A stretch of DNA of 64,000 nucleotides, taken from contig NC_133620.1 in NCBI RefSeq assembly GCF_048593235.1, positions 372,153,261 to 372,217,260 of the forward strand, written 5' to 3'. Of this stretch, positions 1-64,000 are shown piece by piece; position 1 is the first letter of the stretch; each line of letters opens with the position of its first letter. The notes beneath the pieces are model-generated. The model was given only the letters and a program-made list of their open reading frames with translations. It searched no databases and was not told the DNA's origin. Origin of the DNA: Sminthopsis crassicaudata (taxonomy: Eukaryota). The translations under genes and the position numbers were made by a program.

Positions 1-12500: not shown

Positions 12501-14821
12501 CTGCTCAGGACAGCCGGAGACGCAAGAAAGAATACATAGATGGTCTGGAGACTAGGTATGTACTTCATCATACACCAATGTGAGCCCTTAACCTCCTCCC
12601 CAGCCCATTCCAAGGTACAGATCACATGCATGACAGTCCTACTTTGTTCTCTTCCAAGTTACCAATGATCTCTCATTTGCTAGATCTGAAGTCTCTTCTT
12701 AAACCTCATCTTCTTCATCTTTTCTCTCTAATGTTTGATACCAATTTCCACTCTCTTCTCCTAGACAATCTTCTCTGGATTTCTATGACTGTCCTGCCTC
12801 ATGCTCCTATCTGACTGCTTCTCAGTCCCCTGTGATAATTTATCATCCATATCACATCCCCTAATCATGAGCATATCACAAGACAATGCCCAAAGCCTTC
12901 TTCTCTTTTCTTCCACTTGGTGTCATGACCATCCATGGGTTTTCCTTTCTCTGCAGAAGATCCTAGGTCTATATATCCTGTCCTACTCTCTCCTGAGTTC
13001 TAGTCGCCTATGACCAGTTGTCTACCAGACATTTAAAAACAGATGTTCCATAACCATTTCAAACTCAATCCATCTAAAATAGAACGAACTCTTCATCTTT
13101 CTCCCCCAAACCAACTTCTCTTCTAAACTTTCCTATTTCTGTTAAAATCACAACCATTCACCAGCAGTATGCATCTTTGGCTCCTCACTCTTTTCCCTCT
13201 CCTACAGCTAATCAGTTGCCAGATCTTATTTCCACATCTCTCTCTTCCAACCTCTTCTCCCTGCCAACATAGCCATCACTTCATGGCAGGGCTTTACCTC
13301 TCACCTGAACAATTGGAATAACCCTCTAAATGGTATCCCAGCTCCAAGTCTCTCCCTACTTTGATCTAATCTCCACACTGCTGAAAGTGGCTCTCCCAAT
13401 GACCTCAGGGATTGAAAACAACCCAACCAGCACTTACAACCTTTCATAACCTGGTCTAATCTATCCTTTCTACCTCATACTATACTATTTTCCTTCCTAC
13501 ACTATGGAGGACAAATTGACCTGAATTCTTACACACTATATTTGACCCAGATAAAGCTGATTTGAAAGAATTCTAGCGAATTTGACAAAAACAGGGAAGC
13601 TCAGAGAGGATTTAGGAGAAAAGTTGTTTTGGATGCAGAGTTTAAGAAATCTATGGGACACTTAGTTTGAAAGATCATTAGGCAATTAATAATAATTAAT
13701 TAGGGTGGAGCTCAACAGACTGGGGCTTTCTGCAATAGCTTCTAAATTCCCTTCTCAGACTGTTAGAATTCCAGGTTTTCTTCAAAGCACTTTTTTACAG
13801 TCCTTCTTGGTTCTCCCAGCAACTAATGTGCTCTCCTTTCCAAACCATCTTTTATTTTGTATTAATATACAAAAATTTTTTTCTCCCTGTAGAATGTTAA
13901 GCTCCTTAAAGGTAGGGACTGTTTCAATTTTGTCTTTTTATCACTGCCTAGCAAGTGGAAGGAACTGAAGTGCTTTGCTGATTATGTAGGTAAACAAATG
14001 TGCACTGACTTGCTCTCCTGGTTTGGGTACTATGTGATCCCCATCTCTAAGTCTCTTTCCCTCCATCAGGGTGGCTGCCTGCTCAGTACAGAATCAGCAG
14101 CTACAAAAGAAGCTGCAGGAGTTGGAGAGACACAATATGTGAGTGGAACAGAGGTGGTGGAGAGGACATGGGCATGCAGGTGATCCTGCCATGGTTGGAA
14201 GCCAGAAACACACTGCCTCTTTTTTTCCTCCCTACTAGCTCCTTAGTGGCTCAACTTCGACAGCTACAGGCACTCATTGCTCAGACCTCTAACAAGGCTG
14301 CCCAGACCAGCACTTGTGTCCTGGTAATAATCCCTCCCCCAGCCTATCTAGATTTGTCATTCCCTCTTCTTTCTTCTATTCCCTCATTTTGACCCCAGAT
14401 TTCTGCTTATCAAATTTCTCTCCTTTTCACTAGATCCTCATATTCTCCTTAACTCTCATCATCCTTCCCAGCTTCAATCCCTTTCACAGGGAACAGCCAA
14501 CTGGGCCTGACACTTATAAGCCTAGTGGAGGTGAGGTGCTGTGGGAACTATTAGTGTGGGTGGTACAAAGTCATTGCCAAGCAAGGGGTAACAGGCTGGG
14601 GACTAGAAAAATCCTCACCCTAACCTTTTCCTTCACTCTTCGCAGTTATCTCCAGAAACATCTTGACTCACATGGATGTGCCTGATATCCTGAGGACCCT
14701 GGTATCACAGCCTGGAGGCAGGCCTACCAATGGTTCCTCAGAGGCAGTGCTTAGGGAGGGTGAGAAGCAGCCAGGCCTTGAGAAGAAGGGCCCCGCTGTG
14801 CAGCATGCTGATGAGATGTAA
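6641..14821 (+). CDS. CREB3L4: cAMP-responsive element-binding protein 3-like 4 (AIbZIP), membrane-bound bZIP factor, 389 aa. Exons 6641-6811, 7054-7303, 7876-7997, 12164-12256, 12449-12555, 14070-14138, 14239-14323, 14434-14530, 14646-14821
   Basis: All introns are GT-AG with consistent phases (1170 nt). The translation contains [27 protein letters not shown], the basic region [23 protein letters not shown], a leucine zipper, [16 protein letters not shown], the S1P motif RNIL and the C-terminus HADEM. Confidence 0.97.
10334..10853 (-). mobile_element. Solo LTR, class I ERV-like (520 bp)
   Basis: TG...CA termini. 4-bp TSD atat at 10330-10333 and 10854-10857. AATAAA on the minus strand. Splits the L1 cleanly. 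Confidence 0.85.
11750..11865 (-). mobile_element. WSINE1-like SINE inserted in an L1 3' end
   Basis: Matches the reverse complement of the other SINE copies (gtgacttgcccagg...agctgcccc). Confidence 0.85.
12620..13530 (+). mobile_element. L2 LINE remnant in CREB3L4 intron
   Basis: Pyrimidine-rich sequence similar to the L2 copy at 25340-27305 (e.g. aaactcaat, tcttcccc, ctcacctg blocks). Confidence 0.6.
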
Positions 14822-15093
14822 GGCAGATTTGGAAAAAAGGTGGAAGGCCTGCGAGGCCACGACAAAAATGAGTAACTTCCAAGTCCTGGGATTGAAATAC
14901 AGAGCACTTCCCCACTCACAAGTCTTCACACCCTAAGGCAGCAGCTGGAGAGAACCTGGAGGTAGTACCTCTCCCTGCTCCCTAACATGGCCAGCAGCTT
15001 ATGCTCTCAATGTGAATGGTAACATGCAACCAAGGTGAGCTCCAAGTGGAGCTTTTTGGGGAGAGGGGAAAGGAGAGAAGGGTGCTTCTCTAA

Positions 15094-15099
15094 AATAAA
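15094..15099 (+). terminator. CREB3L4: Candidate CREB3L4 polyadenylation signal
   Basis: AATAAA about 270 nt after the stop codon. Confidence 0.65.
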
Positions 15100-15254
15100 A
15101 TTATAATTTCCACCTGATTTATGAACTTAGCCTATATTTGGTTTCAGAGATCTCCTATTAGTTTGTGCTCAGATGGACTCACTTAAGCTCTAACCATGGT
15201 AGAGGAAGAAAGGAACAAAGTTGGGGAGATTGGGGACACAGCTGCTTCCCACAA

Positions 15255-15335
15255 TTTATTTTTTTTTTGTTCTGACCCCACCCCCAAACAAACAAAACGT
15301 AACAGTTATGGTTGTGGGATTGTTTTTATTTTATT
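15255..15335 (-). terminator. JTB: Candidate JTB polyadenylation signals
   Basis: AATAAA on the minus strand at 15325-15335 (two overlapping) and 15255-15260. Confidence 0.6.
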
Positions 15336-15511
15336 CTTTGATTATCGAGGAGACAAAGGATGAAGGGCAAAGGGAAGAAGATGAAGGAATGGGGTTCCAG
15401 GGGCCAGGCTTACCCCTTACAACCTTCTCCCCTGTCAGGCCAGCTGTGACCCTTCTCCACCAGGCCCCCTTGGGGCAAAGGTTTGAATGTCAGGATAGCG
15501 GGGCCAGGGGT

Positions 15512-16634
15512 TTATATGGACTCAATCTGTTTTCGGACCTTTTCCAGGGCCTTTCGGTCCAGTGATCTCTGACGAAGGATCACAAGGCAGGCAAAGACCG
15601 CAGCCACTCCCACCACAGCCCCCTCAAACTTCCAAAACAGGTGTCGCTCCATCATTGCTGAGCGGCAGCTGAGACAGCAGGGAAACAGTCTGTCACAGCC
15701 CGTAGTGCAAACTTCAGAACTGATTAAGCCCCTCTCAACTTAACTCCCATCTCAACAAACCCATCCAAGGAGAGGGGTGGGGGAGAAGAACAGGGAGAGG
15801 AGTGTCCCCTTGGCAGAGGGAAGTGAGGGAATACTGACCTTTTGAACTCATCTTTCTTGGACTCAGAACAACTGATTTTCTCCACGAAGCCAGTGGTCCC
15901 ACACTCAGGAGTAGTTTTCTGCGGAGGAGGAAGGAAGGAGGGGGTCAGGCTCAGAGGCCCCCAGGAAGGAGAAGGGCAGACCTGCTCCTGCACAAAAAGA
16001 GCGGGGGAGGGGCAGGGAGGGTGCTTGGAGAAGGGGCACATTACACTCACAGCCTGGAAGGTGGTACAAGGGGCACACTCCTCGGCCACCACGAAGTCCT
16101 CCACCAGCCAACAGGGCATGGACGCCGAGGTGCTTACTGGAAAAAGGGAAAAATGCCCAGCAACTATCCCGGAGGAAGGCCCGGCGCCTGCTCCTGCCCG
16201 TCCCACGCCCACCCCCGTTCCCTACTCGGACGGCTCATGCTCTCCATCCGTCCTCCGGGGTCCCTCGCCCCTTCGGCTCCCCCCCCAGCCCGGGGAGGGC
16301 CACCTCGGCCTGTACCTGACTGCTTTTCCCTGGCGGCGGCCTCGGTCAAGCTGCGGAGGGAGGCGGCACGCGTCAGACACAAGACTCCAAAGCCCCGCTC
16401 CTCGCCGCCCGGACCCCTGCCCCGGGGGGAGCGCGCCCAGGCCCATTCCCGCCCCGCCCGGGACGGCGGGCCGCTCCCCTCCCCCGCCCCTCCCTCTCCC
16501 GCTCACCCCAACTCCAGGATGAAGACGAGGAGCACCCAGTAGACGAAGACGACGAGGCTCCGCGGGTGGCAGGGCGACGTCTCGGGGACATCGATCCAAT
16601 ACGGCTCCCGAGGCTTCGCGAGCAAGGGGCGCAT
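15512..16634 (-). CDS. JTB: Protein JTB (jumping translocation breakpoint), 161 aa. Exons 16634-16507, 16350-16316, 16136-16051, 15918-15839, 15668-15512
   Basis: GT-AG introns with consistent phases (486 nt). The translation contains PCWLVEDFVVAEECAPC, KTTPECGTTGFVEKISC, a TM segment and LDRKALEKVRKQIESI. Confidence 0.96.
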
Positions 16635-17320
16635 GGCGCCGCACCTGCCGAGACAAAGACGTCCGGGCCGCACTGACAGGCGCGAAGCGCTCGCCCACCT
16701 GAGCCCCTCCGCCACGGGCAGAGACTCGCCCCCGCAGCACTCCCGGCAGTCCCCGCGAAAAGGGGGAAGGAAAGCGGTGGGGTGCTGTCGCGACAGCTAG
16801 CTCGATCGCAAGGCGGCCTTGCCTATCCCGGCGATTCGGGTCAATCAGCAAGTATTTTTTCTCTCATCAAACTGTAAACCGCCCGGCCGGGTCTGGGAGG
16901 GATTGGGGAGGAAAATCCCTCTGAGCAGACGCGACCCAGGAACGAGGCAGATTCTCAGTCGGGCTTCCGCTCCCGGCACCGCCATGTTGTCACGCGAGAA
17001 ACTTTGGGACACGCCCCTTCCTTCTCTCCCCAGAAACTGAAAGGATGAGTCCCGCCTGGCAGCGGTAGTTTTTCCTCCCTACCCCCACCGCGGTCCAAAG
17101 GCCTCTCTTTAACCATCTCAGCCGGCTTGTGCGCGAGGCATTGTGGTACTTGTAGTTCTTTCCCGATGCATGGGGTGGGTACTGCATTCAGGGAACTGCA
17201 GTTCCCAGGTGGATGCACTTTCGTGTATAAAACCTGTGGCTCCGCTCGCTTGGGTTTCTTGGCAGGGACCACCTCTGCTTTCGGACAAACGGGCGGGAGG
17301 AAGGCAGGGGTTGTTTATTA
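16150..17320. promoter_or_regulatory. JTB: JTB CpG island promoter
   Basis: High CpG density. YY1-like AACATGGCGG (minus, 16979-16988), ZNF143/SBS-like motifs (17138-17158, 17184-17206), BANP-like TCACGCGAGA, GC box. Confidence 0.8.
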
Positions 17321-17329
17321 CAGTACTTT

Positions 17330-19832
17330 TGATAAGGGTTGAGGTCCCTTTAAGATTCCTTTCTAATTGCCCATGGCTGACCTTGATTCACAAATCCTGG
17401 TCAAAAGCACCCTTTGAATATCCGGGCCCAGCCCCCATCAGCTCGGCTTCCCCCAGCCCTCACTGATCTGAGCTAACTGAAAAGCCTGCGAGAACTTGGA
17501 ACTGCCCACAATCTTTTGGGTATAAAAGAGGTGAGCCGGACCGCCCTCATTGCAGGAGCCCTCCCACCAACACATGGTATCCTTCCAGCCATGTAAGGGT
17601 TCTTGCCCACTCAGCGGCCACCTCTGGCCCTGGCATCTTTCTAACTGAACTTTACTTCCAAATTCCTACAATAAACCTTTTATTTATCAATCTAAGTTTT
17701 TGGGCCTGTAAATTCATTTACAGAGGACACTGCGCCTCATGGGGTTATCTATGCACTGAGAAAAGGGGTTCCCCTTTCCTTTCCCTCAATAGTTGGTGGC
17801 CCTCACGGTGACCCCAAAAATTGTTACCCCGAAAACTAACCTTAACCTTTTCAGGTCTCTCAGAACCAACCTTCGTCCTTAGCAGTTTGAGCAGCTTCCG
17901 GAAAGAATATCTGTGTTCCTAACCTTGTCTCACTGTAAACATAGGGCACCCAGACCAGATTTGGGGTGCAAAGTCTCCCGTGGAGACTACTAGTGTTTCA
18001 GGAAAAAAAAAAAGCTCTCCTTTTGTCTCACTCTGTCACTACAGGCTGCTTTTCCAAAGCATTTCTAATCCCTTTATCTCCCCAGAAAAGCCTGCCTACA
18101 GGCTGCAACTCCGACACAGGAGAGTGTCTCTTCTTCACCCCTGCCCCCCCATCCTGTCCCCTTCTCGGGGTACAGTGGGGAGAGTTGGGGACTCCAAGAT
18201 CTCTAGAAAAGTCTCCTATTCACTTTTAAAAGGAGCTCTGCCGCAATTCTGAACGCCCCTCCCATAGCTTCTACCTGGCTCTTAAAGGAGCCAAGACTTC
18301 CAGTGCTCTCAGAGAACTAGCCTGTCCCATACCTTTTAAAATGGGACTCTGTTTCCTGCAGTAGACCACGCTCTCTAGGCTGGATTTTAAAACTGCCCAT
18401 TTTCTTTCTAAGCCCAAGGCATACTTACCTGCTTTCTAAAGCCTAGACAGAATTTAAACTAGCTGTTCTAGCCTTTCTCTGTCTCAGCTCCTAGAACACT
18501 CGATATTTCTCTCGATTGGATGCCCCCTCCCAACAGTTAAAAGATGCCCTTTCTAAGTTCTGGTCCTGGCCAGCCTAGAGCTTCAGAAAGGACATCTTTG
18601 TAATTTGGGCTGGGGAACAAAATTGTGAATCCAGGCAAATTAATTAAGAGAATGAAAATAGTTTCTTTTATCTTTCTCTCATCCTGACTGCAGCAGGAGG
18701 AGAATTAAGAGACTGAAACTACTTAAAAAGCATTCCTTAACTACTTTTAATTTGGCCCCTCGCTAGAATCTTTCTCTGTTCTGGTGAACAACAGTTTCTT
18801 TTTTTACTGCCTCAGTTTCCTTAAACTGTCTCTTTCTTGACTGAACTTCTCTGGCTTCAGTCCAGGAAGTCAGGGGTATAGAATAAGAATAATAGATTCT
18901 CCCTCAAGCTGCCTTTTAGAGAATGGCTACATTACCACCTGAAAGAGTTCCAATCTCTCTCTACCTGCCCAACCCCCAACTTGCTTCAGGAATCCCTTAT
19001 CTCCAATTAGGGTCTGACCTTTCTAAATGCCCCCACAAGCTAATCACTAGAAGAAGGGTGGCAGTAGGGTCTTTTGTCTTCACTCACTATTCTCTGCATT
19101 AATGCTAGCTGCTTTCCCTTCCCTCTGCCTCTTCTAACAGAGTAGGGAGGGGTCACATGGGATTTCTCTTCCGCAGAGAAGGTTCTGAGTGAGATAGGCC
19201 GGCTTTCAAATTAATTGATCTGTTTTTGTTTTTTTTTTTAAAGACTCGTTAAAACTGGGGGACTTGCATAAAACTGACTATTGTTCTATATGAGAAAAAC
19301 TTTTAACTATTGCTGTATAAACCTGTTTAACTATTGCTGCATAAAACTCTTTGACTATTGCTGTTTCAGGAAATTTACTAGTTTGTTATATATAATCTGA
19401 TAATTTCTGTAAACGGGGGGGAAGGAAACTGAGATTTCAGCTGGTCAGGAAACTGGGAAAAACTGATGTCTTATTTCAGTTCAGGCTGAATTGGAAACTA
19501 TTTTACTCTTTGCTTAAAATTTACTAGACTATGATTTGCCGAGTTATGTTTTAACTTTGAAATCCCTTATTCAGTCTTTGGGATTATTCTTTAGAAACAA
19601 CCAAAAATCAGAAACCTGTCTAAGGACTGGCAGCCTCTCTGATCTGTTTCTCTACCCATTACCCCATTTCCTTAAATTAATATTTCAGCATTTCGAGATC
19701 AGAACTCTAATGGTTGGGGTAGTCCGTTGTGGTCTAATTGCATAATTTACTCAGAAATATGTCCTCCAGAGAGAGAGAATGAAGCTCTCAAACTCCATTT
19801 TTTGTCTGTCTGTCTGTCTGTCTCTGTCTCTG

Positions 19833-19886
<54 letters not shown>

Positions 19887-22814
19887 GGAGCCCCTGACTT
19901 GGGGTGCCTTCTCAGGGCAGCAGGTCCGCCTTGAGCACTGCTACACAGCAGATGCTGAGTTAAACGCACAAATGACCACAGACCTAAAGACTGTCCATCT
20001 CTGACTGAGATGCCCCCCCAACTGCAGAGATTCAAACAGGGAGACATGTGTCTCTCTGAATAAGGTGTGCTGTTCTATGCTAATAATTTTGGGGTTATCG
20101 GGGAGAAACTGGTCCTTGCCACAAGTTCTTGCACTTTCTAGTTTTAGTCTAGTTTGTTTTATTGTCCTGACTCAGTTTCCCTAATTATCCTGACTCAGTC
20201 CTGCCTCAGTTTCCGTCTCTTAGTTCTACAAAACCTCCCCCTGCCTCTTTATCAGAATACTTGATAAGATTTTATATTTCAGAATAGCAGAATGCCTCTC
20301 CCATCCCAAGCTATGGGAATCTCTTATCAAGATGCTGTCTCCACTGATTATATCATCTCTCTAGAAACCTACTCCAATATTGCTCTCTCACCTCTATTAG
20401 ATAACACCCCCCACACACACACACAAACTCTGTCAGTGAGGTGGGATAGCTAAATTTCCTGGGACTTGATTGATGTTGTCTGGAGCTCTACGTTCAAGCC
20501 AAGCATTGCTCATTGAGACGTCATGGCACAGCTCTGGCGAAATAAAAAATTTCTTTGTCGCATTTTTCTCTCTCTCTTAGGGACGCCTAAAGGGATTGAA
20601 AGCTATAGAGTTGGTCTGGTTCCTGCCCTCTCAATAAACTCCACTGAACTAATCTTTCTCCACCCACCTTAACAGGGCTTCCCTGCTGTTAGGAAGCTAG
20701 CCCCTTTGAATCGAAAAAGTTGGGAAAAAGAGCAATATTCAAACTTAGCCTGGGTTTCTGTGAATGCCATCCATACTTCGGTAGGATTTATTTCTAAAAG
20801 TTTAACTTCTAACTTCTTGAATTCTCTTATGTGGAATTAGACATTCTGTATATGATTATATTTGCATTGGGTATTTTAAAAACAAACTGATTACATTTAC
20901 TTGGATATAAACTCATTGGGACAAATTCCTTATTATTATCAACATAAGGTTATGATAAATATTTGTTTATGTTCTTGCATTTTTTCCTCATGTAACTGAT
21001 TTTAAGAGCAGAGCAATAATCAATAGAAATTGTTAATGCAATTCAATTATGTCATACCTTGCTGTTTCTAGCCTGATTATATGTAATCATTGTATCCTAA
21101 ATGCTTGGGCAAATAAGTATTTAGCCTGGTCATCTGTCTGCTACTGGACAACTAATAGAGATCTCTAATAACAAAACTGATTTCTAATATCTGTTGGTTT
21201 TCCTTTATCTCATTAACCTGAGACTCTCAGTTCTCTTCTCAGGGCAACTCCTACCTCCAGACACTCAGAAAGAAGCAGAGATGCTCTTTTAATGCAAATC
21301 TCTTCTAGACTTAAGCCTTAGAAGACCCCAGTCTCTGCCCTGAATCCGAGTAGGAGGAACTGCCTTCTCACCATCACAGAACACCACAAGGGTTCACCTG
21401 GCCCCCCAGCGTCCTGCCCCCTGGTAGGAATTTGAAGTCTGGCCCTCTTTCCCTTTTATCTCAGGACAGCCCGAACACTTCAGGGGCTGGTAAGCTGGGT
21501 AGGCTATGCTGATACTTTTCACCCCTCCTCCATAAAGAGTGGGGAAACTAGGAAGGAAAAGATTCAGGATCTTTGCTTATTGAATAACCAACTTTCTTCA
21601 AGAACAGCACAGTTTTTCCAACATTTCCAAGAGCTTAAACCGTATTCTTATCTTGATCTGCAGCTCTGACAACTGGGGATATACCCATCCCTGGACCCTG
21701 CCTTACAGAGGAGCAGTGGTTCATTAAATCTACTAGAGGCCTCTTGCCTCTCCTGGCTTCTGGTCCACACCCATTAATCCCAACCCCAGGAGAAATCAGC
21801 CTTCTTGGAAATTAAGGGTAAAAGAGCTACAAATAATATTTTCTCAGCATTATCTCCTATTTTTCTTTGATTATTAGATGGTCTATCAGACAAGCAGCCC
21901 TCAGAAGGGACCTGCTGCATTTCTTGCTAAAGGCCCTATTCTCCTGAATGTCACCATCTCCATCCTGGATAACATCCCACTTTTAATCTGTTCCCGAGAT
22001 CTGTTTTCTCTAGGCTTCACACTTTGGATTCTCAGCTGGCCTTTCAGCCTGGAGAACATTGACTGGGGACAACTGAACGGGATACCTCTTTGATGTCCTG
22101 CTGCCATCCCCCACACCTCACGCCTCACCTCCTGGCATGGAACCCCAAATCTCTATGACCCTTGTCAGCTCAAAGCAGTTAAAGAGGAGATCAACACCCC
22201 TTTTCCCACATGCATCTGGAGGCGATGGTTTGAGGGGGGAACAAGACGAGGGGACCCTGCTACTCTGAAGATCTTTGGAGAAAATCTTCAACTTTTCCTT
22301 AAATGAAGGACACTTCCCCAAATTTTCATTTTTCTTAAATGAATTTAACTCTCATCTGCTTAAGGGGGGAACTGATGAGGGTTGGGGTCCCTTTAAGATT
22401 CCTTTCTAATTGCCCAACCCATGGCTGACCTTGATTCACAAATCCTGGTCAAAGGCACCCTTTGAATATCTGGGCCCAGCCCCCATCAACTCAGCTTCCC
22501 CCAGCCCTCACCTGATCTGAGCTAACTGAAAAGCCTGCCAAGAACTTAGGGGTACTGCCCGGAACGCCCTCGTTTCAGGAGCCCTCCCAGCCAACACATG
22601 GTATCCTTCCAGCCATGTAAGGGTTCCTGCCCGCCCAGCGGCCACCTCTGGCCCTGGCGGCTTTCTAACTGAGCTTTACTTCCAAATTCCTACAATAAAC
22701 CTTTTATTTATCAATCTAAGTTTTCGGGCCTGTAAATTCATTTTACAGGGGACACTGTGCCTCATGGGATTATCTATGCTCCGAGAAATGGGGTTCCCCC
22801 TTTCCTTTCCCTCA
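17330..22814 (+). mobile_element. Defective class I (gamma-like) ERV. 5' LTR 17330-17788, PBS 17794-17811, non-coding internal region, PPT about 22362-22371, 3' LTR 22373-22814
   Basis: Two direct repeats of about 450 bp with TG...CA ends. TATAAAA in the 5' LTR and AATAAA in both. PBS tggtggccctcacggtga is 15/18 to the recalled tRNA-Ile complement TGGTGGCCCGTACGGGGA. PPT aaggggggaa. Near-TSD tacttt on both flanks with a 1-nt offset on the right. Confidence 0.92.
19803..19883. repeat. Compound (TGTC)/(TCTGTC)/(TC)n microsatellite within the ERV internal region
   Basis: Seen directly. Confidence 0.95.
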
Positions 22815-24129
22815 TTACTTTGTTTTCTCAGCATTAGACTCCGGCTCACACACTTAGATGGTTAGACTTGTAATCCAAATTATGGCTTCTGGTCTTCTTA
22901 CTTAATGAGTTAACTTCATTCCTCATATTTTATAACGAAAAATCAAAATTCTGAGATTATACAGCTCAGGTTTAATATTGAGATCTTTTCACTGAGGGTT
23001 TTTTTGTTTTTGTTTTTAAGCTCATTTCCTCAACGGAACCCAAAGCCAAATCCTGCCTCAAACAGTAATTGTGTGAGCCTGGGCTAGACCCTTGGCTGCC
23101 TCAATTTCCTCAAATGTAAAATAGAATAACAGCACCTTCCTTTGAGGGTCAAATGCTTGGCATAAAGTAGGCACAATAAATTCATTTCCCTCTTCCCTTT
23201 CCCTTCCCATCAGTTTTCCTGGAATTATAGTAATTTGGCATTTCTAGATCCATTTGGAAAAAGGGAAGAGCTCTCAGCTCCCACATAAAACAGGCTAAAA
23301 AAACATCAAATGCAGCACAAATTTCGTTTAACCCAACAAAAAGATAGGGAAGGAATCCAACCAAACAGTCCTCTCTTTTATAGGTCTCTTCCCCCCCCCC
23401 AGGGGCCAATGTGGTCTTCTAGATTTAGAAGACTCTATAGATTAAGACAATTCCCTCTGTCCCACTCTCCCAAAGAAGGAACAAGTACTTGGAATTCCTT
23501 CCGACCTGCATTGTCCACATGACTCAGTACAGAGAAGATCAGAATCCAGCTTTGTTCCTCTTAGACAGCCCTTGCTGTTCCTTCGAAGTCTCCAAATTCT
23601 ACTGTGCTGCTCTCCTAGGCTAAAGAACCCTCACAAATATTCAGTGTTCCTCTCCAGAAGAGTCCAGAGTGTAGTCCCTCCTCTTTGCCCCCCTTTCTCC
23701 TCTCTATTAACTGGCTTTTTCTCTTTGGCCTCAATTCTAACTTCTGCCCTCATCCTGTAGCCCTCTGGCTATTCTTTAAATGAACCCGAGCAAGGGTGTA
23801 GCCCAGGTGTGCAACAAACCATCCTTCTGGTGCTATTAAAAGAGGGAAAGGCAAATACTCAGGGAAAGAGTACACACTTTATCCAATATTTAACCTTGTT
23901 GAAGTGATACTCAGGATTCAGGAAGTCATACTGGGTAGGGTTCTTCCTGGACATGAGCCTCAATTCTTTGGCCACTAACAGACTGCTTGGAATAATTGAT
24001 TTGTAGCTGCTGGAATATAATATTAAATTTGATTTTTTTTCCATCTACAAAAAAAAAAAATACATTTCCCTTTGTTCCAGACCCTTTTAGATGAAAGCTA
24101 TCTATTACCTAGTTTCTCACCTAAATTTG

Positions 24130-24270
24130 GATGTAGACAACTGGTATCTCAGTATACAATGGAGATGGACAATTGTGGACAATTGAAGGCCTAGGTTGCA
24201 TTTGGGAAACTGTGTAGTGCTTTTGAAGACTCCCAAGTATCTCTTGAAGTTTAATCTCATCATTTTCATG
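24130..24270 (+). mobile_element. RTE LINE fragment
   Basis: ttgcatttgggaaactgtgtagtgctttt...cccaag resembles the recalled marsupial RTE ORF end. Confidence 0.45.
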
Positions 24271-24817
24271 TGTATATCTTTCCAGAGATGCTTCATAATG
24301 CACAATTTTTGATGGATCAAAATTTTAGTAAATTGGATGAAATGTAAAGAGGTCTCGTGGAAGAACATATATATGTGTGTGTATAAATTTTTATATATAC
24401 ACACACATTAAATTTACACACACACACATATATATCCATGTATGTGTGTGCATAGTATACCTCTCCTGATAGATTGTAAATTTTGTTGTGTTATCCTCGA
24501 CGTTGCTGTGGCCTTCATACCAGACCACCAGTGGCCATGCCTGAGAGACCACTTAGATCCTTACCCAGCTATTTTCCTTCCATTCACTGCTTGCTTGTAA
24601 CCACACCATACCCTCCCCCCCCCAATTCTCTAATTCCCTTTGGGAAGGATAGGTCAGTTGACTGACCTATTGTTCTGTAAACCACCTTTGTTACCTCTCA
24701 GCCTTCAAATCTTCCCTGAGCACCATTCCTCTCTGTGTTGTCACTTCGGTGCTATTAGAATATGAGTTTCTTGAAGGGAAGGATTGTTTTGCTTTTATAC
24801 TTGTTTCCCCAATTGTT

Positions 24818-24973
24818 ATCTTTTCTCCCCCCCCCCCCCCACTGAGGCTGGGGTTAAGTGACTTGCCCAAGGTCACACAGCTAGGAAGTGTTAAGTGTCT
24901 GAGATTAGATTTGAACTCGGGTCCTCCTGAATTCAGGGCTGGTGCTCTATCCACTGCACCACCTAGCTGCCCC
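24818..24973 (-). mobile_element. Full-length WSINE1-like SINE with a G-rich tail
   Basis: Near-consensus body. 12-bp TSD tccccaattgtt at 24806-24817 and 24974-24985. Confidence 0.92.
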
Positions 24974-25339
24974 TCCCCAATTGTTTTAAGCACAATGCTT
25001 GACACATAGTAAAAGCTTTTTATTAATTTATTCCATGAGGACAAGGACAGGACTGTTTTATTTTTGTTTCATATCACAGTATCTGACACTTAGCTCTTAA
25101 TAGGTGTTTATTGACTGATTTATCAAAGATTTTAAAGTATCTGACTAATTTGACCCTCTTCTTCCCTACCACTTCTCTAAAGGCTTAAATCTAAACTGTC
25201 CCAATCTCCCCAGATCTTGTACACTTGTTTAGCCTCTGGTAATCAGACTGCTTTCCAAAGCTTCTATCTTCCTGAATGGGAGGAGCAATACTTCCCTACT
25301 ATAGATCAGTAAACATCTGTAGCTCACATGAGTGCTCTT

Positions 25340-27305
25340 CTTTGTTCCTCAACTGGGTTCTGGCTGCTGCTAGCCAATCCTACTGTACCTTATCAACTCA
25401 CTATTCCACTCTCCACATTGGTGCTTCCTAATTTTTTCACCCCTCCCCAGAGACCTCCTAGGGCTTCCCCTGAGATCCACTGCCTCAGCTGAGAACCTTG
25501 CCTCCCTCTTCTCCCCTTTTATCTCATATCACTCCAATTTCTTCTGTCACCATTTCCTTTTCGCCCCTCTCTCCCACGCTAGAATGGTCTTGTCCCTCAC
25601 CTAGACTGATCCCTCTCATGTTCAAGTAAGCTATTCCACCAATCTCCTCTGTCATCTCACCTCTTTCACTTATTTTCAATCTCTCCTTCTTTCCTAGCTT
25701 ATTCTCTACTGCTTACAGACCTGCCCATTTCTCCTCCCTCCCATAAAAACTCTTGATTCTTTCATTGCCACCATCATACTACATCTCTTCTACCCTTTGT
25801 AAATTCCTAAAAAAGATGTTTTACAATAGATGCCTCCACCTTCTCTTTTCTCACTCTCAACCCCTAAAAATTAAGCTTCAAGGGCAGCTAGATGAGCAGT
25901 GGATAGAGCACCAGCCTTGAAGTCAGGAGGACCTGAGTTCAAATCTGGTCTCAGACACTTAACACTTCCTAGCTGTGTGAACCTGGGCAAGTCATTTACC
26001 CTCAATTGCCTCAGCAAAAAAAAAAAATAAAAAATTAAGCTTTGGACATTATTTCACCAAAACTACTCTTTTCCAAAGTTACTAATAATATCTTAGATGG
26101 AAAATCCAATGAGAAAACAATTCTCATTCTTCTTGGCCTTTCTACTGCATTTGGTGCTATTAATCACTCTCTTCTCTCCAGATTTTTGTTAACCTTCCCT
26201 CTCTTGGTTTTTCTCCTACTTATGCTAATGCTCTTTCTCTGTCTTCTTTACTAGATCCTCTTCTAGATCACACCCTTTGACCATAAGTGTCCCTAGGCAT
26301 TCTGTCCTGGACCCTCTTCTCTGATTCTTCTATGAGAGGCCACCATTTGGTGATCTCATCAGCTCCCACAGATTTAATTACTATCTCTGTGTTGATGATT
26401 CTCAAATCTACCTATCCTGTCATGTCTCTCTGCTGACTTCCAGTCTCATATATCCCACTGCCTTTCACACATTTTCAACTGGATGTCCAGGAGACATCTT
26501 AAACTCAATATGTTCACAAAACTCATTATCTTCCCTTGTCCCTTACCTTCCCTATTACTATAAAAGGCAACACTATATTCTCAGTCCCTCAGACCTGAAA
26601 CTTAGAAATCATTCTGTATTCCTCACTATTGCCGCTCAAGTCCAAGTTGTTGCCAAGGCCTATTGATTTCACTTTTGCAACATCTCTCTCATATGTCCCC
26701 TTCTCTTTGGCACTGCCACCATTCTAGAGAAGGTTCTTCTCCCCAATCCTTCCTTCACTCAGCCACTAAAGTAATTTTCCTAAAATGCAGATCTGAACAT
26801 ATTTACTGTCCCCTACTCTAGCTCCCTGTTGCTTACAGGAGCAAATACAAAAATGTTGTTTGGCATTCACAGCCCTTTGTAATTTAGCCCCTTTCTACTT
26901 TCCTAGTCCTCTCACACCTTGTTCCCTGACACCTTTTCTTCAATCTGATGAAACTCAAATCCTTTCTCTCCATGGACAAGATTTGAAAATTTGACTGATT
27001 CTGAGTATTCTGGCTCTCCCCCATGGCTGGAATGCTTTCCCCTCCTTCACTCTGACTTCGACCTTCCTGGCTTAAGTCCCAACTAAAATCTTTCCCTAAC
27101 TCCTCATTCTAATGCTTTCCCTTTGTTAATTACTTCCTATTTATCCTGCATATAGATTATTGTATATATTTGCACATTATCTTCTTCATTAGGCTATCAG
27201 TTCCTTGAAGGCAAAGAGCAATCTTTGGCTTTTTTTGTTTTGTTTCCCTTTGTAGTTAGCACAGCACCTAGCGCATAGTAGACACTGAATTTTTGATGAT
27301 TGACT
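25340..27305 (+). mobile_element. L2 LINE, about 1.9-kb 3' fragment, interrupted by a SINE
   Basis: RT-like degenerate stretch (tctgtgttgatgattctcaaatcta) and a typical L2 3' end (agcacctagcgcatagtagacactgaat...gattgact). Confidence 0.8.
25879..26029 (+). mobile_element. Full-length WSINE1-like SINE
   Basis: gggcagctag...poly(A). 13-bp TSD aaaaattaagctt at 25866-25878 and 26030-26042. Confidence 0.93.
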
Positions 27306-27329
27306 CACCTAGTGATGATTACCTGTCCT

Positions 27330-27930
27330 GAGAAACCTTCAAAAGGCCATCAAACTTCGAATACAGTTTGGCCCAGCACTGTCACTGTTGGGTCTATATC
27401 CCAGGGAAATCATAAAGGAGGAAAAAGGACCCACATGTGCAAAAATGTTTGTAGCAGCTCTTTTTGTGGTGGCAAAAAACTGGAAAACTAGATGCCCATC
27501 AATTGAGGAATGGCTGAACAAGTTTTGTTATATGAAGGTATTGGAATATTATTGTTCTATACAAAATGATGAACAGACTGATTTTAGAAAGGCCTGAAAA
27601 GATTTACATGAACTGATGCTGAGCAAAACAAACAGAACAAGGAAAACATTATAGACAGTAACAGCAAGAATATGCGTTGATCCCCTAGGAATGAATTGGC
27701 TCTTCTCATGGTTCAGTGATCCAAGGGAATCTCAATTCACTTTGGGCAGAAAATGCCACCTGCATCCAGAAAAAGAACTATGGAGTTTGAATGTAAATCA
27801 ACATATGCTACGTTCACTTCTTTTTTCTTTTTTTTTTTTCTCTGCCCTGGTTTTTCTCCTTTGTTCTGATTTATCTCTCCCAGCATGATTCATAAAGCAA
27901 TGTACATTAAAATAAATTAAAATTTAAAAA
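27330..27930 (+). mobile_element. L1 3' end
   Basis: Homologous to 11050-11600. A-rich tail. Confidence 0.8.
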
Positions 27931-28049
27931 ATTGAACATAAGCATCAAGGTTAGCTTTTTGACTCCTTAGTCCCATGTAAGTAATGTCTTAAATGTCAGA
28001 TATTGGTTATTTGTTAATTACTTGAGTTTTGAACACTATATTATGAAAA

Positions 28050-28490
28050 AAGACATTGATGAACTGGAGTATGTTCAGAGGAAAACCATGAGGATGTTTG
28101 GGAGCCATGACATATGAGAAATGGGTTAAAGAAATGATAATATTTGTCTGCAGAAAATTTATGTTAGAGGTGGGGGCAGAAAAGGGACAACATAGTTACA
28201 TCTGAAGGGTTGTCTTACATAAGTATTAGACTTGTTCTGCTTGCTACTAGAGGGACAAATTTAGAGATTTAGAAGCTATGAATGAAAGTTACACAGAGGC
28301 TAGGTATGAAGAAAAACCTCCTAATACTGAGGACCATGGGACTGAAACAGACTGCCTCCAGTAATCATGGATTTCCCCTCACAGTAGGTCTTTGGGAGAG
28401 ACACTGAATGACTAATTGGGAATTTTGCACACAAGATTCACATTTAGTTAGGGATTGGCTCCCTTCCAATCCTAAAATACTATGATTCTA
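28050..28490 (+). mobile_element. CR1/L3 LINE 3' fragment
   Basis: gacattgatgaactggagtatgttcagagg at the start and the CR1-type terminus ccttccaatcctaaaatactatgattcta. Confidence 0.7.
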
Positions 28491-28939
28491 TTTATTTTTG
28501 ATGAGTGTAACAGTAGCCAGATCTATTCTGTTTCCTTTGTCTGATGCTAATAGAACATCATGCACAAGGAAGTGATTAATAAAAGCTTCAGGATAAATGT
28601 GGGGGCCAAATCTGATTCTCAGATATCAGGATCTGGGCCCACTCTTATCTTTTTCTTACCAAGGCTGTTTCTTTCTTCCAGAAAGCCTCCTTAAGCTAAT
28701 GCTTCAATACTGTAGTTGGAAAGGATATCAACAGCAGCTAGATGGCTCATTCCTGATCAAAGCTGCCCTTGATACTCAACTTTTCCTGAAGAAATTTCCT
28801 CATTATTCAGAAGTTAAATATCATTACACCCATTTTATAAAGGAGGGACACAGCCACAAAGACAGCAAATGTTAGCATTTGAACCTTTCTTTTGATGTCT
28901 CATCTGCCATTGCTGCCTCCTGTTTTATTTTTGTGCCCA

Positions 28940-29150
28940 GATTCAGAAAGACCTGAATGCAAATTCTGTTTCAGACACTTAGTAGTTGTGTGACTTTGGG
29001 TAAGTCACTTCATTTTTCTGTGCCTCAGTTTTCTCAGGTGTAAAATGAACATGATATTAGTACTTACCTTCCTGGGTTGTTGGGAGAATTGAATGAGATC
29101 ATATTTACAGAGTGCTTAAGTAAGCACTACATAAATGCTAGCTATTATTA
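28940..29150 (+). mobile_element. MIR SINE
   Basis: CORE sequence tgtgactttgggtaagtcactt...ctgtgcctcagttttctc...tgtaaaatg. Confidence 0.8.
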
Positions 29151-30027
29151 GTAATTATGTTTTGAGGTTTGTCTGGCAAGATTCTTAGTTCTGGTGCTTT
29201 GTTTCCATTCTGTGCTACAAGCCTGGTAGTTCCCTAAGGGTGCTGAGGGCAAGGGAGAAATGGGGAGATGGGAAGGAACAGACAAGCCAACAATCGCCTC
29301 CATCTACTCCTTCACAGCCTCCATTTTCCCACCTGTGAAATTGCTGGATGATAATTAGGTTGTAGTGTTCAGTAGGCTGGAAGAGGCAGAGGAAATGAGG
29401 ACCAGGAGGGGAGAAGGAAGTATCCAAAACAAAGAATATTTGTGCAAATGTTGGTCTTTAATACTAAGAAAGACCTTTCAGGATTAGAGTGATAAGACAG
29501 AGGTCCCCACTCTCCCATTTGTGGGGAGGGAGTGTGGAGGGAGAGGACTGAGCTAAGCCAGCTAAGCTCCCTACCCCCACCCAGACCCCAGGGGATGACC
29601 CAGTAACTGAAGGAAGTCTATGTATTTACATTTAGTGTTTGTGCTGGAGAGTTGGAAGAGAGGAAGGGGAAGAGGTCAAGGAAGCTACCTCTACCCAAGG
29701 GACATCCCTCTGCATTTCACTTTGTCCATTCCCTTCTCTCACCTCCTTGCTCACTTCTCTCACAATCTCACTTCTCCATCCACTTCCCCTTTTTCTCAGT
29801 TACCTAATTTCCTTTTTCTCCCTTTTCTTTCATTTCTCCCTCTCTCTTTGTCTCTTTTTCTCCTTTTTTTTTTCTTTCTTTTCCTGCCCCTCCCAACTCT
29901 CTAAGTCTCTAGACAACTCCTCTTTCCTTTTCCCTCTTTCTCTCCCTCTCCCTGAAATCCAGCAGGCCCAGCCTCTGAGCCAGGGGCAGGGAGATCTTGG
30001 GTCCTGGACTGGGATGGTCAGCAGCTA

Positions 30028-31052
30028 TTAACCCAAGGAGCACTTGGTGCTGCTCTTCTTCTCACAGCTCTTCAGATCAGTAGTTGGGGGGACCTTGTTG
30101 CTGTTGCCCTGGGGGAAAGAACAGTCTAAGTGAGAGAGTGGCAGACAGGGCTGGAGAGGGAAGGGGAGATGATGACTGTGAGCTGAGAAGGAATAGGCTA
30201 ATAGAAGACTTGGAGGAGTGTCTGGGCCACTACCTTCCCAGGGCAGGAATTGAAGGGTGGCCCCCATTCCCAGAGTATCAACTTACAGATCTTCGACTTG
30301 ACTTGAGCAATATGTCCCGGGCCAGAGAACTGAAGGCCTAAAGGAAATAGAGAAGGAAAGAGGTCGCATGGGTGACATTAGGGCACCCCGAAATGGGAAG
30401 TACAGTTGACCTTCCAATTCCCTCACCTCCTAGTCCTCACCTCATCCACATTCAGGCTTGACTTAGCACTTGTTTCAAAGAATCGGATTCCATGTTCCCG
30501 GGCCAGCTTTGGGGTGGATGAGAAAGAAAATAGAATGGTTTATTCCTTACTTTGGTCTCCCCTTATTCCTTTCATTCTCACCCTCTTCTCTCCCACCATC
30601 CTGCCCTCAGCCAGCCTCAGCCCTGATCATCCCGCTACAATCTCCAAGCATCTTCCCCGCAGCCTGCCCTTATCCCAGGCCTCCTACCTTCTCTGCCTGT
30701 TCCCTCTGCACCTTCCTCTTCACTTCCATGTCACACTTATTTCCCAGCAGAAGGCGTTCCACCCCTGCAGAGGCATTCTGGAAGTAGAAGGGTCAGGGTA
30801 AGAACCAAGGTGCTCTAAGACCTTAAGGACCTTCCTTTGGCCCAGCTTCTCTATGTGCCATCTCTCCATCTTAGGCCCCTTTCTCAGCATTCCCAGGCTC
30901 CTTCTCAATACCCTTAAGAGTTCCCTTTAGTCAAACACAAACCTCTTTGATGCTTTTCATCCAGTTCTGAATGTTCTCAAAAGATTTCTCATCTGTAATG
31001 TCATAGACAAGGATAATACCCTGGGAGGGGGAAGAGAGAGAGAGAGAGAGAG

Positions 31053-31086
<34 letters not shown>

Positions 31087-34000
31087 GAAAGAGAGAGACA
31101 CACAGAGACAGAGGCAAAGAGACAGAGGGAGGAAAAAGAGACAAAAATAGAAACACACAGAGACAGAGAGAGAGAAAGAAAGAGAGAGAGAGACAGAGAC
31201 AGAGACAAAGAGACAGAGGGAGGGAAAGAGAAAGATAGAAACACAGAGAAAAAGAGAGAGACAGAGACAAAGAGACAGAGGGAGGGAAAGAGACACAGAG
31301 ATAAAAATACACAGAGAAACAGAGAAAGATATAGAAGTACACACACACACACACACAAACAGGGAGACAGAGACAGGACAGAGAGACAGAAAAGTATACA
31401 CAGAGACACACAAAGAGACAGAGGGAGAGAAAGACGAGACAGGTACACACAAAGAGAGAGATTATGGGTGAGAGGAACTTTTCATTCTTATATATCACAA
31501 ACCAACTTGGAGCCCCTCCCACAAACCTACATAACATCCTTGGAAGCTCTAAACTGAATCCCAGTCCTCACGGCTCCTCTCTCCCTTTCACCTCTCCTCT
31601 AAGCCATAACTTGCCCTTTTTCCTCACTGCCATCTATTTTGCCCAAGATACCCCCATTCTTATCTCCCACCCCTCATTCCTTGCCCATATTATGCCCCAG
31701 CTCCCCATTTCATACCATGGCCCCCCGGTAGTAGGCAGTAGTTATAGTCTTGAATCTCTCTTGTCCTGCTGTGTCCCTGGATGAGGGGCCAGAGAGAAAA
31801 TGATTTCAGGGCATATGTTTCCAGCTACATGCTTCCTCCATCAGATGGAAGCTAATACCTCAAGAAGCTTGACTGGAGGGATAAGATAGGGGCAGGAGAG
31901 AGAATATTCAAGAAAATCATGAGAGAGAATGGTGGAAGATAGAAGAAAGAAAAAGGAAAGAGGGTCTCCCTGATTCTTCTAACCCTCCTGATTGATCCCA
32001 CTGCCTGATTATTCTTCCTAAAACTGCTTTATCATGTCACTCCCCCAGAAGTCTTCAGTAGCTTCCAATCTCCTTCCATTCAAATATACAAATGGGGGAT
32101 GTGATCTGATCAGTAGTAATATTGTCTCCTATGATGCCACGATCAACAAATCAAGGGCTATCACCTCCATAATTTGTGCCACAGGAGTACACTTGCTTGC
32201 CTGCCTTCCTTAAGTAGGTTCTCACTGAGGATAAGGGATATCCAGTGGTCATCCTTTGTTCCTACCACATGACCCAGCTATCATCTATCTCTTTTTCCTC
32301 CTCTTCCCCCCCTCCCCCCACTACGCTAAGATCTCTTTAATGAGATCCTTTATTCTGGCTTTACTTTGGAGTTCCTGGCTTGTTATATGCCGAAGCCTGC
32401 TAATACCCACCATGTGCCTCTTTATTATCTTCTGGATGACACTCATTCTTATTTTCATGGAGGCTGTTGTAGTCTAAGATTTCTGGCTATAAAACACTGG
32501 TCAAATATTAGTATTAGAAAGCTAGGTCCTTGTTTCTGGAAGAAGTTTCAAATAATTAAAGGATCTTCTGGGTTTCCTGAAGGTAATCAATCAATCAACT
32601 TTTTATCTTCCTTCTGTTTAATTTTGGACGTAACTTCTTTGTTATCTATTTGCATGGTATGTATTAATAACAAGAACAACAAGAACAATAAGTATTTATA
32701 TAGTACTTCAAGGTTTGCAAAGTGTTTCACACCTAATTTTACTTACTTAATTTTATCCTCACAACAATCCGATGAGGTAGGTGCTATTCTTATTTTACAG
32801 ATGAGGAAATTAAGGCTGAGAGATGATTTCTATTCTGTCTTTCAAAGAATCTTGAATAAGGTTGATATGTGTGTAGGAGATATATACACATACACACATA
32901 TGGGAAATAGCCTTTAAGGTGGCAGTCTGCTCTTCTAAAAAATAATACAGCAAGTCTAGAGATCATGTTCTAGATCTAGGTGGTACCATGGTTTAGGGCG
33001 ATGGGCCTGGAGTCAGAAAAACCTGAATTCAAATTCACCAGTATTAGCTGTGTGGAACTTGGGCAAATCACTTAACCTCTGCCTTAGTTTCCTCAAGTAT
33101 AATAATAATAGCTGAAGGTAATAACACCCCCCTCACAGGATTGTTGAGGATAGAATGAGATATTTGCAAAGCTGTCAGCATAGTGCCTGACTCACAGTAA
33201 GCACTCTACAAATGCTATTATGATTATTTTAGTCAATTGTGCAATGATACAAATGTGCTCTACGATGGACCATTTTATTAAACCCCACCTGTTTTCACTA
33301 TATTAATTCCCTCATTGAGAATGTTCTGGTTACATGTATAGATGATTCTCATAAAAATTTTTAAATAGATGAAAAACTAAGCATACAGTTTTGGGGGGGG
33401 TTGCATTAATGTAGTTCCTGACTTTCCCCCCATTTTTAGTATTTTCCTTTTTTGAGTACTTTCTGGGTCAGTCTCTCAATAGCCCCACAACTTTGTCATC
33501 TCTAGCATAGACTTTCTTTATATGGCCTTGGTCTAGCTCAGCTGCTTCTCCTATCTTTAGTGCCATTTTCCCTCCTCCTTTATAGTTACATCCAAGACTA
33601 TGATGTTAGAGTCTAAGGTAATATCTACTCTCCTTAAGGATGAAAAAAGTTCTTAGTAAAAATCTTTGTAGATCTTTTTTATTTTTCTTTTGTCATTCTC
33701 CTTGCAGCTTTCATTTTTAAAGTTCCTTGGATGACTTTTCTTAATTGGGTCCCTCATCAACTTTTATTTAGACTGATTTTACTTTCTACTACTTCTCTGT
33801 TTTGTGAGATGTTCACTACCTTTTATCATCATTTTACAAACAAGTTTTTATTATAAATAGATGTTGCCTTTAGCTGCCAAATCTCTACTCTTAGCAATTA
33901 AGTCCAATCAAATGTTTACTAAGATGCTTTTAGGATGCTTTTGTTTTATTATGGAGATTGATTTATGTAAGTTAAAATTTTTAAATTTAATTATTATAGT

Positions 34001-37000
34001 CTATGTATGTACCCTTTTTTATATCCACATCCCAGTAGATCTACCTAATGTGTGTGGAGATCTTCCTTATGTCTCCCAGTATCCAGAAGATACCAAAATT
34101 CAAGTGCCCTCCATTGATTATTCCTCACTCTTGCCATATGACTAAGTTATTTTTCTTCATAATTTGTTTATACACTTTTCAGCTGCTCTTTCATAATTCT
34201 CTGTTTGTTAAGTGTTGTAGCCTAAGGCCCATTGTTTTTTTCATTTTTGTTTGTTTAGGATTCTTTTGAGGCAGAGTTAAGTGACTTGCCCAGGATGCCA
34301 TAACTAATAAGTAGCTGATACTGGTGCTTTATCCATTGTACTACCTAGCTGCTTCTCACTAGGTTCTTTTCTATTGCCTTCTACGTGGTACATATTTTTA
34401 GTTCTTCAAGGACTGTAGTGTTAGCATGTCTCGCAGGCACGTAGGAAAAATATTATCATTAAAAGATGGGCCTTTGTTTCAGGAAGTTTGGGGTTATCAA
34501 AATTCAGTTTCCTAAAATAAATCTAGCCCACTCCCTTCCTCTTGTTCAATACTGGGTCCTGCTTCCAATGCTTTTGCAATATCTACCCCAAATTAAAGAC
34601 AAAATTGCAGATATAGTCTGACTAGGAAAGAGTGTAATGGAACTATCAGAGCTTTATTTGTGGATAATTTGCCTCTCTTAATGCAGTATCAATCTCATTA
34701 GTGTTTTTTAACTGCCATTCTACATTGAACTAGTGGTCCTCAAATACTCCCAGAGCTTTTTCAGACAAATTGTTTAATCATGCTTCTCTTATCTTGTACT
34801 TGTGAACTTAATTTTGCAAAGTCAAATGTAAAACTTTATATTTGTCCTTATTTTCAAAATTCAATTCTATTTTATTTTCATTTCTGAATCCTTTCTCTTA
34901 CCTTTCTTCCCCTACTCATTGAGAGAGCAAGAAAAACAGAACCTGTTATAAATATCAACAGTCATACAAAACTAATTCCTGTATTATCCATGTCCCCCAA
35001 AAAATGTGTATATGAGTGTACATATATAGAGATGTTTTAATATGCACGTGGAAGCCATTATTTCCTATCCATAAATAAAATAGCATGTTTCATCATAAGT
35101 TTCCTGGAATTATGATTCCATTGTGTGGATCAGAGTTAGTGAGACTTTAAAAGTTGTTGTCTTTATAGTATTGCTTTTAGTGAACAATTTTCTTCACTTT
35201 AATTGTTAATTGTTTTTAACAAGGATTAAATTATCTGCTGGTTTTGTTCACTTTATTTTACATCAGTTTATACAAGTCTTCTCAAGATTTTCTAAAACAG
35301 CATAATAGCATTATGGCATCTACATCTACATTTATTCATTTAAGTTTTTTTTATCTTATTAGTACCATCTCAAGGTCCAAGCTTGTCAAGAGGTCTTGAC
35401 CTCTTTTGAATTATGATTCAAATCCAGCTTATTAGCAATCCTTTTTTGACTTGTGTCACCTGGAAATTTGATAAGGATGTTTGTATATGTTTGTATATGA
35501 AGCAGTGATAATATATGAAATAACAAAAAGCCCAGCATAAATATCTGGGACATTTTACTAAAGACTTTCCAAATTGGCATGGAACCACTAATAAATACTT
35601 ACTTATTAATATGTGTTCCCTAAACATACACTATCTTCTCTTGCAACTAATGGTTTCCTAGGGGTTGAGTCTTGTCTCCTCAACTGGACTGTGAACACCT
35701 TGAACACCTCATATTTTCTCTGTTCTCCCAGTGTTGATGATCAGCAAACACTTGATTGCCTAAGAGATGGAGATGTGGGAGACAGAAAGAAAGACACAGG
35801 GAGAGGATGAGAACAGAGAGGAGAAATGAGAGACAAATGGAGGGAATGATTAAGGGAGAGGCAAAATGAGATTTTTTGATGAGGACCTGGAAGAGAAAGA
35901 CAGGATTTCTGGAATTTACTCACCAGACTTGAAGTTTTATTTTCTTTCCCTCAATCTCCACAGTTCTGATCTTGAAGTCAATTCCTAGAGATGGAATAGG
36001 AATGTTAGAGGCAAGGTGGTGGGCTGGAAGGTTGGGAGAATCCTTTCCCTTATCCGTAGGCCAGAAGGGAAGCAGAGAATCTGGGTTCCAAGACTCCTTA
36101 TATTACTGAACAAGGGGAGTTAACATTGGGTTTTCTTTCCTTTCCCTTCTTTCTTCTCCTTAATACAATTATCTCTATCCCTGGTTTGTGTGTTTGTCTT
36201 AGAACGGACAAACTATTATTCTCATGCCCTCAGTGGAAACTTGGGTGCATACCTCTGTATGCTAGGGGACAGAATGAGTCACTAGGCTGAGTCAGAGACC
36301 CCAGGAGCCCTTCCCCCACTTTCAGCCTCCCCACAAGACTCCTTGAGGATTCAGAATGACAAATCAAGTATCCTAACCTCTAGGATGACAACCCTCCCCA
36401 TGGCCCCTCCTATGGGACTGGGGTGCAAGGGCACCATGAGACACAGAGGTGTAAGGGATAAGGAATAAAGGCTCTGGGGTATTTCTGGCAAGATGGCATA
36501 TGGAGAGTGCCCCTCAGGAGAATTAGGGGCTTGGAGTCGGAAGTTTGGGATTGGAAGCTTGGAAGATTTGAACTGAATTAAAATAGTGTAATGGGAGGAA
36601 AGGGGGGGAGGGGAAGAAAAGTGGGGGATGGGAAGTTGGGAGAATGAGAAACTGAGGATAAGAAGGAAATGGGCATAAGAAAATAGGGATTAGGAGGAAC
36701 TAGAAGTGATGCTTAGGGACCTGGGGGAAATTGGGGCTTAGAAATGTGGGTAATGCCTGGGGAGAATGGGGTGGAGGGATGGGTTACAAAAACAGGAGAA
36801 AGGAGTTGAAAGACTTCCCTCCTGAGAGACTGAATAGTTGGAACAGTGGGGAGGGGTGTTAACTAGTGATCTGGGGGCTGAAAAGTTGGGGAAAGGGGGG
36901 TGTAAACTAGTGATCTGGGGGGCTGAAAAGTTGGGGAAAGGGGGTAACTAGTGATCTGGGGGGCTGAAAAGTTGGGGAAAGGGGGTAACTAGTGATCTGG

Positions 37001-37390
37001 GGGGCTGAAAAGTTGGGGAAAGGGGGTATTAACTAGTGATCTGGGGGGCTTAAAAGTTGGGGAAAGGGGGGGTGTTAACTAGTGATGCGGGGGGCTGAAA
37101 AGTTGGGATAATGGGGAGGGGTGTTAACTAGTGATGCGGGGGGCTGAAAAGTTGGGATAATGGGGAGGGGTGTTAACTAGTGATCCGGGGGGCTGAAAAG
37201 TTGAGGGCCAGGAGGAGGGGGCTCCGGGGGTCACGTGGGACCTGTTGTCTGGGCCAGTGGGCTCACCAATGGTGGAGATGTAAGTGCTGTTGAAGTTGTC
37301 CTCCGCAAATCGAATGATCAGACAAGTCTTGCCCACCCCCGAGTCCCCAATCAGCAGCAATTTGAAGAGGTGGTCGTAGGCTTTAGCCAT
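30028..37390 (-). CDS. RAB13: Ras-related protein Rab-13, 203 aa. Exons 37390-37267, 35984-35924, 31776-31716, 31020-30943, 30777-30688, 30506-30441, 30337-30287, 30108-30028
   Basis: GT-AG introns with consistent phases (612 nt). [22 protein letters not shown] (G1), WDTAGQERF (G3), GNKCD (G4), ETSAK (G5) and C-terminal prenylation motif CSLG. Confidence 0.98.
31030..31460. repeat. Complex (GA)/(CA) polypurine simple repeat abutting the RAB13 exon 4 acceptor
   Basis: About 430 bp of GA, CA and GAGACA units, seen directly. Confidence 0.95.
32990..33220 (+). mobile_element. MIR SINE (a second MIR lies at about 32690-32830 on the minus strand)
   Basis: gggcctggagtcagaaaaacctgaattcaaat...ttgggcaaatcacttaacctct CORE. 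Confidence 0.75.
35380..35585 (-). mobile_element. CR1/L3 reverse transcriptase remnant (other CR1-like pieces at about 32300-32590 and 34600-34860)
   Basis: Minus strand atccttatcaaatttccaggtgacaca resembles the CR1 RT LIKFADDT region. Confidence 0.55.
36861..37202. repeat. G-rich minisatellite, 8 units of 41-49 bp (aactagtgatctggggggctgaaaagttggggaaagggggt)
   Basis: Unit starts at 36861, 36905, 36946, 36987, 37031, 37077, 37126 and 37175. Confidence 0.97.
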
Positions 37391-38230
37391 GGCGGGCACT
37401 GGGCTGGTGGGGGTGGGGGAAGGGAGCCTGGCACCCAGACACGGCCCGGGGGCAGTGGGCAGACAGAAGAAGAAACCAGGGGCCCGGGCAGGAAGAAGTT
37501 TTCCTCCCTCTTTCCTCTGGCTCCGGGAAAGAGGGGAGGCGGGACCCTTCCCAGCCCCTCCTCCTGCCCGCCCACCCCGGCAGGGCTCCTCCCTCCCGGT
37601 CCCCCCTGCCCCATCCTCCTCCTCCTCCGACCCGCCTCCCTGGGCTCCGCGCGTTCCTGCCACTCTGGGGCGGAGGCGGGGGTCTGGGGATGGGGAAGGG
37701 GCCGGGAGGGGTGTAGAGATCTGGGGCTTCAGACGGAGAGGGGAGGAGCTGAGGGCGCCGCGGCCGTGGGCAAGCCCGGGACATGTCGGCGGGGAACGTT
37801 CGCCCTCTTGTGGGCAGAGACGCTCAGCACGCCGCCCCTGGGGTCCCCGGCCGAATCCCGAGTCGGGCGGGCCCGCGGGGTTCAGCACGTGGGACACCTA
37901 TCGGGTCTCTAATCGGGGAGCTCCGCCTATCGGCCCGGGCGAAGGAGTTTGGAGCCGCCACGTGGTGAGCTACTTTATCGGGAGATTGGGCCGAGGCTCC
38001 GCACTAATGAGATCGCGCTCATTTATTGGTTCTTTCCTTAAGTTTGTGCAAAGCTTGGCTCCGTTCCATGGCCGCGAGGGGGCGTTCCTGGCCCTCACCA
38101 GCCATTTTGTCAGTGTGTGCTGTTTGGCGCCTTGAAAATGGGGCGACAGGTTGCCCTGGGCTGCAGACTCCGTGTGTGGATGCGCGTCAGCGACACTCAG
38201 CTGTAGCATCGTCTTCTGTGCAAAGAACCA
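37210..38230. promoter_or_regulatory. RAB13: RAB13 CpG island promoter and 5' UTR
   Basis: High CpG density. GC boxes, CACGTG at about 37886 and 37959, and ATTGG boxes at 37985 and about 38025. Confidence 0.8.
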
Positions 38231-39021
38231 GTAACGTTAGTAGGGGCAAAAAGGCGCTCTGGGCTTGTTGTTACTATTCCCCTTTTGCTTTGGGTCCTCT
38301 CCGTCTCCCTTTGTAGCACAATTCCTGGCACCTGTCAGTCAGATGCTTAATTTTTTGCCCAATTTATAATAATTTCAGATTAGCAAACAGTGTACATATA
38401 TCGTTCCTTTTGAGCTGCATAACGATCAGGTGAGGTCCCCATTTTTCAGGTAAGGAAACATTCAGAAAGGCTGAGTGACACGCTATGGAAGTGAGTACCT
38501 GGATCAGGGTTTAAACCCGGGTTTCACAAATCCAAGAAGAGATTTCTAAGCACTATGACATAGAGATGTCATTCCATTTAAACAAAAAAACCAATAGAGG
38601 ACTCCCAAACATCTGCTCCACAGCTTAGTTCAGTTCAATAAGCACTGATTTCTAGGAAATGGGAAAGATTCCAAACTGAGATGAAATAACATTCCTTCCT
38701 CCCTGGAATTAAATTAATTTAACTTAAAATATTGTATCTGTTTTAATCAGCCAAGATCTACTTTCCTAAATATTCCCCTTAATCCCAATTGAGAAATTTG
38801 AGAAAAACAAACTCCATTACAAACATGTATAGTCAAAACAAATTTCCATATTGACTACGTAAACAAATTTTGCAGTTTTGGATCTTTACCTTTTTGATAG
38901 GAGGTGGATAATAGGTTTCATCATTAGTCCTCTGGAACCCTGCTTGGTTATTATGTTGGGGGAATCCCCAAAATACATCGGGGGTTCTAGGGTTTTGTCG
39001 CAAGTGCCTCAAAAGAATTTT

Positions 39022-39104
39022 TTTCCCCCTGAGGCTGGGGTTAAGTGACTTGCCCCGGGTCACACAGTTAGGAAGTGTTAAGTGCCTGAGACCAGATTTG
39101 TCCC
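39022..39104 (-). mobile_element. 5'-truncated WSINE1-like SINE
   Basis: 12-bp TSD caaaagaatttt at 39010-39021 and 39105-39116. Confidence 0.85.
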
Positions 39105-40231
39105 CAAAAGAATTTTAAAGCTTAGATAACTTCTAAATCAAGAGGCAAAGTTTTATTATAATTATAACTCTAATTAAAGCAGTCTAAATTCCAAGTGAGG
39201 AAGATAACAAAAGAACAGGAAATAAGCAGGTAAATTTATAGGAAAAATTGTTAGAAGTGGAATTGGGGAGTAGAGAACAGAGAAGAGAGCATGATAAATA
39301 ACATTGTGGGATTGGGGATCCCATGACTGATGGGAAGTTTGGTAATGGGGGCAACTCCCCCTTTTTTCTTTCATGAAACTAAGTGCTCAAAGTCTGAGGC
39401 CAGGTGTGAGATAACAGCCCAGACTTTTGGAAGACAAAGAAGAGACATCTTTGAAGGATAGCTTAGTGGAATAAAAATAATCGGGCTCAACTCCCTTTTT
39501 CTCACACCCATTCTCCAAGGCTGTGCCACATCACTCCCAACATTCCTAAAGGGAATCATTCCCAAGGACAGTGGCTTGGGGTTTCTGAAAAAAATTATTG
39601 GGATTTCTACTACTATTGGGGTTCCTAGTACTTCAATTATGCTGATGAGTTCATTCAGCACAATAATATTCTATCACATTTATATTGCTTATTGACCAGT
39701 TGATTGCCACCCTCACATTACTCTTTGCCACTCAAAAACTACAAATCTTTTTGTACATTTTAAAAGTTTGTTTTGTTTCGCAATGATCCCTCCCTTAATT
39801 TACCTTCCCTCAAATTCTTCCTCTCCTTTTTCTTCTATTTTCGTTGAATGACTTGTATTTCTATATCCAACTTTACATATTTACATTATTTCCTCTATTG
39901 ATCAGTTCAGATGAGAGTTAAGTTCAAGTGCTCATGCTTCTTCCACTCTTTCTTATTTGTATAGATTTATGTTGTGTATTTCAGTTATGTGAGATAATTT
40001 TCCCTCATCTTCCTTTCCCTCCTTCCCATCCCCAAGTGTATTATTCCTCTTTATCTCTTTAATTTTTTCTTATATCAAGATATAACAGATTCACTCCCAA
40101 CTTTCTTTCTAATTAAAGTTTATGATCCCTGAAAATAGTAGAAGATAGATTTGTATCATCTTTCCATATTAGAATATAAGAATTTTATCCTTGTTTAGAC
40201 CATTATGATTGTTTATATTTACCTTTTTATG

Positions 40232-40652
40232 TCTCTCTCTCTCTCTCTCTCACTCTCTCTCTCTCTCTCTCTGTTAAGTGACTTGCCCAGGGTCACACAG
40301 CTAGAAAGTGTTAAGTGTCTAAGCCCAGATTTGAACTCAGGTATGTTAAGGAACTCAATTTTCTTAGAGCCTCCACAGCTGTGGATCACAACACCTGAAG
40401 GAGTTGCAAGACAGCCTTTACTGAACAGGTGTTGTGGACTGGGGATGAGATAAATTGGAGGCAGAGGGAAGAGGAGAAAGGTCAGAGAACAGCAACAGCC
40501 TCTCAGTCTCCTTGTATCATCCTCTCACAAGAGGAGATCCATTCTGGGTTGGATCTCCAGCAGCCACTGTCAGGTGGCTCCCATGTATTACAACACAGGA
40601 ACTCCTGACTTCAGGGCTGATGCTCTACCCATTGCATTACTTAGCTGCTCCC
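40232..40652 (-). mobile_element. WSINE1-like SINE with a (TC)n tail, split by a solo LTR
   Basis: The SINE halves at 40274-40343 and 40596-40652 join collinearly. Confidence 0.85.
40344..40595. mobile_element. Short solo LTR (252 bp)
   Basis: TG...CA termini (tgttaagg...acaaca). Flanking 6-mers caggta / caggaa (5/6 identical) duplicate the SINE target. Confidence 0.8.
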
Positions 40653-40690
40653 CTTTTTATGTTTCTCTTTAGTCCTACATTTAAACTTTA

Positions 40691-40695
<5 letters not shown>

Positions 40696-40777
<82 letters not shown>
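40696..40777. repeat. Perfect (TA)n microsatellite, about 41 units
   Basis: Seen directly. Confidence 0.97.
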
Positions 40778-40781
<4 letters not shown>

Positions 40782-40949
40782 AAAGTTATACACATATACA
40801 TTCATTTTTTACATATTTCCATATGAGTCATATTGGGAACAAAAGGGAAAACAAGGAAAAAAAAGAAAAAAAGATGAAAATAGTGTGCTGTGATATATAT
40901 TCAGTTTTTTTTTTAGCTACTTGTGATATATTCAGGAAGTGACTGGTAC

Positions 40950-41632
40950 ATTCTTTCTATTTCTACTTTGCTCTCTATTTCTAAAAGATCTAAACAGTTT
41001 TCCTTTAGGATTTCTAGAATATATTTCTAAATATATGATGTCTAGGCTTTTATTTTTTTTGGGGGGGGAAGCTGGCTTTCAGATATTCCAATGTTTCCTA
41101 AATTTTTTCTTCTTAATCTGTTTCCAGGTCAATTGTTTTTTTTGTTAAGACATCTTCTATGTTGTTCTCCTCCTTCTCTTTCTTACTCAATATATAGCAT
41201 AGAGCCTGCCACTTCTACTCCCCACTCCTCTTGGACACAAATTCTCTCCTTACCCTAATGTGGATCTGTGACCCAGAACTGGGTGGGGAGAGATGGAACT
41301 TCTAGTTGGTATTTGTTGCCAGTCCTTGTGTGAGATCATGGTGCGCTGTTATGCCTTGTGTGAGATCATGGTGCCCTGTTATGTATGTAGGACCTCTTTT
41401 GCCCTTGTACCCAGACTTTCCTTCTGTTGGAATGTTCTGCAACCTGCTATGTTCCTGGTCAGAAGCTATTCCAATATCCACAGATCTCTTTATCTGACTC
41501 CATATGCCAATGTGGGCTGTAATTTTTTTTTTTTTTCTTGGATTGCCATCAAATGAGTTTTTTAGATTTTTTTGGAGGAATTTTGGCAAGGAATTCTACC
41601 TTCTTCCTGCTACTCTGCCATCTTGGCTATAC
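40950..41632 (-). mobile_element. L1 5' UTR/ORF1 remnant with an internal 30-bp tandem duplication (41324-41383)
   Basis: The minus strand starts agccaagatggcagagtag, typical of L1 5' ends. The duplication is seen directly. Confidence 0.6.
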
Positions 41633-43022
41633 TTCTGTAGGTAGTATAGCAATGTGTAATATATCCTATGGGTTCTTCCCTCAACTTGCAGTTTAGGGAT
41701 GGGTCTCTGGAAATCAGATTTTGCCTAAGATTCCAAAATCTAATCTAACTTAATATAAGAATGTTCTAATATTGTAACTCATAAATTCCTACCAGGGTGC
41801 TTTTTATTAATAGTCAGGTAAAAGACACAATTTGCTCAAAACAAATCCATTTACTAAGATGATGTTGTAAACAAAAAACAACAACAAAAAACCCCACAGA
41901 TCCTTCCTCCAATAAATCTTGCATAATATCCATAATATCCAGAGTGAGTACAAATTCATAATAGAATGGTAGGGAAGCACATACTATTAGAAATACTTAT
42001 CGCCAAGGCACCTAACTTACAACTCTGGTAATTGCAAGCTCTTGAATGCCTTTCCTTTAAAAAAAAATGTATTAAAGCTTTTTATTTTCAAAACATATGC
42101 ATGATTTTTTTCAACATTGACCCTTGCAAAACCTTGTGTTCCAAATTTCCCTTGTTCCCCCATTCCCTCCCTTAGATGGCAAGTAATCTAATTTATGTTA
42201 AACATGTGCAATTCTTCTAAACACATTTCTACAATTATCGTGTTAACAAGAAAAATCAGATCAAAAAGAGCAAAAATTAGAAAAAAACCAAAATGCAAGC
42301 AAACAACAAAAAGAGTGAAAATATTATGTTAAGCATGTATTAGTCAACCTGCCATCTGGGGGAAGAGGTGGGGAGAAGGAGGGGAAAAGTTGAAACAAAA
42401 GGTTTTGCAATTGTCAGTGCTAGAAAATTACCTGCGTACAATTTTTTGTAAAAATTAATTTAATTTAAAAATTTATGTTAAGTAAAGGAAATAAGCATTT
42501 ATTAAGGAACTAGCATTCTGCTAAGTGCTTTACAAATATCTTATTAATCCTCACAATTCTGAGAAATAGATGCTATTAAAATCCCCATTTCACAGTGAAG
42601 GAAATTGAGGCAGGCAGTGATATGCCATTCATTTAATTAACACTTATCAAGAGTGTATTATATGCCAGGAACTGTGCTAAATAGTATATGAGGACTGAGT
42701 GAGAAGAGATATGTCTGAACTTAAGTGTTGGTTTGGAGTTCATAGCCTCTTCTTTCAGTCTGAAAGGCAAAGGGTAGTGATAAGGTAGAATACCAAGTCT
42801 GGTGAGATATAACAGAATGATGAAATTATCCCAGTAGTGTACCTGTGGGGTCTGGTCTGTCCCATAATAGGACAGCCAGGTAAGAAATTAGTTCATGAAG
42901 CTAGTAAGTATCTAAAACCAAATTTGAATTAACTCTTATCTTCCCCTGACTCCAGAGCCAGGATTTTATCTATATAACCAGATGCTTCTGGGAAAAGAAT
43001 GGAATGATGTAAATCCTTCCCA

Positions 43023-43023
<1 letters not shown>

Positions 43024-43070
<47 letters not shown>
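43024..43070. repeat. (CA)n microsatellite
   Basis: Seen directly. Confidence 0.95.
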
Positions 43071-43075
<5 letters not shown>

Positions 43076-45029
43076 GATTGAGAGACTGAGACAGAGAGAG
43101 GTAGATACACACACACAGAATAGGGCGGGACCACAAATTTGGATGGGATATAATTCACAATTTGGGTCTGGAATTTGGCAGATATCTAGAGAAGATAAAC
43201 ATTCAGTTTACCTGGAGCAGGTAACATTCAGGTTACCTGTTTGGAGAAGAGGAAAGAGATAAGGTTGAAAAATTAGGGACACATCATGGATTGAATACTA
43301 GTAAGTTAACAAAGAAGTTTGACTTTGACTCTGAAGGATGTAGTGAGCCACTGAAGGATTCTAAGCAATCGAGATATGGCTAGATTTATGCATAAGGAAT
43401 ATGATTCTGATGGTAGTGGGAAGAATGATCTAGTAGGAATTATCACCAAAATCCCAGAAGAGTGATAATGAGGACTTGCTCTTAGGCAGTGGCAGTAGGA
43501 ATACAGGAGGGGCTAAGAATACGAACATATAGTACTTACCATATGCTAGGCACTGTGCAATGCACTTCACAATTATTATCTCACTTGATCCTTGGGACAA
43601 CACTTTGAGGTAAGTGCTATAATTATCCCCATTTTACAAGTAAGGAAACAGAGACAGTGACTTTCCCAAGGTCCCAGAAGTTAATGAGTGTCTGAGACCA
43701 CATTTAAACTCTGGTCTTCCTGATCCAGTCACACATAGTGTGCTACCTAGCTGCTTCCAATGTGAGAGAAACTGGGGAATTAGAATGAGTAGGACTTGAT
43801 CAATTGGCTGTAAGAAATCAAGGAGATGCAACAGAGATAGCAAGATTTTAAACATGAATGGATCAGTGATGATATGTTCCTTGTCTGAGTCTTTTTAATG
43901 TATACCTGCAAACCATTTTTAAGAATTGATGATACTCAAAAATTTTCTTTACTCATCTGTTTTATAAGCCCCATTTTGGATTATCATTTTCCTCTATTTT
44001 AACCTATATCTGAAGAGTATCCTCTGCATTGTCATCTAGTTTTCATTTGATGACTTCCAGTTATTTGAAAATCTGAAGGCACCCCATTCTACTTTTGGTC
44101 AACTTTGTGAAGTACTTTTTTTCAATGTCTACAATATATGTTTCCCTTCTCCACTAGCTCAAGGTACTTTTTCCACTGTCAAGCAGTTTGGGAAATTCCT
44201 TCCCTATATCTTATGTGTAATGTTCTGTTGTCTCCAGAAACTGTCGATCTCTCTCTGGGAGGAGATCTGCTGTCTTAATTCAGTCTCTAAGCCAGACTCT
44301 TCTTCCTGTAGAGAGCTGTCCCAACTCTGACCTAGAGTAGACTACTCCTCCGGGCCCAATGTTGTCTTCTTTTATCCTCACAGAGATTGTAGTGAGAACT
44401 CAACTGGGCTTGTGAGAAAATACTTCAACCAATGAACTTGTTCCTTTTAAAGGGGCATGTGAGAACTCAGGGGCTTAAAGGCTTCTTTAACTTTCTTAAA
44501 CTTCTTTTAAACATGTAAACTCTACCTCAGAAGATCAAAGGTGTAAACTCTCTTCAAAGGCCCAAACCAAGGGTATGAATTCTGAGCCAGAGAACTGTCC
44601 AGACAACCTGAATTCTCACCTAACATCAGAGAACTGTCCAGACAACCTGAGTTCTCACCTTGCAATCCTAACATCTCCCTCTTTCTTTTGATTTAGAACA
44701 TAGGGTGGTCATGACCTTGAAACATAAATCCATCAATATGGGAGGTATTATACATAATTACATAGATTACATAAACACATAGTAACATAGTAACATAACA
44801 CATGCTAGAAGTATGTAACAAATAACATGATCAAATAATCATAAATTGAGAATTTATACATGTCCATAAGTCCATTGTCCATTAGTCTCATCTTGTGTTA
44901 GGAAATCCAATGATTCCTGCTGGTTTTAAAGTTCTTTAACAATCTTCTTATTAGCCATGCTCTTTCATTGTCAGATGTTTCTTAGATTTCCTTCTTTGTT
45001 TTGAGGTCTTTCTCTTTTTCTGTCTTTCT

Positions 45030-45175
45030 CCGATGGACAAGGAGAATACGATTCATTGGCACCCATCTGATTCCTTCTCCTTCTGAAAAAATACAAGCAA
45101 GCCTCTCCCCCAGACAGTTAACCTATCTAATTTCCTTCTATTTACCACTTTCTAAATCTCTTCTCATCATCTGGA
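45030..45175 (-). pseudogene. Integrase C-terminal domain remnant
   Basis: Frameshifted translation LDRLTVWGRG..ACI..SEGEGIRWVPMNRI carries the WGRG and WVP motifs of betaretroviral IN CTD. Confidence 0.75.
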
Positions 45176-45399
45176 AATTACACTGCAGTTGCTTGCACTG
45201 GACACAGCCCTGTTGGTTTAAAAGGCCTGTATTCTCCCCAAGTGTAATCCATTTTTGCAATCTGATTGCCTTTTGGCTGACTGATTAGGTAAACCCTTTC
45301 TTCCATGTGATAGCTTTTCAACTGATAAATCACATCAGAGTCATGACCTTCTAAAGGCTCTTTGGGTGTAACCTCAGTTGCAATTATGTCCCACCTATC

Positions 45400-46883
45400 C
45401 TTTGATTGATATCTTGGAGCTGAGCCCCACTTCTCATTTCCCTGGGTCAATCTGCATTCTGAGGCCCAGTGAAAGCCTTTGTGACATTTTGGACATGGAG
45501 TTTTAGGTCTTCTTTCACCCTGTCTTCTCACTTTATTTCCATATCTACACTGAGCTCTTAGATGTCCAATTTTTCCACATTGGAAACATCGACGAATTTA
45601 TCTAGAAGTCCTTTGCCAAGGAGGACCCTGTCTTTCCATGTTCATCATAGTCTGGGTGTAAAAAGCACTTGTTCCTACTGTAGCACAGCGTCTTATGATC
45701 TCCTCTAAAGAAGCATCTTTGTCTAATCCCCATATAATTCTTTTGCAAATCTCATTGGCATTTTCCTTAGCCAGATGTCTGGTCATTATTTCTGTAGCTG
45801 CATTTTCTCCAATAGTTCTTTTGACAGCAGTTTGCAGATGTCCCACAAAATCCGCAAAAGGTTCATTGGGACCTTGCTCTATTTTAGTGAAAGCTTCCCC
45901 CCAATCTTTCTGTCCAGGGAGGGAACCCCAAGCTTTTATTGCAGCCTTAGAAATTTGCTCATACACTGTCATGGTATAATTAATCTGTTCTGAATTCTCT
46001 CCATACTGACCTTCACCAGCTAATTGCTCAAAAGTGAATTGTGTGTTAACTCCTATTTCCAAATTGCATCTGACTTGGTTCTTACATAATTCATGAAATT
46101 CCGCAAGCCACAAGATTTTGTCCAGGTTCTAAACATGTCCTTGCTATGAATTTCCAATCATTCGGGGTTAGGACTTCATAAGACAAACCATCTAGTAACA
46201 TTTTAACATAAGCTGATGTAGCCCCATAAAGGGTACAACCTTTTTTCAAATCTTTAATTTTATTCAAATCTAAAGGTGTATATCTTCTCCTTTTTTGACC
46301 TACAGAGTCAATATCTTCAATCACAGATATGCATGTATAAAATCACTTACATCCTGTCCTTCTCTCTTAGCTTTAACCAATGCTTTTTCTAATCTTGTCA
46401 TAGGTTGCTTAACAGGCGATTCTGTTTGTATTTCTGCCTCTTCCCCTCCTCCTTCTTGCTCCACCCCTGAAGGGTTAATTGAGGAAGGAGATGGGAAATG
46501 CTCCTGTTGCTCAGAATTGTACTTAACGTCATTGTTATCTGATTCATCCTTTTCACCTAGTTTAGTTGATACCTCCCCATTTTGCTCCTTCTTTTCCTTT
46601 AGAAGTATAATTTTTAAAGCCATTTGGATTAAATTGTAGGTATGAAGTGTATCTTTGAAAATTAAGTTTGGTTTGGAATTGTAGTGTTCACCTAATTGCT
46701 CTCCTACTAATTTCCACTCATCTAGATCCAATTCTTTTTCCAGAGAAAAACAAGGACATATATGACCTACACAGTTTTAAAAAGTTCAGTAATCTCCTCC
46801 AAAATTATAATCAATCCTTGGCTTTTCATAACCTTGGTAATGCTCTCTAAACATTTTCCTTGAACAGAGGGCATTTGCCCCAT
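45400..46883 (-). pseudogene. gag: Retroviral gag (MA-CA-NC), disrupted by stops and frameshifts
   Basis: Start MGQMPSV (MG myristoylation-type). LDLDEWKLVGEQL (beta-type MA), LTPNDWKFIARTCLEPGQ (CA NTD), major homology region IEQGPNEPFADFVGHL, and zinc knuckles CFQCGKIGHLRAQC and CPKCHKGFHWASEC. Confidence 0.93.
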
Positions 46884-48074
46884 TTCACTGAAATTCTACT
46901 TTAACTCTTTAACAAAGTTTCCTTGTTACTCACGCTTCTGGGTCAGAGAGACTTTTCCACTGAGATCTGGATCAGAGACTTTTCCAGTGGAATCAGGATC
47001 TTGTTGGTCTGAGTGTCTCTGTTCGGGCGCCAAATTGTGAAAGTCTGGGCTAGTTCCTCTGAAGGGCTCAGAATAAGTCCTTGTCAGCATAAGCAAAAGT
47101 CCTTTCCCCACGTTGTGGGCACCAATTTGTAAAGGTCCTGTTGTCTCTCAATTGTAATCCTTCTCTGGGAGGAGGTTTCTTTCCTCTGTGAATCTTTTTC
47201 TCTGTACTCTTCTTCCCCTCCAAAAGTATGGGATTGCTGGACTTGCAAATCCACAGGACGTCTTCCCCTTGACCCAATTCAGAACTGACTCTCCAGACTC
47301 TAACTTCTTCTTTTATCCTCCCAGAGAATGGGCGTGGAATAATTCAGGGGCTTGTGGGAAAAATACTTCAACCAATGAACTTGCTCCTCTTAAACATGTA
47401 AACTCTTCCCCAGAAGTCCAAAGGGGTAAACTCCCCTTAAAGGCCGGAACCAAAGGTGTGGACTAAAGAATTGTTAAGATCAGTTTCTGGAGACAACAGA
47501 ACATTACACTTATGGATCCATGATCTTGAAAATCTCTGGAGTTGGCTTTTTAGTAAATACTTGGAACTGAAATATCTTCCACAGTATTACTTTGGAAAAC
47601 TTTTTCAATTATAGAATTATAATTGCCTAAAGGATGGCAACTGTGTTTTATAGATTTTTGTAATCCCTCCTTTTTTTGCACATGATAGGTGTACATTTTT
47701 TTTGTGGATTGTTGGAATGAATAAATTTGTAATTTCCACATCAAGCCAAATTGCTATTAATTTTGGTGTGTTCTTGATATTGGTAATTGCTTTTTTTTTC
47801 CTTTCTGTAATTTTTAAAATACCATATAAAACAAGCATTATAGAACAGAAAAGGATTGTATATGGAAAGGCAAATCTATATTATGTTGAATTTGCTTTAA
47901 AAATACAATTAATTCCACATTTAACATTCAAAGCTATCTTGCTAATTTATGACTCTTAACCTTTTTCTTCTTTTTTCCGCCTCCTCTTCCTCTTCCTTTC
48001 CCCCTATTCCTACCTTCCCAGTCCCTTTCTCTTCCTCATCTAAAGTGTGGGGGGGAAACTCTTTAAAACAAATT

Positions 48075-48212
48075 GGCATGTGCTGTGGATAGAGCACCAG
48101 CCCTGAGTTCAGGAGGACCTGAGCTCAAATCTGGTCTCAGACACTTAACACTTCCTAGCTGTTTGACTCTGGGCAAGTTACTTAACCCCAGCCTCAGAAA
48201 AACAAACAAAAT
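48075..48212 (+). mobile_element. WSINE1-like SINE
   Basis: Near-consensus body with an A-rich tail. Confidence 0.88.
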
Positions 48213-49489
48213 TTGATAAAGCAAAACAAATTCCCATGCTGCCAATGTAGTAAAATGTATAGCTCATTCTGCATCTTGAATCCAAAACCTCAGAAACTAA
48301 GTAACATGAAAACTCATTGGTATGATGGAAATGTGATTGATCATTTCAATGATGATAATTCTTTCAAGTTGTTTTTCTTTTTACATTTTTATTTTAAAAC
48401 TTGTTTTGGTTCTGCTCATTTTAATCACCATCAATTCTCATAAGTCTTCTTAGATCTGTGTCCTTTGTGCTCTTTCTTATGGTGGCACAATAATATTCTA
48501 TAAGCATTCATATAACTAATATTTGATCAGCTGTTCTCCAATTGATAGGTGTCACCTTAGTTCCTAGTACTTTGTCACTACAAAAAGAGTTGCTATATTT
48601 TTAGACCTATAGGTGTTATTGCTTTCATACTGCTCTATGCCCTTTCTGTAATACTCACCTACAAAAGCATATCTGAGCCTTGCCTTTTAGTAAATTTAAG
48701 CTAAAAAATAAGACCCACAGGCTTCTAGTTTTATCTATATAATTTCTATGTAGGAAAAGGCACTTTACAAAGGCTTTTTGGGGGGGATTATTTTTTGGCA
48801 TAATCATTGGATCTCAAACCTTCTGGCTGATTTACATTGTCCATCTATTTATTTTCTTTCACCTGGGTATTTCCCTTAAGGCAAATGTCTATTTCTGACT
48901 ATTGATGTGCTCACGAAAACAGGTGAATACTCTCTTGCTTATTTTCTACCCTTAGTGATATCAGACTTTGAAATAGGGAAAGACTTTATTTGATCTAACC
49001 TCTCTCCTGACCTCCAGATTTATCTGGTTTATACTCAACATGTCCAAAATGGATTTTTTTTTTTTTTCTCTTCCTAACTTCCTCATCATGGTCAAGAGCA
49101 CCACTATTTTTTCAGTCACTTGGTATCAACTGTAATCCCTCACTTTCTCTCACTTTACTCATTTCCCCATATATAATCTGTTGCTAAATCCCATCTCTTC
49201 TACCTTCATATTATCTTTGTATACATCACCTTCTCTACACTACCACCATCTTGATGTAAGCCCTCTAACTTTATACCTAGACCACTGCACTAGCATCTAG
49301 CTGGTTTCTCTCTCTCAAATCCAGCTTTCATTCAGCTACAGAAGTGATCTTCTCAAAGTACAGATCTGACCAAATCACAGTGTCTCCCCCTCCACTACCA
49401 TTCAATAAATTCCATTCCCTTTCTATCAATGGGATTGACTTTAGCCCTTGCCTTGTTTGACCTAATGCAAGATTTTGATTTCATGAAAC

Positions 49490-50810
49490 TTATTTTTAAT
49501 TTTTATTTTCAAAACATATGAAGTTTTCAACTTTTACCCTTGTAAAACCTAACGTTCCAAATTGTTCTCCCTCTCACCCCCACCTTCTCCCCTAGATAGT
49601 AAGTAATCCAATATATGTTAAACGTGTGCAATTCTTTTATGCATATTTCCACAATTATCTTACTGCACAAGAAAAATCAGATCAGAAAAGAAAAAATGAA
49701 AAAGAAAACAAAATGCAAGAAAATAAAAAAGTAAAAATACTATGTTGTGATCCATACTCAGTTCCCACAGTCCCCTCTCTGGGTACAGATGGTTCTCTCC
49801 ATCACAAGAGCATTGGAACCACCCTCAAACAAATCGATATTGAAAAGAGCCCCAGCCAACAGAAGTGATCATTGTATTATTTTCTTGTTTCTATGTACAA
49901 TGTTCTCTTGGTTCTAGTTGATGTAAATTGTGTACCCTTTAAACTTTTTTGGGGGGGGCCCTAAACCTGTGTCCCCTTTAATCTGTGAAAGAAGGGTGAT
50001 CTTCAGTCTCAAGCTCTCCCCTGACAGGGTCACACCCTTCTGTCCACAAAGGAAACTCCCTAGATAAGTACTCTCTTTTCAATTAGAGATCTCATAGTCA
50101 ATAGTCCTCTGCTGAGTGGCTCAAACTCCCAGTTAAGTGATCTCATTCAATTGGAGATCCCCTCCTGAGGCTCAAACTGCTCCCCAGCCTCCTGACCAAG
50201 ATTTACCTGAGAGAATCAAGGGTTTGTCAACCTATGTTTGCAGCCCTAAACAGGATTATGCTTTTCTGTGTAACACACCTTTGCTCACTCCCTGCCCACT
50301 AAGAGGGCTGACTTCCCAGCAAGCTGTCTTCTTAGGGGGAATACTTTTTTTTTAACCATAGATTTCTGGTTTGCGAATTGTTTCGCTCAGGACTGTGGTT
50401 CTGACCAGAGGAGATCTCCACCCAATTCTCCCGCCTCATCATATTCACTTCACTCAGCATCAGTTCTTGTCAGGCTCTCCAGGCCTCTCGGGAATCATCC
50501 TGCTGGTCGTTTCCTACACAACAATCATGTTCCGTCCCATTCATAGACCACAATGTATTCAAGCCCTCCTCCGACTGATGGGCAACCCCTCCGTTTCCAG
50601 TTTCTTGACACTACAAGAAGGGCTGCCACCAACCTTTTTTTTGGGGGGGGGCACAGGTGTGGGTCCCTTTCCCTCCATTAAGATCGATGTCTTTGGGATG
50701 TGATCCCAGTAGGAATGCTGCTGGGTCACAGGGTGTGCTAAGCTTGATGTCCCTTCGGACATAATTCCAAACTGCTCTCCAGAGTGGCTGGATCCATTTC
50801 ATGAAAGATT
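49490..50810 (-). mobile_element. L1 3' fragment interrupted by an LTR remnant (about 49920-50340)
   Basis: L1 3' UTR at 49490-49920 and ORF2 end at 50440-50810 are collinear. The intervening sequence resembles the solo LTR at 10334-10853 in the opposite orientation. Confidence 0.7.
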
Positions 50811-51176
50811 TTAATTAGCTGATGCTTTGGAACAGCCAGATATAACTGGGAAAACCCCCAAATGATGGAAATACACATTCTTTATCATCTTCCTTATATG
50901 TTGTGGCTCTTTGTGATACAAACAAGCAGCTCCTGCAACCGATCGGAAACACTTTGTCATAGGACACTGAAACCCCATCTCTGACAACTCTGAACTAAAC
51001 TGTTATACAGCAGCTCACTTCTAGAAAAGATCATCCTGCTTTGGCTTGAAAGTAAAAATCTCCAAAAAATGCCAGGATATGCGCAAATGCTCAGGTCCTC
51101 AAATCCCAGCCTTTCCGGGTGCTCCTTAAGAGTACTTTCCTTCTGACTGAATTTATGGTCGCCGGGCGTCCTGAGC

Positions 51177-51195
51177 GTGCTGCCCCCTAGCGGAC
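51177..51195 (-). promoter_or_regulatory. CTCF-like motif
   Basis: Minus strand TGTCCGCTAGGGGGCAGCA closely fits the CTCF consensus CC(A/G)(C/G)(C/T)AG(A/G)(G/T)GGC(A/G). Confidence 0.6.
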
Positions 51196-51555
51196 ACTGC
51201 TCATCGCCTTAGATCTGGGCAGCCATGTGTTTGTGGGGCCTCTGCTCCGGAGGCTCCGTAGGGGGCTAATGGTAAAGGCAGACTCGTTAACTACTACTGT
51301 GAGCACCGGCTAGGCCTTTTAAGAAGTCACAGGACCGCCCTTCGTGGAAGGCGCGGTGGAGACGCCCTGACTTCTCTGGGACTTTCCTCATATGGTCGCC
51401 ACCTTTGATTAGATAGGCAGGTACCGTTACTAGTGACCTCCTCAAGATGGTGGCCCAGCCAGGCCTCTGCATCACTTCCGGCCTCACTGACGTATAAAAG
51501 GAACAGAATTTCCGGTTTCGCTCTTTTCCGGCGGTGAAGATCTCCACGCGCTAAG

Positions 51556-52980
<1,425 letters not shown>

Positions 52981-53018
52981 TGACTGATTCAAGATGAATG
53001 AGAAATTGTAAAAAAAAA

Positions 53019-53024
53019 AATAAA
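53019..53024 (+). terminator. RPS27: RPS27 polyadenylation signal
   Basis: AATAAA 38 nt after the stop codon, followed by a GU/U-rich tract. Confidence 0.8.
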
Positions 53025-53098
53025 ACAATTTTGATAGCAGTTTTGTTCACTGTCTTGCTTTTTAATGTTGTGAGGATGGACCTATCAAAAATGTTAAG

Positions 53099-53244
53099 GA
53101 GCAGCTAGGTGGTGCAGTGGATAGAGCACCAGTCTTGAAACCAGGAGGATCTCAGTTCAAATTTGATCTTACACACTTAACGCTTCCTGGCTGTGTGACC
53201 CTGGGCAAGTCACTTAACCACAATTGTCTGGGAGGGGGGGAAGT
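53099..53244 (+). mobile_element. WSINE1-like SINE between the RPS27 and NUP210L 3' ends
   Basis: Full-length body. 10-bp TSD aaatgttaag at 53089-53098 and 53245-53254. Confidence 0.9.
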
Positions 53245-53458
53245 AAATGTTAAGTTTTAAAAGGCAGTGGCATCCTTTCCCATTTGTGCACTAGATCTCA
53301 TGTCTTTATTACTAGAATAATTAAATATATTATGCAAATCTTTTTAACATTGTCTTACTAGATTCATAAAGCTATCTATAAAATAGAAATGGAAGTAGAT
53401 TTGAGGGGAGCAGGAGATTAAGCCAACAGGAGAAAGCATTAATAGCAGTTTTGATCTC

Positions 53459-53464
53459 TTTATT
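53459..53464 (-). terminator. NUP210L: Candidate NUP210L polyadenylation signal (second candidate at 53305-53310)
   Basis: AATAAA on the minus strand about 105 nt after the stop codon. Confidence 0.6.
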
Positions 53465-53569
53465 TGGAGTTTTTACTATTGCCTCTGGATGAGAGCCAGG
53501 CAGGTGATGCTTGGGCTAAGTTGTAATGCTCCCAACTCTAAATGTAACCAGGCCTTTTCCAGATGTAAA

Positions 53570-56500
53570 TTAATGTCTCACACTCCATAACCAGTACTGC
53601 AGCCTGCTTGGGGCAAGTGGAGGTGGTGGATTCCCAAATGGAGAATTTGAACAAGGATAAGAATAACCTAGAAAGAGAAAAGATGACAACTGAAGGGCAT
53701 GATTTTTGAAGAAGTTAGTTATCCTAGAAACTATTTTTACCTGACTGTGCTCCTGGAGTTGGAACATACACAACTGGAACTGTCTGTACCCTGCTGAGGA
53801 AGGCATTGTATGCTGGAAGAATTAAAAAGAAGTGAGTAAATTTTAGTAAATTCATTTTTAATACACATGACTCATGTTGGGAAAAACCATGGGAGATTTA
53901 AAAAAAAACCCAGCATGTATTGATTTACATTCAACCTCCTAAGTTCTAGAGTCAATAGATTTTAAATGATAGTTGGGTACTGGGAGAAGAGATGGCAGCC
54001 TGTGATTTTAGGCAAACAATCTTAAATTAGAAGGACATTTTAATGGGTTTTGATGTTAACATATAAATAAGGGTTTTTAGTTTTATTTCCGATTTTCACT
54101 GATGGGGATTCTTTAATGTGCTCTACTTTAGGTAACCAAAAATGCTTAATACATTAAATTTTTGGTCTAAAAAGTATAATCTGGGATTTCCCAATTATGC
54201 CTTGATCCACCCAAGATGAATGAAAAAACATTTATGAAATATACTTGCTATGTGCCAGGGAGCTTCAAAGAGGCACTTGTATCGTATTGCTTATTACCTT
54301 GGGGAAGTGAGAGGAGAAAAAAATTTGGAACACAAGGTTTTGCAAAAACGAAATGCTGAAAACTATCTTTGGATGTATTTGGAAAAGGACTTAAAAATTA
54401 AAAAAAAAAACCAATCTGTCATCAAAAATGTTTATTGTCAGACCCTGTGCTGACATAGGGATGCAAAGAAAAGCAAAGAACTCCCTGGCTTCCAGGGGCT
54501 CAAAGTAAAGTAGTTTAGCCCCGAATCTGGAAGACCTGAATCTGTCTTCTGGACTCAAAAGGTACTCACTGCTATTCTGCCTCTGTTTCTGTATGTCGTA
54601 GGTACTTTAGAAAATTCTTGAACATACTCTTAGGAAGTTGCTTCAGTACATAGGTCTAAAGCAGATAATCTTAATTCCAGTTTTTGAGTATGACAAAGCT
54701 ATTAATTCCACAAAAGATCCACTCTCAATAAACAGGGACAAGACTATATGTGGGTAGTAGAGGAAAGCAAAAATCTTCCAGTTCCATGTCCCCCAGAATA
54801 CAGCCAGTGCTTTATGTGAGGTATTTGACCCTAAGCTAATTGAACTAAACATGTTCTAGGAAACAGCATTATCTCTGCCCTCCTCTCCACCAGTCAGGGA
54901 TATATCTCTCTTCCATAAACTTGATATAATTTTCTTTTCAAGGCAATTGGGGTTAAGTGACTTACCCCAGGGTCATACACCTAGTACACGATAAGTATCT
55001 GAGGCTGGATTTAAACAGGTCCTCCTGATTTCAGGGCCCATGCTCTATCCATGTACAATCTAGCTGCCCCCAAATTTGACTATTTTCAAATAATCTGAAT
55101 GAGGAATAAAACAGTAAGGTTTAATTCATTGATTTAACTCACCTAGGAAGATGACAGCTGTTGATGCAAGAACAGCAAACATGGTAAAGAGAAGCATTTG
55201 ATAAGACTCAATCAGCTGCTGTACAACACCTGAATCTTCACATTGATCTAAATGTTTTGAAGGAATAAATATCAGATTTTTAAAAATGAAACCTGTTACC
55301 TAGTAAATGGTGTTTGTGTTTAAGGTGTACAAAAACATTGTTGAACTTAAGCTTTGCTTTCACTAGTTTCAGATCTGGTTTGAAAACCAAATAAGTGAAA
55401 AGAGTGGATCTCCCTCAGCACATTAATGCACAGTAACTTCTGTAAGTTAACCTAATTGATCCATTCTAAAAGACAAATGTCCATTCCTTAGTAACTAGGG
55501 TAAGGTGGCATGAGAATGTGTGTGAGTACAATTCTAGAAACATTGAATCTGACGTGGGAAACACTATTAGATATTTAGGGGAATACAAAAATAAGTAAAA
55601 TGGACTCTGACTTCCCTGGTTATTTGCCCTCCCTGTCCCTTTTTTTTTTTTTCTATCTGAACCTATTCCTGACTAATGAGGCCAACTCAACTAGGTTAAT
55701 TCCCTGTCCTTGGAAAGCTGGGCTTTGGTTCTGGCTATAGAACCATCTCAATCAGACTCCTGAGGTGAATACTATAAGGGAAAGAGAAAGCTTCTTCTGG
55801 GTGCTTTGTTGTTCAGTCGTTTCAGTTGTGGGATCTTTGTAACCCAATTTGGGTTTTTTTGGGGGGTTTTTTGGTTTGGTTTTGTTTGGCAAAGATATTG
55901 AGGTCCTTTGCCATTTCTTTCTGCTCATTTTAAAGATGAGGAATTGGAAACAAACAGGATTAAGGGACTTGTGTGAGGGTCACACAACTACTAAGTGTTG
56001 AAGGCCAAACTGAACTCAGGTTTTACTGATTTTAGGCCCAGCACTCCATTTTACCTTAAAATAAATAACATATAAAAAGACATAAGGATTTATGTCAGGC
56101 AAGTAAGTAGGATAACAAAATGAATCTGGGTGGGGCTAGAGGAGGCAGCCAATAAAATTATAAGTGAAGGAAGGCTACCTGGATATCATGAGCCTTATTG
56201 CTTATATGGGGTTTGAAGGCAGGGTGATGTTTCATGAAGTGCTGGGTTATCACTGTGGCCTCTGGACAGCTTTCCTTTTATTTGAAGTGGCAATAACCTG
56301 TTCCCACCTGCAGTGGGATTGCTTTTGCTGAATGATACGGAAATTTTGGCCTCAGCTGCTTTAAAAAGAGGAGTTTCATGAAGAGTGTGGGAAATTACCA
56401 CCCATGCTGGACTTCTCTATCACTGCCCTCACTGGCACAGCCTCTCTCTGGCCTGTCAGCACACAGGAGATGTTGATGAAGACTAGGGCTGCCATCTGCT

Positions 56501-59500
56501 GGAGTGATGTAAAGTTGACAACCTGAACTGGGTAGATGGCCAAACCCGGAATGAGGGATGATCTCTTATGGGGAGACACGACCAGGACTGGGGAGCTTGG
56601 GAAGACCTAGAAGAGAAAAATAAAGTAGCTCTTGTTTGAAGGGGAAATATCTCATGTTCCAATCTTCTTCACACCCCAGCAGTGCAGGGAGGAGGATCCT
56701 AAGGAGTCCCAGGAGCCAGCTCTGGCTCAATAACAGACTAAAAACTGTTTTCTAGCATGTAAAAAGGGAACACTTATTCTGAATTTGTTCTTAGTTGTTC
56801 ACTGTACTGAGGAGAGTAACAAATCACATTTGTAGTATGAAAAATACTTTTACACCAAGTCTGGGAGGAATGAGGTATTAACCCAGTTTTACATGAAAGG
56901 AAACTGAGGCACAGAATATAGGTGACTTAGCAATGGTCAGAAAACTAGAAACTAGTGATGTTAAAATCCTGGTCACTAACCCTCCTTGCCTCTGGATTGA
57001 ACACTTGATGAATACAGAATGAACATGAGTTTTTTTCCCCCCCAACAGAATTCGAGCTGGACAAAAGGCCTTCAATTTCCCATGAATAGGACTTAGCCAG
57101 ATAAAAAGAATAAGAGTTTTGAAAAGCTTTGACTCCTGATACCTCACACTCCAAAATGAAACAAAATCCCCTCACCCAAACCCCAAAAGGATGAAGTACA
57201 AAGATGAAGTCCAGCACTACTTATAAAACACCAGGATTAAGCTATGGAAAGAACTATAGAAATAAGCTAATAAAGGCAACAAACAAGATTACCTTATAAA
57301 GGTGGAGTTCTTAACCTGAGGTCCATGGACCCTTTGGGTTTCATTTCAGAGGGTCTGTTAACTTGGGTGGGAAAAAATGATATCTTTATTTTGATTAACT
57401 TTTAGCATTTCCTTCAGTTATGAATGTAGGTTACAAACCATTACTCTAATCAGAGGCTTCATGAAGCTGACAAAAGGATCTATTTCAAAAAGAAAGAATT
57501 CCTGTTCTAGAGACATCCTATCATTAAAATTTAACTTTTCTTAGGGAACTAATGCAATTTTATAGGCATAAGAATTATTCCCAATTGATAAAAAGCCAAA
57601 TGACTATGAAAATACAGTTTTCAGAGGAAGAAATCCAAGCTATTAATTATAAAAATTATCTAAATCGCTAAAAATTAGAGAAAGGCAAATTAAAACAATG
57701 TTGAGGTTTCACTTTATACCCTTTAAATATCAAAACTGTCAAAAAAAGAAAATGACAAATGTTCTAGAGGAGCCATGAAATGTCTGATCACTCTGGAAAG
57801 CAACTTGGAAGCGACTTGGATCCAGTGCTACTATTTACTATAGGTATACCCCAAAGAGATCAAAGAAAGGAGGATCCACTTGTACAAAAAACATTTATAG
57901 TGGTCCTTTTTTGAGATGGCAGATTTACAAACGGAGGGGAGGGGTACCCATCAACTGGGGAGTAACTGAACAAATTATGATGTATGTGATTATGGTATAT
58001 GGAATGTGATAAAATACTTATGTGCCACGGAAAATGGAAGGGGATAGCATTCCAAATAAACTAGCAAAGAATTACAAGAACTGATATAGAATTAAATGAG
58101 TAGAACTAAGAGGACAATTTATTTAACATTATAATAAAGATAAATGACTTTTAAAGTCTTAAGGACTTATCAATACAACAATCAACCATAATATGTTACC
58201 ACTATGCTATTCATTCACGAGTGAATATAGTTCAATGTGGAAATTTTTTTGCTTGACTATATATGTCTATAACGGGGTTTTGTTTTGTTTTATTTTCTTT
58301 CTTTCTTTCTTTTTTTCCTGAGGCTGGGGTTAAGTGACTTGCCCAGGGTCACACAGCTAGGAAGTATTAAGTATCCGAGACCAGATTTGAACTCGGGTCC
58401 ACCTAGCTGCCCCCTTGTTTTGTTTTCTGAAGAGAGAGGCAGGGGAAGTCAAGGAGATAGGAAAAAGAAGGTTGACCTTCATTTGAAAAAAATAATTAAA
58501 AATTTTAGCAATTAGAGAATGACTTGATTCTTATAAATTTGACTAGGTTCTATACATATGAGAAATAAGGCCTTTATAAGAGATACTTGCTATAAAAGTT
58601 ATTTCTCAGATTTTTGCTTTCCTTCTAATCTTGATTACATGTGCTTTGCTTCTGTAAAACCTTTTAAATTTAATATAATCAATCCCATTCTTTCCATTAT
58701 AGTTAGCTGATGGGAATCAATGTGTAACAAAGGATAGTGGAAGTGATATAAAAGGAGTAAGGACATGCTGGGGAATGTAAAAGAGAAGAAGTGGAAGAAG
58801 TGGGGTGGGGTATTAGACTAAGCATGGTATCTGAATATTTTATAGAAGGAACTTTATATGTACTACTGATACAAATAGGTTACCTAATCTACTTTTCTCT
58901 CCTTTTGTAAAATGGGAAGAATAATTCCTGTCTTCATTTATGTGGTGAAAGATTGAAGAAGGAAGACCCAGTCTATCGCAATGTTTGCAAGATTGAAAAG
59001 AAACACATTTTTTTTTTTTAATTAAACAATTTTAAATGGCTCCAAAGTGCTGATTGTAATAGATTGTTGAGGCTTGTGATTATTAGAAGTATCATGTGAT
59101 ATTGCTCAGAGAATGAAAGCTAAAGAATATTTAATGCAGTGTTTGAAATGAATTTCAAAAATCTTAGCAAAAATTCTGGTAAATTCTAAGCTTTGTGTAC
59201 CAGTAATGAACCAGCAATGGAAAAACTCTCTAAAGTCCATCTCATTCATGCCTTCCTTTGCCTTCAGGTATTATTCTGGCTAAAAAACTATAGGATGATA
59301 CAAGGCTAACCCACTCAAAGACCCTCCTCTAAGGAGGAACAGACAATTTCTCTTCAGTAAATACAAGGAAGGGAACTCTTTCTGTTTAACCTTAACTACT
59401 CTAATTCAGTTTTGTCCCGATCTCTCTGAAGATGAAGAGATGAAGAACAATCAGTTCACTACTGTTTTCAGCTTAAGAACCTTAATTTCCTCAGGTTTCT

Positions 59501-60260
59501 CATATCTGAGAAGAAATGTATTTTTTAGCATTTCTTTCCAACCCTTTAAAAACATCTACATGTCTATAGTAGACTATGTGGACAGCTATATACTATGGAG
59601 GATAGAATAGTGGTCTGGAGGCAGGGAGACCCAACTTCTCAAGTTCAAATCTGTTCATTTACTTACTAGCTGTGTGACCCTGAGCAAATCATTCAACCTT
59701 GTTTACCTCAGTTTCCTCATCTGTAAAATGAGTTAGAGAAAAAAATGGCTAATTGCTTTAGTATCTCTACCAAGCAAACCCCAAATAGGGTCATAAAGTC
59801 ACACATGAGTGAAAACCACAAAACAATATAGTTGAGACTTCCCATTTTTACTTCCTTATATCCTTAAGTTGCAGATCCTAGAACAAGATGCAGGATTCCA
59901 AAACAGAAAGTTGTGATTTTCACGAATCCCTTTTGCCATCTGCACTAAGAATATAGGCCTTATTTTTTAAACTTATATTTCCTTCTTTTCAGCTCATCCT
60001 AAAACGTACCTCCAGTTTCTCTAACACTCTGTCCACTCCCAGAACCCTTATCTCTCCGATCTCTTGTTTGCTGCTAAGAATCAGTTCTGTCTGGTTGATG
60101 TAAAATGCAGGGATGAAGGGAATGAGGATCCTTTGCATGCCACTCTTGCTACGCTCGCTGATGAGTGTGGCCCACCCATAGACAGAAGTGTCAGCCACAC
60201 TCAGGGCCTGAAGAAGCTCCTCAGACTGGGGCCGGACCGTGATTAGGCAGACATAAACCC
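53570..60260 (-). CDS. NUP210L: Nuclear pore membrane glycoprotein 210-like, last five coding exons (5'-partial): 60260-60010, 56606-56399, 55247-55143, 53812-53741, 53667-53570
   Basis: GT-AG introns with consistent phases. Translation VRPQSEELLQALSVADTSVYGWATL..., FINISCVLTGQ, TM YQMLLFTMFAVLASTAVIFL and C-terminus SRLQYWLWSVRH match recalled mammalian NUP210L. Synteny with RPS27. Confidence 0.95.
54930..55071 (-). mobile_element. WSINE1-like SINE
   Basis: Reverse-complement match to the other copies. Confidence 0.8.
57300..57510. mobile_element. Old hAT-Charlie-like MER element
   Basis: Begins ggagttcttaacctgaggtccatggaccc, typical of Charlie-family MITE ends. Diverged. Confidence 0.5.
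57560..58300 (+). mobile_element. Older L1 3' fragment
   Basis: Homologous to the L1 ORF2-end segments at 10250-11340. Confidence 0.65.
58311..58413 (-). mobile_element. WSINE1-like SINE with an internal deletion
   Basis: Both SINE ends are present, with about 40 bp missing between gaactcgggt and ccacctagctgcccc. Confidence 0.8.
59600..59840 (+). mobile_element. MAR1/MIR-type SINE
   Basis: CORE sequence agctgtgtgaccctgagcaaatca...ctcagtttcctcatctgtaaaatgag and a MAR-like 3' end gggtcataaagtcacacatg. Confidence 0.75.
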
Positions 60261-61677
60261 CTACAGAGAGAGGGAAACACTTAGAAGGAAGATCCAGCAG
60301 CTTATAGTGTAGGGAAAAGAGGGGTAACTGGAGGGAATGAAAACTAAATCAGTGTTGAGCACCTATTTCCTAGGCCAGACACAGAATACAGACATATGAA
60401 AAGAAACACATCAACAAGTACAGACTAATACAAATTGAGAATGTTGGGGGCTAATGGAGGAGAAAACTCAGGTACTAAAGTGGCTTATTTAAGGAAGGTA
60501 ATCAACTTGAAAGGGATTTTAACGTACTATTTTTTCTCTCTAGCTCATCTTACTAACTTCTGTCCATTGACAGAACTATCACACTTGAGTGAGGCAGGTT
60601 CCAAACTTAAGTAATTTTGACTCATTACTTTGCCCCGATATTCAATTATGAAGTACTATCCCTGTTTTTTTCCAAAGTGGTGTATTTCATAATTCAACAG
60701 TGGTATATTTCTTGACTTATTGATTCCTTTCATTACTATAGATTACTATCCACCAACACCTGATCTTGTGAGATTTTTTTCCCCCATATTCTAGGAAATA
60801 CCATCCCTGTATTACTCCCACTATCTGCCTTTTTTTGCTCTTGCTTACCAGCTACTAAATAGAGGTTAGAGGAAGTGAACAAACTGCTGAATCTACTGAA
60901 AATTTATGTAATCTAATTTCAACTGGGCTTTTACAGCCATATCACCAGTATCCATTCCAAATTTTCATCAGATCCTTGAGCCCTTCAATTTGCCAAGGCC
61001 ACCTCTTTTGCACACACCTTTGATCTTATATCTTCCCATTTTCATTAGCAGATTGCTCCCAGTGTCACTCTTTTATTTTTTTTCCAAACTCTTATTTTTC
61101 AGTAGCAAATCTCCCAAGCCTCCCCTATCTTTAAGAAAGAAATCCTCAATATCTTTGTTTCTATTGTTTTCTATTTTTCCATTTCTCTTTCAGCAGAACT
61201 TTTTAAAAGGCTTTAAAAAAAAAAAAAGGCTCTGCTTCATTTCGCTTCTAAACCTTGCAATCTGGCCTCCTACCCCATTCAATGTACAGTTTTTTCACTG
61301 CCCTTTGGGTTGCCTGAAATTTTTATTCAAAATGAGATTCTGATGGTTTGGGATTCATAGCTATATACAGAATAATGACAATATTGATACTTTAATTTTT
61401 TATTTTCCAAAAATCTCTTCCTCCTATCCAATTCCAGATTGAGTACATTATCCATCTGTAACACCTTTTCAAGAAAAACCTACAGGTGAATTAATTTAAT
61501 TGGTTTGTCAGTCTAAATCTGAGCAACATTTTTTAATTTGAAAGACACCAACAGAATTTTTTTTCTTTAAAAAAAAAAGTTTACTTTCTGATATTCAACT
61601 CTCCCTTTTTCCCTGTCACTAAACTCCTTCTTATAACAAAAAACAAAACAAAACAAACAAAAAAAAAAAAACAGTTG

Positions 61678-61800
61678 GGGCAGCTAGATGATACAGTGAA
61701 TACAGCTCTAGCCCTCGAGTCAGGAGAATCTGAGTTCAAATCTGGCCTCAGTGTGATCCTAGGCAAGTTACTTAATCCCAATTGCCTCTCAAAAAAGAAA
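61678..61800 (+). mobile_element. WSINE1-like SINE
   Basis: ggggcagctag...aattgcctc with an A-rich tail. Confidence 0.8.
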
Positions 61801-62849
61801 AAAGGAAAAATAATTAAGCTAAATCAAACGCATGGTAGCATACATATACAATATTCATTTCTCCTTATTCCCTGTTGCTGGGCAGCTGGGTGGTGCACAG
61901 CAAATAATTTATTGCACATTTAGTATGTACCAGGCACTGTGTAGTAATTGATGGGGTTACAAATATTGTGTAAACATTCTGAGAGGAGAAAGACAACATA
62001 CAGTGGGATCCAGGGAAAAATACTTTGGCCCAGAAAGTTACACAGATGGTGCATGAGATCACGAGACTGACAGCCTCGGATTGTGTGCCAGGGAAAAAGG
62101 CACTTTTGATTTTAATGTTTCTAGAACTGTGGATACAGTGTGGTTAGCCTATAGAGTGATATCACCTACAGAGCTGAATAGTGTGAAAGACATATTCCAA
62201 ATGTGAAGTAGGATGAGTCAAATTGAGATTTCCATCATTTTAAGAATCTATTTTCATTCCCCTTAAGCAATATGAATTGGGGAGGGGGCAACTGCACTGC
62301 CCACAAGCCTGGAAGAGCAGTGGGAAGGGGAACAGTCTAAGTAAGAACTTGGAGAGCAACATTTGGTGAGGAATGGGGGATATTGTATCTGTTGAAAAAG
62401 CCTGAACATATGCAATAAATATTCTGATAAATATTCTGGCGACCTGTGGGGTTAGCAGTACTTGGTTATCAGAATGCATAGTGTATGTTCTCAGTGACAA
62501 TGGTTACATGAATTGTACCAGATTGCCCAAGCCCTTCCATAGGTACTTTAGCAAAAATCTGAGATTTACATCAGACAGAATAGTGATCAAGAAATACAGT
62601 AAATAACTTCTACTCCACAAATGCACGGAAAGTCAGAAGGGGCTTTTAGCAAAGCTAGGGTCAACTCAGGTAAACAAACCAGTAGCCTTACACTACGACC
62701 AGAGGTGGATCAGAAATAGGAATAGCCAGTAAGTCTCTGTGTCTAGAGGTAGCAAGTGGAAATTCCTTCCCTGTCCCTATTAGAAAGCTCCAGTTGGATG
62801 GATGAAGAGCAAAGTGAAGAAAAAGATCTACCAATAACCTCCCAAAATA

Positions 62850-63230
62850 AAACCCAAAGGGAAAAATTCCAGGAATATGACAGCAAAAATCTGGGTCAAA
62901 TCTACATCAAAGAAAAAAAATATTGTAAATATCCAGAAAAGAACAATTCAAGTACCAAGAAACTAGTTAGGATCACACAAAACCTCACAGTTTCTATTAT
63001 CAATGCAAGAGGAAATCAAGGAATATAATATTCGAAAAGGCAAAAGATAGAAACTTAAAATCAAGAATAATTTACCTATAAAGCTGAGTAATAATCTTAC
63101 TAGGGAAAAATAGGTCTTAAATGTAACGGGGAACTTTTATGTATTTCTGATGAAAAGATCAGAATTGAGCAAGAACTTTAAAATGCAAACATAAGTCAAA
63201 AGAAACCTAGAAAGATCAATTTACTGGAGC
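62850..63230 (+). mobile_element. L1 ORF1 C-terminal remnant
   Basis: ggaatataatattcgaaaaggcaaaag...tatttctgatgaaaagatcagaattgag resembles the recalled marsupial L1 ORF1 end. Confidence 0.55.
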
Positions 63231-64000
63231 AAGGGGCTGCATGATGATGTGATGCTAACTTTCTCTTAAGGAAGAAGAAACAAGTATCTCTAGAATCTCA
63301 CTGTCTTCAAAGGATTACTAATGAAATTAAATAAGAAAAGCACAGCATGAAAAGATGACTGATGTGGTACTATAGGATTAGAGAGGGGAAAGAGGATGAA
63401 GGGAGGCAAAAAGGAATTCACTAATCTATAGAAAAGGTAGAAGAGGATAAAACATGCTCTTTCCTTTCTTTTTTCTTTTCTTTCTTTTTTTTTTTTTTAA
63501 GTTTTTATTTTCAAAACACATGCACAGGTAATTTTCAACATTTACTACTGGAAAAGTTCTAAATTTTTTTTTTTCTTCTTCCCTTCATCCTGCTCCCTCT
63601 CCTAGATAGCAAGCAATTCAATATATATTAAACATTTAAAATTCCTCCATATGTATTTCCATAATTATCATGCTGCACAAGAAAAATAAGATCAAAAAGG
63701 GGAAAATGAGAAAGAAAACAAAATCATGCTTTTTCTTATAACTGGGGTATATGAGCAGAATACACAAACATAGAAGAAGGAATAGAGGAATGAATATTAG
63801 AAAAACCTCAGTTTTATTTGAAATGAACAAAGAAGAGTTGACCATACCCTCTCCTTTCGCTGTACCTTATTATAGACAGACTCTCTCAGAAAATTGACAG
63901 GTTCCTTTCAAGCCCAGCTCATCCCAGGCCTTTTCTGATTTTCCAGATGCTAGGATCTCTCCACCAGATGCCTACCCATATATGTATTATTTCTCCGATA

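What the first reader, a model, noticed from the sequence alone, without database searches (positions are those of the whole stretch)
44216..47508. Provirus with the same U5 end at both termini: perfect 28-bp terminal inverted repeat, 6-bp TSD and non-matching LTRs
Seen: 44216-44243 (tgtaatgttctgttgtctccagaaactg) is the exact reverse complement of 47481-47508, and the match extends by atct after a 3-nt gap. Both ends are flanked by the identical 6-mer cttatg. The two LTRs are related but clearly different (458 vs 381 bp, large indels, different U5 ends). The 3' LTR starts tgttaggattgc, whereas the 5' LTR starts with the inverted copy of the 3' LTR's U5 end. Established: LTRs are identical at integration, att inverted repeats are normally short and imperfect, and betaretroviral integrases make 6-bp TSDs. 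Inference: the integrated DNA was a chimera carrying two U5-type att ends, with a DNA-transposon-like geometry. It could come from a pre-integration template switch or from a two-donor intasome. The inverted copy stops exactly at the TSD, which argues that it existed before integration rather than arising by later conversion.
Basis: partly seen in the sequence, partly recalled or inferred. Interest (0 to 1): 0.8.

Follow-up and report, generated by a model that had tools for sequence, protein, structure and literature searches.

The report
Retrovirus insertions with two identical ends
This retroviral remnant carries the same end sequence on both sides inside an exact 6-base target duplication, and about one in nine sampled relatives also has doubled ends, likely because reverse transcriptase jumped between half-made DNA strands and the viral integrase then likely inserted the product.

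Summary
Observation confirmed: exact 28-bp inverted U5 ends, exact 6-bp target duplication (TSD), and two LTRs of different family subtypes (78.6% alike) around a gag-only betaretrovirus-like element. The repeat is not native: the inverted U5 piece replaces the first 31 bases of U3, and that junction is unique in the genome. The geometry, however, recurs. In an unselected sample, 7 of 63 resolvable family insertions have two like ends (6 U3/U3, 1 U5/U5). Over all searches I found 30 U3/U3 and 4 U5/U5 loci with a TSD, each at its own site. U3/U3 junctions carry reverse-transcriptase marks: whole or partial copies of the tRNA-Lys primer, and joins at the end of the primer-binding site. Best reading: two same-sense DNA strands from different co-packaged genomes were joined by template switching, giving a DNA with two like att ends that integrase inserted normally (0.68). 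A two-donor intasome plus repair remains possible (0.17); this locus itself has no decisive RT mark. Ten paper searches and three look-ups in this scan found no description, but older virology papers could not be read.

The parts
44210..44215 (+). left copy of 6-bp target-site duplication
44216..44673 (-). 3' LTR, 458 bp; a canonical subtype (alternative U3 start, type-A U5)
   Evidence: relatives 90-94% identical; L205 and L211 are TSD-flanked solo LTRs of 470 bp with the same U3 and U5 types
44216..44243 (-). native U5 att end of the 3' LTR (left arm of the 28-bp inverted repeat)
   Evidence: 579 exact genome matches; 30 of 30 sampled are U5 ends
44674..44689 (-). polypurine tract
44690..45177 (-). 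3' internal region; the element has no pol or env and is collinear with other 3.1-3.2 kb gag-only copies
   Evidence: interior aligns end to end with L112 and L113 at 86-88%
45178..46776 (-). broken gag in four open pieces: matrix (46321-46776), capsid N-terminal (46091-46342), capsid (45598-46128), zinc knuckle (45178-45597)
   Evidence: Gag_p24 and Gag_p24_C above cut-off; Gag_p10 (E 1e-4) and zf-CCHC_5 (E 8e-5) below cut-off
47015..47032 (-). second primer-binding site (PBS2); the CA at 47036 just before it serves as an alternative U5 att end in relatives
   Evidence: 5 of 56 normal insertions end there with a TSD (L028, L103, L114, L119, L129)
47107..47124 (-). first primer-binding site (PBS1), tRNA-Lys(CTT) type
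   Evidence: (whole tRNA-Lys(CTT) complement follows the U5 end at this position in L080)
47128..47478 (-). 5' LTR from native position 32 on; a different canonical subtype (standard U3, type-B U5)
   Evidence: 93-94% to L034, L037, L049 over query 31-381
47479..47480 (-). 2-base junction between inverted U5 arm and U3; unique in the genome
47481..47508 (+). inverted 28-base copy of the type-A U5 end replacing the native first 31 bases of U3 (second U5 att end)
47509..47514 (+). right copy of 6-bp target-site duplication

Best explanation
The element is a gag-only betaretrovirus-like insertion with two U5 ends inside an exact 6-bp duplication, likely made when reverse transcriptase, nearly done with the minus strand, switched onto the start of a minus strand and copied its last 28 U5 bases, after which integrase likely inserted both U5 ends together. 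[quoted passage not shown] Each such element is a dead end, not a spreading TIR family.
For: Both ends are exact att ends at an exact 6-bp TSD, unlike host-repaired ends (PMC5041404 passages). Junction unique. Class: 23 places with inverted U3 starts 374-434 bp apart, control 0; 17 of 23 have a TSD within one mismatch, 2 more at an outer U3. Unselected sample: 6 U3/U3 and 1 U5/U5 among 63 resolved of 97 loci. RT marks: L080 is LTR, whole 76-base tRNA-Lys complement, then 21 bases of inverted U3, exact TSD; L146 holds a tRNA piece starting at tRNA position 38; L102 joins two LTR subtypes exactly at PBS+18. 44 places have an LTR end followed by tRNA beyond the PBS, control 0; 30 of 30 examined copy 62-76 bases. 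Three more U5/U5 loci with TSD: L091, L236 (25-base arm, close to the 28 here), L169. Unlike LTRs inside one TSD recur at L085 and are ascribed to intermolecular plus-strand transfer in HIV-1 (PMC9278108 passages).
Against: This locus has no RT-only mark of its own; its 2-base junction fits any end joining. The tRNA evidence comes from the U3/U3 class and is carried over by symmetry. L169 (two long arms of 1031+ and about 830 bases from two subtypes) is just what a two-donor event predicts. Some junctions hold non-viral inserts of 42-458 bases of unknown source, which host repair could also add. Unlike LTRs could arise after integration by gene conversion; not tested. 34 of 97 sampled loci stayed unresolved. 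The empty site and the left junction were not verified in reads.
Confidence: 0.68

Rival explanations
1. Two-donor intasome: integrase paired the U5 ends of two separate viral DNAs and inserted them 6 bp apart; host repair then trimmed and joined the two free ends.
For: Gives the same outer geometry and TSD. Arms often differ in subtype (L102, L169, L041). Intasomes assemble on identical oligonucleotide ends in vitro (U5-only substrates listed in PMC3790719 passages). Many junctions show 5-10 bases of overlap, which end joining also uses.
Against: Needs one donor trimmed to 28 bases while the other lost only 31. Does not explain tRNA copies and PBS+18 joins, unless the donors were themselves unfinished RT products. 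Short arms of 14-45 bases are common.
Confidence: 0.17
2. Two insertions at the very same 6-bp target, head to head, followed by deletion of the palindromic centre, leaving 28 bases of the inverted LTR.
For: L033 has this precursor form: inverted LTR and forward LTR with the same 6-mer three times. Such palindromes would be lost quickly, so few would be seen.
Against: Only 1 such 6-base head-to-head pair among 7,715 U3-start matches. Cannot give L091 or L236, whose main arms show further internal jumps or inserts.
Confidence: 0.07
3. After an ordinary integration, the U3 start was overwritten by the U5 end through gene conversion or a replication template switch using the weak native inverted repeat.
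For: The replacement is nearly length-matched (30 for 31 bases) and U3 start and inverted U5 end share 8 of 11 first bases.
Against: Homology is too short over 3.2 kb; the copy stops exactly at the TSD and does not take in the flank. Most same-end relatives lack the overwritten end altogether (L060, L086, L107), so they need a pre-integration origin anyway.
Confidence: 0.05
4. Assembly error in a high-copy repeat.
For: No listed contig spans the internal junction or the left junction with 31 bases on each side.
Against: A U5-type end abuts the right flank in two samples from two studies; 34 same-end loci with their own TSDs and junctions would all have to be errors.
Confidence: 0.03

Closest known systems
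HIV-1 proviruses with asymmetric LTRs (Joseph et al. 2022, PMC9278108; passages read)
   Same: LTRs unlike at integration (26 of 88 proviruses there), ascribed to plus-strand strong-stop DNA moving to the other genome copy.
   Different: There the asymmetry is deletion in one LTR; the passages seen report no swap of att ends. Here whole LTR subtypes differ and one att end is an inverted copy of the other.
Aberrant integrations with one host-joined end (Varadarajan et al. 2016, PMC5041404; passages read)
   Same: Viral sequence of either orientation can be appended to one end.
   Different: There one end is not made by integrase and the short duplication is lost; here both ends are exact att ends in an exact 6-bp TSD.
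Plus-strand read-through past m1A58 of the primer tRNA (Fukuda et al. 2021, PMC8599865; passages read)
   Same: RT copies tRNA beyond 18 bases when the stop fails.
   Different: That paper states read-through leaves plus-strand synthesis and integration incomplete; this family has 44 integrated read-through products, rescued by further jumps.
MEBrv 3 and other dasyurid betaretrovirus-like ERVs (Harding et al. 2024, PMC11334065; passages and section 10 read)
   Same: Very abundant class II ERV, LTRs in the 281-469 range, described as an env-less retrotransposing clade.
   Different: Clade membership and host not tested here. The main text has 0 hits for 'inverted', 'primer binding' and 'target site'; its supplement was not read.
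Strand-transfer errors in retroviral vectors (Pulsinelli and Temin 1991; seen only as a reference listing, content recalled) and autointegration inversion circles (recalled)
   Same: Rearranged viral DNA from mis-primed or mis-transferred strands.
   Different: Could not be read; they may already describe single cases of this geometry. Autointegration uses up both att ends, whereas here both join host DNA.
Copy-back defective genomes of RNA viruses and TIR DNA transposons or MITEs (recalled, analogies only)
   Same: One terminus copied inverted onto the other; TIR plus TSD look (L230 is a 108-bp example).
   Different: No transposase, no shared junction spreading from this locus; the ends are retroviral att sites.

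Membership tests
Betaretrovirus-like (class II) ERV | gag with p10 matrix, p24 capsid, CCHC knuckle | tested here: met
   p24 domains above cut-off, p10 and zf-CCHC_5 below cut-off
Betaretrovirus-like (class II) ERV | tRNA-Lys primer-binding site | tested here: met
Betaretrovirus-like (class II) ERV | 6-bp TSD and TG...CA ends | tested here: met
   6 bp for MMTV per PMC3790719 passage
Betaretrovirus-like (class II) ERV | RT phylogeny with betaretroviruses | not tested
   this element has no pol; no tree built from relatives
MEBrv 3 clade | RT clade, about 7.3 kb env-less structure, dasyurid host | not tested
   no reference sequence fetched; longest TSD-bounded copy seen was 6.0 kb (L173)
Canonical provirus | U3 att at one end, U5 att at the other | tested here: not met
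Canonical provirus | LTRs of one type | tested here: not met
   78.6% against 93.6-95.3% for four matched pairs
Host-repaired one-ended integration | one end without att CA or without the short TSD | tested here: not met
Native long att inverted repeat | most copies of the LTR start with the 28-mer | tested here: not met
TIR DNA transposon or MITE | TIR plus TSD | tested here: met
TIR DNA transposon or MITE | dispersed copies of the same element, or a transposase | tested here: not met
   junction found once; only gag domains inside
RT template-switch product | RT-only mark at the junction (tRNA copy, strong-stop end) | tested here: inconclusive
   absent at this locus; present in U3/U3 relatives L080, L102, L146, L164, L186, L194, L195
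Two-donor concerted integration | two separate DNA molecules held by one intasome | not testable with these tools
   final sequence is the same as for a pre-joined molecule

The most novel reading that the evidence does not exclude
This ERV family routinely runs a second, non-canonical replication route: its reverse transcriptase ignores the tRNA strong stop and fuses same-sense strands from different co-packaged genomes, and its integrase inserts the resulting U3/U3 or U5/U5 DNAs with full fidelity, at about a tenth of all insertions. The genome would then hold hundreds of TIR-plus-TSD elements made by a retrovirus, a fossil record of primer-tRNA under-modification in the germ line and in vivo proof that an intasome needs no U3-U5 pair.
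Probability: 0.5. Interest if true: 0.78.

Novelty: new variant of a known kind. Interest (0 to 1): 0.62.

Why it matters
Textbook integration joins one U3 and one U5 end of a DNA with identical LTRs, and read-through of the primer tRNA is said to abort it. Here a natural family shows same-end insertions with clean TSDs in 7 of 63 resolved copies and 44 integrated read-through products. With 7,715 U3-start matches in the genome this is a large ready data set to test whether intasomes accept two like ends in vivo, where RT stops and jumps on a natural primer tRNA, and how many genomes share one reverse-transcription complex. It also warns that LTR-divergence dating (2 of 8 TSD-bounded pairs are of unlike subtypes) and TIR-based transposon annotation can be misled by such elements.

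Tried and rejected
Native long att repeat: rejected. Propagating TIR family from this locus: rejected, junction found once. U5/U5 search at 301-361 bp with narrow motifs: 0 hits. One search hit L093, which has normal outer ends and an internal inversion: not counted. Of the 23 hits, L075 is a nested LTR (dropped), L076 has only a shifted 5-base match, L063 and L064 are 3' LTRs whose outer end was not found in 10 kb. L224-L229 are one U3/U3 element copied six times with its flanks and without a clean TSD: not counted. L235 has an inverted U3 piece beyond its U5 end and no TSD seen: not counted. L005 was dropped from the sample as a duplicate of L004. Six of the 30 tRNA read-through loci have no U3 start of this family upstream and may belong to other LTR families. 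Rfam found no known RNA in the foreign inserts of 6 loci, only the tRNA of L080; BLAST against held loci placed L107 and L169 inserts in family-associated sequence and left L071, L091, L236 unplaced. Read data could not bridge the internal or left junction; runs X7 and X8 held none of the words and are no evidence. Paper searches gave no account of same-end proviruses; five look-ups of four older papers failed as not held. PMC2857682, PMC11301382 and a sugar-beet preprint (passages) added nothing on the geometry. Look-ups in this scan's notes gave nothing relevant.
Full report
Observation. The window lies in a 3.24-Gb genome of 8 contigs. The element runs on the minus strand from 47508 to 44216. 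Its first and last 28 bases are exact reverse complements and the same 6-mer flanks both ends. Inside are a 381-bp 5' LTR, two primer-binding sites, a gag broken into four open pieces with p10, p24 and zinc-knuckle matches, a polypurine tract and a 458-bp 3' LTR. The interior aligns end to end with two other 3.1-3.2 kb copies at 86-88%, so it belongs to a non-autonomous gag-only subfamily. The LTRs are 78.6% alike; each is a canonical subtype with 90-94% relatives elsewhere. Contigs from two samples in two studies join 25 bases of the arm to the right flank, one sample with two flank haplotypes; neither the inner nor the left junction was bridged.

The repeat is not native. The 28-mer has 579 exact matches; 30 of 30 examined are ordinary U5 ends. 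Relatives of the 5' LTR start with a 31-base U3 sequence that here is replaced by the 28-mer plus 2 bases. Only this locus matches bases 1-27 among 40 scored hits, and a junction pattern hits it alone.

The geometry recurs. While annotating 60 loci fetched for other reasons I found three elements with an inverted U3 start at both ends and a 6-bp TSD (L016, L060, L041). A genome search for inverted U3 starts 374-434 bp apart gave 23 places, control 0: 17 have a TSD within one mismatch, 2 more have it at an outer U3, 1 is a nested LTR, 3 stayed open. For a rate I took the first 100 places as 97 loci. By a fixed rule 62 resolved: 56 normal and 6 U3/U3. A second look at the 35 others turned up one U5/U5 element, L169, TSD with one mismatch. 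That gives 7 of 63 resolved, 34 unresolved. The sample was picked by a U5 motif, which should count against U3/U3 elements. Chance agreement of flank 6-mers is 35 of 3782. Over all searches 30 distinct U3/U3 loci carry a TSD (list); this is a tally, not a rate. The U3 start has 7,715 exact matches, so hundreds of such elements are likely.

U5/U5 is the rare mirror. The like-for-like search at 374-434 bp gave 1 hit, L236, with an exact TSD and a 25-base arm; a search at 301-361 bp gave none. L091 has an exact TSD and an arm that ends at the CA before the second primer-binding site, an end that 5 normal insertions also use. With L169 and this locus that makes 4. Motif strictness differs between the U3 and U5 searches, so the ratio is rough.

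Marks of reverse transcriptase. L080 reads LTR, a whole 76-base tRNA-Lys(CTT) complement, 21 bases of inverted U3, inside an exact TSD. L146 carries a primer-tRNA piece that starts at position 38 when aligned to that tRNA; a modified base at 37 of tRNA-Lys3 is listed in PMC8599865 (passage), and that this piece is tRNA-Lys3 is recalled. L102 joins two LTR subtypes where one strand ends at exactly 18 bases of primer-binding site, pairing by 4 bases with the other. L164 joins the second site to an exact U5 end. Genome-wide, 44 places have an LTR end followed by tRNA beyond the binding site, control 0; 30 of 30 examined copy 62-76 bases, 12 the whole tRNA; 24 of 30 have this family's U3 start upstream, and 4 end in an inverted U3 with a TSD. 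DNA copies of the primer at this place can only come from the reverse-transcription complex, so these joins predate integration. Many other junctions show 5-10 bases of overlap or 0-2 added bases; some hold foreign inserts.

Mechanism. Shown: two exact att ends, exact TSD, unique junction, unlike LTR subtypes, a recurrent same-end class with tRNA and strong-stop joins. Inferred: two same-sense strands anneal or one jumps to the other's 5' end and copies to its tip. Two plus strands give U3/U3, two minus strands give U5/U5, and the duplex has two usable att ends. For this locus a nearly complete minus strand, already carrying a 5' LTR from a second genome, switched 31 bases short of the left end onto a U5 tip. 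Unlike LTRs inside one TSD recur at L085 (82.8%, same subtype order), while four pairs are matched at 93.6-95.3% and two are intermediate at 88.3 and 90.6%. Intermolecular plus-strand transfer is the route proposed for asymmetric HIV-1 LTRs (PMC9278108 passages).

Against. The locus has no RT-only mark. A two-donor intasome with repair gives the same final sequence, and L169 with two long arms fits it well. L033 shows a head-to-head pair with three copies of one 6-mer that could collapse to this form, but it is the only one in the genome. Later conversion is weak because homology is 8 of 11 bases and most relatives lack the end that would be overwritten. Host-joined ends described in PMC5041404 (passages) lack the short TSD seen here.

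Comparison and novelty. It works like a strand-transfer error of reverse transcription followed by normal integration. It passes the gag, tRNA-Lys and 6-bp TSD tests for a betaretrovirus-like ERV; RT phylogeny and the MEBrv 3 clade of PMC11334065 (passages and section 10) were not tested. It fails the tests for a canonical provirus, a native long att repeat and a spreading TIR transposon. Ten searches found no account of same-end proviruses, but the library lacks most older virology; four older papers could not be read and may hold single cases. No supplements were read. This scan's notes held nothing relevant.

Verdict. Real feature; new variant of a known kind. The single locus is a dead-end insertion; its value is that it leads to a frequent, testable class. 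Interest 0.62.

Noticed in passing
window 47124-47015; L028, L103, L114, L119, L129: The family has two primer-binding sites about 90 bases apart, and the CA before the second is used as an alternative U5 att end with a TSD in 5 of 56 normal insertions. Several copies also have two polypurine tracts (L006, L009, L024).
   Followed up: partly
L174-L203 (44 places): LTR end followed by 62-76 bases of tRNA-Lys complement, then a jump to inverted U3, to a U5 end, to internal sequence, or straight to the TSD with no att CA (L199).
   Followed up: partly
L033 1121-1955 (G000:C2 near 465604913): Two different LTRs head to head with the same 6-mer on the left, between them and on the right; the only such case in the genome search. 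Unexplained.
   Followed up: partly
L230 401-508: A 108-bp element made only of inverted U3 starts inside an exact 6-bp TSD; looks like a MITE.
   Followed up: partly
L063, L073, L078; L066, L074, L077; L064, L065, L067, L070, L079, L084: Groups of U3/U3 elements at different sites share the same or nearly the same junction. Microhomology hot spots or limited propagation; not resolved.
   Followed up: no
L032 1047-1610, L042 1470-2037: An LTR variant with a type-B U5 followed by a type-A U5 and the same joint at two sites, so LTR-end rearrangements can spread.
   Followed up: no
L034/L035, L050, L008, L087: Three-LTR or tandem elements, with an extra PPT-LTR unit placed between the two primer-binding sites.
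   Followed up: no
L071, L091, L102, L233, L236: Non-viral inserts of 33-458 bases at or near junctions; source not found among held loci or in Rfam.
   Followed up: partly
L015, L019, L026, L053, L075, L128: Family LTRs often sit inside or right beside other copies of the family.
   Followed up: no
L224-L229 (G000:C1 1.87-3.51 Mb): One U3/U3 element copied six times with its flanks, in both orientations: a segmental duplication cluster.
   Followed up: partly
window 43847-44140: No contig depth in any of four runs although neighbouring flank is covered; may be a filter effect.
   Followed up: no
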